NCBI GenBank assembly: GCA_018674495.1
Contig: JABHAA010000147.1
Span: 24,111-88,110 of the forward strand
Direction: 5' to 3'
Source: Rhodospirillaceae bacterium
Lineage (GTDB): Bacteria > Pseudomonadota > Alphaproteobacteria > Rhodospirillales > UBA2165
DNA length: 64,000 bases
Part shown: positions 1-64,000 of the stretch, in pieces
Position numbering within the stretch: position 1 is the stretch's first letter
Layout of the letters: each line of letters begins with the position of its first letter
Program-made: the position numbers and the translations under genes
The notes under the pieces: model-generated
Databases searched by the model: none
Told to the model about the DNA's origin: nothing
The model's input: the letters and a program-made list of their open reading frames with translations, nothing else

Positions 1-1650
1 TCCGCCCTCGACGTGATCGTCAAAGGCGATCTGTTGCCGGCGCCCAAGGCCGCAGCCCTCGGCATTGTCGAAGACGTGATCGAGGGTGATTTGGTTGCCG
101 CCGCTGTTGCATTCGCCGCCAAGGCCGCCGCCGACGGCGCCCAGCTACCGCGCTCCTCAAAGCGCACCGACTTGATCGGCGGCGCGGCGGACGAGCCGGC
201 CCTGTTCGATGATTACCGGAAATCCATCGCCCGGCGGGCGCGCGGCTTTGAAGCCCCCTACCACGCCATCGATTTGATCGAGGCGTCTACCAAGCTGGAC
301 TTCGATGCCGGCATGGAGCTGGAGAAAAAGACCGCCGGCATCACGGTTGCCTCCACCCAGTCGGCGGCGCAGCGCTATTTGTTTTTTGCCGAGCGCGAGG
401 CCCTCAAAATTCCCGACGTACCCCGCGACACAGAGGTGCGCGATATCAAATCAGCGGCCATTATTGGGTCCGGCACCATGGGCGGCGGCATCGCCATGTG
501 CTTCGCCAATGCTGGCATTCCAGTCACCGTCATCGATATGGAGCAGGGAAATCTGGACAAGGGGCTGGAACGGGTCGAAGGCAATTACCAGGTATCGGCC
601 AAGCGCGGCTCCATGGCCGAAGCCGATATCGCCGTGCGCATGGGACTGATCAACGGCTCCACCGATATCAACGATGCCGGCGGCGCCGATATCGTGATCG
701 AGGCGGTGTTCGAAGATATCGAACTGAAGAAAACCATCTTCGCCCAGTTGGACGCGATTATGGGCGACGGCGCGATCCTCGCCACCAACACCTCGGCGCT
801 TGATATCGATGCCATCGCGGCGGCAACGAAGCGCCCCGAAGCGGTCATCGGCACTCATTTTTTCAGCCCCGCCAATGTCATGCGATTGCTGGAAAACGTG
901 CGCGCCGCCAAGACCGGCAACCAGGCCATCGCGACGGCCATGAAATTGGGGCGCACTCTCGGCAAGCAGCCGGTGTTAGCCGGTCTTTGCCCGGGCTTTA
1001 TCGGCAACCGCATCTTGCGCGTCTATTTCGGCCAGTGTGATAAGCTCATGTTCGAAGGCTCCTACCCCGATCAGATCGACAAGGCGATCTTTGATTTCGG
1101 TTTCGCCATGGGACCGTTCGGCGTGCGCGACATGGCCGGCCTCGATATCGGCTACCAAGCGCGCAAGGCCCAAGGAGGCTCCAACGAGCGCCGCTATATC
1201 CTCACCGACAAATTGTGCGATGCCGGGCGCCGGGGCATGAAGACCGGAGCCGGCTATTACAAATACGAAGACGGCAGCCGCACACCGATACCGGACCCGG
1301 AAGTCAATGCCATGATCGATGAGATATCCAAGGATCTGGGGATCGAGCGCCGACCTATCAGCGATGAGGAGATTGTCGAGCGGATCATCTTTCCGATGAT
1401 CAACGAGGCCGCCAACATCGTCGATGAGGGCATTGCGCTCCGCGCCTCGGACGTGGATGTCACCTACGTGCATGGCTACGGCTTTCCGCGCTACCGGGGC
1501 GGGCTGATGTTTTACGCCGATACGGTTGGCCTCGATAAGGTCCTGGAAACCATGCAGCGCTTCGAGACGGAAGAGGACGGCGATGCCATGGCGCCCGCGC
1601 CATTGCTAGCGAAACTAGCCAAGGAAGGCGGCAGCTTTACCGGGCAATAA
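1..1650 (+). CDS. Fatty-acid oxidation multifunctional enzyme, C-terminal part (3-hydroxyacyl-CoA dehydrogenase). The enoyl-CoA hydratase part lies upstream of the window.
   Basis: The frame is open from base 1 (track ORF 13..1650). Rossmann motif AAIIGSGTMGGGIAMCFANAG. Length and layout fit FadB/FadJ-type proteins. The 5' end is cut by the window edge. Confidence 0.85.
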   Translation, partial: SALDVIVKGDLLPAPKAAALGIVEDVIEGDLVAAAVAFAAKAAADGAQLPRSSKRTDLIGGAADEPALFDDYRKSIARRARGFEAPYHAIDLIEASTKLDFDAGMELEKKTAGITVASTQSAAQRYLFFAEREALKIPDVPRDTEVRDIKSAAIIGSGTMGGGIAMCFANAGIPVTVIDMEQGNLDKGLERVEGNYQVSAKRGSMAEADIAVRMGLINGSTDINDAGGADIVIEAVFEDIELKKTIFAQLDAIMGDGAILATNTSALDIDAIAAATKRPEAVIGTHFFSPANVMRLLENVRAAKTGNQAIATAMKLGRTLGKQPVLAGLCPGFIGNRILRVYFGQCDKLMFEGSYPDQIDKAIFDFGFAMGPFGVRDMAGLDIGYQARKAQGGSNERRYILTDKLCDAGRRGMKTGAGYYKYEDGSRTPIPDPEVNAMIDEISKDLGIERRPISDEEIVERIIFPMINEAANIVDEGIALRASDVDVTYVHGYGFPRYRGGLMFYADTVGLDKVLETMQRFETEEDGDAMAPAPLLAKLAKEGGSFTGQ

Positions 1651-1752
1651 TGTTTAGTTTTTCGCCGCGTTAGGTGTTTGAAGAACAGGCCGGTCCGGGC
1701 TACTGTCTCGCCAATAACTACAATCTTTTTTATCAAAAACCTGGAGGAAGCA

Positions 1753-3291
1753 ATGCGTAGCAAACAACTTTTACTCGCCAGCGTCGGCATATTGAGTGCC
1801 GCCGTGATCGCCATGCCGGCATCGGCGCAAAAATCTAAGGACACCTTGCGTGTCGGCTTTTATCAGCCGGTGCGCCTGGTCGATGCCTTTTTCCAGCCCG
1901 GGCCGGAAGCCTCGCTGGCCTATCGCATGGTGTTCGATACGCTGGTCAACTATGACGCCGTAAAGCGCAAATATGTATCGGGCCTGGTGGAATCGTGGAA
2001 GCGCATCAGCCCTACCTCCATGGAATTCAAGCTGAAAAAAGGCCTCAAATGGTCCGACGGTGCACCGCTGACCATGGACGACGTTGAATACACCTATGGC
2101 TTCGCCATGAACCCCAAAGTCAAATATCGCTTCAAGGCGACGCGCATCAACTGGATCAAAAATTTCCAGCGCATCGACGATGACACCTTCCGCATCAATT
2201 CCTCCATTCCCATGGCGGTGATGCTGGCCAAGATGACCAACTTCCCGTCGATCTATCCCAAACATATCCATGGCAAGCTGGCCAAGAAAAACACCTTTGG
2301 CCAAAAAGCCATCGGATCGGGCCCCTTTAAAGTGTCCGCGTTTAACCCGGCCACAGGCCTGACCCTGGTCAAGAACGACAACTACAAGCACGGCAATGTG
2401 GGCAAGCCCGCTGCCCAGGCCAACCGCATCCAGGTCTTCCCGAGGCCCGATGAGCAATCCCAGGTCGCCAGCCTGCTCACCGGCAAGCAGGATGTCATGT
2501 ACAACATGGATAAGGATCAGGCCCTGCAATTGGCCACCCATCCGGACATCCGCGTCGATGTGCAGGATTCGGTCTCCTTCTCTTATATGATGTTCGATGC
2601 GAAGGGCCGCTCCGGCTTCAAGCATTTCCAAAACCCCAAGGTGCGGCGCGCCCTAATGCACGCCGTTGACCGCAAGGAATTGCGCAGCCTGGTGCATCCC
2701 GCGATCAAACGGGAATTGGGCACCGTCTGCCATCCGTGGGTGCAGAACTGCAACTGGTCGGTGGAACCGCCGAAATACGATCCCGCTCTGGCCAAACGCC
2801 TGCTGGCCGAAGCTGGCCTCGCCAACGGCTTTACGATCCCGATCCTGACCTGGGGTGAAGCCCGCGCAACCGCCGAAGCGGTGGCCGGTCAATTGCGAAA
2901 AGTCGGTATCAAGGCATCGGTAAACGCACAATCGTTTGGCGGTTTCTTGCGCGCCCGCGCCAAAGGCGAGCCGCTTTTGGTCACCCTTTGGGACAATTCC
3001 GTCGGCCAGCCTGATATCGACAATACGGCGTCCTATTTCTATCTGCCGACGTCGCGCAATTATAACAAGGACCCCGAGCTGCAAGCCCTGGCCACCAAGG
3101 GCCGCGGCATCATCGATCCCAAGGCGCGGGGCGAGGTTTACAAGCAGCTATTCGACGAAAGCACCCGGCGCAGCTATTTGATGCCGCTTATCCCGTTGCC
3201 AGCGATCGTCGCCTACCACAAGGACGTGAAGCTTCTCGGCAATCACAAGAACCCCAAGGGGCTCGAATTCAACCGGGTTGCCTGGAAATAA
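1753..3291 (+). CDS. ABC-transporter periplasmic solute-binding protein, family 5 (DppA/OppA/NikA-like), paralog 1
   Basis: ATG 1753 is preceded by GGAGGAAG. Signal peptide MRSKQLLLASVGILSAAVIAMPASA/QK. About 510 aa, typical of SBP family 5. No permease or ATPase genes are adjacent. Confidence 0.85.
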   Translation: MRSKQLLLASVGILSAAVIAMPASAQKSKDTLRVGFYQPVRLVDAFFQPGPEASLAYRMVFDTLVNYDAVKRKYVSGLVESWKRISPTSMEFKLKKGLKWSDGAPLTMDDVEYTYGFAMNPKVKYRFKATRINWIKNFQRIDDDTFRINSSIPMAVMLAKMTNFPSIYPKHIHGKLAKKNTFGQKAIGSGPFKVSAFNPATGLTLVKNDNYKHGNVGKPAAQANRIQVFPRPDEQSQVASLLTGKQDVMYNMDKDQALQLATHPDIRVDVQDSVSFSYMMFDAKGRSGFKHFQNPKVRRALMHAVDRKELRSLVHPAIKRELGTVCHPWVQNCNWSVEPPKYDPALAKRLLAEAGLANGFTIPILTWGEARATAEAVAGQLRKVGIKASVNAQSFGGFLRARAKGEPLLVTLWDNSVGQPDIDNTASYFYLPTSRNYNKDPELQALATKGRGIIDPKARGEVYKQLFDESTRRSYLMPLIPLPAIVAYHKDVKLLGNHKNPKGLEFNRVAWK

Positions 3292-3320
3292 TCTCGAACC
3301 AATTTTTCGATTTTCGGCGA

Positions 3321-3349
3321 GGGCCGCTCCGTTTGGGGCGGCCCTTTTT
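3321..3349 (+). terminator. Rho-independent terminator after SBP paralog 1
   Basis: GGGCCGC-loop-GCGGCCC hairpin followed by TTTTT. Confidence 0.7.
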
Positions 3350-3469
3350 CTTTGCGGCATTGCAAGCCGTTATCGGCGGGGCGCACGCGGTTGTTGAAGT
3401 GAAACCTGATCCGCGATATCGTTCGCTCAAGAAACTGTAAACAAACTAATCGTAAACAAGGAGGATACA

Positions 3470-5008
3470 ATGAATACCAAACATTTCTTGCTCGCCGGAG
3501 CGGGCATTTTGACAGCTTTCGCCATGGCGGCGCCGGCGTCAGCCCAAAAATCCAAGGACACCTTACGGGTCGGCTTTTATCAGCCGGTGCGTCTGGTGGA
3601 TTCCTATTTCCAGCCGGGACCGGAAGCCTCGCTGGTGACGCGCATGGTCTTTGATTTTCTGGTCACCTACGATCCGACGAACCGTAAGTATTTGCCCGGC
3701 ATCGCAGCGTCCTGGAAGCGGATCAGCCCGACCACCATGGAATTCAAGATCAAAACCGATCTGAAGTGGAGCGACGGCACAGCCTTGACCATGGACGACA
3801 TCGAATACACCTACAAATTCGCCATGGATCCCAAGGTCAAATACCGGTTCAAGGCGACGCGGATCAATTGGATCAAAAATTTTCAGCGGGTTGACAACAC
3901 CACTTTCCGCATCAATTCCAAAATTCCGATGGCTGTGATGCTAGCCAAAATGACCAACTTCCCGTCCATATATCCAAAACATATCCACGACAAACTTGCC
4001 AAAAAAAATGAGTTCGGTCAGAAAGCGATTGGATCAGGGCCTTTTAAGGTGGCCTCGTTTGAATCGGGTAAAGCCATCACTCTGGTCAAAAACAGCTCCT
4101 ATAAAAATATCGCTTTTGGAAAGCCCGAAGCACAGCTGAACCGCGTGCAAATCTTCCCGCGCCCCGACGAGCAGAGCCAGGTTGCGAGCCTGCTCACCGG
4201 CCAGCAGGACTTGATGTACAATATGGATAAGGACCAGGCCCTGGAATTGGCCAGCCGCGATGACATCCGGGTGAATGTCCAAGATTCGGTTTCCTTCTCC
4301 TACATGATGTTTGACGTCAAAGGGCGTTCGGGGTTCAAGCATTTTGCTAATCCGAAGGTGCGCCGTGCCCTCATGCACGCGGTGAACCGCAAGGAATTGC
4401 GAAAATTGGTGCATCCGGAGATCACGCGTGAGCTCGGTACGGTTTGCCATCCGTGGGTGCAGAACTGCAATTGGTCTGTGGAGCCGCCAAAATACGATCC
4501 CGCCCTCGCAAAGCGCTTGCTCGCCGAGGCCGGTCTCGCCAATGGCTTCGAGATTCCTATCCTGACCTGGGGCGAAGCCCGCGCGACCGCCGAGGCGGTG
4601 GCCGGTCAATTGCGCAAAATCGGCATCAAGGCTTCCGTGAACCTTCAATCTTTCGGTGGCTTCATCAAGACACGCCGCAAGGGTCAGCCGCTTTTGGTTA
4701 CGCTTTGGGACAATTCGGTCGGACAGCCGGACATCGACAACACGGCTTCCTATTTCTATCTGCCGTCGTCCCGTAACTACAACAAGGATCCGGAACTGCA
4801 GGCGCTGGCCACCAAAGGCCGCGGGATCATTGATCCCAAGGCGCGGGCCGAGGTTTATAAGAAGCTGTTCGATGAATCCACCAGGCGCAGCTATTTGATG
4901 CCGCTGATCCCACTGCCGGCGATCGTCGCGCATCATAAGGATGTGAAACTGCTTGGCGGTCACAAGAACCCCAAGGGCTTCGAGTTTAACCGCGTAGCCT
5001 GGAACTGA
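3470..5008 (+). CDS. ABC-transporter periplasmic solute-binding protein, family 5, paralog 2 (tandem duplicate of 1753..3291)
   Basis: RBS AAGGAGGA upstream. Signal peptide ending APASA/QK. By eye it is more than 80% identical to paralog 1, and nearly identical from GTVCHPWVQNCNWSVEPP to the C-terminus. Confidence 0.85.
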   Translation: MNTKHFLLAGAGILTAFAMAAPASAQKSKDTLRVGFYQPVRLVDSYFQPGPEASLVTRMVFDFLVTYDPTNRKYLPGIAASWKRISPTTMEFKIKTDLKWSDGTALTMDDIEYTYKFAMDPKVKYRFKATRINWIKNFQRVDNTTFRINSKIPMAVMLAKMTNFPSIYPKHIHDKLAKKNEFGQKAIGSGPFKVASFESGKAITLVKNSSYKNIAFGKPEAQLNRVQIFPRPDEQSQVASLLTGQQDLMYNMDKDQALELASRDDIRVNVQDSVSFSYMMFDVKGRSGFKHFANPKVRRALMHAVNRKELRKLVHPEITRELGTVCHPWVQNCNWSVEPPKYDPALAKRLLAEAGLANGFEIPILTWGEARATAEAVAGQLRKIGIKASVNLQSFGGFIKTRRKGQPLLVTLWDNSVGQPDIDNTASYFYLPSSRNYNKDPELQALATKGRGIIDPKARAEVYKKLFDESTRRSYLMPLIPLPAIVAHHKDVKLLGGHKNPKGFEFNRVAWN

Positions 5009-5035
5009 TCACTAAGATCAGATATTCAAAATTCA

Positions 5036-5065
5036 GGGCCGCTCCCCAAGGGGGCGGCCCTTTTT
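5036..5065 (+). terminator. Rho-independent terminator after SBP paralog 2
   Basis: GGGCCGC-loop-GCGGCCC hairpin plus TTTTT. The stem sequence is the same as in the terminator at 3321..3349. Confidence 0.7.
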
Positions 5066-5073
5066 CTATGGCC

Positions 5074-5928
5074 TCAAACCGGCCTGGGTCCCTGGATTGT
5101 GGTGCGGTGCATATGGCGGGTGTATTGGGCATCATAGACCGTCGCGTGGTGCATGGTCGAGCGATTGTCCCAGCATAAAAGATCATGGGGCCGCCAGACA
5201 TGGCGGTACAGGAAGCGTTCCTCCTGGGTATGGGCAAACAGCATTTGCAGCAATGCATCGCTCTCACCCTTGTCCATCCCGTCCACCCGGTAGGTGAAGC
5301 CGGGATTGACGAACAACGCCTTGCGGCCGGTGTCTTCGTGGGTGCGCACAATGGGATGCAGCACATCTTCCAAGCTCGCCAACTGCTCCTCGGTCAGATC
5401 GGGACGTGTCGCGGCGTCGCTTTCGTTGGATTTGTAGTTGATGGTGTAGGAGTGATAGGCGCCCCTTCCTTCGATCTTTTGTTTAACGTCTTCGGGCAAG
5501 GCATCATAGGCAGCGGCCATGTCGGCGAAGAAGGTATCGCCGCCTTCGGGGGGAATATCGACCGCATAGAGCATGGTACCCAGCGCCGGTTCGGTGTTGT
5601 AGGAAATATCCGAATGCCAATAGCGGCCCGCATCCTCGAAGCCGATGGCGTTACCGTCCGCATCCAACCGGTTCGACAGTTCCAGCACCTCCGGATGGCC
5701 GGGAATCTGGAACTGGGTCAGCACGTGGATCATCAGCCCACCGAAACGCCTGGAGAACGCCGCTTGAGCATCCGGCGCCAATTCTTGACCCCGAAATACC
5801 ACCACCGATTTCCCGAAATACAAATCGCGGACTTCGGCGAATTCTTCCGGTGTCATCTCGGCGGCAAGATTGAGGCCGATCACTTCGGCGCCAAAACCTT
5901 CGGTCAGGGGATGGACCTCATAAGCCAT
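5074..5928 (-). CDS. TauD/TfdA-family Fe(II)/2-oxoglutarate-dependent dioxygenase (taurine-dioxygenase-like)
   Basis: WHSDISY (HxD iron ligands) and WDNRSTMHHA motifs. 284 aa, the typical TauD size. Confidence 0.8.
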   Translation of the reverse strand: MAYEVHPLTEGFGAEVIGLNLAAEMTPEEFAEVRDLYFGKSVVVFRGQELAPDAQAAFSRRFGGLMIHVLTQFQIPGHPEVLELSNRLDADGNAIGFEDAGRYWHSDISYNTEPALGTMLYAVDIPPEGGDTFFADMAAAYDALPEDVKQKIEGRGAYHSYTINYKSNESDAATRPDLTEEQLASLEDVLHPIVRTHEDTGRKALFVNPGFTYRVDGMDKGESDALLQMLFAHTQEERFLYRHVWRPHDLLCWDNRSTMHHATVYDAQYTRHMHRTTIQGPRPV

Positions 5929-5938
5929 AAATCAGCCC

Positions 5939-6955
5939 TCATATATCCAGCTTCAGTAACTGGGCCGCGTTGCCGCCCTGGATCGCTGCATGCGCGGCCT
6001 CGTCCAGCCCCGGCACCCGACCGAGCAGCCCTAACGGATCGTCGTCGCCCATATCATAAGGGTAATCGGTGCCCAGAAGAATATGATCGGAGCCGAATTT
6101 CTTGATCAGATATTCAAGCTGATCGGGCTCGAACACCATGGTGTCAAAGTAGAACCGCTTTAGATACTCGCTCGGCGGCAGCGGCAGACCATCGCGCACA
6201 TCGGCGCGCGCATGATAGGCATGATCCATGCGCCCCGCATAGGACGGCAGAAAGCCGCCGCCGTGGGCAACGCAAATCTTCAGGCCCGGATGGCGATCCA
6301 TGACGCCGTCAAATATGAGATGGCTGAGCGCCATAGTCGCTTCCATAGGATGGCCGATGATGTTGAGGAAATAATGCTCGGTCAGGCGGTCCGTGTGGGA
6401 ATAGCCGGCGGTGTGGATAAAGATCAGGATGCCGAGCTCTTCGGCCTTGGCGAAAAACGGCTCCAGGCGCGGCGCCGACAGCTCGTCGTCGCCAACGCGG
6501 CTGTGAATTTCCACGCCCCGCAGTCCGAGATCCTTTACGCAGCGCTCCAACTCGGCGACCGCCATTTCAGTGTTCTGTAAGGGCACCGATCCCAGCCCGA
6601 CGAACCTGTCCGGATGCTCGGCAACGGCGCCGGCGATGGAATCGTTGATCATCCGTGCCGCGGCGCGCCCCGGTTCAGGCTCGGCCCAATAATAAAACTG
6701 ATAGGGCGAGACCGAGATGGCCTGAATATCGACGCCCATGCGGTCCATATCGGCCAGCCGCTCGTCCAGGGACTCCATTTTCGGGCGAATGAATTCGAGC
6801 TGCTTTTTGTTGACATCCTTGGTCAAATCGCTGCCGAACGACAAAGCCGCAAAGCCGACGCGCTTGGCCTCTTCCTTCATCATTTCGGACGCCTCGTCGC
6901 ATTCCCGGTGGCAATGGATATCGACGGTCAGCGACTTGGAGCCGTTCCGGACCAT
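5939..6955 (-). CDS. Amidohydrolase-2 family protein (ACMSD-like metal-dependent decarboxylase/hydrolase)
   Basis: VDIHCH metal-binding motif near the N-terminus, plus HTAG, HGGG and GTDYPYD motifs. The start may be ATG 6955 (MVRNG) or ATG 7009. Confidence 0.7.
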   Translation of the reverse strand: MVRNGSKSLTVDIHCHRECDEASEMMKEEAKRVGFAALSFGSDLTKDVNKKQLEFIRPKMESLDERLADMDRMGVDIQAISVSPYQFYYWAEPEPGRAAARMINDSIAGAVAEHPDRFVGLGSVPLQNTEMAVAELERCVKDLGLRGVEIHSRVGDDELSAPRLEPFFAKAEELGILIFIHTAGYSHTDRLTEHYFLNIIGHPMEATMALSHLIFDGVMDRHPGLKICVAHGGGFLPSYAGRMDHAYHARADVRDGLPLPPSEYLKRFYFDTMVFEPDQLEYLIKKFGSDHILLGTDYPYDMGDDDPLGLLGRVPGLDEAAHAAIQGGNAAQLLKLDI

Positions 6956-7059
6956 AGGCGTTGTATTAGTGTCCGACGCCGGCGCCCGGTGGGCGCATTT
7001 GAAATACATTGGTGATCCCCTGTCATAATTGCAGGCTTAGTTATGACAGGTTCACCGGC

Positions 7060-8046
<987 letters not shown>

Positions 8047-8049
8047 TGC

Positions 8050-8691
8050 CTAATCTTCCGGGAAGCACCAGCGGCGCGCATCGGCCCGGCCCTTTAGGCA
8101 TTGCAGGCATTGATGCTTCAAGCGATTATGAATTTCCAAAAAACCGGCGGTGCAGGTTTTGAGAAATTCCGCTTCGTTTTGGTCATCAATTTTTAGACTG
8201 ACAATCGGCGCGCCGGTGACAGGCGGCTGGCTAAAGCCGAGGTTGGTCAACATACGCACCGTGGCCGGATGGACCGCATGACTTAAAATCGTGTCGATAT
8301 TGAGGTCCGCATCCTCGGTCAGATCCTTGAACAATTTTGCCACCGTCATCATGGCGATACCCTGGCGGCGGACGTCGCGGTTGACGACGATCGAATCCAA
8401 TTTGCACGCCTGATGCTGGTTTAATTTGTTCTGGCTCAGAACGGCGGTCGCGGTCGCGCACAGCTTGCCGCAGGCATAAAGTCCGACCAGCCGGATTTCG
8501 CGCTCCGCATCCTCACTATGGCCGCCATCGAGGGCCGTCTGAATGGGGCCGATCTCATCGGAGCGGGCATGGCGGATAATAAAAGCGCCGTAGGCTTCAC
8601 GGGTAACGGGCGCAAAATACAGCCCCTGCATCTCTTTGGGCTGATCAAATTCTGATTGGGTGTCTAACGGCCCCATTTGCCTTGCCCCCAA
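8050..8691 (-). CDS. GNAT-family N-acetyltransferase-like protein with a Cys-rich C-terminal tail
   Basis: Acetyl-CoA-binding motif-A-like VVNRDVRRQGIAMM. C-terminal C-x14-C-x2-C-x10-C pattern. Its stop is 3 nt upstream of the deacetylase start. The exact start codon is uncertain. Confidence 0.6.
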   Translation of the reverse strand: MGARQMGPLDTQSEFDQPKEMQGLYFAPVTREAYGAFIIRHARSDEIGPIQTALDGGHSEDAEREIRLVGLYACGKLCATATAVLSQNKLNQHQACKLDSIVVNRDVRRQGIAMMTVAKLFKDLTEDADLNIDTILSHAVHPATVRMLTNLGFSQPPVTGAPIVSLKIDDQNEAEFLKTCTAGFLEIHNRLKHQCLQCLKGRADARRWCFPED

Positions 8692-8904
8692 AATCCTGCG
8701 GTTTGAAAAAACATAGTTATGCGAGACCTAACATATTGGGGGGACATTGCCCTTAATCAAGGGTTTCGGCACCCGAATTCGGTGAGCCAAAATTTGCGCA
8801 AATACCCATTGCTTTCCGAGCCGCGTTGGCTTTAGGTTCCCGGACTGCCCCAAGGCGTACACTGTCGCTGGTACCAATCGCTTACCCAATAATGGAGAGA
8901 CCCC

Positions 8905-9363
8905 ATGAGCCTCAGCAAGAAATCCACGGCATTTTTAATTTTGGTATTTGCTCTTGCGGGCTGCTCCCTGGGCCTCCCTTACAATAAAGCCAAGCCGGAT
9001 TTTCCAAAACTGGCAGCCGGGAAAAGCCGGGTGTTCGTCTACCGGGCCGCCAACCCCCTGGCGATAGCTTTTCCGAGGGTGGTTATGATGGACGCCAAGC
9101 CGTTCGGTGACATCTTCGCCGGCACAACGACCTACCGCGACGTGGCGACGGGCAGCCACGATTTTTCCTTCGCCGGACAGAAAACCAAATTGAACCTGCA
9201 ATTACGGCCCGGCGACGAGACCTTCCTGCGGGTCTCGTTGGACGTGAACAATGAGGGGATCGGGGACACCGTCATTAAAGTGATACCCAAGCAAACGGCA
9301 GAACAAGACATGTATTATACCAACATGATCGAGCCCAAGGTCCGCGATCTGATCAAAAAATAG
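8905..9363 (+). CDS. Small lipoprotein (DUF2846-like)
   Basis: Lipobox LALAGC in MSLSKKSTAFLILVFALAGCS. RBS GGAGAG upstream. The DUF assignment is from memory only. Confidence 0.6.
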   Translation: MSLSKKSTAFLILVFALAGCSLGLPYNKAKPDFPKLAAGKSRVFVYRAANPLAIAFPRVVMMDAKPFGDIFAGTTTYRDVATGSHDFSFAGQKTKLNLQLRPGDETFLRVSLDVNNEGIGDTVIKVIPKQTAEQDMYYTNMIEPKVRDLIKK

Positions 9364-9396
9364 CCGCAGGCTGCGGCGCTGGCAGTCTGGTGAAAC

Positions 9397-9471
9397 TGGC
9401 TGGGGCGCAGGGATTTGAACCCCGATTTTCCGGGTCAGAGCCGGACGTAATAGCCATTATACGACGCCCCA
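9397..9471 (-). tRNA. tRNA-Gln (anticodon CUG)
   Basis: Folded by hand into a 75-nt cloverleaf. Acceptor TGGGGCG/CGCCCCA with discriminator G and an encoded CCA. 3-bp D-stem as in E. coli tRNA-Gln. Anticodon stem TCCGG/CCGGA with loop CTCTGAC. T-loop TTCAAAT. Confidence 0.85.
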
Positions 9472-9633
9472 ATAGCGCCGGCGGGTAAGCGTCCCGCCGA
9501 ATTTTGCCGTCGGTATTTACCATGCCAACCCGCTAAATTGAAAGCGTTTAGATGCTCCCCGCCCCCGCGCATATCCCGGATTTTTCGCGCCCCTGAGCCT
9601 CGCCCGCCAGGCTTCGAAGCGAATTTCAAAAAA

Positions 9634-9654
9634 AATTGCGAATTATTTGCAATT
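9634..9654. promoter_or_regulatory. Candidate operator palindrome upstream of the chemoreceptor gene
   Basis: Perfect inverted repeat AATTGC-N9-GCAATT in an A/T-rich stretch about 145 bp upstream of ATG 9798. The binding protein is unknown. Confidence 0.25.
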
Positions 9655-9797
9655 ACCACTTTGAATCAGACCCGCGGGCTCCCATATGCCAAATTGGAGA
9701 GTAAGTTCAGCGGCATCAAAACAATAACATCCGCGAAAAGAGATGTGGCTGGATGGCGGCGAAGCAATAAGACAGAAAAGCGAACCGAGGAACTATA

Positions 9798-12149
9798 ATG
9801 GACGCTCGAACACCCGAAACAGATCAAGTGGACGATGGACCGCTGACCGAAGCCGAGATCAGTCTGGTTCAAGACACCTTCGCAATGGTGGAGCCAATCG
9901 CCGATGATGCGGCGGCCATGTTCTATGGCCGCTTGTTTGAAATCGATCCCGAATTGCGGCGCCTGTTCAAGGACGACCTCGCCTCCCAACGCAAAGCCCT
10001 GATGGCGACATTGAAAGTTGCCGTGAAAGGGCTGAACAATCTACCCGCTATCGTCCCGGCGGTGAAACAGTTGGGCGCACGCCACGCCGGATATGGCGTC
10101 CAAAGCAAGGATTACGACAGTGTCGGCGCCGCGCTTTTATGGACCCTCGAAGAGGGCCTTGGCGAGGCATTTACCGACGAAGTCAAAGCGGCCTGGACCA
10201 CGGTTTACGGACTGCTTGCCGAGACCATGATCGAAGCCGCCCAAGCGGCTCCGGAAACCACACCAGAGATCGAAACCGATCAAATTCATATTGAGGAGAG
10301 TGAAATGCTGCAGACAGCAACTGAGGGAACAAACCAACACGAGCAGATGGTCGAAGGAATGCCCATCAATGTGATGCTTTGCGAATTGTCGAATTTGGAA
10401 ATCACTTACGCCAATAAGGCCAGCATTGATACCTTGCGGACGCTCGAACATCTGCTGCCCTGCAAGGCTGATGATATGGTCGGCCAATGCATCGATATCT
10501 TCCACCAGAACCCGGCGCATCAACGGAGCCTTCTGGCCGATCCCACCAACTTGCCACATTCGGCGATAATCACCATCGGCGACGAGAAGCTGGATCTGTT
10601 GGTGACCGCGCTCTATGACGAATCCGGAACCTACAACGCAGCGATGCTGACCTGGTCCGTGGTCACCCAGAAAGTGCATAGGGACGAAGAAGCCGCCCGC
10701 CTCACTCAGATGGTCGAAAACATGCCCATCAACGTGATGATGTGCAATAACGAAACCCTGGAAATCACCTACGCCAACAAGGCCAGCATCGACACCTTGC
10801 GCACGCTCGAGCATTTGCTGCCCTGCAAGGCAGACGATCTGGTTGGACAATGCATCGACATCTTCCACGCAAACCCGGCCCATCAACGCAAACTTCTTAG
10901 CGATCCGGCCAATCTGCCTCATTCGGCGATTATCGAGCTCGGCGGCGAAAAGCTGGACCTTCTGGTCAGCGCCATCACCGATAACGAGGGCAACTATATT
11001 TCTGCCATGCTGAGCTGGTCGGTGGTCACCGCAAAAGTGAAACAGGAAGCCGAAACTGCGCGCCTCATGCAAATGCTTGAGAGCATGCCGATCAATGTCA
11101 TGATGTGCGACTTGGATGAATTCCAAATCACCTATGCCAACAAGACCAGCATCGAAACCTTGACGCCGCTTGAGAGCCTGCTGCCCTGCAAGGTATCGGA
11201 TATGGTCGGGCAAAGCATCGACATCTTCCACAAGATGCCGCAGCATCAGAGAACGCTCTTATCCGATCCCAGCAACCTGCCCTTTTCGACGCGCATTAGC
11301 CTGGGCGATGAAACCCTGGCACTCAACGTGACGGCGATCAATGATATCGACGGCAATTACATGGCGCCAATGCTGGTCTGGTCGGTGGTTTCTGGTCAGG
11401 TACGCCTCGCCGATAATTTCGAAAGCAACGTCAAAGGCGTTGTCGAAAGCGTCGCCGGCTCGTCGACCGAAATGCAGGCGACCGCCGAAACCATGGCGGC
11501 GGCTGCCGAGGAAGCCTCATCGCAATCGACGGCGGTTGCGGCGGCTACCGAGCAGCTCTCCAAATCGATCGAGGAGATATCCGGTCAAGTGGCCCGCTCC
11601 ACGCAGATTTCGCAAGACGCCGTTATCGAGGCACAACGCTCCAACGAGCAGGTGCAAGGTCTCGCCGATGCGTCCCAGAAGATCGGCGACGTGGTCTCCC
11701 TGATCAACGATATCGCCAGCCAGACCAACCTGTTGGCGCTCAACGCCACCATCGAAGCGGCACGGGCCGGCGATGCGGGCAAAGGCTTCGCGGTGGTTGC
11801 CTCAGAGGTGAAAAACCTGGCCAACCAGACGGCCAAGGCGACCGACGAAATCGCGACGCAAATCGGGGGCATCCAGACCGCCACCCAGTCAGCGGTAGGA
11901 TCGATCGAAGGCATCACCAAGACGATCAACGAGATCTCGGAGATTGCCACCGCCATCGCCGGCGCCGTGGAAGAGCAAAGCGCCGCCACCGGCGAAGTGT
12001 CTTCCAACATTAACGGCGTGACCACCGCATCGGCGGAAACCGGCCAGGCCGCAAGCGAAGTTCTCACGGCGGCGCGTGAGCTCTCCGAGCAATCGGAAAG
12101 CCTCGGCACGGAAGTTGATGGCTTCCTGGTTGAAGTGCGGGCCATGTAA
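9798..12149 (+). CDS. Soluble methyl-accepting chemotaxis protein: N-terminal globin, three tandem PAS-like domains, MCP signalling domain
   Basis: The globin region reads [17 protein letters not shown]...GARHAGYGV...[14 protein letters not shown]. Three ~121-aa repeats each begin MPINVM. The C-terminus carries the highly conserved MCP hairpin [33 protein letters not shown] see no hydrophobic transmembrane segments. Confidence 0.9.
10359..11447 (+). repeat. Three in-frame tandem repeats of 363 bp (PAS-like modules) inside the chemoreceptor gene
   Basis: The ATG CC(C/G) ATC AA(T/C) GTG ATG units begin at 10359, 10722 and 11085, an exact 363-bp period. Copies 1 and 2 are about 80% identical at protein level by eye. 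Copy 3 is more diverged. Confidence 0.85.
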
Positions 12150-12186
12150 TTCCCAGAATGAGCACTGTCATACGTCACAAACTAAA

Positions 12187-12209
12187 CGGCCCTTCGGGGC
12201 CGTTTTTTT
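12187..12209 (+). terminator. Rho-independent terminator after the chemoreceptor gene
   Basis: CGGCCC-TTCG-GGGCCG hairpin followed by TTTTTTT. Confidence 0.8.
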
Positions 12210-12274
12210 GTGTCAAACGCACCATTTGGCAAATGAAGCTTCAACATTACGAAAATTAGGGCTAGTTATAGCTG

Positions 12275-13393
12275 ATGGGACAACGGGGGAATAATCCGGT
12301 GCACACCAATCAGCACCGAAACAAGCGGCGGCGGACCCAATTCGGACCGGCCCGCAATTTCAAGCAACGCCTTTATGGCGCACTTGATCTGGGGACCAAC
12401 AATTGCCGCTTGCTGATCGCCCGCCCGGTGGGTTTCGGGTTTCGTGTAACCGCGTCTTTTTCAAGGGTCGTGCGTTTGGGTGAGGGACTGAGTGCATCCG
12501 GGCGCTTAAGCGATACCGCCATGGACCGCACCATCCAGGCACTAGCCATCTGCGCCGCCAAATTAAAGGATCTGGGCGTCGCTTCCAGCCGCAACATCAC
12601 TACCGAGGCCTGCCGGCGTGCCGACAATTGCAATAGTTTCATCGAAAAAATCGATCAGCAAACCGGCCTCGCGTTCGAGACCATTTCCTACCGGGAGGAG
12701 GCGCGCCTTGCCTTGCTTGGTTGCCAAAGTCTGCTGACCGACGGCCTGCCATACGCCCTGGTATTCGATATCGGCGGCGGCTCCACCGAATTAACCTGGG
12801 CGCGGCGCAACGAGGTCAACGGCTTTGACATCATCGACGTTTTGTCGCTCCCCTTCGGCGTCGTTACCCTGGCCGAGGAATGTGATCCTCCGGAGATTGA
12901 TTGCGGCGCCTACCAAAAAATGGTCGCCCATATTCAAGACCAATTGCCAGATTTTTGTGATCGCAACAAGATCCGCCAGGAAGTTTCGGCCGGGAGCGTT
13001 CAGATGCTGGGAACATCAGGCACGGTGACCACCCTTGGCGCCGTGCATCTGAAACTGCCGCGCTATTCTAGGTCCTTGATCGATGGGTTGGAGATCGATT
13101 TTGAGGCCCTCGAGGCGGCGACGGCGATGCTGTCCAGCCTGGATTTTGAGCGCCGCGCCGAAGTGCCCTGCATCGGCGCCGAGCGGGCCGAGTTGGTAAT
13201 CCCAGGCTGCGCGATATTAGAGGCGATCCGCAAATGCTGGCCGGTGGGCAAGTTGAGCGTCGCTGACCGGGGCCTGCGCGAAGGCATCCTGATGGAACTG
13301 ATGGCCGCCGATGGCGAGCCGATCGTCGGCAATCCGGCGGAACGCGCCCAGATGGATGCGAAGCCGGGCCCCAGTCAGAACGAAACCCAGTGA
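12275..13393 (+). CDS. ppx: Ppx/GppA-family phosphatase (exopolyphosphatase / guanosine pentaphosphate phosphohydrolase)
   Basis: ASKHA-fold phosphate-1 motif ALDLGTNNCRLLIA and the FDIGGGSTEL motif. Overlaps rlmE by 4 bp. Confidence 0.8.
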   Translation: MGQRGNNPVHTNQHRNKRRRTQFGPARNFKQRLYGALDLGTNNCRLLIARPVGFGFRVTASFSRVVRLGEGLSASGRLSDTAMDRTIQALAICAAKLKDLGVASSRNITTEACRRADNCNSFIEKIDQQTGLAFETISYREEARLALLGCQSLLTDGLPYALVFDIGGGSTELTWARRNEVNGFDIIDVLSLPFGVVTLAEECDPPEIDCGAYQKMVAHIQDQLPDFCDRNKIRQEVSAGSVQMLGTSGTVTTLGAVHLKLPRYSRSLIDGLEIDFEALEAATAMLSSLDFERRAEVPCIGAERAELVIPGCAILEAIRKCWPVGKLSVADRGLREGILMELMAADGEPIVGNPAERAQMDAKPGPSQNETQ

Positions 13394-14091
13394 CCCGCCG
13401 TCACGCCAAGGCACGGCCCGGACGCGGCGCCCATGTTCGCGTCAAAACCGCCAAGGGCCGCAAATTATCTTCAACCCTTTGGTTGCAGCGCCAATTGAAC
13501 GATCCCTATGTGGAAGCGGCAACCCGCGAAGGCTACCGCAGCCGCGCTGCCTACAAGCTGGCCGAGCTGGATGAGCGATTCAAGTTTTTGAAGAAGGGCA
13601 TCAAGGTTATCGATCTCGGCGCTGCGCCGGGTGGCTGGACCCAGGTGATCGCTACCGCCATCGGCTCCAAGAACCGCTCCACCGGCGGGCGCGTCGTTGC
13701 CATCGATACCCAGCCCATGGACCCGATCGAGGGCGCCGAATTGCTGACCTTGGATTTTCTCGATGACGGCGCGCCGGAAACCATCATGGCAAGTCTCGGC
13801 GGGCCGGCCGATGCGGTGTTGTCGGACATGGCGCCGCGCATGACCGGACACGCCAAAACCGATCATTTACGCATCATGGCCCTGGCCGAGGCGGCCTTTG
13901 CATTTGCCACCGAAGTGCTGGCGCCGGGCGGTGTATTCGTCGCCAAGGTGTTACAGGGCGGCACCGAGAAAGATCTGCTGACCGAAATGAAAACCTGCTT
14001 TGCCACCGTGCGGCACGCCAAACCGCCCGCAAGCCGCTCCGATTCGTCCGAAATATATGTGGTGGCAATTGGGTTTCGGGGTGCCGGTTAG
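13390..14091 (+). CDS. rlmE: 23S rRNA (uridine2552-2'-O)-methyltransferase RlmE (FtsJ/RrmJ)
   Basis: WLQRQLNDPYV...GYRSRAAYKLAELD N-terminus. SAM motif DLGAAPGGW. Confidence 0.85.
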   Translation: MTRRHAKARPGRGAHVRVKTAKGRKLSSTLWLQRQLNDPYVEAATREGYRSRAAYKLAELDERFKFLKKGIKVIDLGAAPGGWTQVIATAIGSKNRSTGGRVVAIDTQPMDPIEGAELLTLDFLDDGAPETIMASLGGPADAVLSDMAPRMTGHAKTDHLRIMALAEAAFAFATEVLAPGGVFVAKVLQGGTEKDLLTEMKTCFATVRHAKPPASRSDSSEIYVVAIGFRGAG

Positions 14092-14117
14092 GCGCTTTTT
14101 CCTCTGATTTCAGTTGA

Positions 14118-15671
<1,554 letters not shown>

Positions 15672-15677
15672 GCGCCC

Positions 15678-16985
15678 ATGACACCAGCCGCGCGCGTTGC
15701 AGCCGCCATTGAGGTTCTTGAGAAGACGCAGGTCTCCAACTCGCCCGCCGATGAGGTGATATCCGCCTATTTCCGGAGCCGGCGCTATATCGGCTCCAAG
15801 GACCGGCGCGATATTTCTGGGCGCATCTACGCCATCCAGCGCGCCCAGGCCCGCCTTTCGTGGTGGACCGGATCGGCCGAGCCTCGCACCAACGTCATCG
15901 CCCATCTCGCCCTCGCCGATCAGTTGCCGGCGCCCGATATCGAAAAACTATATTCCGGCGAAGGCTATGGCCCGCCCGGCCTGTCAGCGGAAGAGAGGGC
16001 GCTATTGCAAAAGCTGGCCGGCAAATCCCTGGACGATCCGGCCATGGCGGACGCCGACCGGCTGGAAGTGCCGGTCTGGCTGATGGAGCAGTTGGAAAAG
16101 CAGTTCGGCGGCAATATCGACGCCGAACTGGCCGCCCTTAATCAGCCGGCAAGCCTCGATCTCCGGGTCAATTTGTTGAAGGGCGATTGCGCCCGCGCTC
16201 TCGAGCTGCTGACCCAGGAGGGCATCGAAGCTGAGCCCACAAACCTGTCGCCCATGGGCCTACGCATCAAGGCGCGGGTCAATCTGCACACCACCACCGC
16301 CTTCAAAGGCGGCTTTGTCGAGCCCCAGGACGAGGCCTCGCAAATCGCCGCGCTTTTATGCGCCGCACGGGCCGATCAATTGACCATCGATTATTGCGCG
16401 GGCGCCGGCGGCAAGACCCTGGCGCTGGCCGCGTCCATGAAAGACGGCGGCCCGTTGATCGCGTGCGATACCGATCCGAACCGCCTCCGCCGTATCAAGC
16501 CGCGCCTCAAACGGGCCGGCGTTTCCAACGTCACGGTCAAATGCACCGAAGGCGACGAGGGCCGCGCCTGGCTGGACCGTTATAAAGGCCTGGCTGCGCG
16601 GGTGCTGGTGGATGCGCCCTGCACAGGGTCCGGCGCTTGGCGGCGCAATCCGGCGGCCAAATGGTCGTTGACGACGGAGCGGCTTGACCAGTATTTGCAG
16701 AGCCAGAAAGACATCCTCGCCGCCGCGGCGCCCCTGGTTGCCCCCGGCGGGCGCCTGATTTACGCCACCTGTTCGGTGTTGCCGGTCGAAAACGAAACGC
16801 AAATTTCGGCGTTTCTGGACGCCCACCCCGATTTTAAACCCCTCCCCGTCAATCAGGTTTGGGCGGACAATATTGGCGGCCCGTGCCCCATCGTCGACGC
16901 TGGCGCGCCTTATCTCCGCCTCAGCCCGGCCAGCAATGGCACAGACGGCTTTTTTGTCGGAATATTGGAACGGGGCGCCGAGTGA
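15678..16985 (+). CDS. rsmB: RsmB/Sun-family RNA (cytosine-C5)-methyltransferase
   Basis: SAM motif DYCAGAGGKT. Catalytic Cys motifs DAPCTGSG and YATCS. Confidence 0.8.
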   Translation: MTPAARVAAAIEVLEKTQVSNSPADEVISAYFRSRRYIGSKDRRDISGRIYAIQRAQARLSWWTGSAEPRTNVIAHLALADQLPAPDIEKLYSGEGYGPPGLSAEERALLQKLAGKSLDDPAMADADRLEVPVWLMEQLEKQFGGNIDAELAALNQPASLDLRVNLLKGDCARALELLTQEGIEAEPTNLSPMGLRIKARVNLHTTTAFKGGFVEPQDEASQIAALLCAARADQLTIDYCAGAGGKTLALAASMKDGGPLIACDTDPNRLRRIKPRLKRAGVSNVTVKCTEGDEGRAWLDRYKGLAARVLVDAPCTGSGAWRRNPAAKWSLTTERLDQYLQSQKDILAAAAPLVAPGGRLIYATCSVLPVENETQISAFLDAHPDFKPLPVNQVWADNIGGPCPIVDAGAPYLRLSPASNGTDGFFVGILERGAE

Positions 16986-17533
16986 CCAAAATCCGCGCCG
17001 CGGTTCAGGCCGACGCCCTGGCGATCGCCGATATCTATGTGGAAACCTGGCGTTCCACCTATGCCGGCACCCTGCCCGACAAGGTCCTGGTCAATATGTC
17101 GGTGGAGCGCCAGGTGGTCTATTGGACCCGGGCCATCCAGCAATCGCAAGAAATCGTACTGGTCGCCGAGGAGGCCGACGGCTTGGTGACCGCCATGGGC
17201 TCAGGCGGTGCCAACCGGGACCGGAGCAGCGATATCGCCGGCGAAGTTTATACCCTCTATGTGCATCCCGATCATCACGAGCGCGGTATCGGCGAACGAT
17301 TACTGGCGCATTTGTTTTATGAATTGATGGGCCGCTCGATGATGTCGGCGGTGATCTGGGTGCTGGCGCCCAATCCGGCGCGGTTTTTCTATGAAGCCAT
17401 GGGCGGCGCGCGCACCGGTGACCGGAACGAGGAACTTTGGGGCACCACCTTGAAGGAGCTGGCCTATGTATGGACCGATTTGAGCAATTGCCTGACCCTG
17501 GGGCGCCCCGGGATCGACCGTGTCATCGTCTAA
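16982..17533 (+). CDS. GNAT-family N-acetyltransferase
   Basis: The GTG start overlaps the rsmB stop (GTGA). HHERGIGERLL matches GNAT motif A. The longer track ORF (16859) overlaps rsmB out of frame, so I rejected it. Confidence 0.75.
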   Translation: MTKIRAAVQADALAIADIYVETWRSTYAGTLPDKVLVNMSVERQVVYWTRAIQQSQEIVLVAEEADGLVTAMGSGGANRDRSSDIAGEVYTLYVHPDHHERGIGERLLAHLFYELMGRSMMSAVIWVLAPNPARFFYEAMGGARTGDRNEELWGTTLKELAYVWTDLSNCLTLGRPGIDRVIV

Positions 17534-17608
17534 CCGGCCCCCCTTTCCAATGGGCCCCAACTCGACTATTAGTGCGGCCAAGCCACTTCGGGATTGAAAC
17601 CTAAACCA

Positions 17609-19165
17609 ATGCCTTCCGTCGAAAAAATTCTGATCATTGATTTTGGATCGCAAGTGACCCAACTGATCGCCCGGCGAGTGCGCGAAGCCGGCGTCTATTC
17701 CGAAATTCATCCCTTCAATAAGGTGACGCCCGAAAGCCTCGCCGCCTTCCAGCCCAAAGCCATCATCCTTTCCGGCGGGCCGGCATCGGTCAAAGAGATC
17801 GATCCGCCCCGGGTGCCGGACGCGGTATTCGATCTCGGCGTTCCCGTGCTTGGCATCTGCTACGGCCAGCAGGCCATGGTCGAACAGCTTGGCGGCAAGG
17901 TGGAAACCTCCGAGCAGCGGGAATTCGGCCGTGCCATGGTCGATATCGCGGGCGACTGCGCCCTGTTCGACGGCGTCTGGGAAGTTGGGGCACGCGAACA
18001 GGTATGGATGAGCCACGGCGACCGGGTCGATGCCTTGCCCGGTGGCTTTCACGCCGTCGGCGTCTCCGAAGGCGCACCTTTCGCCGCCATCGCCGACGAT
18101 ACGCGCCGTTTCTATGGCGTGCAGTTCCATCCCGAGGTCGTGCATACCCCGGACGGCGCACGGCTATTGCAGAATTTCACCCACGAAGTGGCGGGCTGCG
18201 GCGGCGACTGGACGATGGCGTCGTTCAAGGATCAGGCTATCGCAGCAGCGCGGGCGCAGGTGGGCAAGGGGCGCGTCATATGTGGGCTGTCCGGCGGCGT
18301 CGATTCCTCCGTTGTCGCGGTCTTGTTGCACGAAGCCATCGGCGATCAGCTCGTTTGCGTCTTTGTCGATACCGGCATGATGCGCATGGGCGAGGCCGAA
18401 GAGGTGGTTGGCTTGTTCCGCGATCACTACAACATTCCGCTGGTGCACAGAAACGCGGCGGATTTGTTCATCGGCAAGCTGGACGGCATTTCCGATCCCG
18501 AACAAAAACGCAAAATCATTGGCGCCACCTTTATCGACGTGTTCGAGGAAGAGGCCGAAAATGCCGGCGGCGCCGATTTCCTGGCGCAAGGCACCCTTTA
18601 TCCTGATGTGATCGAATCCGTATCATTCTTCGGCGGCCCCAGCGTTACCATCAAATCCCACCACAATGTGGGCGGATTGCCGGAACGCATGAATATGGAT
18701 CTGGTCGAGCCGTTGCGCGAATTGTTCAAAGACGAAGTGCGCGCCTTGGGCCGGGAATTGGGCCTGCCGGACAGTTTCGTCGGTCGCCACCCATTTCCAG
18801 GCCCCGGCCTCGCCATCCGCCTGCCCGGCGGCATCACGGCTGAGAAACTCGATATTCTTCGTAAAGCAGACGCCATATATCTCGAAGAAATTCGCTCGAC
18901 CGGCCTTTACGATGAAATCTGGCAGGCCTTTGCGGTTTTGTTGCCGGTGCAGACGGTGGGCGTCATGGGCGATGCGCGCACCTATGACTTTGTTTGCGCA
19001 TTGCGCGCCGTCAATTCCACCGACGGTATGACCGCCGATTTCTATCCCTTCGACATGGATTTCATCGGCCGCGTCGCCAACCGCATCATCAACGAAGTGA
19101 ACGGTATCAACCGGGTTGTCTACGACATTACCTCGAAGCCTCCGGGCACCATCGAGTGGGAATAA
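17609..19165 (+). CDS. guaA: GMP synthase (glutamine-hydrolysing)
   Basis: GATase-1 domain (GICYGQQ, and H..E in VQFHPEV). ATP-pyrophosphatase P-loop SGGVDSS. C-terminus PPGTIEWE. Confidence 0.95.
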
Positions 19166-19316
19166 TGGTTGCTCTCTGCCGGCATTATGGGTTTCCGCAA
19201 TTCGCCGTTTACGGGCGCGCGGCTAGTATTTCACTAAATTCCAGAGCGTAGATTGCTTGACCCGTAACCAAGTGTGGTTAATGATCACCAAATATAGTGA
19301 TTGAGGGACGCTGGTT

Positions 19317-20015
19317 TTGACGCTTTCGCAGGAACAAAAACGGACACTCCTTTCGGAGCATTTTCTTCTTCGGCATATGTCCGAAGCGGACCTTGATGCG
19401 CTGGCGGAGCACACGTTGATCAAATCCTTCGCCGCCGATGAGATCATCTTCAAGCGCGATGACATCGCCGACGAAATGATGGTGATCATCGAGGGCAAGG
19501 TTCAGATATCCTCGCCGGCCAAAACCTCCGACAAGGTTATTTTTGCGGCGATGATGCCCGGTGATGTATTCGGCGAAATGTCGCTGGTCGATGGTCACAC
19601 CCGCTCGGCCGACGCAACCGCACTGGAGCCGACAAAGATCCTGGCGCTCGAGCGTCCCTCCTTCGCCAAGATTTTGGAGGGGAATGCCCAGCTTTGCCTC
19701 GACCTGTTGAAGGTCATGAGCATGCGGCTTCGCCATACCAATGAGTTGTTGGAAGATTTTACAATTCTCGATTTGCGCCGGCGGCTGGCCAAGCGGCTCA
19801 GCTATTTGAGTCAGGAAACCGGCACTGGCACCGGCGGCATGAAAATGTCGGTGCGCATTTCCCAAGGCGAGTTGATCGCCATGATGGGGGTCTCCGAAGA
19901 CGCCATCGCCAAGCAGCTCAACCTTTGGGATCAGACCGAGCTGATCAATATTGACGGCGGGATCACGGTCGAGAACCCGGGCGCTCTCAAAAAAATCATC
20001 GAAGACAGCTATTAG
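19317..20015 (+). CDS. Crp/Fnr-family transcriptional regulator (cyclic-nucleotide-binding domain plus HTH)
   Basis: cNMP-binding signature GDVFGEMSL...RSADA. C-terminal HTH region (ISQGELIAMMGVSEDAIAKQL). No N-terminal Fnr-type Cys cluster. The TTG start is uncertain. Confidence 0.75.
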   Translation: MTLSQEQKRTLLSEHFLLRHMSEADLDALAEHTLIKSFAADEIIFKRDDIADEMMVIIEGKVQISSPAKTSDKVIFAAMMPGDVFGEMSLVDGHTRSADATALEPTKILALERPSFAKILEGNAQLCLDLLKVMSMRLRHTNELLEDFTILDLRRRLAKRLSYLSQETGTGTGGMKMSVRISQGELIAMMGVSEDAIAKQLNLWDQTELINIDGGITVENPGALKKIIEDSY

Positions 20016-20911
20016 AATTTGGCGGTGGCGTTTCTCTGAGCGCCCGCCACTTCGCGGCGTTCGCGCTGGGCGATATAGACCACCGCGCCGATGATGATGA
20101 TGCCGCCAAGAATGGTGGAAACGGTGGGCACTTCGGCGAAGAACACAAAACCCAAAATCGCCGCCCACACCAGTTTCAGGAAATTGACCGGCTCAATGAC
20201 GCCAAAATCGGCGAACTTTATGGACCAGGCGCCGAATAATTGCTGCAAGGTTCCGATCAAGCCCATGGCTGCCAGCCAAAGCCATTGTTCCAGGCTTGGG
20301 GTCTCCCAGAACAACCAGGCCGTCGGCAGGGTATAGAGCATGGTCAGGGAATTGTGCCAGAAAACCAGGACGACGGGCGAATCCACGCGGGTGACAATTT
20401 TGTTGCATAGCCGCGCCGCCGCCATGCCCGCCGATACCACAACAATCGCCAGCATCGGCCCAGTGACTTCCTGAAACCCTGGCTTCAGCACCACCAGCAT
20501 GCCGGCGAAGCCAACGATCAGAGCCAACCAGCGCCAAAGCACCGAAGCTTCGCCAAGAAACAGGATTGCGCCAACCAGGGTAAACAAGGACGATGCGTAG
20601 CCAATGGCGGTCAGATCGGCGAACGGCACCTTGGGCAGCGCCCAAAACCAGACAATCAGCGCGGCGGCGAACAATCCGGCGCGAACTGCCTGCAAGACCG
20701 GCATACGGGACGAGACCCGGCGTAACCCACCGCCCCGGAAGGCGGCCGGCAGAAAGCTTGCAAAACTGAACAGGCTATAGAGAAAAACCACCACGAACGG
20801 CGACAATTCGCCGCCCAGCTTCTTACCGACAACGCCCAGCAAGATCACCAGTATGGATGAAACCACAGCCAGCATAATCCCGGCGATATTGCGGTTGCGC
20901 ATTTCGGTCAT
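20012..20911 (-). CDS. DMT-superfamily (EamA-like) transporter
   Basis: About 10 hydrophobic segments and an internal two-fold repeat. Start placed at MTEMRNRN; the track ORF extends to 20989. Confidence 0.75.
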   Translation of the reverse strand: MTEMRNRNIAGIMLAVVSSILVILLGVVGKKLGGELSPFVVVFLYSLFSFASFLPAAFRGGGLRRVSSRMPVLQAVRAGLFAAALIVWFWALPKVPFADLTAIGYASSLFTLVGAILFLGEASVLWRWLALIVGFAGMLVVLKPGFQEVTGPMLAIVVVSAGMAAARLCNKIVTRVDSPVVLVFWHNSLTMLYTLPTAWLFWETPSLEQWLWLAAMGLIGTLQQLFGAWSIKFADFGVIEPVNFLKLVWAAILGFVFFAEVPTVSTILGGIIIIGAVVYIAQRERREVAGAQRNATAKF

Positions 20912-21034
20912 GAAAGTGTTTCGCAAACCTTGAGTTGGATAAAGATGGGCGCGGCGAACATAACGCTCGCCAGCCGCCATTTCATCCACTAAATAGGGCC
21001 ACCAACGCCAATATTATTTCAGGAGAGAACACCA

Positions 21035-21355
21035 ATGTCCGACCAAATCACCGCGTCCCACATTCTTGTCGGCCACGCCGAAGCCAGCAGCGCCTCCACC
21101 GGCCTCAGCCGCGAGGATGCGCTGGCCCAAATCGAAACCATCAAATCCGAGATCTCCGGCGGCGCCAGCTTCGCCGATCAGGCCACCGAGCACTCCGATT
21201 GCCCGTCGTCGTCCAAGGGTGGCGATCTGGGATCGTTCGGCCCCGGCGCCATGGTGCCTGAATTCGACACCGCCGCATTTGAACTGGAAGTTGGCGAGAT
21301 CAGCGATGTTGTGGAAACCGACTTCGGCTTTCATTTGATCAACCGCACTAGCTAA
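21035..21355 (+). CDS. Parvulin-type peptidyl-prolyl cis-trans isomerase (PpiC-like)
   Basis: ASHILV...DCPSSSKGGDLG.F..G.MV.EFD...F....G..S..V.T.FGFHLI pattern. 106 aa. Confidence 0.8.
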   Translation: MSDQITASHILVGHAEASSASTGLSREDALAQIETIKSEISGGASFADQATEHSDCPSSSKGGDLGSFGPGAMVPEFDTAAFELEVGEISDVVETDFGFHLINRTS

Positions 21356-21385
21356 CACTGTTCCAGCGCTTGGCCGCGCCGCGCC

Positions 21386-22684
21386 TCAACTGGCGGCGCC
21401 GAAAATCTCCAGATGGGTATTCATGTCACTTTCCGTGAACGGAAAGTCCTTGCCACCCTTTGGGAACACCATGGCGGTGCGCGATATGCCGGCCAGTCTG
21501 GGCTGCAACTCGGTTAGCATTTCCACCGGCAGACCCGCCTTCCAGACCAAGGCGGTTAGCCCTTTGGCGCTTTTGTTCTTGATAATGGCGGCCACGGTCT
21601 CAAGCGGGATTGAGGCGCGCACTGCCAAAGCCGAGGCAACGAACTCCCGGTCGCCCTTGTCGAGCGCCTTATAGATATGTTCCGCCAGTAATTTGCCCGC
21701 CTGGTGTTGCTGAAGGACGCCGGCATGGGCCGGATCACTTTCGATAATCGGGATACCCGCCGCGCCGTCGCCGCTTAGGCCCGAGCCGGACGAATGCGGC
21801 TCGGTCAGGCGGCGTTGCACTGCGGCAGCAACCGCGTTGATGGCGGCGGCGTCTAACTCTTTTCTATTTTGCAGGACATTCAGCAATTGATCGGCAACGA
21901 ACTGCGCCAGCCGCACCGCCGCACCAGACGGCAATTGGGGACGGCTCACCAGAGGCGCATGCCATTCCAGAATGCCCGCCGCCTGTTCGATAATCCCGTC
22001 CAGGGTTTCTTCGCGTATCTGCGCGCTAACGTTGGACAGCAACGCGGCAATGGCGGATTTGTCCAGAGTGCCGGCAACGGCATCGGAAACATCTTCTGCC
22101 AAACCGGCGCGCCTGGAAATGGCTGCCAATTGCCCAGACGCGGCGCCTTCGCCAATGACCGCGACCAGATCATCATCGGTCAGCACCGGCGAAAATTGAA
22201 GGACCGGCGCCGCCACCATCAATTCGGCGTCGCGGGCCAAGCGATTGATAATTTCCGGCGGCGCGCCGGCGACGTCTTTCAAGGCTTCCGACAAAATCTG
22301 GCGCACCTTAGGAATTTGATCCCGGGCCAGGTCTTGCAATATCTCCAAGGTCAATTCGCGGATTTCGGCGCGCGCTTCTTGGTCCAAGGATGGCGCCAGA
22401 CGGGCGATTTTCCCTGCCAGCTCGCATCGGATGTCCGGGTCCGGGTCGTGGGCCAGCATGGCGTCGGCCTGGCGCGGCGTGCCGGCGTTGGCGGCGGTCG
22501 CCAAACGCACGCCTGGCTCGACATCTTCGGCCAGGAAGTACAGCACCTCTGGCGGTGCAGCGCTTTCCGCCAGACGCCGGCGTTTTTCCGTATCCTTGCC
22601 GGCGGCCATGATCTTGGCTTTTTCATAGCCGGCGGTGCGGGCGCCAAAAATGCTGGCGCGAATTTTATCGAATAGCTTCATCAC
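21386..22684 (-). CDS. Conserved hypothetical protein, Ala/Leu-rich helical repeats (DUF2336-like)
   Basis: Long clean ORF with genome-typical codon usage. The DUF2336 label is a recollection of alphaproteobacterial homologs and is unverified. Confidence 0.55.
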   Translation of the reverse strand: MMKLFDKIRASIFGARTAGYEKAKIMAAGKDTEKRRRLAESAAPPEVLYFLAEDVEPGVRLATAANAGTPRQADAMLAHDPDPDIRCELAGKIARLAPSLDQEARAEIRELTLEILQDLARDQIPKVRQILSEALKDVAGAPPEIINRLARDAELMVAAPVLQFSPVLTDDDLVAVIGEGAASGQLAAISRRAGLAEDVSDAVAGTLDKSAIAALLSNVSAQIREETLDGIIEQAAGILEWHAPLVSRPQLPSGAAVRLAQFVADQLLNVLQNRKELDAAAINAVAAAVQRRLTEPHSSGSGLSGDGAAGIPIIESDPAHAGVLQQHQAGKLLAEHIYKALDKGDREFVASALAVRASIPLETVAAIIKNKSAKGLTALVWKAGLPVEMLTELQPRLAGISRTAMVFPKGGKDFPFTESDMNTHLEIFGAAS

Positions 22685-22836
22685 AACTTCCCAATTGAGC
22701 TATATATGGTAATGAGAGGCTGGAATTAAAAGCATTTCACTTAATTGACGGCGGGCCATTGCAGAGAGGCGGTGCATACGCCAAATTAAGAATAGATTGC
22801 AGTTATCCGGGAAGTCCCTGGAAACCAAGGATTTAA

Positions 22837-24708
22837 ATGAGACCCCTATCCACTGACGCGCCAAAGCGCTATTCCAAGCGCAACGATCTGGCCACCATAC
22901 GCACGCTTTTGCCCTATTTGTGGCCAAAGGGGTCGGCCAACATGCGCAGCCGTGTGGTAATCGCCCTGGTGCTTCTGGTGGCCGCCAAGGGCGTCAATGT
23001 GGTCACACCGATCCTATTCAAATTTGCCGTCGATGCCCTTGACGGCAAAGGCCAGGCAATTTTCGTAGTTCCCATCGCGCTGTTGGCCGGCTATGGGCTG
23101 GCCCGGGTGCTGTCTATCGCCTTTGGTGAGCTGCGCGACGCCGTCTTCGCCAAGGTCGCCCAGCGCGCCATCCGCGAAGCCGGGCTTAGAACCTTCCGCC
23201 ACCTGCACAAACTGGCGCTGCGCTTCCATCTGGACCGCCAGACCGGGGGCTTAAGCCGGGCCGTCGAGCGCGGCACCAAGGGCATCGATTTTTTGCTCAA
23301 CTTCATGCTGTTCAATGTCATTCCCACCTTCCTGGAGATACTTCTGGTCTGCGGCGTCATGTGGGGATTGTTCAATTTCTGGTTTGCGCTGGTCACGTTC
23401 GTGACCGTGGGATTCTACATTTTCTGGACCGTGGCGGTCACCGATTGGCGGCTTAAATTCCGGCGCCGCATGAACTCCATGGATTCGGAGGCCAACACCA
23501 AAGCCATCGATTCCCTTTTGAATTATGAGACGGTCAAATATTTCGGCAACGAGGAACACGAAAGCCGTCGCTTCGACGATGCCTTGCGCTCCTACGAAGA
23601 GGCCGCCGTCAAAAGCAAGGTATCGTTGTCGATGCTCAATATCGGCCAGGCGGTGGTGATTTCCATCGGGCTGACGGCAGTCATGATCATGGCCGGCTTC
23701 GGGGTGAAATCCGGCGTCATGACCCTTGGTGATTTCGTGCTGGTCAATAGCTACCTGATCCAGCTTTTTCTGCCGCTCAACTTCCTCGGTTTCGTCTACC
23801 GGGAGATCAAACAATCCCTCGCCGACATGGAGGACATGTTCTCGCTATTGCGGGTGGAGCGGGAAATCGATGATAAGCCGGACGCGCCGGCGCTTCAAAT
23901 TTCCGGCGGCGCAATAAGTTTTGAACATGTGGATTTCGATTACACCGAAGCCCGCAATATCCTGAAAGACGTATCCTTCACCGTTCCTGCCGGCAAGACG
24001 GTAGCCATCGTCGGGCCATCCGGCGCCGGTAAATCGACTATCTCGAGATTGCTGTATCGTTTCTACGACGTGACAAAGGGGCGCATCACCATCGATGGCC
24101 AGGATATCCGCGAAATCAGCCAGGATTCTTTACGCGCCGCGATCGGCATCGTACCCCAGGATACGGTGCTGTTCAACGACACCATCTATTACAACATCGC
24201 CTATGGCCGCCCCGGCGCCAACCCGTCGGAGATCGAAGAAGCAGCCCGCATGGCCAGCGTCCACAGCTTCATCACCGAGATGCCCGACGGCTATAACACC
24301 CGCGTCGGCGAGCGCGGTCTGAAATTATCGGGCGGCGAGAAACAACGGGTCGCCATCGCCCGCACCATCTTGAAAGGCCCGCAAATTTTGTTGTTCGATG
24401 AGGCAACCTCGGCCCTCGATACCCATACCGAGCGGGAAATCCAGGAAGCCATGGTCGCCGTCGCCGCCGGGCGCACAACGCTAGTGATTGCACACCGGCT
24501 TTCGACCATCATCGGCGCCGACGAAATTTTGGTCCTCGATCATGGCAGCATCACCGAGCGCGGCACTCATTCGGGGTTGCTGGCCGTCGGCGGCGCCTAC
24601 GCGCACATGTGGGAACGCCAGCAGGAAGCGGCGCGCGCGCAACAGGCGTTGGATCAAAATTCGGACAGCCAAGACGCAAGCGAAGAGGCCGCCGACGCGG
24701 CCGAGTAA
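22837..24708 (+). CDS. ATM1/ABCB7-type ABC exporter (fused permease and ATPase)
   Basis: N-terminal transmembrane domain of about 6 TM segments. Walker A GPSGAGKST, signature LSGGEKQRVAIAR, Walker B ILLFDEATSALD. Confidence 0.85.
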   Translation: MRPLSTDAPKRYSKRNDLATIRTLLPYLWPKGSANMRSRVVIALVLLVAAKGVNVVTPILFKFAVDALDGKGQAIFVVPIALLAGYGLARVLSIAFGELRDAVFAKVAQRAIREAGLRTFRHLHKLALRFHLDRQTGGLSRAVERGTKGIDFLLNFMLFNVIPTFLEILLVCGVMWGLFNFWFALVTFVTVGFYIFWTVAVTDWRLKFRRRMNSMDSEANTKAIDSLLNYETVKYFGNEEHESRRFDDALRSYEEAAVKSKVSLSMLNIGQAVVISIGLTAVMIMAGFGVKSGVMTLGDFVLVNSYLIQLFLPLNFLGFVYREIKQSLADMEDMFSLLRVEREIDDKPDAPALQISGGAISFEHVDFDYTEARNILKDVSFTVPAGKTVAIVGPSGAGKSTISRLLYRFYDVTKGRITIDGQDIREISQDSLRAAIGIVPQDTVLFNDTIYYNIAYGRPGANPSEIEEAARMASVHSFITEMPDGYNTRVGERGLKLSGGEKQRVAIARTILKGPQILLFDEATSALDTHTEREIQEAMVAVAAGRTTLVIAHRLSTIIGADEILVLDHGSITERGTHSGLLAVGGAYAHMWERQQEAARAQQALDQNSDSQDASEEAADAAE

Positions 24709-24715
24709 TAGAGCG

Positions 24716-25417
24716 CTAGCGTTTCGATTTCACCATATTGGCGCGAATGAATTGGTAGCGGTCGGCCGCTGCACCCTCCGCCTCTGCGGCCTGTTCCGGG
24801 CTGAGCTTGGCGGCGATGCCCTTTTTCACGTTGGCGAGCGGAGCGGCACCCATATGTTCGGTTGTGCGCAACCACATCATCGCCTGAACCGGGTCCAGGG
24901 TCACGCCATTGCCGGCCGCATACATCAGCGCCAGATTAAGCTGCGCCGGAACCAGCCCGGCATTGGCGGCGCGTAAATACCAGTCGGCTGCCAACTTGGC
25001 ATCGCGCTTGACGCCCTGGCCGCGCTCCACCATCAGCGCCAGATTGAACTGGGCGGGCCCTGAGCCGGCGCGCGCCGCCCGCTGGTACCAGTTTGCGGCT
25101 TCGGTAAAATCGCGCGCCACGCCGATACCCCGGTAATAAACCTCGCCCATGTGAAAAGCGGCTTCGCTGTGTCCCTGTAAAGCCGCCGCCCTGTACCATT
25201 TGGCAGCGCCGGCGGGATCGGGCGCAGCCCTCGCACCGGTATCCAACATACGCGCCAGAAGATATTGCGCCTTAGCATTGCCGGCTTCGGCGGCCTTTAA
25301 ATACCAGCTCATGGCCTGGCCGAAATTATCCGCCGGCGGCACTTGTGCCGCTGCGGGCAGACCAAACAAGCCGATGATGATCAGCGCCGCGAAATGGTTG
25401 AATGTAAACTTGGCCAT
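24716..25417 (-). CDS. Secreted Sel1-repeat (TPR-like) protein
   Basis: Signal peptide MAKFTFNHFAALIIIGLFGLPAAA. Repeated W(Y)..AA..G...AQ..L(A)..Y motifs. Confidence 0.8.
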   Translation of the reverse strand: MAKFTFNHFAALIIIGLFGLPAAAQVPPADNFGQAMSWYLKAAEAGNAKAQYLLARMLDTGARAAPDPAGAAKWYRAAALQGHSEAAFHMGEVYYRGIGVARDFTEAANWYQRAARAGSGPAQFNLALMVERGQGVKRDAKLAADWYLRAANAGLVPAQLNLALMYAAGNGVTLDPVQAMMWLRTTEHMGAAPLANVKKGIAAKLSPEQAAEAEGAAADRYQFIRANMVKSKR

Positions 25418-25495
25418 ACGGCCCCCGTAATCCCCTTGGCCCGCAAGACGCGCGGGCGGCAACATTCTAACGGAGGCGTTCGGGTACGGCCACGC

Positions 25496-25966
25496 CTATT
25501 CTTTGGCGCCCTTAGCGCCCTTACCCTCGACCGCTTCGGGCGGCAGCGGCTCGGTGATGCGGGACTTCAGAATAGCGTCCTTGTCGGCCTCGGACACCGG
25601 GCGCGGCAGGCCGGGCGATTTGAGGATCGGCCTTGGCGTAACCGGCTGAGGTGTCCGTCCGCTCATCTTGATGAAAGGTTCGGGCACCGGCTCGGGATCG
25701 CGCACCCAGAACGGAACCGGCGGCGGTGCCTGCAATTGCGGCGCCGGGGCCGGCTCTGGCGCATCAAAACGGCTCGGATGGGGACCGTAATAATTGACCA
25801 GACGGCGCTGGTCCGCATGGTTGGGCTTGGCGTGGCACTGCACCCCGCCGAGCGACTGATAACAGTAAACCGGGTCCTGATCATGCACCGCTTCTTCATA
25901 GGAATCGACGAAGCCGCAGCCGCTCAAGGCCATCACAAAACCCACCGACATAATTTTTTTATTCAT
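25496..25966 (-). CDS. Proline-rich lipoprotein, unknown function
   Basis: Lipobox ALSGC in MNKKIMSVGFVMALSGCGF. Pro-rich C-terminal half. Confidence 0.55.
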   Translation of the reverse strand: MNKKIMSVGFVMALSGCGFVDSYEEAVHDQDPVYCYQSLGGVQCHAKPNHADQRRLVNYYGPHPSRFDAPEPAPAPQLQAPPPVPFWVRDPEPVPEPFIKMSGRTPQPVTPRPILKSPGLPRPVSEADKDAILKSRITEPLPPEAVEGKGAKGAKE

Positions 25967-26046
25967 TCACGCTGCTCCTGGCGCCACTAATTTATTGCAC
26001 CAACAATGCCAGAAACTGGTGAAATTTAGATTAACCGGAAGCGGTC

Positions 26047-27051
26047 CTACCCGCTCACATCTACCACCACGCGGCCCTGCACCTGACCGGCGAGGATGGC
26101 GTCGGCATGGCCGGTGATCTCCGATAGCGGCACTTGGGTGATCATGGCTTCGAGCTTGTCGGCGGGCAAATCTGTTCCGAGCCGCGCCCAGGCCTCTATG
26201 CGGCGCGGCTTCGGGCAGAGCACCGAATCGATACCCAACAAATTGACGCCGCGAAGAAGAAACGGAATGACCGTGGTTTCCAGCTTTGGCGACGCCGCCA
26301 GACCCACCGCCGCGCAACTGGCGTGGGACTTCAAGGATGCCAGCAAATTGGCGAGGATCACACCGCCCACCGCGTCAATGGCGCCGGACCAGCGCTCCGA
26401 GCCAAGCGGCCCCTTTTGGCCTTCTTCCAGTTCGGCGCGGGGTACGATGGAGGCAGCGCCCAGGCTTTTCAGGTATTCGTGGGCCTCTTCCCGCCCGGTG
26501 GACGCGGCCACCCGATATCCCAGCTTGGCGAGAATGGCGACGGCAATGCTGCCGACCCCACCGGCAGCGCCGGTGATCAGCACTTCGCCGTCACTATCCG
26601 GGCTCAATCCATGATCTTCCAGAGCCAATACCGACAGCATGGCGGTATAGCCCGCTGTGCCGATGGCCATGGCCTGGCGCGTGGATATCGCATCCGGCAA
26701 CGGTACCAGCCAATCGGATTTCACCCTTGCCTTGCCCGCATAGCCGCCCCAATGGGCCTCTCCCACCCGCCAGCCATTGAGCACAACCCTGTCGCCGGGG
26801 ACGTAATCGGGGGAATCCGATGCCTCGACGACGCCGGCCAGATCGACGCCGGGCACGTGCGGATAGTTGCGCACCAGCCGCCCCTGACCCTTAAGGACCA
26901 TGCCGTCCTTATAATTCAGCGTCGAATATTCGGTGCGCACCAGCACATCGCCCTCAGGCAAATCACTATCGTGCAATTCGGTCATGGCGGCGGTTACCGC
27001 ACCATCGTTTTCTTCCAGCATCAGGGCCGGGAATGCATTGCCATCGCTCAA
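26047..27051 (-). CDS. YhdH/AcuI-type MDR-family NADPH-dependent oxidoreductase (acrylyl-CoA reductase-like)
   Basis: 334 aa. N-terminus (ALMLEENDG...V.TEYS.LNYKD) is typical of the YhdH/YhfP subgroup. Nucleotide-binding motif [10 protein letters not shown]. Confidence 0.75.
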
Positions 27052-28094
27052 CGTCGTTCCTCCGGATTATCCAAAATTCGCCAATTTAAATCGCGCCCAA
27101 CATGAAACGGCTGAACGCCGCCATCACCCGCATCCGGCGCGCTGCCCCGGGCCAGGGTCACGGTCCCCTCGTTCAAGGGGAGGCCATAAAATTCGGCGCC
27201 GAAGACCGAGGCGAAACCTTCCAAATTGTCCAACGCACCCTCTTCATCGAAGACCTGGGCGTATAGTTCCAGCGCGGCGGGCGCCGTGAAGATGCCGGCG
27301 CAACCGCAATCGCATTCCTTGTCGGCAATCGGATGCGGTGCGGAATCGGTGCCCAGAAAAAACCAGGGAGCGCCCGAAATGGCGGCGCCGCGCAAGGCCA
27401 GGCGGTGGGTCTCCCGCTTGGCCACCGGCAGGCAGTAATTGTGCGGGCGCATACCGCCTTCAAACAGGGCGTTGCGGTTGATGATCAGATGATGGGCGGT
27501 AATGGTGGCGCCAAGCGATCCTGCCTTGGCGTTCACATAATCCACCGCGTCCCCAGTGGTGATGTGTTCCAGCACCGCTTTCAAGCCGGGCACGCGGGCC
27601 AATAGCGGCTCCAACACCCGTTCGATGAACACCGCTTCCCGGTCGAATACATCCACTTCTGGATCGGTAACCTCGCCGTGCAGCAACAATGGCATGCCGA
27701 TTTTGGCCATGCGCTCGAACACCGGGTCCAGCTTATTGATATCGGTGACGCCGGCGGCGGAATTGGTGGTGGCGCCAGCCGGGTATAGCTTGGCGGCGGT
27801 AAAGACGCCGTCCAGGAAGCCTTCTTCCAGGGCCTGGGCGTCGGTCTCATCGGTGAGGTAGCAGGTCATCAGCGGCAGAAACGATGCGCCCTCGGGCAGC
27901 GCGTCCAAAATGCGCCGCCGGTAGGCGCCAGCGGCCTCCGCCGTGGTAACCGGGGGCGCCAGATTGGGCATGATGATGGCGCGGGCGAACTGGCGCGCCG
28001 TATAGGGGGCCACCAGACGCAGCATATCGCCATCGCGCAAATGCACGTGCCAATCGTCGGGGCGGCGGATTGTCAGTTGATCGCTTGCAGCCAT
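27048..28094 (-). CDS. pyrC: Dihydroorotase (homodimeric class II type)
   Basis: [11 protein letters not shown] metal-binding HxH motif. 348 aa, with E. coli PyrC-like organisation. Confidence 0.9.
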
Positions 28095-28429
28095 GTTGCC
28101 TTATTTTCTTTAAGTCTGTCCGCACCAGTGATAGCCGAATTCCCCCTTATAAACAAAAGCGGCATTCCTCACCGGGTTGTACCCTTGATGCGACATATTT
28201 CTAGAATATCGACCATACCGTTTCACTACTATTCCTACCGATTCATACCGGTTCATACCGGCAAAATCGGATTTGGTGCGACATCGCCAAAGACCCCCCT
28301 TACGGTTATGACGGTTTATGACGGTTCCTTACGCTTTTTACCGAAATTCAACCATATTTCGATGGCGCAGCACGATCCCCCACCAAATACTTATATAGAA
28401 CATTTTATGAACGGCGCAAGTGGACAAAC

Positions 28430-28470
28430 AAAAAAAGGGGCCGGCCCTGAAAACCTCTGGCGCCGGCCCC
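28430..28470 (-). terminator. Rho-independent terminator downstream of the deiodinase-like gene
   Basis: On the minus strand, a GGGGCCGGC...GCCGGCCCC hairpin followed by TTTTTTT. Confidence 0.7.
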
Positions 28471-28497
28471 CTGTTTATTCATTGGCGTAGGTGATGC

Positions 28498-29172
28498 TCA
28501 ACCGCCGAGCGATTCCTCGATGGCTTCGACCCAGGTGTCCATGTTGAAACCGAACGGCCCCCGATCGCCGGTATAGGCGATCTTGCCGTCGGCGCCGACC
28601 AGATAAAGGCGCATGGGCAGGGACAGGTATTTATCTTCCACGCCATTATCGATGCCGTCGATGTAATAGGGCATCTTCAAGTCCATGGCGATCTGACAGG
28701 CAGCGGCAACTTCGGTGCGTTCGTCGTCCGTCGTCGGCTCGTCGTAGATAATGTTTTGGTCCAAATTGTCCTGCACCCGCCAGCCATCGTCGGAATGGGC
28801 TTCACGGATATAGATGCACATGAACTCGACGTCGTCTTTGTACTTGGCGTAAATTTCGTTGAGGCGCACGGCCACTCTACGAAAAGGAGGTCACGTGTAG
28901 GAGCCGAATATCAACCCCACCGGCTTGCCGCGAAAATCCGACAGGCTCTTGCTTTCGCCGGTGCGCTTCTGGCCCTGGTCCATGATATCGACGGTGAAGC
29001 CTGGCGCGTCCTCGCCTGGCATGGGCATGCCCGTGGCGCGCGCCTGATAGGTCGCTTGCAGCGCATCGAATTCGTCGGCGGTCATATCGGAGAGCGCGAT
29101 CCATTCCTCGCGCATCTGCTCCCGCGTTTTCTTAGCGCCAGCGGTGGGCGCGGGCTGTGGTGTGTCCGGCAT
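28498..29172 (-). CDS. Iodothyronine-deiodinase-family thioredoxin-fold protein with in-frame UGA (candidate selenocysteine) at 28891..28893
   Basis: Track ORFs 28891..29241 and 28498..28875 are in the same frame. They are separated only by TGA plus 5 sense codons. The joined sequence reads GKPVGLIFGSYT-U-PPFRRV...FMCIYIREAHSDDGW...LPMRLYLVGADGKIAYTGDRGP. This matches the deiodinase active site (FGS.T-U-P.F ... IYI.EAH..DGW ... LP.RLY). RBS GAGGAGAG precedes ATG 29172. Confidence 0.8.
28857..28881 (-). promoter_or_regulatory. Candidate bacterial SECIS-like hairpin downstream of UGA 28891..28893
   Basis: The mRNA segment CGUAGAGUGGCCGUGCGCCUCAACG (+13 to +37 from the U of UGA) folds by hand into an imperfect stem. 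The stem is CGU/ACG, GAG/CUC, a bulged U, then G-C pairs. A GU dinucleotide sits in the apical region at +25/+26. No folding program was run. Confidence 0.4.
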
Positions 29173-29247
29173 GGGTATCTCTCCTCGGGTTTTGCTGGAA
29201 GTTACTTGGCAACTGTAACCCCTGGTGCGTACCGGGATCAATAACCC

Positions 29248-29664
29248 CTACTGGGCAAGGCGCAGTAAAATTACCGTGACCGCGATCCACTGGGCCATGT
29301 GCAAAAATACCGAAAACCGATGCACGGCCTTGAATTTTCCGTCATTGCCAGCCTCGCGGGCGCGGTTGGCGGCGGGCACGATAAAGCGGGCGGAAAACAG
29401 GAACGTGGCGGCGACGCTCAGCATAGTCACCAGCTCGACCACGTAGCTTTGCCCCGGCGCCAATAAAAGCGCCGGCACGATGGCGAGCCCGGCATTCACC
29501 CGGTAATAAACCGGGAATACCTGGCGCAGAAACTTGGACGCGTCCTCGCGCTCGGTATAGCGGAACACCAGCGGGGTGAACAAAAACGCGAAAAAGCCCA
29601 TACCGCCGAACTGGGCGGCGACGGCAACCAGCGCCAAAACGTGAAGGTTCAACCAATCAAACAT
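29248..29664 (-). CDS. Small integral membrane protein (about 4 TM; DUF4149/TMEM205-like?)
   Basis: Four hydrophobic segments. Lies directly upstream of, and on the same strand as, the deiodinase-like gene. The family name is from memory only. Confidence 0.55.
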   Translation of the reverse strand: MFDWLNLHVLALVAVAAQFGGMGFFAFLFTPLVFRYTEREDASKFLRQVFPVYYRVNAGLAIVPALLLAPGQSYVVELVTMLSVAATFLFSARFIVPAANRAREAGNDGKFKAVHRFSVFLHMAQWIAVTVILLRLAQ

Positions 29665-29769
29665 GGGGGGTTTATGCTGGCGAATACCCGGCAATGCAAA
29701 CCTTGGGCGCGCGTCAATCGCCTTTTCTCAGCATGGTAAAACTGTATGGTAGGGAAAACAGGAGGTTTC

Positions 29770-30618
29770 ATGAAACTCATCAGCTACCACGAAGGCGGCA
29801 AGGCCCGCTACGGCATCCAAAATGGCGATGGCGTTATTGATGCCTCGGCCCGGCTCGGGCCTGAATTCCCCACACTCAAAGACGCTATGGTTGGCGGCAT
29901 GGACCAACTTCATAGCCTCGCCGGCGAAGCGGCGGATGTGGCGCAGGGCACCATAAAATATGATCTGCCGATTCCCAATGCCGATAAGATCCTTTGCGCC
30001 GGGCGTAATTACCGGGCCTATCACGAAGTTATCGACGCTGGCGGGCCGCTCCAATTCCCATCCATATTCGGACGTCTGGCCTCCAGCTTCGTGCCCCACG
30101 GCGGCGCCGTCATCAACCCCCGGGAAGGTGAAAACCTGGATTACGAGGGCGAATTGGTGGTGGTTATCGGCAAGCGAGGGCGCTCCATAACAGAAGAAAA
30201 CGCCATGGACCACGTAGCCGGCTACACCATCATGGACGAGGGCACGCTGCGCGACTGGGGCAAAAAAGGCACCCAGAACATGCCGTCGAAAAACTTCTAT
30301 CATTCCGGCGCCATCGGCCCCTGGATTGTCACCGCCGACGAGATTGCCGATCCCATGAAGCTGCACATCACCACAAGGCGCAATGGCGAGGTGGTTCAGG
30401 ACGGCGGCACCGATTTGATGATCTTCGACATCAAGTTCCTGATATCGCATGCGTCCAAATTCACCTGGCTGGAACCCGGCGACATGATCGCCACCGGCAG
30501 CCCCGGCGGCACCATCGCCGGCTCGGACAAAAAGATCTGGCTCAGCGCCGGCGAAACGCTGGAAGTGGAGATATCCGACGTAGGAACGTTGAGCGTTACG
30601 ATTGAGGATGAAGAATAG
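29770..30618 (+). CDS. Fumarylacetoacetate hydrolase (FAH)-family protein
   Basis: RBS AGGAGG precedes ATG 29770. Contains the FAH-family motifs DYEGELVVVIG and GDMIATGSPGG. Confidence 0.85.
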   Translation: MKLISYHEGGKARYGIQNGDGVIDASARLGPEFPTLKDAMVGGMDQLHSLAGEAADVAQGTIKYDLPIPNADKILCAGRNYRAYHEVIDAGGPLQFPSIFGRLASSFVPHGGAVINPREGENLDYEGELVVVIGKRGRSITEENAMDHVAGYTIMDEGTLRDWGKKGTQNMPSKNFYHSGAIGPWIVTADEIADPMKLHITTRRNGEVVQDGGTDLMIFDIKFLISHASKFTWLEPGDMIATGSPGGTIAGSDKKIWLSAGETLEVEISDVGTLSVTIEDEE

Positions 30619-30754
30619 CACTCACTAAAAGTAAACCGTCACCGTTTTAAATTTAGATTTCTGTCGCCGAACGGCAGCTTTTAGCCCAGGGGGAGACTTA
30701 AATACCATGGTGTTAACCGCTAAGCACAAGTGAAAATTCTAGGGCACATACCAA

Positions 30755-31237
30755 TTAGGCTCTAGCTGGCCGTACACCTCTCTTTAAGCTGGGTTTAAAG
30801 ACTCCAAATATAACGATGATCAAAATGGGTATCGTATTGGCCGCGCCAATCATCTCCTCTTTTAGTAACGTGGCTCTAAAAACATCAGATATGGCACCGG
30901 CATCTAAACTAGCTTTTGCCAGCTCTGTTAACTCTGGATTCATCGGAATAAGAAAAAAAGTCGCCATTACTGCGAGATAAACTGATAACACAACCTTGAC
31001 CCAAAGCCATTTCGGCCGTTTGGAATAACTCCAAAACATCAAGGCACCAGCAATCAGAGCAACCGTTAGCCCTGGAGCAATCAGAATATAGGCGACGTAT
31101 TCCATAAATATCCGACCATGGTACAACGCCTGCAAGTCTTGTCCGGCAACGGGTAGGATAACGATATGGGCCAGAATGCCGCCGACATACATTACCAACC
31201 CGACAATATGAAAAAACTTAGACAGTTTCATAAACAC
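30755..31237 (-). CDS. Integral membrane protein (DUF2269-like), in a low-GC segment
   Basis: Four or five hydrophobic helices. Codon usage is visibly more A/T-rich than in neighbouring genes. Confidence 0.55.
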   Translation of the reverse strand: MFMKLSKFFHIVGLVMYVGGILAHIVILPVAGQDLQALYHGRIFMEYVAYILIAPGLTVALIAGALMFWSYSKRPKWLWVKVVLSVYLAVMATFFLIPMNPELTELAKASLDAGAISDVFRATLLKEEMIGAANTIPILIIVIFGVFKPSLKRGVRPARA

Positions 31238-31296
31238 TTGAAGGCCCTCCGAGTGTTTTCCAACATCAATACATTATTAAATCAAGATTAAACAAT

Positions 31297-31331
31297 TTAG
31301 TTGACTAGTCTAATATTAACTGATTAACTAA
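31297..31331. promoter_or_regulatory. Candidate MarR operator in the divergent promoter region
   Basis: TTAGTT-GACTAGTC-...-TTAACT-GA-TTAACTAA. It contains a perfect 8-bp palindrome GACTAGTC, the outer inverted pair TTAGTT/AACTAA, and a direct TTAACT repeat. It ends 5 bp before ATG 31336. Confidence 0.3.
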
Positions 31332-31335
31332 TAAA

Positions 31336-31791
31336 ATGTCAAATGAATTCCTACCCGATCCCCTCCCATCGCTAGGTCGCCTCCTTTATATTGCCAATCG
31401 AGCCGTGACCGACCAAGCCGAGGCCCGTATTGCCGGCCACGACCTGACACTTACCCAATGGGTAACCTTAACGGCGCTTTGGAGGCGGGATGGCATGACC
31501 AATAACGAGTTGGCGGAATACAGCGAAGTAACACCAGCCGCTTTGTCCAAAACTTTAGGCCGTATGGAAAAGAAAAATTTAGTGAAGCGGAAAATGGATG
31601 GCTCAGACCGGCGCGTTCAGCGGGTATTCCTGACGCCTAAATCAAAAAAATTGGAACCTTTAATCAGCTTTTATAACGACATGAATGAATTAATACTGGC
31701 CGAGTTCGGCAAGCAAGAGAAAGAACTTTTGTTCAATATGCTGAACCGTATCATCGACCGTGCAGGTTCACTGGAAATCAACGAGGTATGA
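31336..31791 (+). CDS. MarR-family transcriptional regulator
   Basis: 151 aa. Winged-helix region LTLTQWVTLTALWRRDGMTNNELAEYSEVTPAALSKTLGRMEKKNLVKR..DGSDRRV. Confidence 0.85.
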   Translation: MSNEFLPDPLPSLGRLLYIANRAVTDQAEARIAGHDLTLTQWVTLTALWRRDGMTNNELAEYSEVTPAALSKTLGRMEKKNLVKRKMDGSDRRVQRVFLTPKSKKLEPLISFYNDMNELILAEFGKQEKELLFNMLNRIIDRAGSLEINEV

Positions 31792-31908
31792 CCGTTAATT
31801 CCTCTTCGGTCACAGTTTCATCTCCTTCAATTATCCCGAAATAGAGTCAAAGACTTAGACCTCATGCTGAGGAACGAGCGAAGCGAGTATCTCGAAGTAG
31901 GAGGGCGG

Positions 31909-33147
31909 TTATTTGTTGACCTGGTCCTTGCCGAAGCCGGCCATGGTCGAGTAGCCCTTGATGATCGATCGCAGCTCTTCGTCGCTCGCCACATCCGACA
32001 GATGTTCGAAGCCATCGGGCGCGCGCTCTTCAACGAGGTCGATCACCTGTTCCGGGCCGCTTCTGCGGTTTTGGTGGACGATTTCGGTGGTCGGGGGGCG
32101 CCGCGCATCTTCATAGGCCGCGATGGCGCCCGGTACCGGGTTGGAACCCGATAAGCAATCGGCGAGGCATCTGGCGTCGAGGATGGCTTGGCTGGCGCCA
32201 TTGGAGCCGACCGGGTACATGGCGTGTGCCGCGTCGCCGAGGAGCGTCACCCTGCCCTGGCTCCAATAGGGAAGCGGGTCCCGGTCGCAGCGCGGATATT
32301 CGAATATCTGATCGGTCGCATCGACGATCGACTTGGGATCAAACTCGCCGAGCTGGAAGTCTGCTTCTTGCAGGTACTTGTGCAGCAATTCGCGGTCGCC
32401 AATCCGGGACCAGTCGGCGCTGCTCTGCATATCCGTGCCAAACTCGGCCAATTTGATGGTCACCGTCCAGTTGACCAATTGCTTGCCCGGTTCCGCCACG
32501 TCGTCGGAGATCGGGTAGTAGATGAATTTGCGGTTTCTGGGGCCGGCCACCATCATTTCGGTACCCGTCTTCCAGGGCTTCTTGATCACCGCGCCCCGCC
32601 ATTGGACCACGCCGTCCCACAAGGGCGGCCCTTCGCCCGGAAAGAAGATAGCGCGCAATGTGGAATTGATGCCATCGGCGCCAATAAGAAGATCGCCAGC
32701 CGCTGACACTTCGCCGCCATCTTTGTCAAAGTACGCGGTGACACTGTCCGGGGTTTGTTCGAAGCGGGTGAAGCGATGGCCGGTGCGGACCACCGGACCC
32801 ATGCGCGCGACTACGGCGTCATGCAACACCGTCTGCAGCTTGCCGCGGTGGATCGAGAATTGGGGATAGTCGTAGCCGGCGGCCAGGCCGCGCGGCTCCT
32901 GCCAAATGGTTTGCCCAAAGCGGTTGGCGTAGGTCAACTCGCTGGTCTGAATGCCGACCCGCTGCAATTCTTCCAGCAGGCCTAATTCCGCAAGCTCCTT
33001 GATCGCATGGGGGAGTGTATTGATGCCGACGCCAAGCTCTTTGACCTCGGGCGATTGCTCAAATATCTCGGCATCGATCCCGTGCACGTGGAGTGTAAGG
33101 GCCGTCGCAAGGCCGCCAACCCCACCACCAATTATCAGCGCTTTCAT
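31909..33147 (-). CDS. FAD-dependent aromatic-ring monooxygenase (class A flavoprotein hydroxylase)
   Basis: GxGxxG motif MKALIIGGGVGGLATAL. GD motif LLGDAAHAMYPVGSNGA. Confidence 0.8.
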   Translation of the reverse strand: MKALIIGGGVGGLATALTLHVHGIDAEIFEQSPEVKELGVGINTLPHAIKELAELGLLEELQRVGIQTSELTYANRFGQTIWQEPRGLAAGYDYPQFSIHRGKLQTVLHDAVVARMGPVVRTGHRFTRFEQTPDSVTAYFDKDGGEVSAAGDLLIGADGINSTLRAIFFPGEGPPLWDGVVQWRGAVIKKPWKTGTEMMVAGPRNRKFIYYPISDDVAEPGKQLVNWTVTIKLAEFGTDMQSSADWSRIGDRELLHKYLQEADFQLGEFDPKSIVDATDQIFEYPRCDRDPLPYWSQGRVTLLGDAAHAMYPVGSNGASQAILDARCLADCLSGSNPVPGAIAAYEDARRPPTTEIVHQNRRSGPEQVIDLVEERAPDGFEHLSDVASDEELRSIIKGYSTMAGFGKDQVNK

Positions 33148-33195
33148 CTCAACGCGGTCTCACATCTGAATATTAGCGGTCCTGATCACCGCCGC

Positions 33196-34110
33196 TTAAA
33201 TCAACCCTGCCCGCTCCAGCACCCCATCCAGGCGCTTTTCGAGCTCTGGCAGTGCCGGCGCCATGGGCAGGCGGTGTTCGTTCTTAGGAATCAGGCCCAT
33301 TCGCTTCATCATATATTTGAGCGGGATCGGGTTGGTGTCGTAGAACACCGACTGGTTCAGCTCCAACAGGCTTGCGTGCAAATCCTGGCCGCGCGCCATG
33401 TCGCCAGCCCAGACCGCCTCGCACATGTCCGACAGTTTTTGCGGGCAGAGGTTGCCGACCGCGTTCATCAAGCCAACGGCACCGACGGCCATCATTGGAT
33501 AGGACAGCTCCTCCAGCCCGACGAAGACCTTGTAATCGGGGAAAGCGTCGAGGCATTCCGACACAAAACCCAGATCGTTGACCGCGTGCTTCATGCCGAC
33601 AAAGGTGGGCGAGCGGTCTTTCAGCTCCTTCACCGTGTCGAGAGTGACCGACACGGCCGCGCGGCCCGGTATGTGATAGATCATCCACGGCACGTCATGG
33701 CCTTGGGTGGCTTCTAGGTAATATTCGATGATGCCCCGCTGCGGCGGGCGGCTGTAATAAGGGGTGACAATAAGGAGCGCATCGGCGCCCGCTTGGGCCG
33801 CGTGATCGGTTAACTGCTTGGTTTCAATCAGATTCTGCGAGCCGGTGGCGACGATGACCGGAGCGCGGCCTTTCACTACTTCGATTGCGGTATCGCAGGT
33901 TTTGTTGCGTTCCTCCACCGTGAGCATGGCCGGCTCCGACGTGGTGCCGTTGACCAAGATGCAGTGGGAGCGTTCCAGATGAAACTCCACCAGCCCGGCA
34001 TAGGCGTCATAATCCACGGCGCCATCTTTGAAGGGCGTGATCAGCGGCGGCGCGGAACCTTTGATGGCGTCTAGATCGTGGGACATGGGGAAACTTCCTC
34101 TGATTGGCAT
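33196..34110 (-). CDS. Dihydrodipicolinate-synthase/N-acetylneuraminate-lyase-family class I aldolase
   Basis: NGTTSE motif and a Schiff-base lysine context (FVGMKHAV). About 300 aa. The substrate cannot be assigned. Confidence 0.8.
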   Translation of the reverse strand: MPIRGSFPMSHDLDAIKGSAPPLITPFKDGAVDYDAYAGLVEFHLERSHCILVNGTTSEPAMLTVEERNKTCDTAIEVVKGRAPVIVATGSQNLIETKQLTDHAAQAGADALLIVTPYYSRPPQRGIIEYYLEATQGHDVPWMIYHIPGRAAVSVTLDTVKELKDRSPTFVGMKHAVNDLGFVSECLDAFPDYKVFVGLEELSYPMMAVGAVGLMNAVGNLCPQKLSDMCEAVWAGDMARGQDLHASLLELNQSVFYDTNPIPLKYMMKRMGLIPKNEHRLPMAPALPELEKRLDGVLERAGLI

Positions 34111-34209
34111 TGGGTTTAAGCGGTTAAGATAGCGGGAAATTCCAGAACGTCAATTTGTGCAGTGGCCGCCCCATTGGCTACAATCGGGAGCCCCTCAATC
34201 GGAGATACC

Positions 34210-35802
34210 ATGGCGGACCAAAAAGACAATCACCAAGAAGTCCGCAGCTATCATGCGGCCACTTCCCATGGCGAGCGTGGCTTCGCGCCCGGTCCCGGCG
34301 TTTTGGATTGGGCCAACCAGCCGGACCCGTTCCGCCGCTACGCGGGCGCCGAGCTATTGCCGTTGCCTTTGACACCAGGACCGGCGGAGATCGATTTCAG
34401 CGCTCTCGATACGGTAGGAGGGATCGAGGCCAGACCGCTCGGGCCGGAAAGCCTGTCTCTGTTTTTGGAATTATCCATGGGCCTGACCGCCTGGAAATCC
34501 TACCAAGGCAACCGCTGGGCCTTGCGCGCCAATGCGTCCAGCGGCAACCTGCATCCCACCGAATGTACCCTGGCGGCACCCGCCATCCCCGGGTTAAGCG
34601 AACAGCCCGGCATCTATCATTATGCTCCGCTGGACCACGGGCTGGAGCGTTTGGCCACGCCCGGCGGGGATGGCGCCTCCATGCTGGCGATCCTTTCCTC
34701 GGTGCATTGGCGGGAAGCCTGGAAATATGGCGAGCGCGCCTACCGCTATTGCCAGTTGGACGCCGGCCATGCACTGGGCTCCATCGCCTACGCTGCTGCG
34801 CTGTTGGGCTGGCGGGCGCGGCTATTGCCGGAACCATCGGACGAAGAATTGGCGGGCCTGGCCGGGCTGGACCAAAGAGAATTTGCCCCCGGCGAAAGCG
34901 AGGTCCCCGACTTCGCCATCAAAATTGATACTGGCGCCGGGACAAGCGCGCCGGCGGGCCCGATCATTGGGGACTGGCAGGGCACCCCCAACCGCCTGAG
35001 CCGGCAGCATGTGCGCTGGCGGGGTATCGAGGCGGTCGATGCCGCCGCCGCAAAACCACGGACTTCGGCTCCCAGCCAGTCACCAATGCCATTGGTGGCC
35101 GGAGGGCGCGGCAATATCGGTATCGCCGCCGTGGACATTATCCGCCGCCGGCGTAGCGCCGTGGCCATGGATGGCGCCACCTCCATGGGCAAGGACGCCT
35201 TCCTCTCCCTGCTGGGGCGCGCCATGCCGCAGCCCGGCGCCGTTCCGTGGAATGCCCTGCCCCATGCCCCTTCGCTCTCGCTGGCGATCTTCGTCCACCG
35301 GGTTGATGGCTTGCCGCCGGGCCTCTATCTGCTGGCGCGCAACACTTCGCACGCGCCCCGCCTCCGCGCCGCTTGTGATGCGGAATTTGCGTGGGCCGCG
35401 GTTGCCGACGGACTGCCCCTCTATCTGTTGCGCGAAGGCGATATGCGGGATGCGGCGCGAAGCATTAGTTGCGGTCAGGATATCGCCGCCGACGGCGCCT
35501 TCGCCATGGGTATGATCGCCGATTTCGAAGCCGTCTTGAAGGCCGACGGCCCCTGTGCCTATCGCCGCCTCCATTGGGAGGCCGGGTTGATCGGCCAAAT
35601 GCTGTATCTGGAAGCCGAAGCGGCGGGCCTTCGCGCCACCGGCATCGGCTGCTATTTCGATGGGTCGATGCGGGACCTGCTCGGTCTGACAAGCCAAGAT
35701 TGGCAGAGCCTCTACCATTTCACCATCGGCGGCGCGGTGGAGGACGAGCGGCTGGAAACCCAGGGCGGCTATCACCATCTGGGCGACGTGCGGCGGTCTT
35801 AA
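34210..35802 (+). CDS. SagB/ThcOx-type (double nitroreductase-fold) dehydrogenase-family protein
   Basis: N-terminus YHAATSH....LDWANQPDPFRRY, as I recall for the SagB-type family. Two nitroreductase-like halves. RBS GGAGAT precedes ATG 34210. Confidence 0.65.
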   Translation: MADQKDNHQEVRSYHAATSHGERGFAPGPGVLDWANQPDPFRRYAGAELLPLPLTPGPAEIDFSALDTVGGIEARPLGPESLSLFLELSMGLTAWKSYQGNRWALRANASSGNLHPTECTLAAPAIPGLSEQPGIYHYAPLDHGLERLATPGGDGASMLAILSSVHWREAWKYGERAYRYCQLDAGHALGSIAYAAALLGWRARLLPEPSDEELAGLAGLDQREFAPGESEVPDFAIKIDTGAGTSAPAGPIIGDWQGTPNRLSRQHVRWRGIEAVDAAAAKPRTSAPSQSPMPLVAGGRGNIGIAAVDIIRRRRSAVAMDGATSMGKDAFLSLLGRAMPQPGAVPWNALPHAPSLSLAIFVHRVDGLPPGLYLLARNTSHAPRLRAACDAEFAWAAVADGLPLYLLREGDMRDAARSISCGQDIAADGAFAMGMIADFEAVLKADGPCAYRRLHWEAGLIGQMLYLEAEAAGLRATGIGCYFDGSMRDLLGLTSQDWQSLYHFTIGGAVEDERLETQGGYHHLGDVRRS

Positions 35803-36044
35803 CCGCCCTCCATCTTCGGCACCAGGACGATCTCCTTGGCGTCATCGATACGCTGCAGCAATGCGTCCTCCATCACCTCGCCATCGATGGCGACGGCGAA
35901 ACCGGTTTCCAGGACCGGCGCCAGCCTCGGATAAAGCGCGCCCAGCTTCTTGAACAGCTGCAGCACGTTGGGCGCATCGATCTCCACGGCGTCATCGTCG
36001 CCGGTATATTGGCGCACCTCCCCCATGAAGACGACGCGCGCCAA
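35799..36044 (-). CDS. MoaD/ThiS-family ubiquitin-like small protein ending in Gly-Gly
   Basis: 81 aa. Starts MARVVFMGEVRQYTGDD... and ends ...EIVLVPKMEGG-stop. This parallels E. coli MoaD (..VLFFAQVRELVG.. / ..FFPPVTGG). It lies 3 nt downstream of the Mo-subunit gene. Confidence 0.65.
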   Translation of the reverse strand: MARVVFMGEVRQYTGDDDAVEIDAPNVLQLFKKLGALYPRLAPVLETGFAVAIDGEVMEDALLQRIDDAKEIVLVPKMEGG

Positions 36045-36047
36045 GGC

Positions 36048-38318
36048 TTATCCTCCTGCGTCCTTGATCGCCTTCCTGATTTTCGGCGGCGACACCGGCA
36101 GATCGCGGAAACGAAGCCCAACGGCGTTTTCCACCGCGTTGGCAACGGCGGCTTGCGGCGGCACGATGGGCGTCTCGCCGACACCGCGCACACCATATGG
36201 ATGGTTCGGGTTTGGCACTTCGATCATGCAGACATCGATCATCGGCACGTCCGAGGCCACCGGCACCCGGTAATCCAAGAAGCCGGGATTTTCCAGGCGC
36301 CCCTTGTCATCATAAATATATTCTTCGTTCAATGCCCAACCAATGCCCTGCACGGCGCCGCCCTGCAGCTGGCCTTCCACATAGTCGGGCGAGATGGCCC
36401 GGCCCACGTCTTGGAACACCGTGTAGCGCAGCACCTTCACATGGCCTGACTCTCTGTCCACCTCCACATCCACCAGATGGGCGCCGGTAGCCGGCCCCTG
36501 GCCGGTGGCGTTAATCTCCGCATGGCCGGCGATGGGTCCGCCGGTCATCGGCGCCTTGGCGGCGATCTCGGCGAGGCTCATGGGTTCATGATCGCCCACA
36601 TTGGCGCCGGCCGGGCGGGCATGGCCGTCTTCCCAGACCACCTCTTCTTCGGAGACGCCCCACATCTGGGCAGCCCGGTCGCAAGCGACTTTAATGGCAT
36701 TTCTGGCGGCCAGCACACAGGCCATGCCGGTGGCGAAGGTAACGCGGCTACCGGCGGTGAGGAAGGTAAAGCCGAGCGACGACGTATCGCTGATAATCGG
36801 ACGCACCTTGTTGTAATCGATGCCCAACTCCTCGGCCACCATGGCCGCCATGGAGGCCCGGCTGCCGCCGATGTCGGGGTTACCCTCGATCAGGGTCACC
36901 GTGCCGTCGTCGGATACATTGACCGAAGCACAGCTCATGCCGCCGGCGTGCAACCAGTATCCGGCGGCAAGGCCGCGGCCCTGGTTTTCACCAAGCGGCG
37001 CGTTGTAATGGGGGTGCGCCTTCATTTTTTCCAGCATCTCTTGAAAGCCGATGGGACCGTATTTCATCCCCATGACATTTTGCGTGCCTTCCTTGGCCGC
37101 GTTTATGAGGCGCAGATCGACCCGATCAATCCCCAGCTCATCAGCAAGTTCGTTGATTACACCTTCGACGCCGAACGCTGCCATCGGCACACCAGGGGCG
37201 CGGTAGGCGGCAACCTTGGGCCGGTTGACGCAAACGTCATAACCCCAAACATGAATGTTTTCCAAATCATAAGGCGAGAACATGCAATTCATGGCGGCGC
37301 CAATGCTGGCGCCTTTAAACGCGCCGGCCTGATAGGTCATTTCGCCCTCGGCCGCCGTGATGGTGCCGTCTTTCTTGGCGCCGATTTTGATGCGCACATG
37401 GGCGCCAGAAGTCGGCCCGGTCGCGCGGAACACTTCGTCCCGGCTCATGACCATCTTGACGGGGCGGCGCGCCAGCTGTGCCAAGCGGATAGCCACAGGC
37501 TCACTATAGATCGGGATCTTGCCGCCGAAGCCACCGCCGATTTCCGACGAAGTAACGCGGATTTTGGAAATATCCAAACCCAAAAGCTTGGCACAGGAAC
37601 CACGATCCACGTACTGACCTTGGGTTGAACAAAATAGCTCAACCCCATCATCCGAAGCCTGGGCAACGCAGGCATGTGGCTCGATATAGCCCTGATGCAC
37701 GGCCTTGGTGGTAAATTCGCGCTCAATCACCAGATCAGCTTCGGCGAAGCCTTTTTCCACATCGCCTTTTTGGGCGCGTGGAATCCGGTAGACGTTGGAC
37801 GGCTTGGCGGTTTTTTCGTCCTCGCCCTCCGTAACTTGATCATCGTGCAAGATCGGCGCGTCCGGTTTCATGGCTTCGACCGGGTCGATCACATGGGGCA
37901 GAACTTCGTAATCGACTTCGATAAGTTTCAACGCTTGCCTGGCGATTTTTTCGCTGGTCGCCGCAACCGCAGCCACCGGATGGCCATCATAGAGCACCTT
38001 GTCGCGGGCCATCATATTCATGGAATTGTCGCGAAAATCAGAAATCATCGGCCCGTGCGGTCCCGGTGGTTTGGGAATCGCCGGAAAATCGGCACTGGTT
38101 ACCACGGCCTTGACGCCGGCCAGGGCCTTTGCTTTCGAAGTATCAATGGACTTAATGCGTGCATGGGCGTGCGGCGAGCGCAGCGTCTTGCCAACTAACA
38201 TGCCAGGCAAATACAAATCGGCGCCGTATTTGGCGCGGCCAGTGACCTTGTCGACGCCGTCCGGGCGGGGGTTGCGCTTGCCGACCCATTTAAATTCGGT
38301 ATTCACTTCGTCAGGCAT
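36048..38318 (-). CDS. Xanthine-dehydrogenase-family molybdopterin-binding large subunit (aldehyde oxidase/CoxL-like)
   Basis: 757-codon ORF from ATG 38318 (MPDEVNTEFKWVGK). Contains the GGGFGGK motif. The upstream extension in the track overlaps the 2Fe-2S gene, so I rejected it. Confidence 0.85.
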   Translation of the reverse strand: MPDEVNTEFKWVGKRNPRPDGVDKVTGRAKYGADLYLPGMLVGKTLRSPHAHARIKSIDTSKAKALAGVKAVVTSADFPAIPKPPGPHGPMISDFRDNSMNMMARDKVLYDGHPVAAVAATSEKIARQALKLIEVDYEVLPHVIDPVEAMKPDAPILHDDQVTEGEDEKTAKPSNVYRIPRAQKGDVEKGFAEADLVIEREFTTKAVHQGYIEPHACVAQASDDGVELFCSTQGQYVDRGSCAKLLGLDISKIRVTSSEIGGGFGGKIPIYSEPVAIRLAQLARRPVKMVMSRDEVFRATGPTSGAHVRIKIGAKKDGTITAAEGEMTYQAGAFKGASIGAAMNCMFSPYDLENIHVWGYDVCVNRPKVAAYRAPGVPMAAFGVEGVINELADELGIDRVDLRLINAAKEGTQNVMGMKYGPIGFQEMLEKMKAHPHYNAPLGENQGRGLAAGYWLHAGGMSCASVNVSDDGTVTLIEGNPDIGGSRASMAAMVAEELGIDYNKVRPIISDTSSLGFTFLTAGSRVTFATGMACVLAARNAIKVACDRAAQMWGVSEEEVVWEDGHARPAGANVGDHEPMSLAEIAAKAPMTGGPIAGHAEINATGQGPATGAHLVDVEVDRESGHVKVLRYTVFQDVGRAISPDYVEGQLQGGAVQGIGWALNEEYIYDDKGRLENPGFLDYRVPVASDVPMIDVCMIEVPNPNHPYGVRGVGETPIVPPQAAVANAVENAVGLRFRDLPVSPPKIRKAIKDAGG

Positions 38319-38320
38319 AA

Positions 38321-38797
38321 TCAGGCTCCTCTCATTTCGGCGGCCGTTTCCATGACGGCGCGGATAATTTTGTCGTAACCGGTGCAGCGGCAGAGATTGC
38401 CGGCCAGCCAGAAGCGAACTTCGGTCTCGGATGGGTCTGGATTTTTCTCCAACAGGTTCTTGGCGGCGACCAGAACGCCCGGCGTGCAGATACCGCATTG
38501 CAGGGCGGCCATATCAATGAAGTTGCGCTGCAACGGATGCAGCGCATCGCCGTCGGCCATGCCTTCGATAGTTTCAATCTTGTGGCCGTGGGTCTCGACG
38601 CCCAAGACCAGACAGGAGCAGATCAGCCTTCCATCCATGGTCACAGAGCAAGCCCCGCAATCGCCGGTCCCGCAGCCTTCCTTGGTGCCGGTCATGTGCA
38701 ATTCGTCGCGCAGCACATCCAACAATGTTTGTTCGGTCTCGCAGAGAAATTCGGTCTCATCGCCGTTGATGGTGGTGGTTACGTGTGTTTTGGCCAT
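38321..38797 (-). CDS. (2Fe-2S)-binding small subunit of the molybdo-hydroxylase (CoxS-like)
   Basis: Plant-type cluster CGTGDCGACSV. Second cluster CGICTPG...CRCTGY. Confidence 0.9.
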   Translation of the reverse strand: MAKTHVTTTINGDETEFLCETEQTLLDVLRDELHMTGTKEGCGTGDCGACSVTMDGRLICSCLVLGVETHGHKIETIEGMADGDALHPLQRNFIDMAALQCGICTPGVLVAAKNLLEKNPDPSETEVRFWLAGNLCRCTGYDKIIRAVMETAAEMRGA

Positions 38798-38799
38798 GG

Positions 38800-39666
38800 T
38801 TATTTTCCCGCCCGTGTGAATGCTATCGATGCCACCCGGCGCGCCAGGACGCCAGCGATATCAGTGCGGAACTCAACGGTTCCGCGTTTGTCGTCGATGG
38901 GGCTGCAAGCGGCACTGACCGCCGCCGCCAGATTGTCCATCGCCGCCTCATCAAGCTTGCTGCCGATAAGTGCGTCCGCTGCCGCATCCACCAACAGGGC
39001 CGTCGGTGCAACTGCGCCCAGCCCGACCCGGGCCGCTGTGCAAACGCCATCACCGTCCAGGCTCAGCGAGATGCCGACACCGACCACCGCGATATCCATT
39101 TCCGTTCTCGGGATGAAGCGCAAATAGGCGTCGCCGGAATTGGCGGGGCGTTTGGGCAAAAAGATCGAAGCGACAATCTCGCCGCTCGCCAGAGAGGTTT
39201 TCCCCGGCCCGGTTGCGATGTCTTCCACGGCCACGTCGCGCTGGCCATCGGGCCCAATCACGCGGGCCACGGCGCCGGCGGCGATCATTGCGGGCACACT
39301 GTCGGCGGCGGGCGATGCGTTGCAAAGATTACCGCCAAGGCTTGCCCGCCCCTGTACCTGGGTCGAGCCGATCAATTCCGCCGCCTCGACCACGCCGGGC
39401 CAAGCAGCAGCTAGCGCCGCATCCTCTCCCAATTCGGCGCCCGGCACGGCGGCGCCGACGCGAAAGCCGCCGTCTTCTTCGGCGATGGTGCGGGTCTCGG
39501 CGATGTTTTTGATATCGATGAGCAATGTGGGTTCCACCACATCAAATTTCATTTGCACCAAAAGATCGGTGCCGCCCGCAAGAATGCGCGCTTTGCCGCC
39601 GGCACCAGCCAGCAGCGCCGATGCGGCGGCCAGATCTTCCGGCGCCTGGTATTGTATGTCAGCCAA
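38800..39666 (-). CDS. FAD-binding medium subunit of the molybdo-hydroxylase (CoxM-like)
   Basis: ILAGGTDLLV FAD-binding motif. 288 aa. Confidence 0.85.
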   Translation of the reverse strand: MADIQYQAPEDLAAASALLAGAGGKARILAGGTDLLVQMKFDVVEPTLLIDIKNIAETRTIAEEDGGFRVGAAVPGAELGEDAALAAAWPGVVEAAELIGSTQVQGRASLGGNLCNASPAADSVPAMIAAGAVARVIGPDGQRDVAVEDIATGPGKTSLASGEIVASIFLPKRPANSGDAYLRFIPRTEMDIAVVGVGISLSLDGDGVCTAARVGLGAVAPTALLVDAAADALIGSKLDEAAMDNLAAAVSAACSPIDDKRGTVEFRTDIAGVLARRVASIAFTRAGK

Positions 39667-39693
39667 AGTCCCCTCCTGATTGCAAAGCCGCGC

Positions 39694-40641
39694 TCAAGCG
39701 CCCGGCCCTTGAATAAAATCCAGTATTTCCGCCGCTACGGTTTCGTCCGACGTGCCCATGGACATGGTCGGCGACGGATGATTGTGGCCAAGCAACAGCT
39801 TGAACCGGGGCAAACGCCCAAATTGCCGGGTCAGCTCGGCAACCAATTGGGTGCCCGATGCGCCGAACATAATCGGCTCGAACTCGGCGGCGGTCACGAA
39901 CACCTCGAAATCGCCCCATTCGATATTGCCGAGCAACTGTATGGCGTCATATTTGGAGGCATCGTCGCCGTAATAGGCCGCGTTGACGCGCTCCGGGTTG
40001 ATGCCGTAGGTGCCGGACATCAAGATAACGCCGGCAGCCCCATGCCCACCATCGGGCTGCAAGTCCTTGTGCAGGGCGAACGTGGCCACATGGGCGGAGC
40101 CCGCCGAATGGCCGATCACGTAAATTTTGTCAGGATCGCCGCCATATTCGGCGATATTGGCGCGCGCCCAGGCAACGGCGGCGCCCACGTCTTCGGCTCC
40201 CGCCGGCCACGGCGCACCTGGCGCCAGCCGATAAGTACAGTTGACGCCAATCATGCCGTTGGCGGCGAAATAATTGGCGACGTTGCCATAAACATAGGGG
40301 CCTTCGGAATTCTTGTGGCCCTCGACGAAACCGCCGCCGTGAAAGAACAAAACCACCGGCGCCGGGCCGGACGGCTTATCATCTGCCACATGCACATCCA
40401 GCAGATTGCGCGTAGCATCATCGCCATATTGGATATCGCTGGTGATGGTGACACGTTCCCAATCCAGCGCCTTCAATAGCGGCAGGTAAAGATCGCGGGT
40501 GGCAGCCAAAATTTCCGGGTTGAAGTTGGCACCCATTTCGCGGATTTTTGCGGCCACGTTGTCTTGTACGCCGCGCACCGGGGTCGTGCCGTGCGGTGTG
40601 ATCTGGTCCATCTCGCCCTCCCAACATTGTAATTTACTCAC
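39694..40641 (-). CDS. Alpha/beta-hydrolase-fold esterase (HGGG-type)
   Basis: Oxyanion motif FFHGGGF and nucleophile elbow GHSAG. Lies 27 bp upstream of the FAD-subunit gene on the same strand. The start may be ATG 40611. Confidence 0.75.
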   Translation of the reverse strand: MSKLQCWEGEMDQITPHGTTPVRGVQDNVAAKIREMGANFNPEILAATRDLYLPLLKALDWERVTITSDIQYGDDATRNLLDVHVADDKPSGPAPVVLFFHGGGFVEGHKNSEGPYVYGNVANYFAANGMIGVNCTYRLAPGAPWPAGAEDVGAAVAWARANIAEYGGDPDKIYVIGHSAGSAHVATFALHKDLQPDGGHGAAGVILMSGTYGINPERVNAAYYGDDASKYDAIQLLGNIEWGDFEVFVTAAEFEPIMFGASGTQLVAELTRQFGRLPRFKLLLGHNHPSPTMSMGTSDETVAAEILDFIQGPGA

Positions 40642-40744
40642 CTATCCTACCGCCTAATCGTCGAGGCGCAATCGGAATTGCCTTTCAAGATATCGACACG
40701 ATCGATTAAAGTGGCAGCTTCATGAAGGGCTGGGATGAAAGAAC

Positions 40745-41791
40745 ATGGTAGAGCACGAAATGATTTCCGACGCCACCGAATGGCGCGGTCCCGAAATGGT
40801 CGGAAGCGACGATTGGTACCATTCGTTTACCGATACGCATTTGGCCGAGGTTCGCTCCGCGCTAACAGGCGTCACCGGCAAAGGGTTGGAGCTTGGCGCC
40901 TTCGGCAAGGATGATTTTCCCTTGCAAAGCCTTAGCGATGAGCTGGCCTGGGTTCGGGATCAACTGCAAACCGGGCCCGGTTTCGCCATGCTGCGCGGCT
41001 TTCCAGTCGCCGATTTTACCGAGCCGGAGCTGCGCCTGATTTATTGGGGTATCGGCCAGCATCTGGGCACGCCCCTGGCACAAAGCCGGCATGGTGATCT
41101 GCTTGGCGATGTACGCGATATCGGCGCCACCGCCGGCGCCGAGCATGGCCGCGGCTATACCGGCAATGACGAGCTGTATTATCACTCGGACGGCTGCGAC
41201 ATTACCGGATTATTTTGCCTCAACGTGGCCAAGCAGGGCGGCCTAAGCCAGCTGGTAAGCGCCGCCGCCGCCCACAACGAGATCGCCCGCCGCCGGCCCG
41301 ATTTGCTGGCGGAATTGTACGCACCGTTTTATTGGAGCCACCGGGGCCAGGAGCTGCCCGGAACATCGCCTCATTATATGCAGCCCGTTTTTGCCATCGA
41401 ACAGGGCCATTTCATCAGCCGCTATCTTCGCAGCCATATCGAATGGGGACACAAGTCGGCAGAGGTCGATCTGACAGCGACACAAATCGAAGCCCTAGAT
41501 CTGCTGGAAGCGGTGACCAACGATCCCGCCTTCACCATGGAAAAAACCTTCGCGCCCGGCGATATGCAATTTTCCAATAATCTAAAGGTTTTCCACGCCC
41601 GCACCGAGTTTACCGACCACGACGATCCGGCCCTGAAACGGCATTTGTTGCGCATGTGGCTGGCAGTACCCAACTCACCGCCGCTGCCCGAAAGCTTCAA
41701 GGCGTTTTTCCGGGAAACCGGCGCCGGGAGCTTACGCGGCGGCAATCAGGCCTGGCAGGGCACCACCTTCAAAACCACGGAAGCAGTATAA
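40745..41791 (+). CDS. TauD/TfdA (clavaminate-synthase-like) Fe(II)/2-oxoglutarate dioxygenase-family protein
   Basis: YHSDGCD (HxD) motif and a distal His in FHARTEF. 348 aa. Confidence 0.7.
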   Translation: MVEHEMISDATEWRGPEMVGSDDWYHSFTDTHLAEVRSALTGVTGKGLELGAFGKDDFPLQSLSDELAWVRDQLQTGPGFAMLRGFPVADFTEPELRLIYWGIGQHLGTPLAQSRHGDLLGDVRDIGATAGAEHGRGYTGNDELYYHSDGCDITGLFCLNVAKQGGLSQLVSAAAAHNEIARRRPDLLAELYAPFYWSHRGQELPGTSPHYMQPVFAIEQGHFISRYLRSHIEWGHKSAEVDLTATQIEALDLLEAVTNDPAFTMEKTFAPGDMQFSNNLKVFHARTEFTDHDDPALKRHLLRMWLAVPNSPPLPESFKAFFRETGAGSLRGGNQAWQGTTFKTTEAV

Positions 41792-41795
41792 TCAT

Positions 41796-43010
41796 ATGAG
41801 CGATCAAGCCTCCGACACCCTGCCGCTGGCTGGAGTGCGCGTCCTCGAATTCTGCCATACCATCATGGGTCCGTCGGCGGGGGTATTGCTCGCCGACCTG
41901 GGCGCTGACGTGATTAAAATCGAAGCCGCGCCGGACGGCGACAGCACCCGGCGTATGCGCGGATTTGGTACCGGCTTTTTCTATGCCTTCAACCGCAACA
42001 AGCGCTCTCTGGCGGTAGACTTGAAGTCTGACCAGGGGCGGGAGCTGATCTACAAGCTGGCCGAAAACGCCGACGTAGTCTTGGAAAATTTCGGCCCCGG
42101 CACCATGGACCGGCTCAAATGCGGCTATGACGATTTGTCGGCAATCAATCCGCGTCTCATATACTGTGCGTTGAAAGGCTTCCTTTCCGGCCCTTACGAG
42201 CACCGCCCGGCGCTCGATGAGGTGGTGCAATATATGGGCGGCCTCGCTTATATGACCGGCCCGCCGGGCACGCCTTTGCGCGCCGGCGCATCGGTTATAG
42301 ATATCATGGGCGGCATGTTCGCGGTGATCGGCGTTCAGGCCGCCTTGCTCGAACGTGAAACAACCGGGCGCGGCCAGTTCGTCAAATCGGCCTTGTTCGA
42401 ATCGACCACATTCTTGATGACCCAGCATATGGCCGGCGAGGCGATCACCGGCAAGCCGGCGCCGCCGATGGCATCGAAAGGCGCGCGCGCCGGCATCTGG
42501 GCCATCTACGAAGCGTTTGAAACCTCGGATGACGAGAAAATTTTCATCGGCCTAACCAGCGATAAGCATTGGCGCGCCTTCTGGGAACATTTCGAGCGCC
42601 CCGATATTATCGAGAACCCGCGCTTCGCCACCAATGCGGACCGGGTCGAGAACCGGCCAGAGTTTCGCGACGTGGTGGCCGATTGCATAAAAGAGCGGAC
42701 GTTGGCGGAGATGACTGTATTGGCGGACAGCATGAACATTCCCTTCGCGCCGGTGTCCAAGCCGGGCGATCTATTCGATGATCCGCAATTGAACGCCCAT
42801 GGCCGCATGCTGGATATTGAATTTCCCAACGGCGTTACCAAGCCGGTGCCGCCGATGCCCATCGAAATGGGAGATCATGTATTCTCCCTTCGCCGCCAAG
42901 CGCCAAAGGTGGGTGAACATACCCGCGAAATCCTGGACGAATTGGGACTGGATGAGGCGGCCATTGACGAACTTCAAGGCCAGGGCGTGGTTATCTGGCC
43001 AGACGCCTAG
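41796..43010 (+). CDS. Family III CoA-transferase (CaiB/BaiF-type)
   Basis: N-terminus PLAGVRVLEF...GP.AG.LLADLGADVIKIE. About 400 aa. Confidence 0.85.
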   Translation: MSDQASDTLPLAGVRVLEFCHTIMGPSAGVLLADLGADVIKIEAAPDGDSTRRMRGFGTGFFYAFNRNKRSLAVDLKSDQGRELIYKLAENADVVLENFGPGTMDRLKCGYDDLSAINPRLIYCALKGFLSGPYEHRPALDEVVQYMGGLAYMTGPPGTPLRAGASVIDIMGGMFAVIGVQAALLERETTGRGQFVKSALFESTTFLMTQHMAGEAITGKPAPPMASKGARAGIWAIYEAFETSDDEKIFIGLTSDKHWRAFWEHFERPDIIENPRFATNADRVENRPEFRDVVADCIKERTLAEMTVLADSMNIPFAPVSKPGDLFDDPQLNAHGRMLDIEFPNGVTKPVPPMPIEMGDHVFSLRRQAPKVGEHTREILDELGLDEAAIDELQGQGVVIWPDA

Positions 43011-43023
43011 AGCGGTTCCGGCA

Positions 43024-44514
43024 TCAATCGCCGCTCTTCGGCAACCAGAGCGTAAAGCGCGCACCGCCTTCCCGCCGGTCTTCGATTTCGATATCACCGC
43101 CATGGCCGCGAAGGACGCTGCGCGCGATCGCCAAACCAAGACCAATGCCGCCGGTTTCCTTGCTGCGCGAACTTTCCAGCCGCACGAATGGCTCGAATAT
43201 TTTTTCCCGCTCCGCCTCTGGGATACCGGGCCCGAAATCATCGACATACACCGAAATTCTTTGCGCATTTTCAGCTAAGCTGAGAATGGCGCGATTGCCA
43301 TAGCGAATGGCGTTCTCGGCCACATTGCGGATGGCCCGGCGCAACGCTGCGGGCCGGCAGCGGACAACCAGCCGCTCGGCTTCATAGAAAGAAATATCGA
43401 GCCCCATATTCTGGAGATCGTCGCACAAACTGTCGATCAATGCGCTGATATCGACGCTGCGTGTGTCTTCCCGTACCGCGTCCTCACGAGCGTAATCCAG
43501 GGCGGCTTCGGTCAATTCCTGCATTTCCTCCAGAGTTTCCAACATGCGAGTGCGCGCCTCTTCATCGTCGACCATTTCGGCCCGCAGGCGAAGCGATGTG
43601 ATCGGTGTGCGCAAGTCGTGGGTAATCGCGGCCAGCATGCGCGCGCGGTCGCTCACAAAACGTTCGAGCCTTTCAGTCATGGCATTAAAGGCGCGCGTCG
43701 TGCCCTGGATGTCGGAGGGTCCATCTTCCGGCAGGGCGGTCACGGCTTCGCCGCGCCCCAACCGCTCGGCCGCCTCGGCCAGCCGGGCCATCGGCCGCGT
43801 GACGCGCCGAACCATCAAAACGGCGATCAGGATGAGGATCAATCCGGCGGCGCCCATTGCGATCACCGAGGAAACCGCGATTGCCATATCCGGCGGCGGA
43901 ACCCGCGTAGCCGCATTCAACCAGCGCCCATTGTTGATGCGCAACGAGACAGCAACCCCGCCCATCCTGGCGGCGTGCATATCTTGAGGACGCATCCGTT
44001 GATGCATGTTGCGGGCGTCCGCGTGAGGGCCGCCGAACATGCGCGCAATGGGGCGCCCCTCCCGCCAGCCCCGCAAAATTGATTGGTCGTCGTCGTCGCC
44101 TTCGATAACCGAGACACGGACGTCGCGCTGCCCGGCACCAAGGAGCGTGCCCAAACGCCCGGCCAATATACGGCCAAGAGTATCCTCGTCGCTATCGTGG
44201 TCATCATCATCGTCGTCCGCGCGAAGCCCGCTTTCGCCATGAGCGGCCACAACCGGAGTATCAGATAAATGAAATCTGGCGCCGGGGGTGCTTGCCGAGG
44301 CCAGGATTGCCTTGTGCAAGCCCGGCGGCGCCTCTTCCATCAATTTGACAACGGCGACGATCCGCGACAGCACCTCCTGGCGCGCCGCGAACATAAGCGC
44401 CAGCCTTCGTTCATCGTGCAGGATAATCAGAACGACCGCCTGGGCCGCAATCAGGATAATCAGGAGAACGGCGGTTAATTGCCCGGCGAGGCTTCGCGGC
44501 CAAATATATTTCAT
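43024..44514 (-). CDS. Sensor histidine kinase (2 TM, acidic and Met/His-rich periplasmic domain, HAMP, HisKA, HATPase)
   Basis: H-box AAITHDLRTPITSL and G-box GGIGLGLAIA. The periplasmic segment contains DDDDDDHDSDED, EGDDDDQS and MFGGPHADARNMHQRMRPQDMH. Confidence 0.85.
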   Translation of the reverse strand: MKYIWPRSLAGQLTAVLLIILIAAQAVVLIILHDERRLALMFAARQEVLSRIVAVVKLMEEAPPGLHKAILASASTPGARFHLSDTPVVAAHGESGLRADDDDDDHDSDEDTLGRILAGRLGTLLGAGQRDVRVSVIEGDDDDQSILRGWREGRPIARMFGGPHADARNMHQRMRPQDMHAARMGGVAVSLRINNGRWLNAATRVPPPDMAIAVSSVIAMGAAGLILILIAVLMVRRVTRPMARLAEAAERLGRGEAVTALPEDGPSDIQGTTRAFNAMTERLERFVSDRARMLAAITHDLRTPITSLRLRAEMVDDEEARTRMLETLEEMQELTEAALDYAREDAVREDTRSVDISALIDSLCDDLQNMGLDISFYEAERLVVRCRPAALRRAIRNVAENAIRYGNRAILSLAENAQRISVYVDDFGPGIPEAEREKIFEPFVRLESSRSKETGGIGLGLAIARSVLRGHGGDIEIEDRREGGARFTLWLPKSGD

Positions 44515-45230
44515 GTCCGCTCCACCTCGGCAGTGAACATGTAGCCGCCGCCGCGCACGGTTTTGATCAAAGTCGGGTTTTTGGCATCCGGTTCGATCTT
44601 CCGGCGCAGGCGGCTCACCTGATTGTCGATGGCCCGGTCGAACACGCGGGCGGCACGGCCACTGGTAATATCCAACAATTGATCGCGGCTCAGCACGGCA
44701 AGCGGATGATCGATAAACGCCGAAAGCAAAAGGAAGTCGGCCGAACTGAGCGGCAGCGAAACCCCATCCGCACCGATCAATTCCCGCTGGGCCAGATCAA
44801 GTGTCCAGCCGGCGAAGCGAACGGTGGATGCTTCCAGTGGCCGCAAGCGCGGCGGCATGGCGTTGGTGCGCCGCGAGATTGTTTTGATGCGCGCCAACAA
44901 TTCGCGTGGATTGAACGGTTTCGTCACATAATCATCGGCGCCCACTTCCAGCCCGATGATGCGGTCCGTTTCGTCATCGCGTGCGGTGAGGAGGATAACC
45001 GGCAAGTCGGAGCTTTGGCGGATAAATTGGCACAGCGACAATCCGTCCTCGCCCGGCATCATAATATCTAAGATAACCAAATCGATGGATGCTATTTTCA
45101 AGGCTTTGCGGGCCTCGCGTGCGTCGGCGGCACTGCTGGCCCGGTATCCGTTCTTCTCCAGATACTTGACCAGGGAATCCCGGATATCGCGATGATCATC
45201 GACGACCAATATATGCGGCTGTTCATTCAA
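44511..45230 (-). CDS. OmpR-family response regulator
   Basis: Receiver domain (HILVVDD...DLVILDIMMPGEDG). Winged-helix motif VSRLRRKIE. Overlaps the kinase gene by 4 bp. Confidence 0.9.
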   Translation of the reverse strand: MNEQPHILVVDDHRDIRDSLVKYLEKNGYRASSAADAREARKALKIASIDLVILDIMMPGEDGLSLCQFIRQSSDLPVILLTARDDETDRIIGLEVGADDYVTKPFNPRELLARIKTISRRTNAMPPRLRPLEASTVRFAGWTLDLAQRELIGADGVSLPLSSADFLLLSAFIDHPLAVLSRDQLLDITSGRAARVFDRAIDNQVSRLRRKIEPDAKNPTLIKTVRGGGYMFTAEVERT

Positions 45231-45332
45231 AGTCAGGTCTCACATTTCTATAGCGCGACGGTACATTTTCCGTCCACGCCATCCAATAAAACCCCGTTTG
45301 CGAGGCTCCAGGCAAATATTTTTGTATCAGAC

Positions 45333-45399
45333 TGTCGCAGAACCAGAAATGCCCATGATTTGCGACACTTTAAGGCTCCGGCGACATAAGTCTGCGACA
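45333..45399. promoter_or_regulatory. Cluster of (T/G)GCGACA motifs in the divergent promoter region (candidate response-regulator sites)
   Basis: TGTCGCA (inverted) at 45333-45339. TGCGACA at 45361-45367, GGCGACA at 45380-45386 and TGCGACA at 45393-45399. All lie upstream of ATG 45450. Confidence 0.3.
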
Positions 45400-45449
45400 T
45401 TGAAGGCGTAATGTTTCCAAAGTTCAACGAGTTCAAAAGGAGTAAAATC

Positions 45450-46091
45450 ATGAAGCGCAAAAATAACATTCTCGTCGCCGTTCTGGCCGCGGTCTCGGTA
45501 CTCGCAATCGGCGCCTTCGCCGTCAGCGAAGCCCATGAAAGTTCCAAGCAACGCTACGGTGCCACCGGTGGATACATGAGCGGCCCCATGGGCGGAAACA
45601 TGGGCGGAAACATGGGCGGACATATGGGTGGCCGCATGGGTGGTCACATGGGAATGGGCAATTTCCAAATGAACATGGGCGGCCAAATGGGCATGGGCGG
45701 AGGCCACGGCCCCAGCGCGGCGATGTGGGACCATATGGATACCAATAAGGATGGAACCATTACCAAGGAAGAGATTTCCAAGCTGCAACGGGACCAAATC
45801 GCCAAATTCGATACAAACGGCGACGGAAAGCTGTCCTTGGGCGAATTTCAAGGATTGTGGACTGACCGAATGAAGGAACGGATTGTCGATCACTTCCAAG
45901 CCATCGACAACAACGGCGATGCAACCGTGACTCTGGAAGAAATCTCTCGCCTCACCGGCCGCATGACCACCATGTTTGACCGCAACGGCGATGGGACGAT
46001 TACCAAGGATGAAATGCGCGGCGGGCATCGTGGCTTCGGCGCCCAGGACGATCACGACGACGACGATGATGACAAACGCAAAGGCCGTTAA
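45450..46091 (+). CDS. Secreted EF-hand calcium-binding protein with an N-terminal Gly-Met-His repeat and an acidic tail
   Basis: RBS AAAGGAG. Signal peptide MKRKNNILVAVLAAVSVLAIGAFA. Repeat GGNMGGNMGGHMGGRMGGHMGMG..MGGQMGMGGGHG. Four canonical EF loops: DTNKDGTITKEE, DTNGDGKLSLGE, DNNGDATVTLEE, DRNGDGTITKDE. Tail DDHDDDDDDKRKGR. Confidence 0.8.
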   Translation: MKRKNNILVAVLAAVSVLAIGAFAVSEAHESSKQRYGATGGYMSGPMGGNMGGNMGGHMGGRMGGHMGMGNFQMNMGGQMGMGGGHGPSAAMWDHMDTNKDGTITKEEISKLQRDQIAKFDTNGDGKLSLGEFQGLWTDRMKERIVDHFQAIDNNGDATVTLEEISRLTGRMTTMFDRNGDGTITKDEMRGGHRGFGAQDDHDDDDDDKRKGR

Positions 46092-46119
46092 ACGGTAATG
46101 CAAAAATCCGAAGTAGGGA

Positions 46120-46148
46120 AACCCGGCTCAGGCGCCGGGTTTTCTTTT
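46120..46148 (+). terminator. Rho-independent terminator after the EF-hand gene
   Basis: AACCCGGC...GCCGGGTT hairpin followed by TTCTTTT. Confidence 0.6.
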
Positions 46149-46150
46149 CC

Positions 46151-46657
46151 CTAAGCCGCCGCTTCCTCTTTCAGCACCGCCATAACACCGCCGGCGCGGA
46201 CGATTTTCAGCAAATCCTCCGGCATCAAGGCGCCCTGCATTTCGGTCCCCTGGGTGACGTTCTTGACCAAGGATTTTTCGAAATCCAGTTGCAGATCGTC
46301 GCCCTCGTTGAAGGCTTCGGAAATACCGGGGCAGGCCATCACCGGCAAGGCTATGGCGACCGCGTTGCGGAAAAAAATACGGCCGAAGCTTTCGGCAACA
46401 ACGCAACCGATACCCAGCATTTTTAGATTGGCCGGCGCCTGCTGGCGCGACGAGCCGCAACCGAAATTGGCGCCGGCAACGATCACATCGCCTTCCGCCA
46501 CACCTTCGGTGAAGCCTTCGTGGATATGCAGGATGGTTTTCTTCGCCTGCTCCCACTCCATGCCTTTGGAAAAGCTAGGCGCCATAAAATCGGTATTGAT
46601 GTCGTCGCCGAACTTCCAGACCTTGCCGTCGACGACGATGGTGTTGCTGATGGACAT
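46151..46657 (-). CDS. Aconitase-family small subunit (LeuD-like, type 2)
   Basis: [13 protein letters not shown] motif. 168 aa. Confidence 0.75.
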
Positions 46658-46672
46658 TTCAATATCCCCCGC

Positions 46673-47935
46673 TCAATTCAAATATTTTCTGGGATCGGCG
46701 ATCTTGCCTTCGATGGCCGATGCGGCCACCGTTTCCGGCGATGCCAGATGGTTGAAGGCGTCAGGACTGCCCATGCGCCCCTTGAAGTTGCGGTTGGTGG
46801 ACGCAATACCGTTCTCGCCAGCGCCCAACACGCCAGTGGAGCCGCCGCCGCAGGGCCCGCAGCCGGGCGGCGCGATCATGGCGCCGGCCTGCACCAGATC
46901 ATTCAGCACGCCGCTTTTGGTGACGTTCATCATCACTTCTTGCGACGACGGGATGACCAGAAGCCGGGTGCCAGGCGCCACCTTGCGGCCTCTGAGGATC
47001 ACCGCCGCCCGCTCCAAATCTTCGGTCCGGGAGTTGGTGCAGGAGCCAATAAACGCTTGTTGCACCGGCACATCGCCGACCTCGGAAATGGACTTCACAT
47101 TGTCGGGGTTGTGCGGGAAGGCCACCTGCGGTTCCAGGTTCGCGCAATCCATATGATGGGTTTCCACATAGACCGCGTCGGCATCGGGGCCGAAATGTTC
47201 GATCTTGGCGTCGGTGCGAGTAGCCAGGTACGCGATGGTTTTATCGTCCGCCGCGAACATGGCGAACTTGGCGCCCATTTCGACACCGATATTGGACATG
47301 GTCATGCGCGCCTCGACGCTCATCGCGGCGGCACCGGAGCCGGTGAACTCGATCGACATATATTGCGCCTTGTCGGCGGTGTGCTTGCCCAAGAGCGCCA
47401 GCATCACGTCTTTCGACGAAACCCCCGCCGCCAAATCGCCTTCGAGCACAAAATTTATGGTCTCGGGCACCTGGAACCAGTTGGAGCCCTTGTACATAGA
47501 ATAGGCCAGCTCCGACGCACCCATGCCGGTCGCCGCTGCGGCCAGCGCCCCATAGGTGGTCGTATGGGAATCGGCGCCGATGATCAGATGGCCAGGATGG
47601 GCGTGGCCTTTTTCCGGCAGGACAGTGTGTTCGATGCCGACGCCCGCGTCATAGAAATATTTGACCCCGAACTGGGCGGCGTATTCCCGAAGGCGGGTCT
47701 GCAATTCCGCGTCTCTGGCGGTCATCGCCGGGATGCGGTGATCGTTGCAGACCACCACCTTGTCGGGATCGGCGAAACTGGTCAGGCCGATATCGACCAG
47801 GTTGCGGCAGGCATCCGCAAAGGTGATGTCGTTGCCCATCATCACATCGATCTCGGCGGTTACATATTCGCCGGGGCTCACGCTTTCCCGCCCAGAATGG
47901 CTGGCCAGGATTTTTTCCGCCATCGTCATACCCAT
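46673..47935 (-). CDS. Aconitase-family large subunit (LeuC-like, type 2; isopropylmalate/homoaconitate/dimethylmaleate-hydratase class)
   Basis: MAEKILASHSG N-terminus. Fe-S ligand motifs GSCTNSR and PGCGPC. 420 aa. Confidence 0.8.
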   Translation of the reverse strand: MGMTMAEKILASHSGRESVSPGEYVTAEIDVMMGNDITFADACRNLVDIGLTSFADPDKVVVCNDHRIPAMTARDAELQTRLREYAAQFGVKYFYDAGVGIEHTVLPEKGHAHPGHLIIGADSHTTTYGALAAAATGMGASELAYSMYKGSNWFQVPETINFVLEGDLAAGVSSKDVMLALLGKHTADKAQYMSIEFTGSGAAAMSVEARMTMSNIGVEMGAKFAMFAADDKTIAYLATRTDAKIEHFGPDADAVYVETHHMDCANLEPQVAFPHNPDNVKSISEVGDVPVQQAFIGSCTNSRTEDLERAAVILRGRKVAPGTRLLVIPSSQEVMMNVTKSGVLNDLVQAGAMIAPPGCGPCGGGSTGVLGAGENGIASTNRNFKGRMGSPDAFNHLASPETVAASAIEGKIADPRKYLN

Positions 47936-48020
47936 AACCGCTTCCCCTTGATCAATTGCTCTATTGTTGAAATCATCATATCAGCAGATAAGCCTGCGTC
48001 CAGAACAAGGGAGAGCATTC

Positions 48021-48509
48021 GTGAACCAATTAACCAACATGGCCGCCGCCGTTGGCCAGCTTCTTAAAGATCGTGGCGAGACGGTAGGGGTATCGGAATC
48101 CTCAACCGGTGGGCTGGTCTCGGCGGCGCTTTTGTCGATCCCCGGCGCGTCCGCATATTTCACCGGCGGCGCCGCCAACTACACCCACACCGCGCGCGAA
48201 GCCTTCATCGGGTTCAGTCTCGACGATCATCCAGGCATGCGCTCTTCGACCGAGCCTTTCGTCGAATTGGGCGCGAAGACGGTGCGCGAAGTTCTCGGCA
48301 CCACATGGGGAGTTGCCGAAGCCGGCGCAGCAGGGCCGACGGGTAACCGATACGGCGACGATGCCGGCCATAGCTGCATCGCCATTGCCGGGCCGGTCAA
48401 CAAGGTGATTACGATTGAGACCGGCGACAGCGACCGGGAAGCCAATATGTGGCGCTTCGCCGAAGAAGTATTGAAAACCTTCGAAGCCGCGATCCGCGAA
48501 GCCGGTTAG
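48021..48509 (+). CDS. CinA-C-terminal-domain protein (nicotinamide-nucleotide amidohydrolase PncC-like)
   Basis: GVSESSTGGLVSAALLSIPGASAYF.GG..Y motif. GTG 48021 is preceded by AAGGGAGAG. Confidence 0.8.
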   Translation: MNQLTNMAAAVGQLLKDRGETVGVSESSTGGLVSAALLSIPGASAYFTGGAANYTHTAREAFIGFSLDDHPGMRSSTEPFVELGAKTVREVLGTTWGVAEAGAAGPTGNRYGDDAGHSCIAIAGPVNKVITIETGDSDREANMWRFAEEVLKTFEAAIREAG

Positions 48510-48573
48510 GCGAACGGATTGCCGTCGGCATCGATGGCGCTGGGCAGTCCCCGGACCCGGCCCAGCCAGGCGG

Positions 48574-49188
48574 CTATGCGACCAAATTCTGATCGATATA
48601 TTCGATCATTTTGATGACGCTCTCATCGATGCTTTGCTGGGCCGTATCGACCGTATATTCAGCCTTTTCTGGCTCTTCGTAGGGCGCCGAGACGCCGGTA
48701 TATTCCGGAATTTTGCCGGCTCGGGCCAGCGCCCAATGGCCCTTGGGATCGCGCCGCTCGCAGGTTTCGATGTCGGCGTCGATATAAATCTCGTGGAACA
48801 AGTCGCCGGCGGCTTTGCGGGCGATGTCCCTGTCTTCCCGGTAAGGCGAAATGAAGGCGGTGATGACGATGAAACCGGCATCGGCAAAGAGGCTCGCAAC
48901 CTCGCCGATGCGGCGGATATTTTCAGTGCGATCTTCCGGCGAAAACCCAAGATCCGAGGAAAGGCCCTGGCGCACATTGTCGCCGTCGAGCACATAAACC
49001 TGGCGGCCCAATTCAAACAATTTGTGTTCGGTCTCGATGGCCAGTGTGGATTTACCGGAACCGGGCAACCCAGTGAACCAAAGGACGCCGCCCCGATGAC
49101 TGTTGGCGCCAGCCCGCGCCTCCGCCGAAATGCGATGTTTCACGGTAACAAGGTTATCAGATTTAATCGCCATTATTGTATCCACCAA
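48574..49188 (-). CDS. cysC: Adenylyl-sulfate (APS) kinase
   Basis: P-loop GLPGSGKST. LDGDNVR and FISPYREDR motifs. 204 aa. No cysD/cysN is adjacent. Confidence 0.85.
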   Translation of the reverse strand: MVDTIMAIKSDNLVTVKHRISAEARAGANSHRGGVLWFTGLPGSGKSTLAIETEHKLFELGRQVYVLDGDNVRQGLSSDLGFSPEDRTENIRRIGEVASLFADAGFIVITAFISPYREDRDIARKAAGDLFHEIYIDADIETCERRDPKGHWALARAGKIPEYTGVSAPYEEPEKAEYTVDTAQQSIDESVIKMIEYIDQNLVA

Positions 49189-49243
49189 TAAATTTGCCGG
49201 CCCAATGCCAGCGCACAGCTTCTAAAAGAATTGACCCGCCGCT

Positions 49244-50047
49244 TCAAGTCACTTTCGGCTCCACATCCAGACGCGCGACGATGCCTTTGAGATCACCGGT
49301 CGGCGCCGGGTAGCGTTCCAGCACCAATGGATCATGCCCCGGAATTATGTGATCCGGGCTCGATGCGAGCCGGCGCAAATTCGAAAAACCTTCTAGCATT
49401 TCGCCGGTATTGAAGACCACCGGATAGGGCCGGCCCTCATCCATATTGGCGTAGAAATGCGCCGCATCGGAGGCCAGCACCACCCAGCCGCGCTTGGTCC
49501 AAATCCGCATCACCTGCAATCCCATGGTGTGACCGCCGATGCGGTGCAGCGTGATGCCGGGCGCGATCTCCGCATCGCCGTCGTGGAATTGGACGCGGCC
49601 CTGGAATAGACGTTCGACCATGGTCATCACGTCGGCGGCTTCGAATGAATGGCTGATTGTCCCGTGGCACATATGGCGGCCCGTGGCGAAGGCCATTTCG
49701 TCATCCTGGATGTGAAAGCGCGCTTTGGGAAACAGTTCCAGATTGCCGCCATGGTCGTAATGCATATGGCTGATGATGACGTCTTCCACATCGCTGGTCG
49801 TAACGCCAATGGCAGCCAGGCCTTCCGCCGGATCGGCCAGAAATTCGCGTCCCCGACGGGTGCCCACTTCCGATTTAAAGCCAGTATCGAGGACGTATGT
49901 TCCGCCCGCACCGACAATGGCCCAGACGAAATAATCCAGCGGCATGGGTCCGTCATGGGGATCGCCGCCAATGAAGTTGGCGGCCGCATTACGCTCCAAA
50001 TGGCCATAGCGGACCGCATAAATCTCGTAAGGTTCGGGGCCTGACAC
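49244..50047 (-). CDS. MBL-fold hydrolase of the N-acyl-homoserine-lactonase-like family
   Basis: HMHYDHGGN (HxHxDH) motif. YEIYAVRYG N-terminus, as in AttM/AiiB-like lactonases. Confidence 0.75.
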   Translation of the reverse strand: MSGPEPYEIYAVRYGHLERNAAANFIGGDPHDGPMPLDYFVWAIVGAGGTYVLDTGFKSEVGTRRGREFLADPAEGLAAIGVTTSDVEDVIISHMHYDHGGNLELFPKARFHIQDDEMAFATGRHMCHGTISHSFEAADVMTMVERLFQGRVQFHDGDAEIAPGITLHRIGGHTMGLQVMRIWTKRGWVVLASDAAHFYANMDEGRPYPVVFNTGEMLEGFSNLRRLASSPDHIIPGHDPLVLERYPAPTGDLKGIVARLDVEPKVT

Positions 50048-50051
50048 CGGA

Positions 50052-50954
50052 TTAGCCGTCTTCCGGCGGCTTCACTTCGACGCCGGCGCGCCTCTCGACG
50101 CATTTGACGATTTCCGAGAAGTCCGCATCGCTGCCCAATTCGGCAAGCGCCCGCTCCCAGACATCGCGCACCGTGGCGGCGAGGGTCATCGGGATGCCCA
50201 TCGCCTCGCCCTCGGCCAGAGCGAGGGCCACGTCTTTGTGCATCAGCCCGACAGAAAACCCCAAATCGAATTTGCGCGGCAAAATGGCGCCCGCGAACTT
50301 ACCGTCGGTGGCGGTGTTTTTGCCGGAGCCGGAATTGATCACATCCAGCATGATACGGGGATCGAGGCCGGCTTTAACCCCCATCACCATGGCTTCCGAC
50401 GAGATCGCCAAAGCCGTTGCCGAGAGAAGATTGTTGGCTAGCTTCATGGTCTGGCCCATGCCGGCTTCCTCGCCGACATGAAAGACATTGCCGATCACTT
50501 CCAGCGGCGCCCGTACCCGCTCCAAGGCTTCTGGCGCGGCTGCGGCCATTACCGCCAGGGTGCCGGCTACGGCGCCCGAGACACCGCCCGAAACCGGCGT
50601 ATCGACGACGGCGATATCGGTGTCGGCCAGCGCTGCTGCAACTTCAGCCGCCATGCGCGGGCCGGTGGTCGATAGATCCACATAGGTTTTGACGCGGTTG
50701 CCGGACGAAATACCGCCCGGGCCGAGGGCGACCGCCTTGACCACGTCCGGGGTCGGCAGGCTGACCAGCACCACTTCGGCCGCCGAGGCGACGGCAGCCG
50801 GCGAGGCTGCCTTTGTGGCGCCGAGATCGACCAACTCCGCGACCGCGTCCTCGTTGATATCGTAGATGGTCAGATCAAATCCGGCATCCAGCAATCGCCG
50901 GCACATGGGCGCGCCCATATTGCCAACGCCGATAAATCCTACGGCTTCAGCCAC
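50052..50954 (-). CDS. NAD(P)-dependent 3-hydroxyisobutyrate-dehydrogenase-family oxidoreductase
   Basis: GFIGVGNMGAPM dinucleotide motif. About 300 aa. Confidence 0.8.
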   Translation of the reverse strand: MAEAVGFIGVGNMGAPMCRRLLDAGFDLTIYDINEDAVAELVDLGATKAASPAAVASAAEVVLVSLPTPDVVKAVALGPGGISSGNRVKTYVDLSTTGPRMAAEVAAALADTDIAVVDTPVSGGVSGAVAGTLAVMAAAAPEALERVRAPLEVIGNVFHVGEEAGMGQTMKLANNLLSATALAISSEAMVMGVKAGLDPRIMLDVINSGSGKNTATDGKFAGAILPRKFDLGFSVGLMHKDVALALAEGEAMGIPMTLAATVRDVWERALAELGSDADFSEIVKCVERRAGVEVKPPEDG

Positions 50955-50988
50955 AATTCCCCCTTATTGTATTCAGACGACCCGCCCT

Positions 50989-51885
50989 TTACTGGATCTG
51001 ACCGGTCGCCAGCCAGTGGGCGCATTCCTCGCCCAATTCTGCATCCGCCAGATTTTCGTATTTTTTGATTTCCACGTCCGAAAGCGTATCCTTCCAACGG
51101 CCGTTGACGCCCCGGTGGATGAATTGCTCGGCGCCGCCGTCCCAGAAGGCGCCGCCCAGCGGCACCGACGCCGTTGCGTTGGCTTTCATGTAATCAAAGC
51201 TGCAATGGTGCAGGATCGTATCCCACTTCGATTCATCGATATCTATTTCCAGGAAGGCGGCGATCTTGCGGATCTCGCCGGGCATGTCGTCTTTCAAGGC
51301 ACCGAAGTGGATCAGATTGACGTTGGGAAGATCGCGGATGTCCCACCAGGTCTGGATGTTTTCCCAGAACGACCAGAACGGGAAGCCATCCTGATCGAGC
51401 CATTCGTGATAATACTGAACAATATTGTCCACCGGCCTATCCATCGGTGGGCCGACCAGGCCGGGGGTTTCATTGAGCGCCTCGTACCAGGCGTCGTTGG
51501 CGGTTGAGTGATGGTTATAGAGGCTCCACACCACATCGCGGCCATCGCGGGCGATATAGATATATTTGACCTTTTCAGAGAACACCAAGGCATCCACCGG
51601 CAGATGGGTCTTCATGAAGCGGCGATGGGTCTGCGCCTCGACGCCGGCCAGCTTGACCTCGTTGGGTGGGATGCGGAGATCGAGCCAGGGCGACATATCG
51701 GCCACCGGCAAGCCTTCTTCGCCATTGAACAGCAATTGGCTGATAATCTGCTGCACCCAGGTGGTACCGGTCTTGGCGTAGGTGGCGATGATGATGTCAT
51801 CGTCGCGAAATGGAAAATCATTCCAGACGGTGGAATCGAAATGGTTGCTTTCCATCTCTCTGGTTTTTTTCGGGGTACCTGACAT
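50989..51885 (-). CDS. PAPS-dependent sulfotransferase (Sulfotransfer_1, cytosolic-SULT-like)
   Basis: 5'-PSB loop YAKTGTTWVQQI (consensus PKxGTTW). 3'-PB motif IARDGRDVVWSLYNH (consensus RxxxDxxxSxYxH). Confidence 0.75.
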   Translation of the reverse strand: MSGTPKKTREMESNHFDSTVWNDFPFRDDDIIIATYAKTGTTWVQQIISQLLFNGEEGLPVADMSPWLDLRIPPNEVKLAGVEAQTHRRFMKTHLPVDALVFSEKVKYIYIARDGRDVVWSLYNHHSTANDAWYEALNETPGLVGPPMDRPVDNIVQYYHEWLDQDGFPFWSFWENIQTWWDIRDLPNVNLIHFGALKDDMPGEIRKIAAFLEIDIDESKWDTILHHCSFDYMKANATASVPLGGAFWDGGAEQFIHRGVNGRWKDTLSDVEIKKYENLADAELGEECAHWLATGQIQ

Positions 51886-51976
51886 TGTTCTTAACTCCTC
51901 CCTGAAGCGTTTTGATGGCTTTGTTGTATGACCGTTAGAGTAACAATTTCACACAAAAATTAAAGGTTCAACCAAA

Positions 51977-54313
51977 TCACGAACCTGTCAGCGCCCGCCA
52001 GATGCGTTCCGAAGTGACCGGCATTTCGATGTTTTCGATGCCGGTGTGTTTGAGCGCATCGACAATGGCGCTGACGATGACGGCCGGCGCCGGCGTGGTA
52101 CCGCCCTCGCCCACCCCCTTGACGCCGAGGGGATTGCTGGCAGACGGAATCTCGGAAAAATCGATGCGGAAGGGCGGAAAATTATCGGCCCTCGGCATGG
52201 CGTAATCGAGCATGGTGCCGGCCACGATCTGGCCGCTTTGCCTATCGTGTATAGGGCCTTCCATCAGCGCCTGGCCGGCGCCCTGGGCGATGCCGCCATG
52301 CACCTGACCCTCGGCGAGCAACGGATTGATGACCCGCCCGCAATCATCGATCTGGGCATAGTCCACCAGCGTCACGTGCCCGGTTTCGGGGTCCACTTCC
52401 ACCTCGACAATAGCGCAGCCGGCGGGATAGGCGGGCAGCCGTTTTTCCACGTAGCCGGTACCGTCCAGGCCGCCTTGCAAATCCTCCGGCGCATTACCGC
52501 TTTCGGCGGCCGCCGCCACTTCAAAGAGGCTGATGCTCCGGTCGGTGCCTTTGATGGTGAAGGCACCGGCTTCGAATTCGAAATCGTTTTCGGCGGCTTC
52601 CAGGGCGTGCGCCGCGATGCGCTTGCCCTTTTCGATGATCGCGTCCGAGGCCCAGCTCAACACCGTGCCACCGAGGCGCATGGAGCGTACGCTTTGCGAG
52701 CCGCCGCCGACCACGATTTGATTGGAATCACCAAGCGAGATGCGCACCGCACCGAAATCAACGCCGAGCCGCTCGCACAAGACTTGCGCAAACACCGTCT
52801 CGTGTCCCTGGCCGGTCGGCCCGGTACCAATGACAGCGCTGATGCTCCCTGAGCCATGCACCGTGACGTCGGCCCGTTCCCGCGGCATGCCGGTGGGCGT
52901 TTCGAAATAATTGGCAAGGCCCAACCCACGCAGGCGGCCCCTGGCTTCGGAATCTTTGCGCCGCGCTTCGAACCCGTCCCAGCCGGCCAGATCCTGTGCC
53001 GCCTGCATATTTCCAGGGAAATCGACGTTATCCCACGGCACCCCGAAGGCCGAGTTGAAGGGCAGCTTGTCGGCGGGCACCATGTTTTTGCGGCGCAGCT
53101 CCACCCGGTCCATGCCCAAACGCTTGGCCGCGATATCGATGGTGCGCTCGATATTGAAGATGGATTCGGGCCGCCCCGCCCCCCGGTATGGGCCCGTGGG
53201 CACCGTGTTGGTAAAGACGCCGATGCCGTTGAGGTAGGCGTTATCGAAATGATAGCAGCCGGTGGACGTCCAGCCGGCGTTGCTCAGAGGCACATAGGCC
53301 ATGGAGATGGCGCCGACGTTGGAAAGCAGCTTGATCTTTAGCGCCGTGAAATGGCCATCCGCGTCCAGCCCCAAGGTCATGTGGGCGCGGAAATCCCGGC
53401 CATGCATGTCGGATGCGAAACACTCCCACCGCTCGGCCCGCCACTTCACCGGTCGGCCCAGGCGCATTGAGCCCCAGGCGATCAGCACATGTTCGGGGTA
53501 TATGAAATTGCGCGCACCGAAGCCGCCGCCCACATCGGTGGTCACTACATGGATCGATGCGGGCTCCATCCCAAACACCCGGGACAGCATCATCTTGTAA
53601 TTGAACACCCCTTGGGAATCGGCGTGCATGAACAAGGTGCCGGCGGCGGTATCGAAGCTGGCAACCGAGACCCTTGGCTCCATGGGCACCTGCGCAACCC
53701 GGGGATTGACCAGTTCCACCTCGACCACATGGGCGGCGGCGGCCAGGGCGGCATCGGTGGCTGCCTCGTCGCCCTTTTCCATATCGACGGCGATATTGCC
53801 GGGCGCACCCTTCCAGATTTCGGCGGCGCCCGGCTGCATGGCGTCGGATAAATCGACGCTAACCGGCAACTCGGCATAATCGACGCGGATAAGATCGGAC
53901 GCGCCGCGCGCCTGATCGGCAGTCTCGGCGATCACGAAGGCCAGCGGCTGGCCGACGAAGCGCACCCGGTCATCGGCCAAAACTTTTAGCGGGCTTTGGA
54001 ACATTGGCGCGCCGTCCCGGTTGGCCAGGGACGGAACTTCGGGCTGAAACAGACCCGCCGGGTTGGAAATATATGGCAAATCGCCAAGGCCGTCTTCGGC
54101 GTAGTCCTTGGCGGTCAGCACCAATAGCACGCCAGGCGCCTCCTTCGCCGCTGCCACGTCGATGGCGGTAATCTCGGCGTGCGCCATTTCGGCGCGCTTA
54201 ACATGGCCGTGGGCCTGGCCTTCTAAGTTCACATCATCCGTATAAACGCCGTTGCCGGTGAGCAAGCGCTGGTCTTCCACCCGCCGCACCGGCTGGCCGA
54301 TACCCATTTCCAT
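51977..54313 (-). CDS. Xanthine-dehydrogenase-family molybdopterin-binding large subunit (CoxL-like), second copy, without adjacent Fe-S or FAD subunits
   Basis: N-terminus GQPVRRVEDQRLLTGNG. GGGFGAR motif. Start placed at MEMGIG (54313); the track ORF extends to 54445. Confidence 0.8.
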   Translation of the reverse strand: MEMGIGQPVRRVEDQRLLTGNGVYTDDVNLEGQAHGHVKRAEMAHAEITAIDVAAAKEAPGVLLVLTAKDYAEDGLGDLPYISNPAGLFQPEVPSLANRDGAPMFQSPLKVLADDRVRFVGQPLAFVIAETADQARGASDLIRVDYAELPVSVDLSDAMQPGAAEIWKGAPGNIAVDMEKGDEAATDAALAAAAHVVEVELVNPRVAQVPMEPRVSVASFDTAAGTLFMHADSQGVFNYKMMLSRVFGMEPASIHVVTTDVGGGFGARNFIYPEHVLIAWGSMRLGRPVKWRAERWECFASDMHGRDFRAHMTLGLDADGHFTALKIKLLSNVGAISMAYVPLSNAGWTSTGCYHFDNAYLNGIGVFTNTVPTGPYRGAGRPESIFNIERTIDIAAKRLGMDRVELRRKNMVPADKLPFNSAFGVPWDNVDFPGNMQAAQDLAGWDGFEARRKDSEARGRLRGLGLANYFETPTGMPRERADVTVHGSGSISAVIGTGPTGQGHETVFAQVLCERLGVDFGAVRISLGDSNQIVVGGGSQSVRSMRLGGTVLSWASDAIIEKGKRIAAHALEAAENDFEFEAGAFTIKGTDRSISLFEVAAAAESGNAPEDLQGGLDGTGYVEKRLPAYPAGCAIVEVEVDPETGHVTLVDYAQIDDCGRVINPLLAEGQVHGGIAQGAGQALMEGPIHDRQSGQIVAGTMLDYAMPRADNFPPFRIDFSEIPSASNPLGVKGVGEGGTTPAPAVIVSAIVDALKHTGIENIEMPVTSERIWRALTGS

Positions 54314-54466
54314 TTTCGTTTTCCCGCCTGTAATTGTGCCGGTATCCTTGGATGTTCCCGCAACCGACTTCAAGGCAAAAAATTGGGGCCGCGCGCCCCG
54401 CTTGACAGCGGCGATAGAGGACCGAAAATACCGGCTACGCCACAATATGGATTAGAGAGGCCTGCC

Positions 54467-54985
54467 ATGCTTCCCATGCCCATCGGAGATTTGGAAAAAA
54501 TATCGCGCCAGTTGGACGAAGAAGGCCGCCGCATCCAGGTTCTCTGGCAAGTGCCGCAGTCGCTCGCCTTCGTTGCCAGGGGCCGCGAATACCGGTCCGA
54601 GTTCCACATCGATCCCTCGGACGAGCTGATGTATATGATCAAGGGCGAAATGAACCTCCATTACCGGGACGAAGACGGAAAAGAAGATATTTCGGTGCTG
54701 AAAGAGGGCGAGATTATCTACACCGCCGCCGGCATCCCCCACAGCCCGCGCTTTCCGCCCGATGCGTTTCTTCTTGTGATGGAGCGCAAACGCCTGCCCG
54801 GCGAGATCGACCGCTTCCATTGGTTCTGCCCCGATTGCGACAATTTTCTGCACGAAGAAACTTTCATCGTCGAGGATTACCACTTGGACCCAGTGTCCAA
54901 GGCCTACCGCAATTTCTTCGATTCGGAAGAATTTCGCACCTGCAATGCTTGCGGCACCGTCATGCCGTATTTTGAAAGCACCTAA
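54467..54985 (+). CDS. nbaC: 3-hydroxyanthranilate 3,4-dioxygenase
   Basis: Cupin core FHIDPSDELMYMIKGEMNL...LKEGEIIY...PHSPRF. Rubredoxin-like C-terminus WFCPDC...CNAC. Colinear with bacterial HAO as I remember it. RBS AGAGAGG. Confidence 0.85.
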   Translation: MLPMPIGDLEKISRQLDEEGRRIQVLWQVPQSLAFVARGREYRSEFHIDPSDELMYMIKGEMNLHYRDEDGKEDISVLKEGEIIYTAAGIPHSPRFPPDAFLLVMERKRLPGEIDRFHWFCPDCDNFLHEETFIVEDYHLDPVSKAYRNFFDSEEFRTCNACGTVMPYFEST

Positions 54986-54989
54986 TATC

Positions 54990-55394
54990 ATGCCCAAACA
55001 AATCGTCACCTCGGCCACCGCGCCGACCACCGGATTTACGGACAAGGCCACCCAATCGCCCCTCGCCCAGGGCATTCGCTGGGGCGATGCGTTGTTCGTA
55101 TCGGGGCAAGGACCGCTCGATCCGGAAACCAAGGAGGTGGTCTCCGAAGACATTCAGGATCAGACCCGCCAGACCTTGAAAAACCTCAAGGGGGTATTGG
55201 CCGCCGCCGGCGCCGATTTCACCAACGTGGTCAATATGCGGGTCTGCCTGCGCGACGCCGCCGATTTCCCCAAATTCAACGAGACCTTCGCCGAGATATT
55301 GGCTGGCGAAAAGGTCACCCGCACCTGCATCGGCGGCACCCCGCACCGGAAGGGCGTCAATGTGGAGATCGACTGTATCGCCATGTTTGACTGA
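54990..55394 (+). CDS. RidA/YjgF-family enamine/imine deaminase (2-aminomuconate-deaminase-like)
   Basis: 134 aa with RidA-family layout (..GDALFVSGQGPLDPET...RTCIGG...VEIDCIA). Confidence 0.8.
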   Translation: MPKQIVTSATAPTTGFTDKATQSPLAQGIRWGDALFVSGQGPLDPETKEVVSEDIQDQTRQTLKNLKGVLAAAGADFTNVVNMRVCLRDAADFPKFNETFAEILAGEKVTRTCIGGTPHRKGVNVEIDCIAMFD

Positions 55395-55425
55395 GACCAA
55401 AAGCAAGACCAAAAGGATAGAAACC

Positions 55426-57060
55426 ATGCCAGACGCAAGCCCCACGTTCGATCCCGATAAATTCCGCCTCCGCCGCTTTGTCGACCAGCTGGAACATATC
55501 GGCGAGTTGGATATCCACGAAGAGCCGGTAACCCTGGCCGATCTTTCCAGCCACATCGAAGCCTCCGATAAGGCGATCCTGTTCCGCGCCGCCGGGCCCG
55601 AAGGCCATGAGCTGGTGGCCAACGTATCGGGCAGCCGCGCCCGCCTGGCCGCCGCCCTTGGCGTTGCCGAAGGCGATGCGGTGGCCGAGTTCCAGCGCCG
55701 CCTGGATAATCCGCAGCCGGTATTCAGCGTCGATGCGAAAGACGCCCCGGTGCGCGAGGTCGTGCTCGAAGGCGGTGATATCGATCTCGCCAAGCTGCCC
55801 TTTCATCCCCAGCACGCCTTCGACGGCTCCGCCTATATGTCGGCGGCGCTGGATTTCTGTATCGATCCGGAAACCGGCATCACCAATGTGGGCGCCCGGC
55901 GGCTATCGCTTCGCTCGAAGACAGAAGCCGGCACAAACGTCACGGCGCCATCCGATCTGCAACGCATCTACCGCGCCGCCGTGGCGCGCGGCGAGAAGTT
56001 GCCCATAAGCTTTGCGGTCGGCTCCAACCCGGTGGATCATCTCGCCGCCGGGATGCGCATGCCGGTAGACGAAACCACCCTTGTGGGCACCATCCGCGGC
56101 GAGCCGGTGCCGCTGGTCAAAAGCCTCACCAACGATATCGGCGTGCCCGCCGACGCCGAAATGATTATCGAGGGGTATCTGGACGAGCGCGGCTATGTGG
56201 AGCCGGAAGGCCCCTACGGTGAATATGTGGGCTACTACGGCGCCATGCATCTGGACCCGGTGTTCCACGTCACCGCCATCACCCATCGCCGTGACGTTTT
56301 GCACCAATCCATGTTGCACGGCTCCGGGCGGGTTTTGCGGCGCATGGAATCGGCGCATCTTTTGGGCCTTCGCAATGAAGCTAGTATCTTCAAAATGCTG
56401 CGCGAGGGAGGCTTCCAGGTCACTCAAGTCTATATTCCACCGTCCGGCGCCGAGGGCCAGCAGATCCGCATTGCCTTTGATCAGATGCGCCCCGGACAGG
56501 CGCGCAATGTGATCTCCCTGGTAATGGCCAGGGTGCACGGCGCCAAGCATGTCACGGTTACCGACAGTGACGTCAATATCCGCGACGCCAACGATATGGA
56601 ATGGGCCATGGCGTCCCGCTTCCAGGCGGACCGGGACATTATGACTTTTACCGGCATGATGGGCATGCCGATGGATCCGTCGTTGGAAGGCGGGCCCACC
56701 GGCGCCAAGGCCGGCTTTGATATGACCATGCCCATGTTCCGGCGCGGCCAGTTGATGGCAACGGTGGCCGAGGCGCCTAAGATCGATGCCCCGGCCCGCC
56801 ACCAGACGGTCGCCCAGGCCCTCGAACAGGGGCCCATGTTCTTCACCGATATCATGGCTGCGCTGGGCAGCCGCGATGGCCGCGAGATCGCGCTGGAGCT
56901 GAACGAATTGCGCGGCCAGGGCAAGTTGATGCGCAACGGCAACGGCCAATATGAATTGGGCGATGCGGCGCCCGGCTCGACCGGGCTGACCGAAGACGCC
57001 AAGCACCACATTTCCATGGACCCCAACGCCAAATTGCAGGCGTTGAGCCGAACCAAATAG
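55426..57060 (+). CDS. UbiD-family (prFMN-dependent) reversible decarboxylase
   Basis: 544 aa. UbiD-like N-terminus (FRLRRFVDQLEHIGEL..I.EPV.L) and central motifs. It has a C-terminal extension of about 60 aa. No ubiX is present in the window. Confidence 0.8.
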   Translation: MPDASPTFDPDKFRLRRFVDQLEHIGELDIHEEPVTLADLSSHIEASDKAILFRAAGPEGHELVANVSGSRARLAAALGVAEGDAVAEFQRRLDNPQPVFSVDAKDAPVREVVLEGGDIDLAKLPFHPQHAFDGSAYMSAALDFCIDPETGITNVGARRLSLRSKTEAGTNVTAPSDLQRIYRAAVARGEKLPISFAVGSNPVDHLAAGMRMPVDETTLVGTIRGEPVPLVKSLTNDIGVPADAEMIIEGYLDERGYVEPEGPYGEYVGYYGAMHLDPVFHVTAITHRRDVLHQSMLHGSGRVLRRMESAHLLGLRNEASIFKMLREGGFQVTQVYIPPSGAEGQQIRIAFDQMRPGQARNVISLVMARVHGAKHVTVTDSDVNIRDANDMEWAMASRFQADRDIMTFTGMMGMPMDPSLEGGPTGAKAGFDMTMPMFRRGQLMATVAEAPKIDAPARHQTVAQALEQGPMFFTDIMAALGSRDGREIALELNELRGQGKLMRNGNGQYELGDAAPGSTGLTEDAKHHISMDPNAKLQALSRTK

Positions 57061-57068
57061 AGGACCAT

Positions 57069-57830
57069 ATGTCAGACACTTCAATTTCTGAGCTGGCCGG
57101 CAGGACGGCGTTCGTCACCGGCGGCTCCAACGGCATCGGCGCCGCCGCCGTAAAAATGCTGGCCGACGCCGGCGCGTCGGTCATCGTCGGCTATAACCAG
57201 GGAGAAACCCGGGCGCGGGCGCTGATGGAGGCCTTGCCCGGTGATGGTCACGGCATCCAGCAATTGTCGCTGGAGGACTCGGCCTCGGTGGTTAACGCCG
57301 GGAAGGCCATCAGGGCGAAGTTTCCGGCGCTCAACGTGCTGGTCAATTCCGCCGGCTTCACCAAGCCGATCCCCCACGATCAATTGGATGCCCTCGACGA
57401 TGAATTCATGGACGTCATGCTGCGCGCCAATGTGCGCGGCCCGTTTTCGGTGATCCGCGCCCTCGCCCCGGCACTGAAAGCCAGCGGCGACGGCGTTATC
57501 GTCAATGTATCGTCCGTTTCGGCATTCACCGGGGCGGGCAGCTCCATCGCCTATGTGGCCTCGAAGGCGGCCATCGACGGCATCACCATGGCCCTGGCGC
57601 GGGTACTGGGGCCGGAGGTTCGAGTTATGTGTGTTTCGCCGGGTGCCGTCGCCACCGATTTCGTCGCCGGGCGGGGGCGCGAGCAACTGGAAAAGCTGAT
57701 GGAAAGCTCTCCCCTCGGCCGGGTGACCGAACCCGAAGACGTGGCCCGCGCCATCATGGCCTGCATCACCCATCTGAAAGCCACCACCGGCGACAAAATC
57801 ATCGTCGATGGTGGGCGCTACCTGGGCTAA
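57069..57830 (+). CDS. Short-chain dehydrogenase/reductase (SDR)
   Basis: TGGSNGIGAA cofactor motif. Catalytic YVASK (YxxxK). Confidence 0.85.
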   Translation: MSDTSISELAGRTAFVTGGSNGIGAAAVKMLADAGASVIVGYNQGETRARALMEALPGDGHGIQQLSLEDSASVVNAGKAIRAKFPALNVLVNSAGFTKPIPHDQLDALDDEFMDVMLRANVRGPFSVIRALAPALKASGDGVIVNVSSVSAFTGAGSSIAYVASKAAIDGITMALARVLGPEVRVMCVSPGAVATDFVAGRGREQLEKLMESSPLGRVTEPEDVARAIMACITHLKATTGDKIIVDGGRYLG

Positions 57831-57847
57831 CAAAGAAAGACGGGGAA

Positions 57848-59494
57848 ATGGCACAGCAAATCAGCATTCTCGATCCACGCGGCTATCCGCCCAAGGTGGT
57901 CGGCAAGCAACTGGCGCCGCGGCTCGACAGCCTCGACGGCAAATCGGTCTATCTGGTCGATTGCCTGTTCGACAATTCGGAAATCTTCATGGACGAGATG
58001 CGGGATTGGTTCGCCGCCAATATGCCCCAGGTAAACACCAAAATCATCAAGCCGCGCGAAAGCTGGGTCGATGATCCGGACATGCGCGCCTCTATCGAGG
58101 CCGACGGCGATGCCGCCATTCTCGGCGTTGGCTTGTGAAGCACCTGCAGCCCGACGGTCGTCGGGCTCGCAACCTCACTGGAACAAGCCGGCGTTCCCAC
58201 AATCGCCGTGCATACCCATGTGTTCGAGCGCCTCGCCAAGATGACGGCACGCACGGCTGGCATGCCGACCACGCGCCAAGCGTTCGTGCCGCAGCCCATC
58301 GTCGGTAAGAACGCCGCCGAGCTGCGCGCCTATATCAAAGGCAACGATCCGGTTTCCCTGCGACCCTTCGTCCAGGAAGTCATCGAAGGTTTGACCGGGC
58401 CGCTTTCCGAAGACGATATCCAAGGCCTGTCGTTCGAGCGGTCCACGCCGCGCCTGTTAGAACCCGATACCGAAGACAATCTGCATCAATTGTTCCTCGA
58501 TAACCGCTGGACCGATACGCTGCCAATCGTCCTGCCGACCGAGGAACGCATCGAGGCCATGCTGAGAGGCACCAGCCACGATCCGGCGGAAGTTGTCGCC
58601 AACCTCCGGCCCGCCCAGTTTCGCGAATTTTGGGCGATTACGGTGGAAAAAGTGGCGGTCAACGCGGTGATGGCCGGCGCCAAGCCGGAACATCTGCCGG
58701 TGATTCTCGCCTTGGTGGCGAGCGGCATCACGGCGCGCTCTTCCAGCACAACGTCGTTTTCCACCCTGGCGGTGATCAACGGCCCGATCCGGGGCGAGAT
58801 CGGCATGAACGACGGTATCGGCGCGCTTGGCCCCTACAATCACGCTAACACGGCCATCGGCCGCGCCTACGCGCTGGCTTGCCAAAATGGCCAGGGCGGG
58901 TCGGTGCCCGGCGAAACCTATATGGGCTCCATCGGCAATGGGCTTTCCTATTCATCCGTTTTCCCGGAAGCCGAGGAACGCAGCCCCTGGGCGCCCCTGC
59001 ACGAGCAACACGGCTTCAACGCCGGCGACAGCACCGCCGCTGTATTTTTGGGCGGCTGGTACAAGCAGTCCTATTACGGCCCGCGCGAGCACTGGCAAGA
59101 AAGGTTCCGGCGCTGCCTGACGGCGAGCGAAGTCTATTGCCCGCCGCTGATCGTGATGGACCCGACCGCCGCCAGGGCTTTCGTCCAACTCGGCTTCGAC
59201 AACAAGGAAAAGCTTATCGAATGGTGCTCTGAAAACGCCAAGGTGCCGGCCCGGGAATATTGGGACGACCAATTTGCCAACACCTTGCACAAACCCTGGG
59301 CGGTCGCCGGGATCGAGCCTTATGCCAGCCGCTTTAAGGCGGCGCCCGATGAGATGATCTCCGCATTCGCGCCCGAAGACATCCACATCGTGGTCACCGG
59401 CGGTGAAAGCCAGCCCGCATGTTTTATGTTTGGCGGCTTGTTCCGCGGCAAAGACGGCCCCAATCAGCCCATGTCGATCGACGCATGGCGATAA
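57848..59494 (+). CDS. Candidate selenoprotein: N-terminal U-x-x-C domain (in-frame UGA at 58136..58138) continuous with a ~370-aa domain of unknown function
   Basis: ATG 57848 and track ORF 58208..59494 are in the same frame. TGA 58136 is the only stop between them. Motif AILGVGL-U-STCSPTVVGLATSLEQAGVPTIAV. A perfect hairpin lies 9 nt downstream. There is no Shine-Dalgarno sequence before GTG 58208. Confidence 0.75.
58148..58167 (+). promoter_or_regulatory. Candidate bacterial SECIS element
   Basis: AGCCCGAC-GGUC-GUCGGGCU forms 8 perfect base pairs with a GGUC tetraloop. The loop G and U fall at +22/+23 from the U of UGA. No U-tract follows it, and it lies inside an open reading frame. Confidence 0.7.
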
Positions 59495-59531
59495 GGCATG
59501 ATCCAATAGGCGTCGTTATATAAGATTGTGT

Positions 59532-60224
59532 CTATTCCTGGTGCTCGTCGAGGGCATATCCGGCACCACGGACTGTGCGAATTACTTCCTTGCGGCCATC
59601 AGTATTCAGCGCCCGGCGCAAACGGCGAATGTGGACATCGACCGTGCGCGGTTCGACAAAAATTTCACCGCCCCAAACACGGCTGAGCAATCGTTCCCTA
59701 GAATAGACCCGGCCAGGATGTTCCAATAGCGCCTCTAGTATCTTGAACGACGTGGGCCCAAGACTAACAACGCCGCCGTCGCGGGTGACTTTATGCGTTT
59801 CCTTGTTCAAGACAATTCCCGCATATTCGAAGAGTTGGTTGGCTGAATTTGGGCTGGCCCGCCGGAGCAACGCTTTCACTCTGGCGACCATCTCACGCGG
59901 CGAATAGGGTTTGATCACATAGTCGTCGGCGCCAGCCTCTAGGCCCAGAACACGGTCTCCTTCCTCACCACGCGCCGTCAGCATAATGATTGGTAAACCT
60001 TGGGTCTCGGGTTTGGCGCGAAGCTGGCGGCAAACGTCAATGCCCGAACGTTCGGGCAGCATCCAGTCCACGATTATCAGATCCGGCACCTCGACACCGA
60101 TCCGCCCAATGGCCTCTTCGCCGGTGGTGGCGAGGATGGTACGAAACCCATCACTTTCTAGATTGTAACGGAGCATTTCCGCCTGCGGAATCTCGTCTTC
60201 AATAATAAGTATCAGAAATGACAT
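59532..60224 (-). CDS. phoB: Phosphate-regulon response regulator PhoB
   Basis: OmpR-family receiver plus winged helix (RTVDVHIRRLRRAL). Sits immediately downstream of pstB. Confidence 0.85.
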   Translation of the reverse strand: MSFLILIIEDEIPQAEMLRYNLESDGFRTILATTGEEAIGRIGVEVPDLIIVDWMLPERSGIDVCRQLRAKPETQGLPIIMLTARGEEGDRVLGLEAGADDYVIKPYSPREMVARVKALLRRASPNSANQLFEYAGIVLNKETHKVTRDGGVVSLGPTSFKILEALLEHPGRVYSRERLLSRVWGGEIFVEPRTVDVHIRRLRRALNTDGRKEVIRTVRGAGYALDEHQE

Positions 60225-60241
60225 GACTTAGCCGGTCGGTC

Positions 60242-61084
60242 CTATCCTATGCGCCCCGTAACGTAATCTCTGGTCCGTTCATCCTGGGGATCGGAGAATA
60301 CCGTTTCCGTATCGCCTTTCTCTACGAGCCGACCAAGGTGGAAATAGGCGGTCTTGTTAGAAAGACGGGCAGCCTGCTGCATGGAGTGGGTGACAATAAC
60401 GATGGTGTAATGCTCCTTCAACTCCGTGATTAGCTCTTCTATGCGCGCGGTGGCAATCGGGTCCAGAGCAGAACATGGCTCATCCATTAAAATCACCTCG
60501 GGCTCGACGGCGATGGCGCGGGCTATACACAGGCGTTGCTGTTGCCCTCCGGATAGGCTGGTGCCCGGTGCCCGCAGGCGGTCCTTCACTTCATCCAGCA
60601 ATCCGGCCCGGTCCAAGCTTCTAAGGACGATAGCGTCACGTTGATCACTATTTTCATACATGCCGTGGATTGTTGGCCCATAGGCGACATTGTCATAGAT
60701 GGATTTCGGAAACGGATTAGGTTTTTGGAAGACCATACCGACCCGGGTCCGAAGGTGAACAGCGTCCTGGCCTATCGCGTAGATATTGTCACCATCCAGC
60801 GTCACCTTTCCTTCGATACGGCATCCCTGAACGACATCATTCATACGATTAAGGCAGCGGATAAATGTCGATTTTCCGCACCCGGACGGCCCGATCAGAG
60901 CGGTCACTCTGTTCGGTTCTATGTCCAAATTGATATCGTGCAGGGCCGGCTTGTCGCCGTAAAATACAGTCAGGTTCTCGGTAGCGATTTTCGGCGCCCC
61001 GTGTCCTGCGTCGAGGACGAGGATGTTGGTGGGCATTTGCGGGGGAATTTCCATTGCGGAAACAGGCATATCAGGTCTCTCCAT
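60242..61084 (-). CDS. pstB: Phosphate ABC transporter ATP-binding protein PstB
   Basis: Walker [10 protein letters not shown], signature [14 protein letters not shown], Walker [13 protein letters not shown]. Confidence 0.9.
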
Positions 61085-62331
61085 TACCAGCGAATTTCAT
61101 ATTTCTTGCGCAGCAGTACGGCGGCCAGGTTCATGAGAATTGTGAGCAACAGCAAAACAAGGATCGCGGCCGCAGTGCGTTCCTCAAAGGCCCGTTCCGG
61201 ACTATCGGCCCAAAGAAATACCTGGACCGGTAGCGCCGTTGCCGGGGATAGGATAGTGCTCGGCAAATCGACGACGAAGGCGACCATGCCGATCATCAAC
61301 AACGGCGCGGATTCTCCGAGCGCCCGCGCGGTGCCAATTATAGTGCCGGTCAACACACCCGGCATGGCGAGCGGCAGGACATGATGGAAAACCGCTTGCA
61401 GAGGGCTGGCACCGATAGCCAGCGCGGCCTCGCGGACCGACGGGGGGACCCCGTTGAGCGCTACGCGCCCAGCAATGATGATGGTCGGCAGGGTCATTAG
61501 CGCCAATACCATGCCGCCAACCAACGGCGCAGAGCGAGGCAGGTTGAAGACATTCAGAAACACCGCCAATCCCAATAGACCAAAGACGATCGACGGTACC
61601 GCCGCCAGGTTGTTGATGTTGACCTCTATGAATTCAGTCCAGCGGCCGCGAGGTGCGAACTCCTCCAAATACACCGCTGTCAGAACGCCGAGTGGGAAGG
61701 ACAGCACGAGACACACCAGGAGGCTGAGGAGCGTACCTAAAGTGGCCACAGCGATCCCGGCCAATTCCGGCTCGCGGGAATCGCCGGAGGTAAAGAACGC
61801 CCAATTAAACTGCGTTCTGATCCGCCCTTCGTTTTCAAGACGTTCAATCCAGCGCAATTGCTGATCGGTAACGCGCCGCAGCTCCGCCGGCCCGTCACGG
61901 GCAATTCGGCCTTTGATGACCATATCCACATCATCCGACGCCGGGAACCACGCGGAAATTTTCTTGCCGCTTAAATCTGGCTCCGCCTCAATCCTGGCAT
62001 TGAGCTGATATGTTGCGCCGGAGCTGACCAGGGCATACAGCTGGCGTTTGTGGCGGCGAGATTTGACCTCGGGGAAGATATCCCGAAGCGCCTGTTTCAC
62101 CATTCCCTGATAGTTATCGCTTCCCTGCAGTACGGCAATATCCAACTGGATGAATGTCTGTTTGAATGCACCGAACCCTGAAATCAAGACCACCCCGAAC
62201 AGCACGGTTAGGAATATCAAGCCGACGCTGACGGCAGCGAAACCCAGCCGACGAAATCGTCTTTCTGCGCGGTAGCGTTTTTTGCGTAAGGACGCCATGC
62301 GGCGTGATTTGCTTTCCATCGTCTCAGTCAT
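61084..62331 (-). CDS. pstA: Phosphate ABC transporter permease PstA (long N-terminal form)
   Basis: Multi-TM permease with an EAA-like loop ([12 protein letters not shown]). Position between pstC and pstB. Confidence 0.85.
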
Positions 62332-63319
62332 ATTGTTCCCGATATTTCTTGACGATTCGTTGCGCGATTACGTTCAACACCAGTGTCACCATAAATAACA
62401 GGAGCCCGAGCGCGAACGCCGACAGTGTCTTGGCGCTATCAAATTGCTGGTCGCCGGTTAGCATGGTGACGATCTGTACGGTGACCGTGGTCACCGCCTC
62501 CAGCGGGTTCAAAGTTAGATTAGCGGTCAACCCGGCGGCCATGACAACGATCATGGTTTCCCCGATCACCCGCGACACTGCCAGAAGCATACCGCCAGCT
62601 ATACCCGGCAGGGCGGCGGGCAGGACCACTTGGCGGATCATTTCAGAACGCGTTGCACCCATCGCCAGCGCCCCTTCCTTGAGCGTGCTGGGCACGGCGG
62701 TGATCGCATCGTCGGTGATCGACGACACGAATGGGATGGTCATTACCCCCATCACAAGCCCAGCGGCGAGCGCGCTCTCCGATGACACATCCAATCCGAT
62801 GGTTTCACCGCCGTGGCGCAATAACGGGGCCACGAATAAAGCCGCGAAAAAGCCGTAAACAACCGTCGGAATTCCCGCCAGTACTTCGAGCAACGGCTTG
62901 ATTACGGCGCGAAAGCTGGGCCTTGCATATTCGACCAAATATATCGCGGCGTACAAGCCCACCGGCCCGGATACGGTTAACGCGATGGCACTGATAAGTA
63001 GGGTTCCGGCTAAAAGGGGGATCACGCCAAAGGCGCCGGAAGAGCCAACCTGGTCGGTGCGAATTGCCGTCTGCGGCGACCAGTGCATGCCAAATAGAAA
63101 ATCCGAAACCGGCACGATTTGGAAGAACTGAATTGATTCGAATACCAGCGACAATACGATACCGATGGTCGTCAAAACCGCGACCGTGGAACAGGCGATC
63201 AGTACTCCCATCACCAGGCGCCCCGCAATCACGCGCCGTAACGGCGTCGATCTCATCGGCCTTCGGCCGAGATCGACGCCGCCCAGTTGGGGAGGCTCGT
63301 TACATAGAGACACTGGCAA
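62324..63319 (-). CDS. pstC: Phosphate ABC transporter permease PstC
   Basis: Multi-TM permease with an EAA loop (EGALAMGATRSE). Position between pstS and pstA. Confidence 0.85.
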   Translation of the reverse strand: MPVSLCNEPPQLGGVDLGRRPMRSTPLRRVIAGRLVMGVLIACSTVAVLTTIGIVLSLVFESIQFFQIVPVSDFLFGMHWSPQTAIRTDQVGSSGAFGVIPLLAGTLLISAIALTVSGPVGLYAAIYLVEYARPSFRAVIKPLLEVLAGIPTVVYGFFAALFVAPLLRHGGETIGLDVSSESALAAGLVMGVMTIPFVSSITDDAITAVPSTLKEGALAMGATRSEMIRQVVLPAALPGIAGGMLLAVSRVIGETMIVVMAAGLTANLTLNPLEAVTTVTVQIVTMLTGDQQFDSAKTLSAFALGLLLFMVTLVLNVIAQRIVKKYREQYD

Positions 63320-64000
63320 GGCTCTTCACTTTCCTGTTCCAAATTGCCCGTTCTTCCGAGGACATGGTAATCAACCCCTTGTCCACCAAATAGCCGTCTT
63401 CGCCCCAGGCCTTGTTGCTGGTGAATTCGGCCAGGAAACCCTTGATACCGGGGATTAGGTTGATGTGATCTTTCTTGACGTAAAGGAATAACGGTCGGGA
63501 AACCGGATATTTTCCATCAGCAATATTCTCAAAACTTGGTTTGCGGTTATTGATGATGCTGCCTTGAACCCGATCCGTGTTCTGGTCCAAGAAGCTGTAG
63601 CCGAAGATACCGAGCGCTTTCGGGTTGGCCCCCAACTTTTGAACGATCAGGTTGTCGTTTTCGCCGGCTTCGACGAAGGCGCCATCCTCGCGGATGGTGT
63701 GACAAAGGGCCTTGTAAGCTCTCTTACTTTTTTTCTTCATCGCCTTGATCCAATTGAAGGTCTTGCAACCGCCCTCCATGGCCAATTCGACGAAGGCATC
63801 CCGGGTGCCGGACGTCGGAGGCGGACCCAGAACTTCGATCCTGGACGCGGGAAGCGACGCATCAACGTCATTCCAAGTTTTGTAAGGATTAGGCTTCGTC
63901 GTTCCATCGCCGGCGGGAACGTTCTTAGCCAAGCCCAGGAATATACTCCTTAAGCTGAGATCAAAAAGTGGCGCTTTTCTAGAATTGGCCAGAACGATCC
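63300..64000 (-). CDS. pstS: Phosphate-binding protein PstS-family, 5' end beyond the window
   Basis: I checked by hand that the frame stays open up to base 64000. Position upstream of pstC. The TTG start in the track (63932) is probably internal. Confidence 0.8.
   Translation of the reverse strand, partial: IVLANSRKAPLFDLSLRSIFLGLAKNVPAGDGTTKPNPYKTWNDVDASLPASRIEVLGPPPTSGTRDAFVELAMEGGCKTFNWIKAMKKKSKRAYKALCHTIREDGAFVEAGENDNLIVQKLGANPKALGIFGYSFLDQNTDRVQGSIINNRKPSFENIADGKYPVSRPLFLYVKKDHINLIPGIKGFLAEFTSNKAWGEDGYLVDKGLITMSSEERAIWNRKVKSLASVSM

Follow-up and report, generated by a model that had tools for sequence, protein, structure and literature searches.

A predicted soluble chemoreceptor joining a flavohaemoglobin-lineage globin and three Aer2-like PAS-haem repeats to a signalling hairpin without HAMP

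Haem-based aerotaxis receptors have been described as two classes, those with Aer2-type PAS-haem domains and the globin-coupled sensors with an S-family globin, such as HemAT (2026 review, PMC13401364). In the first class, a tri-PAS-haem Aer2 of Vibrio vulnificus (VvAer2) was published in 2022; roles have been published for the Eη-His, Iβ-Trp and Hβ-Leu of Aer2 PAS domains, and the PAS domains that lie upstream act as modulators in VcAer2 and VvAer2 (PMC10107281). Methyl-accepting chemotaxis proteins (MCPs) that combine PAS domains with a truncated globin were described in silico in 2018, the examples being Corallococcus coralloides Cc_4972 and six other cytoplasmic proteins that carry PAS and Bac_globin together with MCPsignal domains (PMC6194562). 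Sensors of the HemAT type are soluble, carry an N-terminal haem-globin domain and an MCP hairpin without HAMP, and are presumed to act in aerotaxis. Among alphaproteobacteria, Azospirillum brasilense AerC is a soluble PAS-PAS-MCP receptor in which tandem PAS domains are joined to the hairpin without HAMP. We found no description of a form with an F-type globin and without HAMP in the literature searched.

We analysed a window of 64,000 nucleotides from a metagenome-assembled genome (MAG) of a Rhodospirillaceae bacterium, in which a single gene was predicted to encode a receptor of this form. The open reading frame proposed in an earlier sequence-only reading was present exactly as given, and all sequence strings quoted there were located. 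A strong intrinsic terminator (12184-12205) starts 35 nt past the stop codon, directly 3' of the gene, which was therefore taken as monocistronic. The features, all on the forward strand, are as follows.

9787..9791, + strand: Shine-Dalgarno-like GAGGA, 6 nt 5' of the ATG (read from the sequence)
9798..12149, + strand: receptor gene, 783 aa, ATG start, stop codon included (ORF list)
9840..10247, + strand: 3-on-3 globin of the F family (single-domain, like flavohaemoglobins), aa 15-150 (PF00042, PDB matches, AF2, Foldseek)
10248..10340, + strand: acidic, Pro/Thr/Glu-rich, predicted flexible tether, aa 151-181 (31 aa) (AF2, linkers of relatives)
10341..10703, + strand: putative PAS-haem repeat 1, aa 182-302 (PDB alignment, AF2 PAS fold)
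10704..11066, + strand: putative PAS-haem repeat 2, aa 303-423 (identity to repeat 1, matches to 3vol and 4hi4)
11067..11393, + strand: putative PAS-haem repeat 3, aa 424-532, adjoining the hairpin (match of aa 428-526 to 6ceq, AF2)
11394..12146, + strand: predicted kinase-control (MCP signalling) hairpin, aa 533-783 (PF00015, Tsr alignment, AF2)
12184..12215, + strand: strong intrinsic terminator with a 9-bp stem of which 6 pairs are GC, followed by a T-run (terminator scan)

A 783-aa protein that is 100% identical is held at NCBI as MBT3549810.1, among others, under the name 'MAG: PAS domain-containing protein [Rhodospirillaceae bacterium]', and 74 blocks of a public assembly collection index the exact protein. 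The annotations found for the receptor were only "PAS domain-containing protein" or "methyl-accepting chemotaxis protein". Pfam assigned to it a Globin domain (PF00042), three PAS_8 domains and an MCPsignal domain, in keeping with the proposal of a soluble chemoreceptor that joins an F-lineage globin and three PAS modules of Aer2 type to an MCP hairpin, without a transmembrane (TM) segment or HAMP. This layout held in all computational tests that were run, and the conclusion is supported by both sequence comparison and structure modelling. The same proposal had counted up to four putative haem sites, and all four domains keep the complete sets of haem-pocket residues known from relatives that have been characterised by experiment.

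The globin domain matched PF00042 with 61.8 bits (cutoff 22; E = 1e-16), and its best matches by sequence in the PDB were 3s1i (1.5e-28), 3wfw (1.5e-25) and 1vhb (2.4e-20), which are Hell's Gate globin I of Methylacidiphilum (HGbI), a globin-Roadblock/LC7 fusion (HGbRL) and Vitreoscilla haemoglobin (VHb), respectively. The strings by which the earlier reading had placed the globin, including the context of the proximal His, aligned with Vitreoscilla haemoglobin as proposed (E = 2e-20), with Y43, Q64 and H96 of the receptor opposite Y29, Q53 and H85 of VHb. The pocket comprises Phe42 (B9), Tyr43 (B10), Phe57 (CD1), Gln64 (E7), Leu68 (E11), His96 (F8, codon 10083-10085) and Tyr106 (G5), and these seven residues were invariant in 47 of the 47 globins of the family. 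In the AF2 model, aa 15-150 had pLDDT values of 85-93, and Foldseek superposed the modelled globin on HGbI (3s1i) with a TM-score of 0.94 and an rmsd of 1.2 Å. HGbI, HGbRL and VHb likewise have Tyr-B10, Gln-E7, His-F8, Tyr-G5 and a 3-on-3 fold and lack a reductase domain, whereas the globin here is one module inside a chemoreceptor. Of the proximal His-Tyr-Glu triad known from flavohaemoglobins, the receptor globin lacks the Glu, with Ala standing at H23.

We further compared the domain with globins of the sensor lineage, to which the earlier reading had suggested it does not belong. Only PF00042 was matched; neither Protoglobin (PF11563) nor Bac_globin gave a match at E ≤ 1 in the Pfam scan of the receptor. 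The PDB matches were all of F/M type (HGbI, HGbRL, VHb, Hmp and neuroglobin), and names of HemAT, globin-coupled sensors or protoglobins were found neither among the best 60 of 67 PDB matches at E ≤ 0.01 nor among all 53 matches at E ≤ 0.001. These results agree with that suggestion. The NCBIfam flavohaemoprotein model matched through its globin part alone (positions 2-138 of 399), and we detected no FAD/NAD reductase domain in the receptor with Pfam and no reductase gene adjacent to it. A non-haem, RsbR-like reading of the globin was ruled out by the invariance of His-F8 and of the whole pocket. As an observation in its own right, the invariant pocket fits the role of a true in-line sensor equally well.

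Between the globin and the first PAS domain, the AF2 model showed no secondary structure over aa 152-178, with pLDDT values of 25-41 in the tether. Across relatives this linker is hypervariable, with a length of 24-60 aa and a sequence that is not conserved. The junctions between PAS domains, in contrast, are conserved across relatives and helical in AF2.

The three PAS repeats follow one another with a period of exactly 121 aa, as marked by MPINVM at aa 188, 309 and 430, and share pairwise amino acid identities of 75/58/58%, repeats 1 and 2 being the pair at 75%. With PAS1 as the query, PAS2 was retrieved at E = 1e-58 and PAS3 at 6e-43. The only PDB structures that the repeat sequences matched were Aer2 PAS-haem domains: for repeat 1 the E-values were 4.5e-15 with 6ceq (VcAer2 PAS2), 8.6e-10 with 3vol and 2.2e-9 with 4hi4, and in repeat 2 the match to 3vol covered aa 293-427 and that to 4hi4 aa 299-408. 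Identities in the Foldseek superpositions of the PAS models were 37% to VcAer2 PAS2 (6ceq) and 27-32% to PaAer2 (4hi4, 3vol). Each repeat has the proposed IDIFH-x4-HQR motif with its two His residues and a late Trp. The residues are Eη-His236 (codon 10503-10505), His241, Hβ-Leu267 and Iβ-Trp286 (codon 10653-10655) in repeat 1; Eη-His357 (codon 10866-10868), His362, Leu388 and Trp407 (codon 11016-11018) in repeat 2; and Eη-His478 (codon 11229-11231), His483, Leu509 and Trp528 (codon 11379-11381) in repeat 3.

Alignment to the PAS domains of PaAer2 and VcAer2 brought the first His, the Leu and the Trp into coincidence in all three repeats. The IDIFHxNPAHQR of the repeats aligns with IDVFHKNPAHQR of PaAer2, which places His236, His357 and His478 at the position of H234; W286, W407 and W528, within LTWSV in the repeats, align with the Trp of VQWTD (W283); and L267, L388 and L509 stand opposite the Leu in FSLDV, which lies in the ligand cleft, and are invariant or nearly so in the family. 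The correspondence given in the sequence-only reading thus stood for the first His and the Trp, but not for the second His (His239 type), which is not documented as haem-ligating. In the literature consulted the haem ligand is named as the Eη-His (H234 of PaAer2) and the second His is not so named (PMC10107281, PMC13401364), and the title of PDB entry 4hi4 gives a 5-coordinate haem. Since only the Eη-His is documented, and 69 of the 404 family repeats carry another residue in place of the second His, we do not call the latter haem-ligating.

Conservation was computed over 404 PAS repeats from 120 relatives. The Eη-His was kept in 401/404 repeats and the Iβ-Trp in 404/404; a Gln (397/404) and an Arg (394/404) were further conserved positions. 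This pattern points clearly to purifying selection on the predicted haem-pocket residues. Repeats of the FAD-binding type (as in Aer or AerC) or of the FixL/DOS type were ruled out, since only Aer2 PAS-haem structures were matched and the Aer2-specific set of His, Trp and Leu is conserved. The Iβ-Trp is followed by S-V-V-T in PAS1 and PAS2 and by S-V-V-S in PAS3, and the position of the Asp in the DxT motif of Aer2 is occupied by Val or Ile in 386/404 family repeats and in 118/120 last repeats.

The signalling hairpin matched PF00015 (MCPsignal) over aa 615-763 with 119 bits (cutoff 34.6; E = 2.5e-34). Its tip lies at Asp659 (codon 11772-11774), where the conserved tip motif aligns with that of Tsr and D659 stands opposite Tsr E391; G533 falls near Tsr residue 265, which we take to be about the HAMP-to-bundle junction of Tsr. 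Counted from Trp528, the tip is reached after 131 residues, against 124 residues that follow it up to the C-terminus, and the arms of the hairpin measure about 128 and 124 aa; the Tsr alignments differ by one heptad, so that the hairpin is read as either 34H or 36H. Candidate methylation pairs are E571/E572, E585/Q586, E592/E593 and E725/E726, with either E571/E572 against E303/E304 or E585/Q586 against E310/Q311 as Tsr-like pair positions. Adaptation by methylation is plausible, since Glu/Gln pairs occur at these Tsr-like positions. The C-terminal pentapeptide is absent from the receptor.

Neither a TM segment nor a HAMP domain precedes the hairpin, as had been proposed. The maximum Kyte-Doolittle mean over 19 residues was 1.16, and no HAMP was matched by Pfam at E ≤ 1 in the receptor. 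In the AF2 model, Iβ (521-530) passes into one continuous helical hairpin (531-782). Pfam, arm lengths, the AF2 model and the Tsr alignment, as four tests, agree in predicting a receptor without HAMP. Since AF2 modelled the receptor as a monomer (pTM 0.28) and pLDDT values are below 50 at the junctions aa 291-298, 416-422 and 533-540, the model does not establish the geometry between domains.

We next set these features against the described systems. VvAer2, VcAer2 (dual PAS-haem) and PaAer2/McpB are also soluble MCPs with PAS domains of the same subfamily, and the Eη-His, Hβ-Leu and Iβ-Trp of the Aer2 family are common to the receptor here. The three PAS units are shared with VvAer2, for which a 36H hairpin of similar length has been reported. 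However, the conserved core of Aer2 consists of the last PAS, a di-HAMP and the kinase-control domain (PMC10107281), and the di-HAMP is missing here. The W-x-D-x-T motif that links PAS to HAMP in Aer2 reads W-S-V-V-S in PAS3, with Val in place of Asp; compared with Aer2, the receptor adds an N-terminal globin and is without the C-terminal pentapeptide, and its host is alphaproteobacterial (a Rhodospirillaceae MAG), whereas Aer2 is gammaproteobacterial. The NCBIfam equivalog for Vibrio Aer2 (NF041847), which has a curated cutoff of 1200 bits, gave 348 bits and matched nothing outside the PAS region (aa 181-539). With the DxT motif and the di-HAMP core both absent, the receptor is on sequence grounds Aer2-like and not an Aer2 orthologue.

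The receptor shares with HemAT-type sensors the architectural traits given above, but HemAT has an S-family globin and a short helical linker, whereas here we found an F-lineage globin, a predicted disordered tether and three putative PAS-haem domains. The idea of a globin from outside the sensor lineage is shared with proteins of the Cc_4972 type, in which the globin is a 2-on-2 truncated haemoglobin (PF01152) and not, as here, a 3-on-3 globin (PF00042) with three PAS-haem domains. The PAS domains of these proteins were not recognised as Aer2-type haem-binding, and the likeness to the present family is by description (PMC6194562). AerC has FAD-binding PAS domains and no globin, and is likewise comparable to the receptor by description.

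By sequence, the receptor belongs to a large modular family that occurs almost only in metagenomes. Its architectures have 2-7 PAS-haem units, and the globin is of F type, of truncated type, C-terminal or absent. For example, the sister receptors P0012 and P0085 combine a truncated haemoglobin with PAS-haem and MCP domains; in P0069 and others, a globin of the F-type clade lies C-terminal to the MCP; and the F-type clade also occurs doubled, fused to CheW and fused to CheA at the P2 position. The close relative P0004 has exactly one 121-aa unit fewer (aa 200-320). Scanning contigs with back-translated patterns, we obtained at least 80 loci, mostly matches to the signalling domain alone (EVKNLANQ being generic to MCPs), and a local tblastn of the loci listed identified PAS-haem in 20 and the globin in 3, all in MAGs; no cultured host was among the matches listed. 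The family is common in uncultured marine alphaproteobacteria and abundant in the Rhodospirillales among them, Magnetovibrio-like MAGs included. In a neighbour-joining tree of the last-PAS and MCP core, computed without support values, the presence of the globin was patchy. The architecture had been called unusual: it is not a singleton but one of a large family, and the F-type globin form without HAMP is undescribed in the literature searched.

On the basis of sequence, modelling and analogy, we consider that the receptor is probably a cytoplasmic multi-haem receptor for gas taxis, most likely towards O2, in which PAS3 would drive the hairpin directly and the globin would be accessory. A ligand at the haem of PAS3 would reposition the Iβ-Trp, as in Aer2 receptors, and the Iβ strand of PAS3 is predicted to run into the helix at the N-terminal end of the kinase-control bundle. 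In this position, which in Tsr is that of the HAMP, PAS3 would hand its signal straight to the hairpin, from where it would reach CheA/CheW. PAS1 and PAS2, joined by conserved helical junctions, may modulate the gain or the range of PAS3, like the upstream PAS domains of VcAer2 and VvAer2. Because the Asp of the Aer2 DxT motif is Val here, the coupling mechanism may differ from that of Aer2; the sign of the signal also varies among Aer2 homologues, that of LiAer2 being inverted. Because the linker is disordered in AF2 and hypervariable while the PAS-PAS junctions are conserved, the globin would most likely be an accessory haem module on a tether and not a rigid in-line relay; the occurrence of the same clade at either end of MCPs, doubled, and on CheW and CheA also favours this view, as do sister receptors in which a truncated haemoglobin takes its place. 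It might serve as a second ligand site, probably of higher affinity, that docks on the receptor, or it might condition the local supply of O2 or NO.

An alternative is an in-line integrator of four inputs, in which the globin would be the primary sensor and its signal would be relayed to the hairpin through PAS1, PAS2 and PAS3 as 'amplifier' stages. Such a relay would be consistent with the N-terminal position of the globin, which is that of globin-coupled sensors, with its invariant ligand pocket and with the conserved, helical junctions between PAS domains; moreover, an upstream PAS of VvAer2 can signal through a haem-less PAS3 (PMC10107281). However, the disordered globin-PAS1 linker of variable length and sequence, the position of the globin outside the sensor lineage, and relatives in which the globin is C-terminal to the MCP, swapped for a 2-on-2 globin or absent on similar cores make this arrangement unlikely. 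We assign a similarly low probability to an enzymatic or buffering accessory role with no signalling input, in which the tethered globin would act on NO as a dioxygenase or scavenge O2 and so protect or tune the PAS-haem sensors or, more widely, the array. Its Tyr-B10/Gln-E7 pocket is that of VHb, flavohaemoglobins and HGbI, which are high-affinity O2-binding, NO-dioxygenating globins, and both the flexible tether and the occurrence of the same clade on MCP C-termini (single or doubled), CheW and CheA would fit a module that need only be sited at the array. Against such a role stand the lack of a reductase domain and of an adjacent reductase gene, the incomplete flavohaemoglobin triad (Ala at H23) and the small amount of gas that a stoichiometric globin would buffer.

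A further reading concerns the output and the ligand, namely that the receptor feeds a Che-like pathway other than motility, which might control, for example, biofilm, second messengers or development, or that its stimulus is redox or NO and not O2. In favour of this reading, the gene stands as an orphan amid housekeeping genes, it is debated whether aerotaxis is the native role even of PaAer2, and Aer2 PAS domains bind CO and NO too. The tip and the candidate methylation sites are nevertheless canonical, resembling those of the 36H E. coli receptor Tsr, and the O2-stabilising Trp is universally conserved, and we therefore regard it as very improbable. The reading that we prefer remains that of a gas taxis receptor driven by PAS3 with an accessory globin.

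More broadly, we tentatively propose that F-family globins could form an unrecognised class of tethered modules of chemosensory arrays in marine bacteria, carried on MCP N- or C-termini, on CheW and at CheA P2; together with 2-7 HAMP-less PAS-haem units they would provide up to about 8 haems, which might set or widen the O2/NO range at oxic-anoxic interfaces. If this is the case, it would break the textbook rule by which S-lineage globins serve globin-based signalling, and Aer2-type PAS-haem signalling would be shown to be independent of HAMP. The receptor and its family appear to merge both classes of haem aerotaxis receptor, using a globin of the "wrong", flavohaemoglobin lineage, and dispense with the di-HAMP, which the Aer2 literature counts in the conserved signalling core. 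They could serve as a test case for the direct drive of a chemoreceptor hairpin by a PAS-haem domain, for the reason why several haem domains are stacked in one receptor, and for the tethered globin as a second input, an extender of the affinity range or NO protection. Microoxic positioning is ecologically central for the marine Rhodospirillales that carry the family.

We finally considered the genomic surroundings of the receptor gene. The Pfam scan, which covered 20 ORFs of the window, identified no che genes, nor did the 8-kb flanks on matching contigs contain any, and local phmmer searches detected no second homologue of the MCP, PAS-haem or globin domains in the window. A link to CO dehydrogenase was rejected: the two molybdopterin subunits in the window, of the xanthine-dehydrogenase family, are without the CoxL signature motifs AYxCSFR and AYRGAGR. 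The receptor gene is an orphan among housekeeping genes, as are the genes at the loci of the identical protein and at the locus of one relative with a C-terminal globin.

The open reading frame at 9798-12149 (+) is complete and encodes a receptor of 783 aa, in which a globin (aa 15-150), a tether (aa 151-181) and three PAS repeats (from aa 182, 303 and 424) precede an MCP hairpin (aa 533-783); all strings quoted from it in the sequence-only reading were present. That reading had assigned the globin to the flavohaemoglobin-like (F) rather than the sensor (S, HemAT) lineage, and we reached the same placement because the matches were of the PF00042 and Vitreoscilla haemoglobin (VHb) type, the pocket aligned with that of VHb and no sensor-named entry appeared. 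In Pfam searches, Globin PF00042 matched aa 41-143 (E = 1e-16), and neither Protoglobin nor Bac_globin matched the receptor even at E ≤ 1. The best match among solved structures was Methylacidiphilum Hell's Gate globin I (3s1i, 1.5e-28), with further matches to the HGbRL globin (3wfw), VHb (1vhb, 2.4e-20) and the flavohaemoglobins of E. coli and Cupriavidus; none of the PDB matches listed for the receptor or its globin was named as a globin of the sensor lineage. In the VHb alignment, Phe42/Tyr43 corresponded to B9/B10, Phe57 to CD1, Gln64 to E7, Leu68 to E11, His96 to F8 and Tyr106 to G5, and the H23 Glu was the sole member of the flavohaemoglobin proximal triad that was missing. These seven pocket residues were invariant in the F-type globins of the family (47/47, among the best 120 of 2,235 relatives). 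An AlphaFold2 model of the receptor, built on 35 same-architecture relatives (mean pLDDT 76.7), was confident in the globin (pLDDT 85-93), which Foldseek superposed on 3s1i with a TM score of 0.94 and an rmsd of 1.2 Å.

Pfam PAS_8 matched the receptor three times. The PAS repeats have an exact period of 121 aa and identities of 75/58/58%, and they found one another at E = 1e-58 and 6e-43 (phmmer). Only three PDB sequences were matched by them, all Aer2 PAS-haem domains: 6ceq (PAS2 of Vibrio cholerae Aer2, 4.5e-15), 3vol and 4hi4 (both Pseudomonas aeruginosa Aer2, PaAer2). The 12-aa IDIFH-x4-HQR segment of the receptor aligned onto IDVFHKNPAHQR of PaAer2, the Trp of LTWSV with the Trp of VQWTD, and L267 with the Leu of FSLDV; in PaAer2 these positions are His234, His239, Trp283 and the Hβ-Leu. 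The numbering of H234 is supported by a published review (PMC13401364). The model contained three PAS folds, each with a short Eη helix at the IDIF-H motif, which superposed on 6ceq, 3vol and 4hi4 with TM scores of 0.76-0.82 (Foldseek). The His/His/Trp correspondence with Aer2 that had been proposed is therefore right as an alignment; however, a haem-ligand role is documented for just one His of each PAS.

A word-indexed search retrieved 2,235 proteins resembling the receptor at E ≤ 1e-10, so that what had been called an unusual integrator instead belongs to a large modular family. With a repeat HMM, we found 404 PAS units in the best 120 of these relatives, 2 to 7 in each. The Eη-His was kept in 401/404 repeats, the Iβ-Trp in 404/404, and the next Gln and Arg in 397/404 and 394/404, respectively; the second His was present in only 335/404, with Tyr, Phe, Met or Val elsewhere. 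A PF00042 globin was N-terminal in 38/120 relatives and C-terminal in 9/120, an N-terminal truncated haemoglobin (PF01152) took its place in 21/120, and the remainder were globin-free. The C-terminal cases (PAS-PAS-MCP-globin: P0069, P0070, P0074, P0076, P0079, P0083, P0086, P0094 and P0095) carry the globin on a low-complexity linker of 20-30 aa. On a neighbour-joining tree of the last-PAS and MCP core, computed without support values, the presence and type of globin were patchy. The linker between globin and PAS1 was 24-60 aa long, of low complexity and unconserved in relatives, and PAS-PAS junctions were conserved. A close relative, P0004, shares 93% identity with the receptor over the common block from PAS2 to the C-terminus (91% by BLASTP) and lacks exactly one 121-aa PAS unit, equivalent to receptor aa 200-320 (nt 10395-10757), as an in-register PAS1/PAS2 hybrid deletion. 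Because these two proteins differ by one exact unit, PAS repeat number is, to judge from their sequences, labile and changes by unequal recombination over short evolutionary times. Among the genome loci listed and protein sources examined, the PAS-haem core occurred only in MAGs or metagenomic contigs (Rhodospirillales, Thalassospiraceae, Magnetovibrio sp. and others), and the globin form was found in at least three species-representative genomes among the matches listed.

The MCPsignal domain was located at aa 615-763 (E = 2.5e-34, Pfam). The receptor has no hydrophobic segment (top 19-residue Kyte-Doolittle mean, 1.16) and no Pfam HAMP match even at E ≤ 1. From Trp528 to the tip at Asp659 the N-arm of the hairpin measures 131 residues and the C-arm 124, and therefore a di-HAMP, which takes up about 100 aa, would not fit; in some 100 of the 120 relatives, 111-130 residues lie between the last PAS and the tip. 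In the model, the PAS3 Iβ strand (aa 521-530) was followed without a break by one helical hairpin (aa 531-782). An ungapped alignment with full-length Tsr set Asp659 on the tip Glu391 and Gly533, just past PAS3, near residue 265, which we take to be about where HAMP meets the methylation-helix bundle. Because of the latter match, PAS3 appears to occupy the place of HAMP. The earlier statement that both transmembrane segments and HAMP are absent was thus borne out by hydropathy, Pfam, arm lengths, model and Tsr alignment. Pfam HAMP was confined to outliers among the 120 relatives, such as P0085 and P0053; the latter is a Vibrio profundum 'aerotaxis transducer Aer2' of 1312 aa with seven PAS-haem-like repeats and a di-HAMP, compared with three PAS in the characterised Vibrio vulnificus protein (VvAer2). 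Glu/Gln pairs lie at Tsr-like methylation positions in a register uncertain by one heptad, and the receptor class is therefore 34H or 36H; the C-terminal pentapeptide is absent.

In characterised Aer2, O2 at the haem moves the Hβ-Leu and turns the Iβ-Trp, and the signal exits via the PAS C-terminus, the last PAS being modulated by those upstream (PMC10107281). The haem His, Hβ-Leu and Iβ-Trp are all kept in the receptor. Given their conservation and the direct fusion of PAS3 to the bundle, direct transmission is the most economical model: PAS3 would pass its signal straight into the N-arm helix, and PAS1 and PAS2 would modulate PAS3. The globin would be an accessory, either a docking second sensor or a local O2/NO-conditioning module. 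We consider this combined model moderately probable, and give less weight both to a globin that relays through the PAS domains to the hairpin and to one that is an enzymatic accessory. A rigid in-line relay is opposed, and the accessory role favoured, by the tether, which is hypervariable and disordered in the model (aa 152-178, pLDDT 25-41), by the N- or C-terminal position of the globin and by its interchange with a 2-on-2 globin.

Although the receptor may work in the manner of Aer2, it is not Aer2: it lacks the di-HAMP core, and scored 348 bits against the 1,200 cutoff of the NCBIfam equivalog model. It also lacks the "DxT" motif, the PAS-to-HAMP link according to the Watts laboratory (PMC10107281), where it reads W-S-V-V-T/S; in 386/404 family repeats, Val or Ile stands at the Asp position. 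The overall observation of the sequence-only reading was confirmed and its interpretation supported, with three corrections: a single documented haem-ligand His in each PAS, a protein that is Aer2-like and not Aer2 itself, and membership of a large modular family in place of a unique integrator. HemAT-type globin-coupled sensors have a similar layout, but the receptor lacks their defining S-family globin. A tri-PAS-haem Aer2 has been published (VvAer2; PMC10107281), and receptors combining PAS, Bac_globin and MCP were seen in silico in seven complete genomes, the Aer2-type haem PAS being unrecognised (PMC6194562). In reviews of aerotaxis receptors (PMC13401364) and of globin diversity (PMC7475203), PAS-haem receptors form one class and globin receptors another, and MCP outputs are given to S-family globins only. 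In a search with most subscription journals outside its scope, no account of F-type globins joined to Aer2-type PAS-haem arrays came to light. The receptor is attractive mainly as a natural example, open to experiment, of PAS-haem signalling without HAMP and of the recruitment of non-sensor-lineage globins into chemosensory proteins.

With the globin domain alone as query, exhaustive HMMER searching gave 9,583 matches at E ≤ 1e-3, of which 254 reached E ≤ 1e-30. The closest were single-domain globins (55-63% identity), and many of the rest were fusions. Among 107 multi-domain representatives, many of whose records are fragments, the partners included MCPsignal (21), CheW-like (5), MscS-channel (3) and EAL (2) domains. 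Fusion orders of this globin clade included MCP-globin, MCP-globin-globin, PAS-less globin-MCP and globin-CheW (P0225). In P0152, P0187 and P0198 an MCP ends in one globin or two, and in P0237 a globin forms the C-terminus of an MscS-type channel; the CheA P0260 carries its globin between Hpt and the dimerisation domain, with ATPase, CheW and receiver after them. The same literature search found no description of globin-CheA/CheW fusions, C-terminal-globin MCPs or MscS-globin proteins. Up to 14 tandem globin units occurred per protein; P0142 (2461 aa), P0143 (1842 aa), P0145 (2352 aa) and P0157 (3690 aa) have 7-14, with 32-39% identity to the window globin.

The following features flank the receptor gene:

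9397-9471 (-), tRNA-Gln (anticodon CTG), in the 435-bp gap 5' of the gene
6 nt 5' of the receptor ATG (+), ribosome-binding site GAGGA, read from the sequence
35 nt past the receptor stop codon, strong intrinsic terminator (terminator scan)

Because it has its own ribosome-binding site and terminator and an opposite-strand tRNA-Gln upstream, the gene is predicted to be a stand-alone transcription unit. The tRNA gene separates it from an upstream DUF2846-like lipoprotein gene (8905-9363). An identical protein is recorded at NCBI (MBT3549810.1 and others), annotated as 'PAS domain-containing protein', and was read on 23 contigs, from 74 collection blocks indexing it, with the same neighbours at the places listed. 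Neither a Pfam scan of 20 window ORFs nor the flanks of matching contigs revealed any che gene. A Ppx/GppA gene (12275-13393) adjoins the receptor gene; the gene of P0083 (loci L084 and L085) is also an orphan and adjoins ppk-ppx, and this parallel may be coincidence. A 213-aa ORF at 8050-8691 (-) drew no match from Pfam at E ≤ 1e-5; every receptor-carrying contig has it in the same place, where it was called as 208 aa. Farther away, 36048-38498 (-) and 51977-54445 (-) encode two paralogues, of 816 and 822 aa, of the molybdopterin-binding large subunit in the xanthine dehydrogenase/aldehyde oxidase family, both without the CoxL CO-dehydrogenase active-site motifs. A 496-aa HAMP-HisKA-HATPase sensor histidine kinase at 43024-44514 (-) is apparently unrelated to the receptor, and the adjoining 239-aa ORF (44511-45230) may encode its response regulator.

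Follow-up and report, generated by a model that had tools for sequence, protein, structure and literature searches.

The locus examined here, part of a window of 64,000 nucleotides (the whole stretch of DNA analysed), is best read as two separable modules beside the sole APS kinase gene of the genome, cysC: a sulfotransferase gene (SULT), and a pair formed by a dehydrogenase gene (HIBADH) and a hydrolase gene (MBL). PAPS would be made for sulfation only and would serve all the sulfotransferases of the genome; we put the probability of this reading at roughly 0.6. Among kin, it is the SULT–cysC link that recurs; HIBADH–MBL, a module of its own, is present in some relatives and missing in others. 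The source genome (G000), a MAG from an uncultured organism, comprises 158 contigs and is 95.7% complete. The bacterium that carries the locus is marine.

The four genes and the leader of cysC

The four ORFs are all on the minus strand, where the first-pass annotation placed them, and their profile matches hold. The features of the locus are as follows.

50989..51885, minus strand: SULT, cytosolic-type PAPS-dependent sulfotransferase (Sulfotransfer_1), 298 aa; PF00685
50052..50954, minus strand: HIBADH-family NAD(P)-dependent beta-hydroxyacid or aldehyde dehydrogenase, 300 aa; PF03446 and PF14833
49244..50047, minus strand: MBL, lactonase-like metallo-beta-lactamase-fold hydrolase with an HMHYDH motif, 267 aa; PF00753
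48574..49173, minus strand: cysC, APS kinase, 199 aa from the ATG at 49173
49219..49248, minus strand: promoter-like boxes, CTTGAAG-N15-TTTAGAAG, just upstream of cysC and overlapping the MBL stop codon
49196..49212, minus strand: short GC hairpin or palindrome in the cysC leader, listed as terminator-like
51977..54445, minus strand: CoxL-like molybdopterin large subunit; PF02738, PF20256 and PF01315 (context only)

The gaps between the four genes are 34, 4, and 55 nt (35, 5, and 56 in the earlier count, which followed a different convention), and 70 nt separate MBL from the cysC ATG: cysC was listed as an ORF from a TTG start (48574–49188, 204 aa), but its orthologues align with the ATG at 49173. 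A distance of 91 nt separates the end of the CoxL-like ORF, upstream on the same strand, from the SULT start, in agreement with the first description. Four same-strand genes with short gaps are ordinary in bacteria, and the arrangement is statistically unremarkable. cysC itself is an APS kinase of the CysC family, passing the curated family cut-offs with 248.4 bits for NF003013 (cut-off 163) and 229.2 for TIGR00455 (138.7), next to 206.4 for PF01583.

Both promoter-like boxes upstream of cysC are invariant, with a variable spacer, in the five aligned genomes (G000–G003 and G013), in three of which the gene upstream is MBL and in two SULT. This pattern suggests that the boxes act as a promoter, although they are not among the sites listed by the consensus promoter scan. 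The hairpin in the leader is kept in four genomes of the genus and is absent in G013. The terminator-like hairpins between MBL and cysC are weak; read-through from SULT into cysC is possible. Rfam gave no match in 48000–55000 at E ≤ 1.

SULT had been described as a cytosolic-SULT-like enzyme, and it is indeed a genuine PAPS-type homologue. The profile search places its residues 28–283 on positions 1–250 of the 255 of PF00685 (166.6 bits, cut-off 22), no NCBIfam model matches it, and the two motifs originally noticed, the 5′-PSB YAKTGTTW (residues 36–43) and the 3′-PB RDGRDVVWSLYNH (113–125), are both present in the translation. Among solved structures human SULT1B1 comes closest (1.2e-28 in a sequence search, with ~265 residues aligned, and 2.6e-38 in a profile search); its KTHLP aligns with the KTHLP of SULT that holds His94. 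The catalytic His and the 3′-phosphate-binding Arg and Ser are present: K38, H94, R113, and S121 are found in 88/88 aligned relatives, as are K38, G40, T41, and W43 of the 5′-phosphosulfate-binding loop (xKxGTTW) and G259, N261, and W264 of the C-terminal RKG...GxxGxxK region, which reads HRGVNGRWK in SULT. At position 258, 82 of the 88 have K or R; position 257 holds H, N, or Y, not R. By homology, SULT would transfer the sulfuryl group of PAPS to the hydroxyl of a small acceptor via these conserved Lys, His, Arg, and Ser residues. Judged by sequence comparison, it is a “core” orthologue common to many bacterial phyla: 7810 of the 8000 candidates scored match at E ≤ 0.001, and relatives 59–94% identical are spread across Proteobacteria, Bacteroidota, Planctomycetota, Verrucomicrobiota, Acidobacteriota, and others. 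Literature searches found no paper on this bacterial clade and no characterised member.

The other two genes are less sharply defined. HIBADH stays below every NCBIfam equivalog cut-off and is a superfamily member only (PF03446 and PF14833); assignments as 3-hydroxyisobutyrate dehydrogenase (211.5 bits, cut-off 397), tartronate-semialdehyde reductase (189.8, cut-off 291.6), and sulfolactaldehyde reductase (166.1, cut-off 348) were rejected on this ground. Its best solved relative is 3cky, a 2-(hydroxymethyl)glutarate dehydrogenase (8.6e-52). As for MBL, the HMHYDH motif and the PF00753 match (50.9 bits, cut-off 22.7) bear out the fold in the earlier label of an AHL-lactonase-like hydrolase, but MBL belongs to none of the curated lactonase families: the AHL-lactonase and 4-pyridoxolactonase equivalogs score 33–61 bits against cut-offs of 325–475, so that AiiA (the best, 61.4 against 375), AidB, AhlS, AttM, YtnP, and 4-pyridoxolactonase were all rejected as identities. 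What MBL has in common with the quorum-quenching lactonases is limited to the HxHxDH motif and membership of the MBL fold family. Among solved structures it is closest to 8x78 (“glyoxylase, beta-lactamase superfamily II”, 3.5e-27), lactonases coming next, and the look-alike clusters in the Atlas are auto-named “N-acyl homoserine lactonase family”. We believe that HIBADH and MBL form an independent catabolic pair, possibly running from lactone to hydroxy-acid to oxo-acid; given the gaps of 34 and 4 nt, they are probably co-transcribed with SULT in this species, while neither module would require the other.

Gene order in relatives

Gene orders were compared across 12 related loci and, in a wider set, across 80 species loci. 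SULT–HIBADH–MBL–cysC is the order in two species among kin, SULT–cysC in one (and, with other surroundings, in a third genus), and HIBADH–MBL–cysC without SULT in one, with HIBADH–MBL–SULT–cysC in another genus. The conservation of the four-gene neighbourhood, which had been put forward as a check, turned out to be poor: all four genes are together in 2 of the 12 related loci and 1 of the 80 species loci. By comparison, SULT and cysC adjoin each other in 5/12 and 3/80, respectively, and form SULT–cysC alone in 3/12. A SULT orthologue lies beside cysC in G000, G001, G003, G013, G014, and G021, and also, by coordinates, in G024. There are two contexts, the lepA side in genus g12 and the cinA–leuCD side in g1 and g11. 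As the adjacency is rare overall, part of it may be shared descent within one family.

These orders bear directly on the original proposal that the four genes are one unit for a sulfated hydroxy-lactone or hydroxy-acid, the pair preparing the acceptor and cysC being the dedicated PAPS source. Besides the single strand and the gaps of 34, 4, and 55 nt, it has in its favour the identical order in the sister species (G001) and the four genes side by side, differently ordered, in another genus (G013); the three modules, found next to one another in three orders in g1 and g11, could reflect selection that keeps the four genes linked. Yet in G003 SULT and cysC are immediate neighbours and MBL lacks an orthologue at E ≤ 1e-20, and G002 has HIBADH–MBL–cysC with SULT matches at paralogue level only (63% identity at best). 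Four further genomes with an MBL orthologue (G004, G016, G026, and G027) give no SULT match; the pair is present in the first two, and in G004 it adjoins Rieske LigXa-like oxygenases. Moreover, the sole cysC faces about 13 sulfotransferase-domain genes in the genome. The gene-order comparison thus weakened the four-gene unit, which we now consider unlikely, and the pair loses its value as a clue to the acceptor of SULT. Since HIBADH–MBL also occurs in genomes without such a SULT and the orders vary, the recurrent link is that of SULT with cysC.

That link might itself be devoid of functional meaning, the genes having gathered at a rearrangement-prone spot upstream of cinA–leuCD and been inherited by descent. 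No neighbour of the SULT family is conserved: outside the coordinates of SULT itself no family recurs in more than 8 of the 80 loci, and the 131 immediate neighbours scanned are spread over 143 Pfam families, the commonest being LysR (5/131). A 263-nt palindromic element sits at the HIBADH–MBL–cysC spot in G002, and cysC has promoter-like boxes of its own. On the other hand, genus g12 has SULT–cysC beside lepA, and the PAPS_reduct family (CysH or CysD) is without a match in all seven genomes with the adjacency, whereas in kin that keep CysH/CysD the cysC gene sits with those genes (G006, G008, G011, and G018, by coordinates). We regard a meaningless adjacency as improbable, and favour the two-module reading, in which SULT–cysC adjacency would be a lineage-specific convenience that arose in genomes after the loss of assimilatory genes.

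Sulfur metabolism and the uses of PAPS

The solitary state of cysC, first noted for its neighbourhood, extends to the whole genome: neither a PAPS_reduct member nor a CysN above cut-off is found anywhere in G000. The PAPS_reduct family is absent from all four genomes of the genus (92–96% complete), in a search whose control rang in 14 of 14 genomes, while an APS kinase is present in all four; in G000 the single PF01583 match is cysC. The genome further encodes one stand-alone Sat (contig C109), CysQ (255.6 bits, cut-off 228.8), AprA (1078.9, cut-off 641.75), DsrA and DsrB (both above their cut-offs), and a CysI/NirA-like siroheme protein on contig C145. PAPS cannot enter reduction where there is no PAPS reductase; with no CysH-type enzyme in the genus, it has no reductive use and would be made only as a sulfuryl donor, in line with the earlier suggestion that this cysC serves sulfation and not assimilation.

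The first-pass annotation had also named a counter-case, that cysC is the only copy and serves ordinary assimilatory sulfate reduction; SULT would then be incidental. It is the only copy, and the siroheme protein on C145 would suit such a role, but without a CysH type, and without CysN, the assimilatory part falls; we find this account scarcely credible. AprBA could in principle act reductively and feed the CysI/NirA-like protein, and by this route sulfate assimilation itself could still proceed, with a role for PAPS in it excluded. cysC would convert APS to PAPS, the APS being supplied by the single Sat and possibly also by the action of AprBA on sulfite.

A PAPS supply dedicated to SULT, as first envisaged, is contradicted by the number of consumers and by the promoter-like boxes that cysC has to itself. 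There are eight full-length Sulfotransfer_1 (SULT1-type) genes in G000 and at least five other sulfotransferase-domain genes, including four large Sulfotransfer_3 ORFs and weaker matches, and PAPS would serve this whole set. One SULT paralogue, on contig C63, adjoins another CoxL-like gene, and others adjoin Rieske, HpcH, Amidohydro_2, and luciferase-like genes. From SULT1 homology and these catabolic neighbours of some paralogues, the acceptor of SULT is probably phenolic or heteroaromatic.

A more specific version has SULT sulfating a hydroxylated N-heteroaromatic or aminophenol intermediate, from the CoxL-like hydroxylase or from the divergent 3-HAO/RidA/UbiD operon. G003 keeps both the CoxL–SULT adjacency and the divergent HAO–RidA–UbiD genes, and the surroundings of the paralogues, on C63 and elsewhere, point the same way. 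Outside the genus, however, the arrangement is lost: the G013 locus has no CoxL match, and orthologues in other genera adjoin lepA, glnE, or LysR genes. The proposal also lacks a citable biochemical precedent, and we hold it to be very unlikely.

If PAPS is purely a sulfuryl donor in this lineage, a single kinase gene gates sulfation by about 13 candidate sulfotransferases. A good target is SULT alone, with cysC to supply PAPS, the four-gene “pathway” being a poor one. Finding the acceptor of the SULT clade would give an annotation to thousands of genes and bear on the origin of marine and soil sulfate esters. A bolder extension, to which we attach little credence, is that a dark-ocean, sulfur-oxidising lineage of Rhodospirillales has given up CysH-type PAPS/APS reduction and retains APS kinase solely for an expanded SULT battery in aromatic-catabolic islands, tapping AprBA/Sat APS from dissimilatory sulfite oxidation for PAPS and sulfating hydroxylated (hetero)aromatics as a regular step in handling dissolved organic matter. 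If so, marine aryl sulfates would have a microbial source in these bacteria, and the “core” SULT found across phyla would act on a single acceptor, both specific and widespread.

Comparison with known systems

A close parallel in gene arrangement is found in Bacteroides thetaiotaomicron (a species that matches PF00685, as a control of the genome search), whose cholesterol sulfotransferase BT_0416 adjoins the PAPS-synthesis genes BT_0411-0415 (PMC9417993). There, as here, a bacterial PAPS-dependent sulfotransferase lies directly beside PAPS-making genes. In our locus the kinase alone adjoins SULT, Sat being on contig C109 and CysDN missing, and no sulfate transporter is seen, in contrast to a full PAPS-pathway cluster of the BT_0411-0416 type, with sulfurylase, kinase, and transporter next to the sulfotransferase.

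Animal SULT1 enzymes (SULT1B1, 1C2, 1A1, and 1E1) are the best solved relatives of SULT: both are about 300 aa long, and the 5′-PSB Lys, the catalytic His, and the 3′-PB Arg and Ser are all kept. The match is nevertheless distant (1.2e-28 at best), the “RKG” that precedes GxxGxxK in the animal enzymes is HRG here, and SULT belongs to a separate, purely prokaryotic clade. Cytosolic SULTs have a dimer motif, KxxxTVxxxE, which is not recognisable in the SULT/SULT1 alignment.

Lactone catabolism of the Agrobacterium attKLM type combines a lactonase with a hydroxy-acid dehydrogenase, and HIBADH–MBL resembles it in placing an MBL-fold lactonase-like hydrolase beside a dehydrogenase whose substrate for oxidation could be the ring-opened hydroxy-acid. 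With 49.5 bits against the AttM equivalog's cut-off of 390, MBL falls outside that family; the dehydrogenase of our locus belongs to the HIBADH family, and the locus shows no succinic-semialdehyde dehydrogenase.

Finally, the rhizobial NodPQ/NodH and mycobacterial CysNC/Stf systems use CysD/CysN–CysC fusions together with Sulfotransfer_3-type or Stf0-type enzymes. They share with the present locus a dedicated or shared PAPS supply for sulfating metabolites and not for reduction; here, by contrast, CysC stands alone, the sulfurylase is of the Sat type, and the sulfotransferase is a Sulfotransfer_1 enzyme.

The four genes and the cysC leader

Profile searches upheld the family assignments that the first-pass annotation had given to four minus-strand genes, and the reading frames lie where it had placed them, with a CoxL-like frame upstream of the sulfotransferase (SULT) gene as it had claimed.

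Genes of the locus (window positions)
51977-54445, minus strand: CoxL-like open reading frame, terminating 91 nt upstream of the SULT gene
50989-51885, minus strand: SULT; Sulfotransfer_1, 166.6 bits (cut-off 22)
50052-50954, minus strand: HIBADH-family dehydrogenase; NAD_binding_2 and NAD_binding_11
49244-50047, minus strand: MBL-fold hydrolase; Lactamase_B, 50.9 bits
48574-49188, minus strand: cysC; APS_kinase, 206.4 bits; NF003013, 248.4 bits (cut-off 163)

No NCBIfam model matched SULT. In a search of solved structures its best relatives are the animal cytosolic SULTs, with SULT1B1 reaching 1.2e-28 in the sequence search and 2.6e-38 when a profile of 49 sequences was used, and Lys38 of the PSB-loop, His94, Arg113 and Ser121 are conserved in 88/88 aligned relatives (an alignment from which L104b, a very divergent second copy, was excluded). 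The MBL hydrolase carries an HxHxDH motif and resembles lactonases, and its look-alikes in the Atlas are auto-named as AHL-lactonase family; it falls far below every cut-off of the NCBIfam lactonase equivalogs, and its best solved relative, 8x78, is named merely “glyoxylase, beta-lactamase superfamily II”, a PDB entry for which an open literature search found no publication. The HIBADH-family enzyme, also below all NCBIfam equivalog cut-offs, has 2-(hydroxymethyl)glutarate dehydrogenase as its nearest solved relative (8.6e-52). The simplest reading of the two sequences would be a catabolic pair, taking a lactone to a hydroxy-acid and on to an oxo-acid.

The gaps between SULT, HIBADH, MBL and cysC are 34, 4 and 55 nt. 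Since the first two leave scant room for a promoter, a shared transcript of SULT, HIBADH and MBL is likely in the window's species. The start of cysC common to its orthologues is the ATG at 49173, and two elements lie ahead of it.

Elements of the cysC leader (window positions)
49219-49248, minus strand: promoter-like boxes CTTGAAG-N15-TTTAGAAG, conserved ahead of cysC in all four genomes of the genus (G000, the window's own, to G003) and in G013, from another genus
49196-49212, minus strand: short GC hairpin/palindrome, kept in G000 to G003

Both blocks, CTTGAAG and TTTAGAAG, are invariant in 5/5 genomes within 70 nt before the ATG, while the 15-nt spacer varies; the gene upstream of this leader is MBL in three of the five and SULT in the other two. 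Such a pattern is what a promoter would leave, and we predict one here, TTGAAG-17 nt-TAGAAG. The consensus scan passed over it, since the second hexamer has G as its last base. The sigma-70 scan itself returned three promoter-like sites against 2.6 expected, none of them in the relevant gaps, and the terminator scan 17 terminator-like sites against 6.1 expected, all weak. The idea that the leader contains a riboswitch or another RNA of a known family was dropped, as positions 48000-55000 hold no Rfam match at E ≤ 1.

Gene order in related genomes

SULT protein matches are found in 17 of 41 related genomes (16/24 in the same family, 0/16 in other families of the order), and 12 loci were fetched around the best orthologues, 74–94% identical. 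Within the genus, G001 has the identical four genes in identical order, and G003 reads CoxL-SULT-cysC-cinA-leuCD, with SULT directly adjoining cysC and no MBL match at E ≤ 1e-20. G013 has HIBADH-MBL-SULT-cysC, and in a third genus SULT-cysC lies next to lepA (G021, G014 and, by coordinates, G024). HIBADH, MBL and cysC are all absent from the fetched stretch in the other 7/12 loci.

Orthologue-level MBL matches (57–91% identity) occur in eight other genomes, six of which were fetched. The remaining genome of the genus, G002, reads HIBADH-MBL-cysC-cinA-leuCD; SULT is absent from that locus, and its best match genome-wide is 63% identical, at the level of a paralogue. HIBADH-MBL stands on one strand in other contexts in G004, G016 and G012, flanked in G004 by genes for Rieske LigXa/VanA-like oxygenases; G027 has MBL with a convergent HIBADH-family gene that is merely 38% identical, and the MBL locus of G026 lacks HIBADH. 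No SULT match was found in G004, G016, G026 or G027.

Loci with SULT and without the pair, together with loci of the converse kind, mean that SULT and HIBADH-MBL each exist independently, and the four-gene neighbourhood whose conservation was to be checked proved separable into modules (G003, G002, G004, G016). A single pathway using all four genes, as first proposed, agrees with the order kept whole in G001, but relatives carry SULT and the pair each without the other, and we consider it improbable. For the same reason the lactonase and dehydrogenase, which had been taken as a hint of the acceptor, do not serve as a guide to it: the pair occurs without SULT, and SULT-cysC occurs without the pair. 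Only one link, that of SULT with cysC, is met in more than a single context. The HIBADH-MBL pair may originally have been part of the leu region, SULT-cysC having arrived there later.

Two further observations concern these loci. At the position that SULT occupies in its sister genomes, G002 has a 263-nt imperfect palindrome (L121:7670-7932) with 94-nt arms that are 73% complementary; as a candidate for a repeated mobile element it was rejected, having only two weak matches in G000 and not being obviously multi-copy there. The HIBADH-MBL pair is near leuCD in the window's genus, and on contig C61 of G012 (L122) its neighbour is an isopropylmalate-dehydrogenase-like gene.

Sulfur metabolism and the use of PAPS

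The G000 assembly (158 contigs, the window lying on C147) is rated 95.7% complete. Genome-wide profile searches found one APS kinase domain, that of the window's cysC, and a single ATP sulfurylase, which is a stand-alone Sat; they found no member of PAPS_reduct, the family containing both CysH (PAPS reductase) and CysD, with a positive control of 14/14 genomes, and no CysN above cut-off. The cysC without cysDN noted at first reading thus holds for the whole genome. CysQ is present (255.6 bits, cut-off 228.8), as are candidate genes of sulfur oxidation.

Candidate sulfur-oxidation genes of G000 (all above curated cut-offs)
C76 ~12414-14217; C109:24988-26808; C109:43107-44312: DsrA, DsrB, AprA and Sat

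DsrA and DsrB each exceed their equivalog cut-off, and AprA, on the same contig as Sat (C109), scores 1078.9 bits against 641.75. From this gene content G000 looks like a reverse-Dsr/Apr/Sat oxidiser of sulfur or sulfite that would be unable to reduce APS or PAPS by assimilatory enzymes. Of the 41 related genomes, 36 have a match to APS kinase and 16 have one to PAPS_reduct, all being draft MAGs in which absence means not found among those searched; the window's genus has 4/4 and 0/4, respectively (genomes 92–96% complete), and PAPS_reduct is missing from 7/7 genomes with the SULT-cysC link. In kin that retain PAPS_reduct genes, cysC sits beside them (G006, G008, G011, G018, by coordinates).

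That cysC serves sulfate assimilation had been named as the alternative to a role in sulfation, and it divides in two: this is indeed the only copy, but its PAPS meets no reductase. With PAPS_reduct found neither in G000 nor in its genus, and no CysN above cut-off, we rejected assimilation and give it almost no weight. Potential consumers of PAPS are plentiful in G000, which has eight full-length Sulfotransfer_1 genes, four large ORFs bearing a Sulfotransfer_3 domain, and weaker sulfotransferase hits on C54, C97 and C85. The proposal of a PAPS supply for sulfation therefore stands, no PAPS reductase having been found, whereas that of a supply dedicated to this SULT does not, in view of the many other sulfotransferases.

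The best reading of the whole, to which we assign a probability of about 0.6, is that PAPS is made for sulfation alone and shared by the sulfotransferases of G000. Sat, and perhaps also AprBA from sulfite, would provide APS, which CysC would convert to PAPS; SULT would O-sulfate a small hydroxylated acceptor with release of PAP, and CysQ would recycle the PAP. PAPS would have no use other than sulfation, common to all sulfotransferases of the genome, and the HIBADH-MBL pair would be a passenger.

The SULT clade and its possible acceptors

SULT belongs to a large clade, with at least 7810 matches at E ≤ 0.001 among the 8000 candidates scored, the best 120 of which are all at least 71% identical. 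Scanning one genome per species gave 80 loci (59–94% identity), which by record title come from Alpha-, Beta- and Gammaproteobacteria, Bacteroidota, Planctomycetota, Verrucomicrobiota and Acidobacteriota, together with one Vulcanimicrobiota bin and one bin labelled Halobacteria. Within 8 kb of SULT, cysC is found in 3/80 loci, all three of them kin already seen, and HIBADH plus MBL in 1/80. Conserved neighbours were tried as a clue to the acceptor and given up, since three approaches showed no recurrence: tblastn of 16 window proteins against the 80 loci found no recurrent neighbour; de novo clustering of 4139 ORFs found no neighbour family in more than 8/80, SULT-overlapping frames set aside; and 131 immediate neighbours were spread over 143 Pfam families, among which LysR regulators were the most frequent (5/131). 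For this last tally one ORF was taken per flank, the closest of those that reach 100 aa and lie no more than 600 nt away, which gave 137 ORFs; the same-genus loci L041 and L042 had been left out, and six ORFs were then dropped (two in L045, one each in L049, L050, L055 and L072); its ORF filter sometimes took an antisense shadow frame, and cysC in L046 was missed that way. The adjacency of SULT and cysC might then be inherited by descent and carry no meaning, as its restriction to kin would allow; set beside its recurrence in more than one context, this is unlikely, if the strongest of the alternatives.

In a SULT tree (89 rows, quick method, SH-aLRT support only, midpoint-rooted and otherwise unrooted, with a very long branch leading to L104b), one clade unites L120, a single Rhodospirillaceae MAG, with all seven of the further G000 copies (SH-aLRT 99), and L041 groups with the window copy (support 98); the tree is relied on for these two groupings only. 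Around the window copy stand orthologues from related genera, and Bacteroidota sequences are next to it. Class labels are scattered, Alphaproteobacteria needing 10 changes. We read the tree as a lineage-specific expansion plus a putative “core” gene moved between phyla, and claim no donor. The Halobacteria-labelled bin (L051, contig CAVYIJ010000010.1) holds a relative 73% identical to the window's SULT that groups with Halieaceae and Opitutales sequences; its presence there stems from a transfer or else from an error in binning.

We found no published work on this clade in the open literature, and the accessible portions of PMC12506393, PMC13449962 and PMC9417993 do not treat it. A table in the accessible part of PMC13449962 gives 3359 Sulfotransfer_1 entries in Pseudomonadota, so the domain itself is not rare; what is rare in bacterial Sulfotransfer_1 proteins is a known substrate.

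The similarity to SULT1, the genes next door and the neighbours of the paralogues weakly suggest a phenolic or heteroaromatic acceptor. Besides the CoxL-like gene, the locus is adjoined by the following.

Genes divergent from the CoxL-like gene (window positions)
54383-57060, plus strand: 3-hydroxyanthranilate-dioxygenase-like (3-HAO), RidA-family and UbiD-family decarboxylase genes

By their families these are a predicted ring-cleavage set of the aminophenol type, also kept in G003. The G000 paralogues neighbour Rieske, HpcH, Amidohydro_2 and luciferase-like genes and another CoxL-like gene. A hydroxylase encoded by the upstream CoxL-like gene might act together with SULT; two of the eight SULT1-type genes of G000 adjoin a CoxL-like gene, and neighbour families as a whole do not recur, so that we regard this as a long shot. 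In the second such case (C63:26346-29751, L133) the paralogue is divergent to its CoxL-like neighbour, a gene for a molybdopterin large subunit 772 aa long. A further paralogue (C52:15798-17573; L132:6798-8573) lies inside a 591-aa open frame whose first ~300 residues have no Pfam match; this frame could represent a fusion, or it may have been called too long.

Two aspects are of note: the genome-level picture, in which PAPS would act purely as a sulfuryl donor while the lineage combines Dsr, Apr and Sat with an expansion of its SULT genes, and the size of the uncharacterised SULT clade. The closest described system, going by the accessible part of PMC9417993, is the cholesterol sulfotransferase BT_0416 of B. 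thetaiotaomicron, which adjoins the PAPS genes BT_0411-0415. The two share the logic of a SULT next to its PAPS supply; unlike the BT_0416 locus, that of G000 has the kinase alone adjacent, and its sulfurylase is of another type and located elsewhere.
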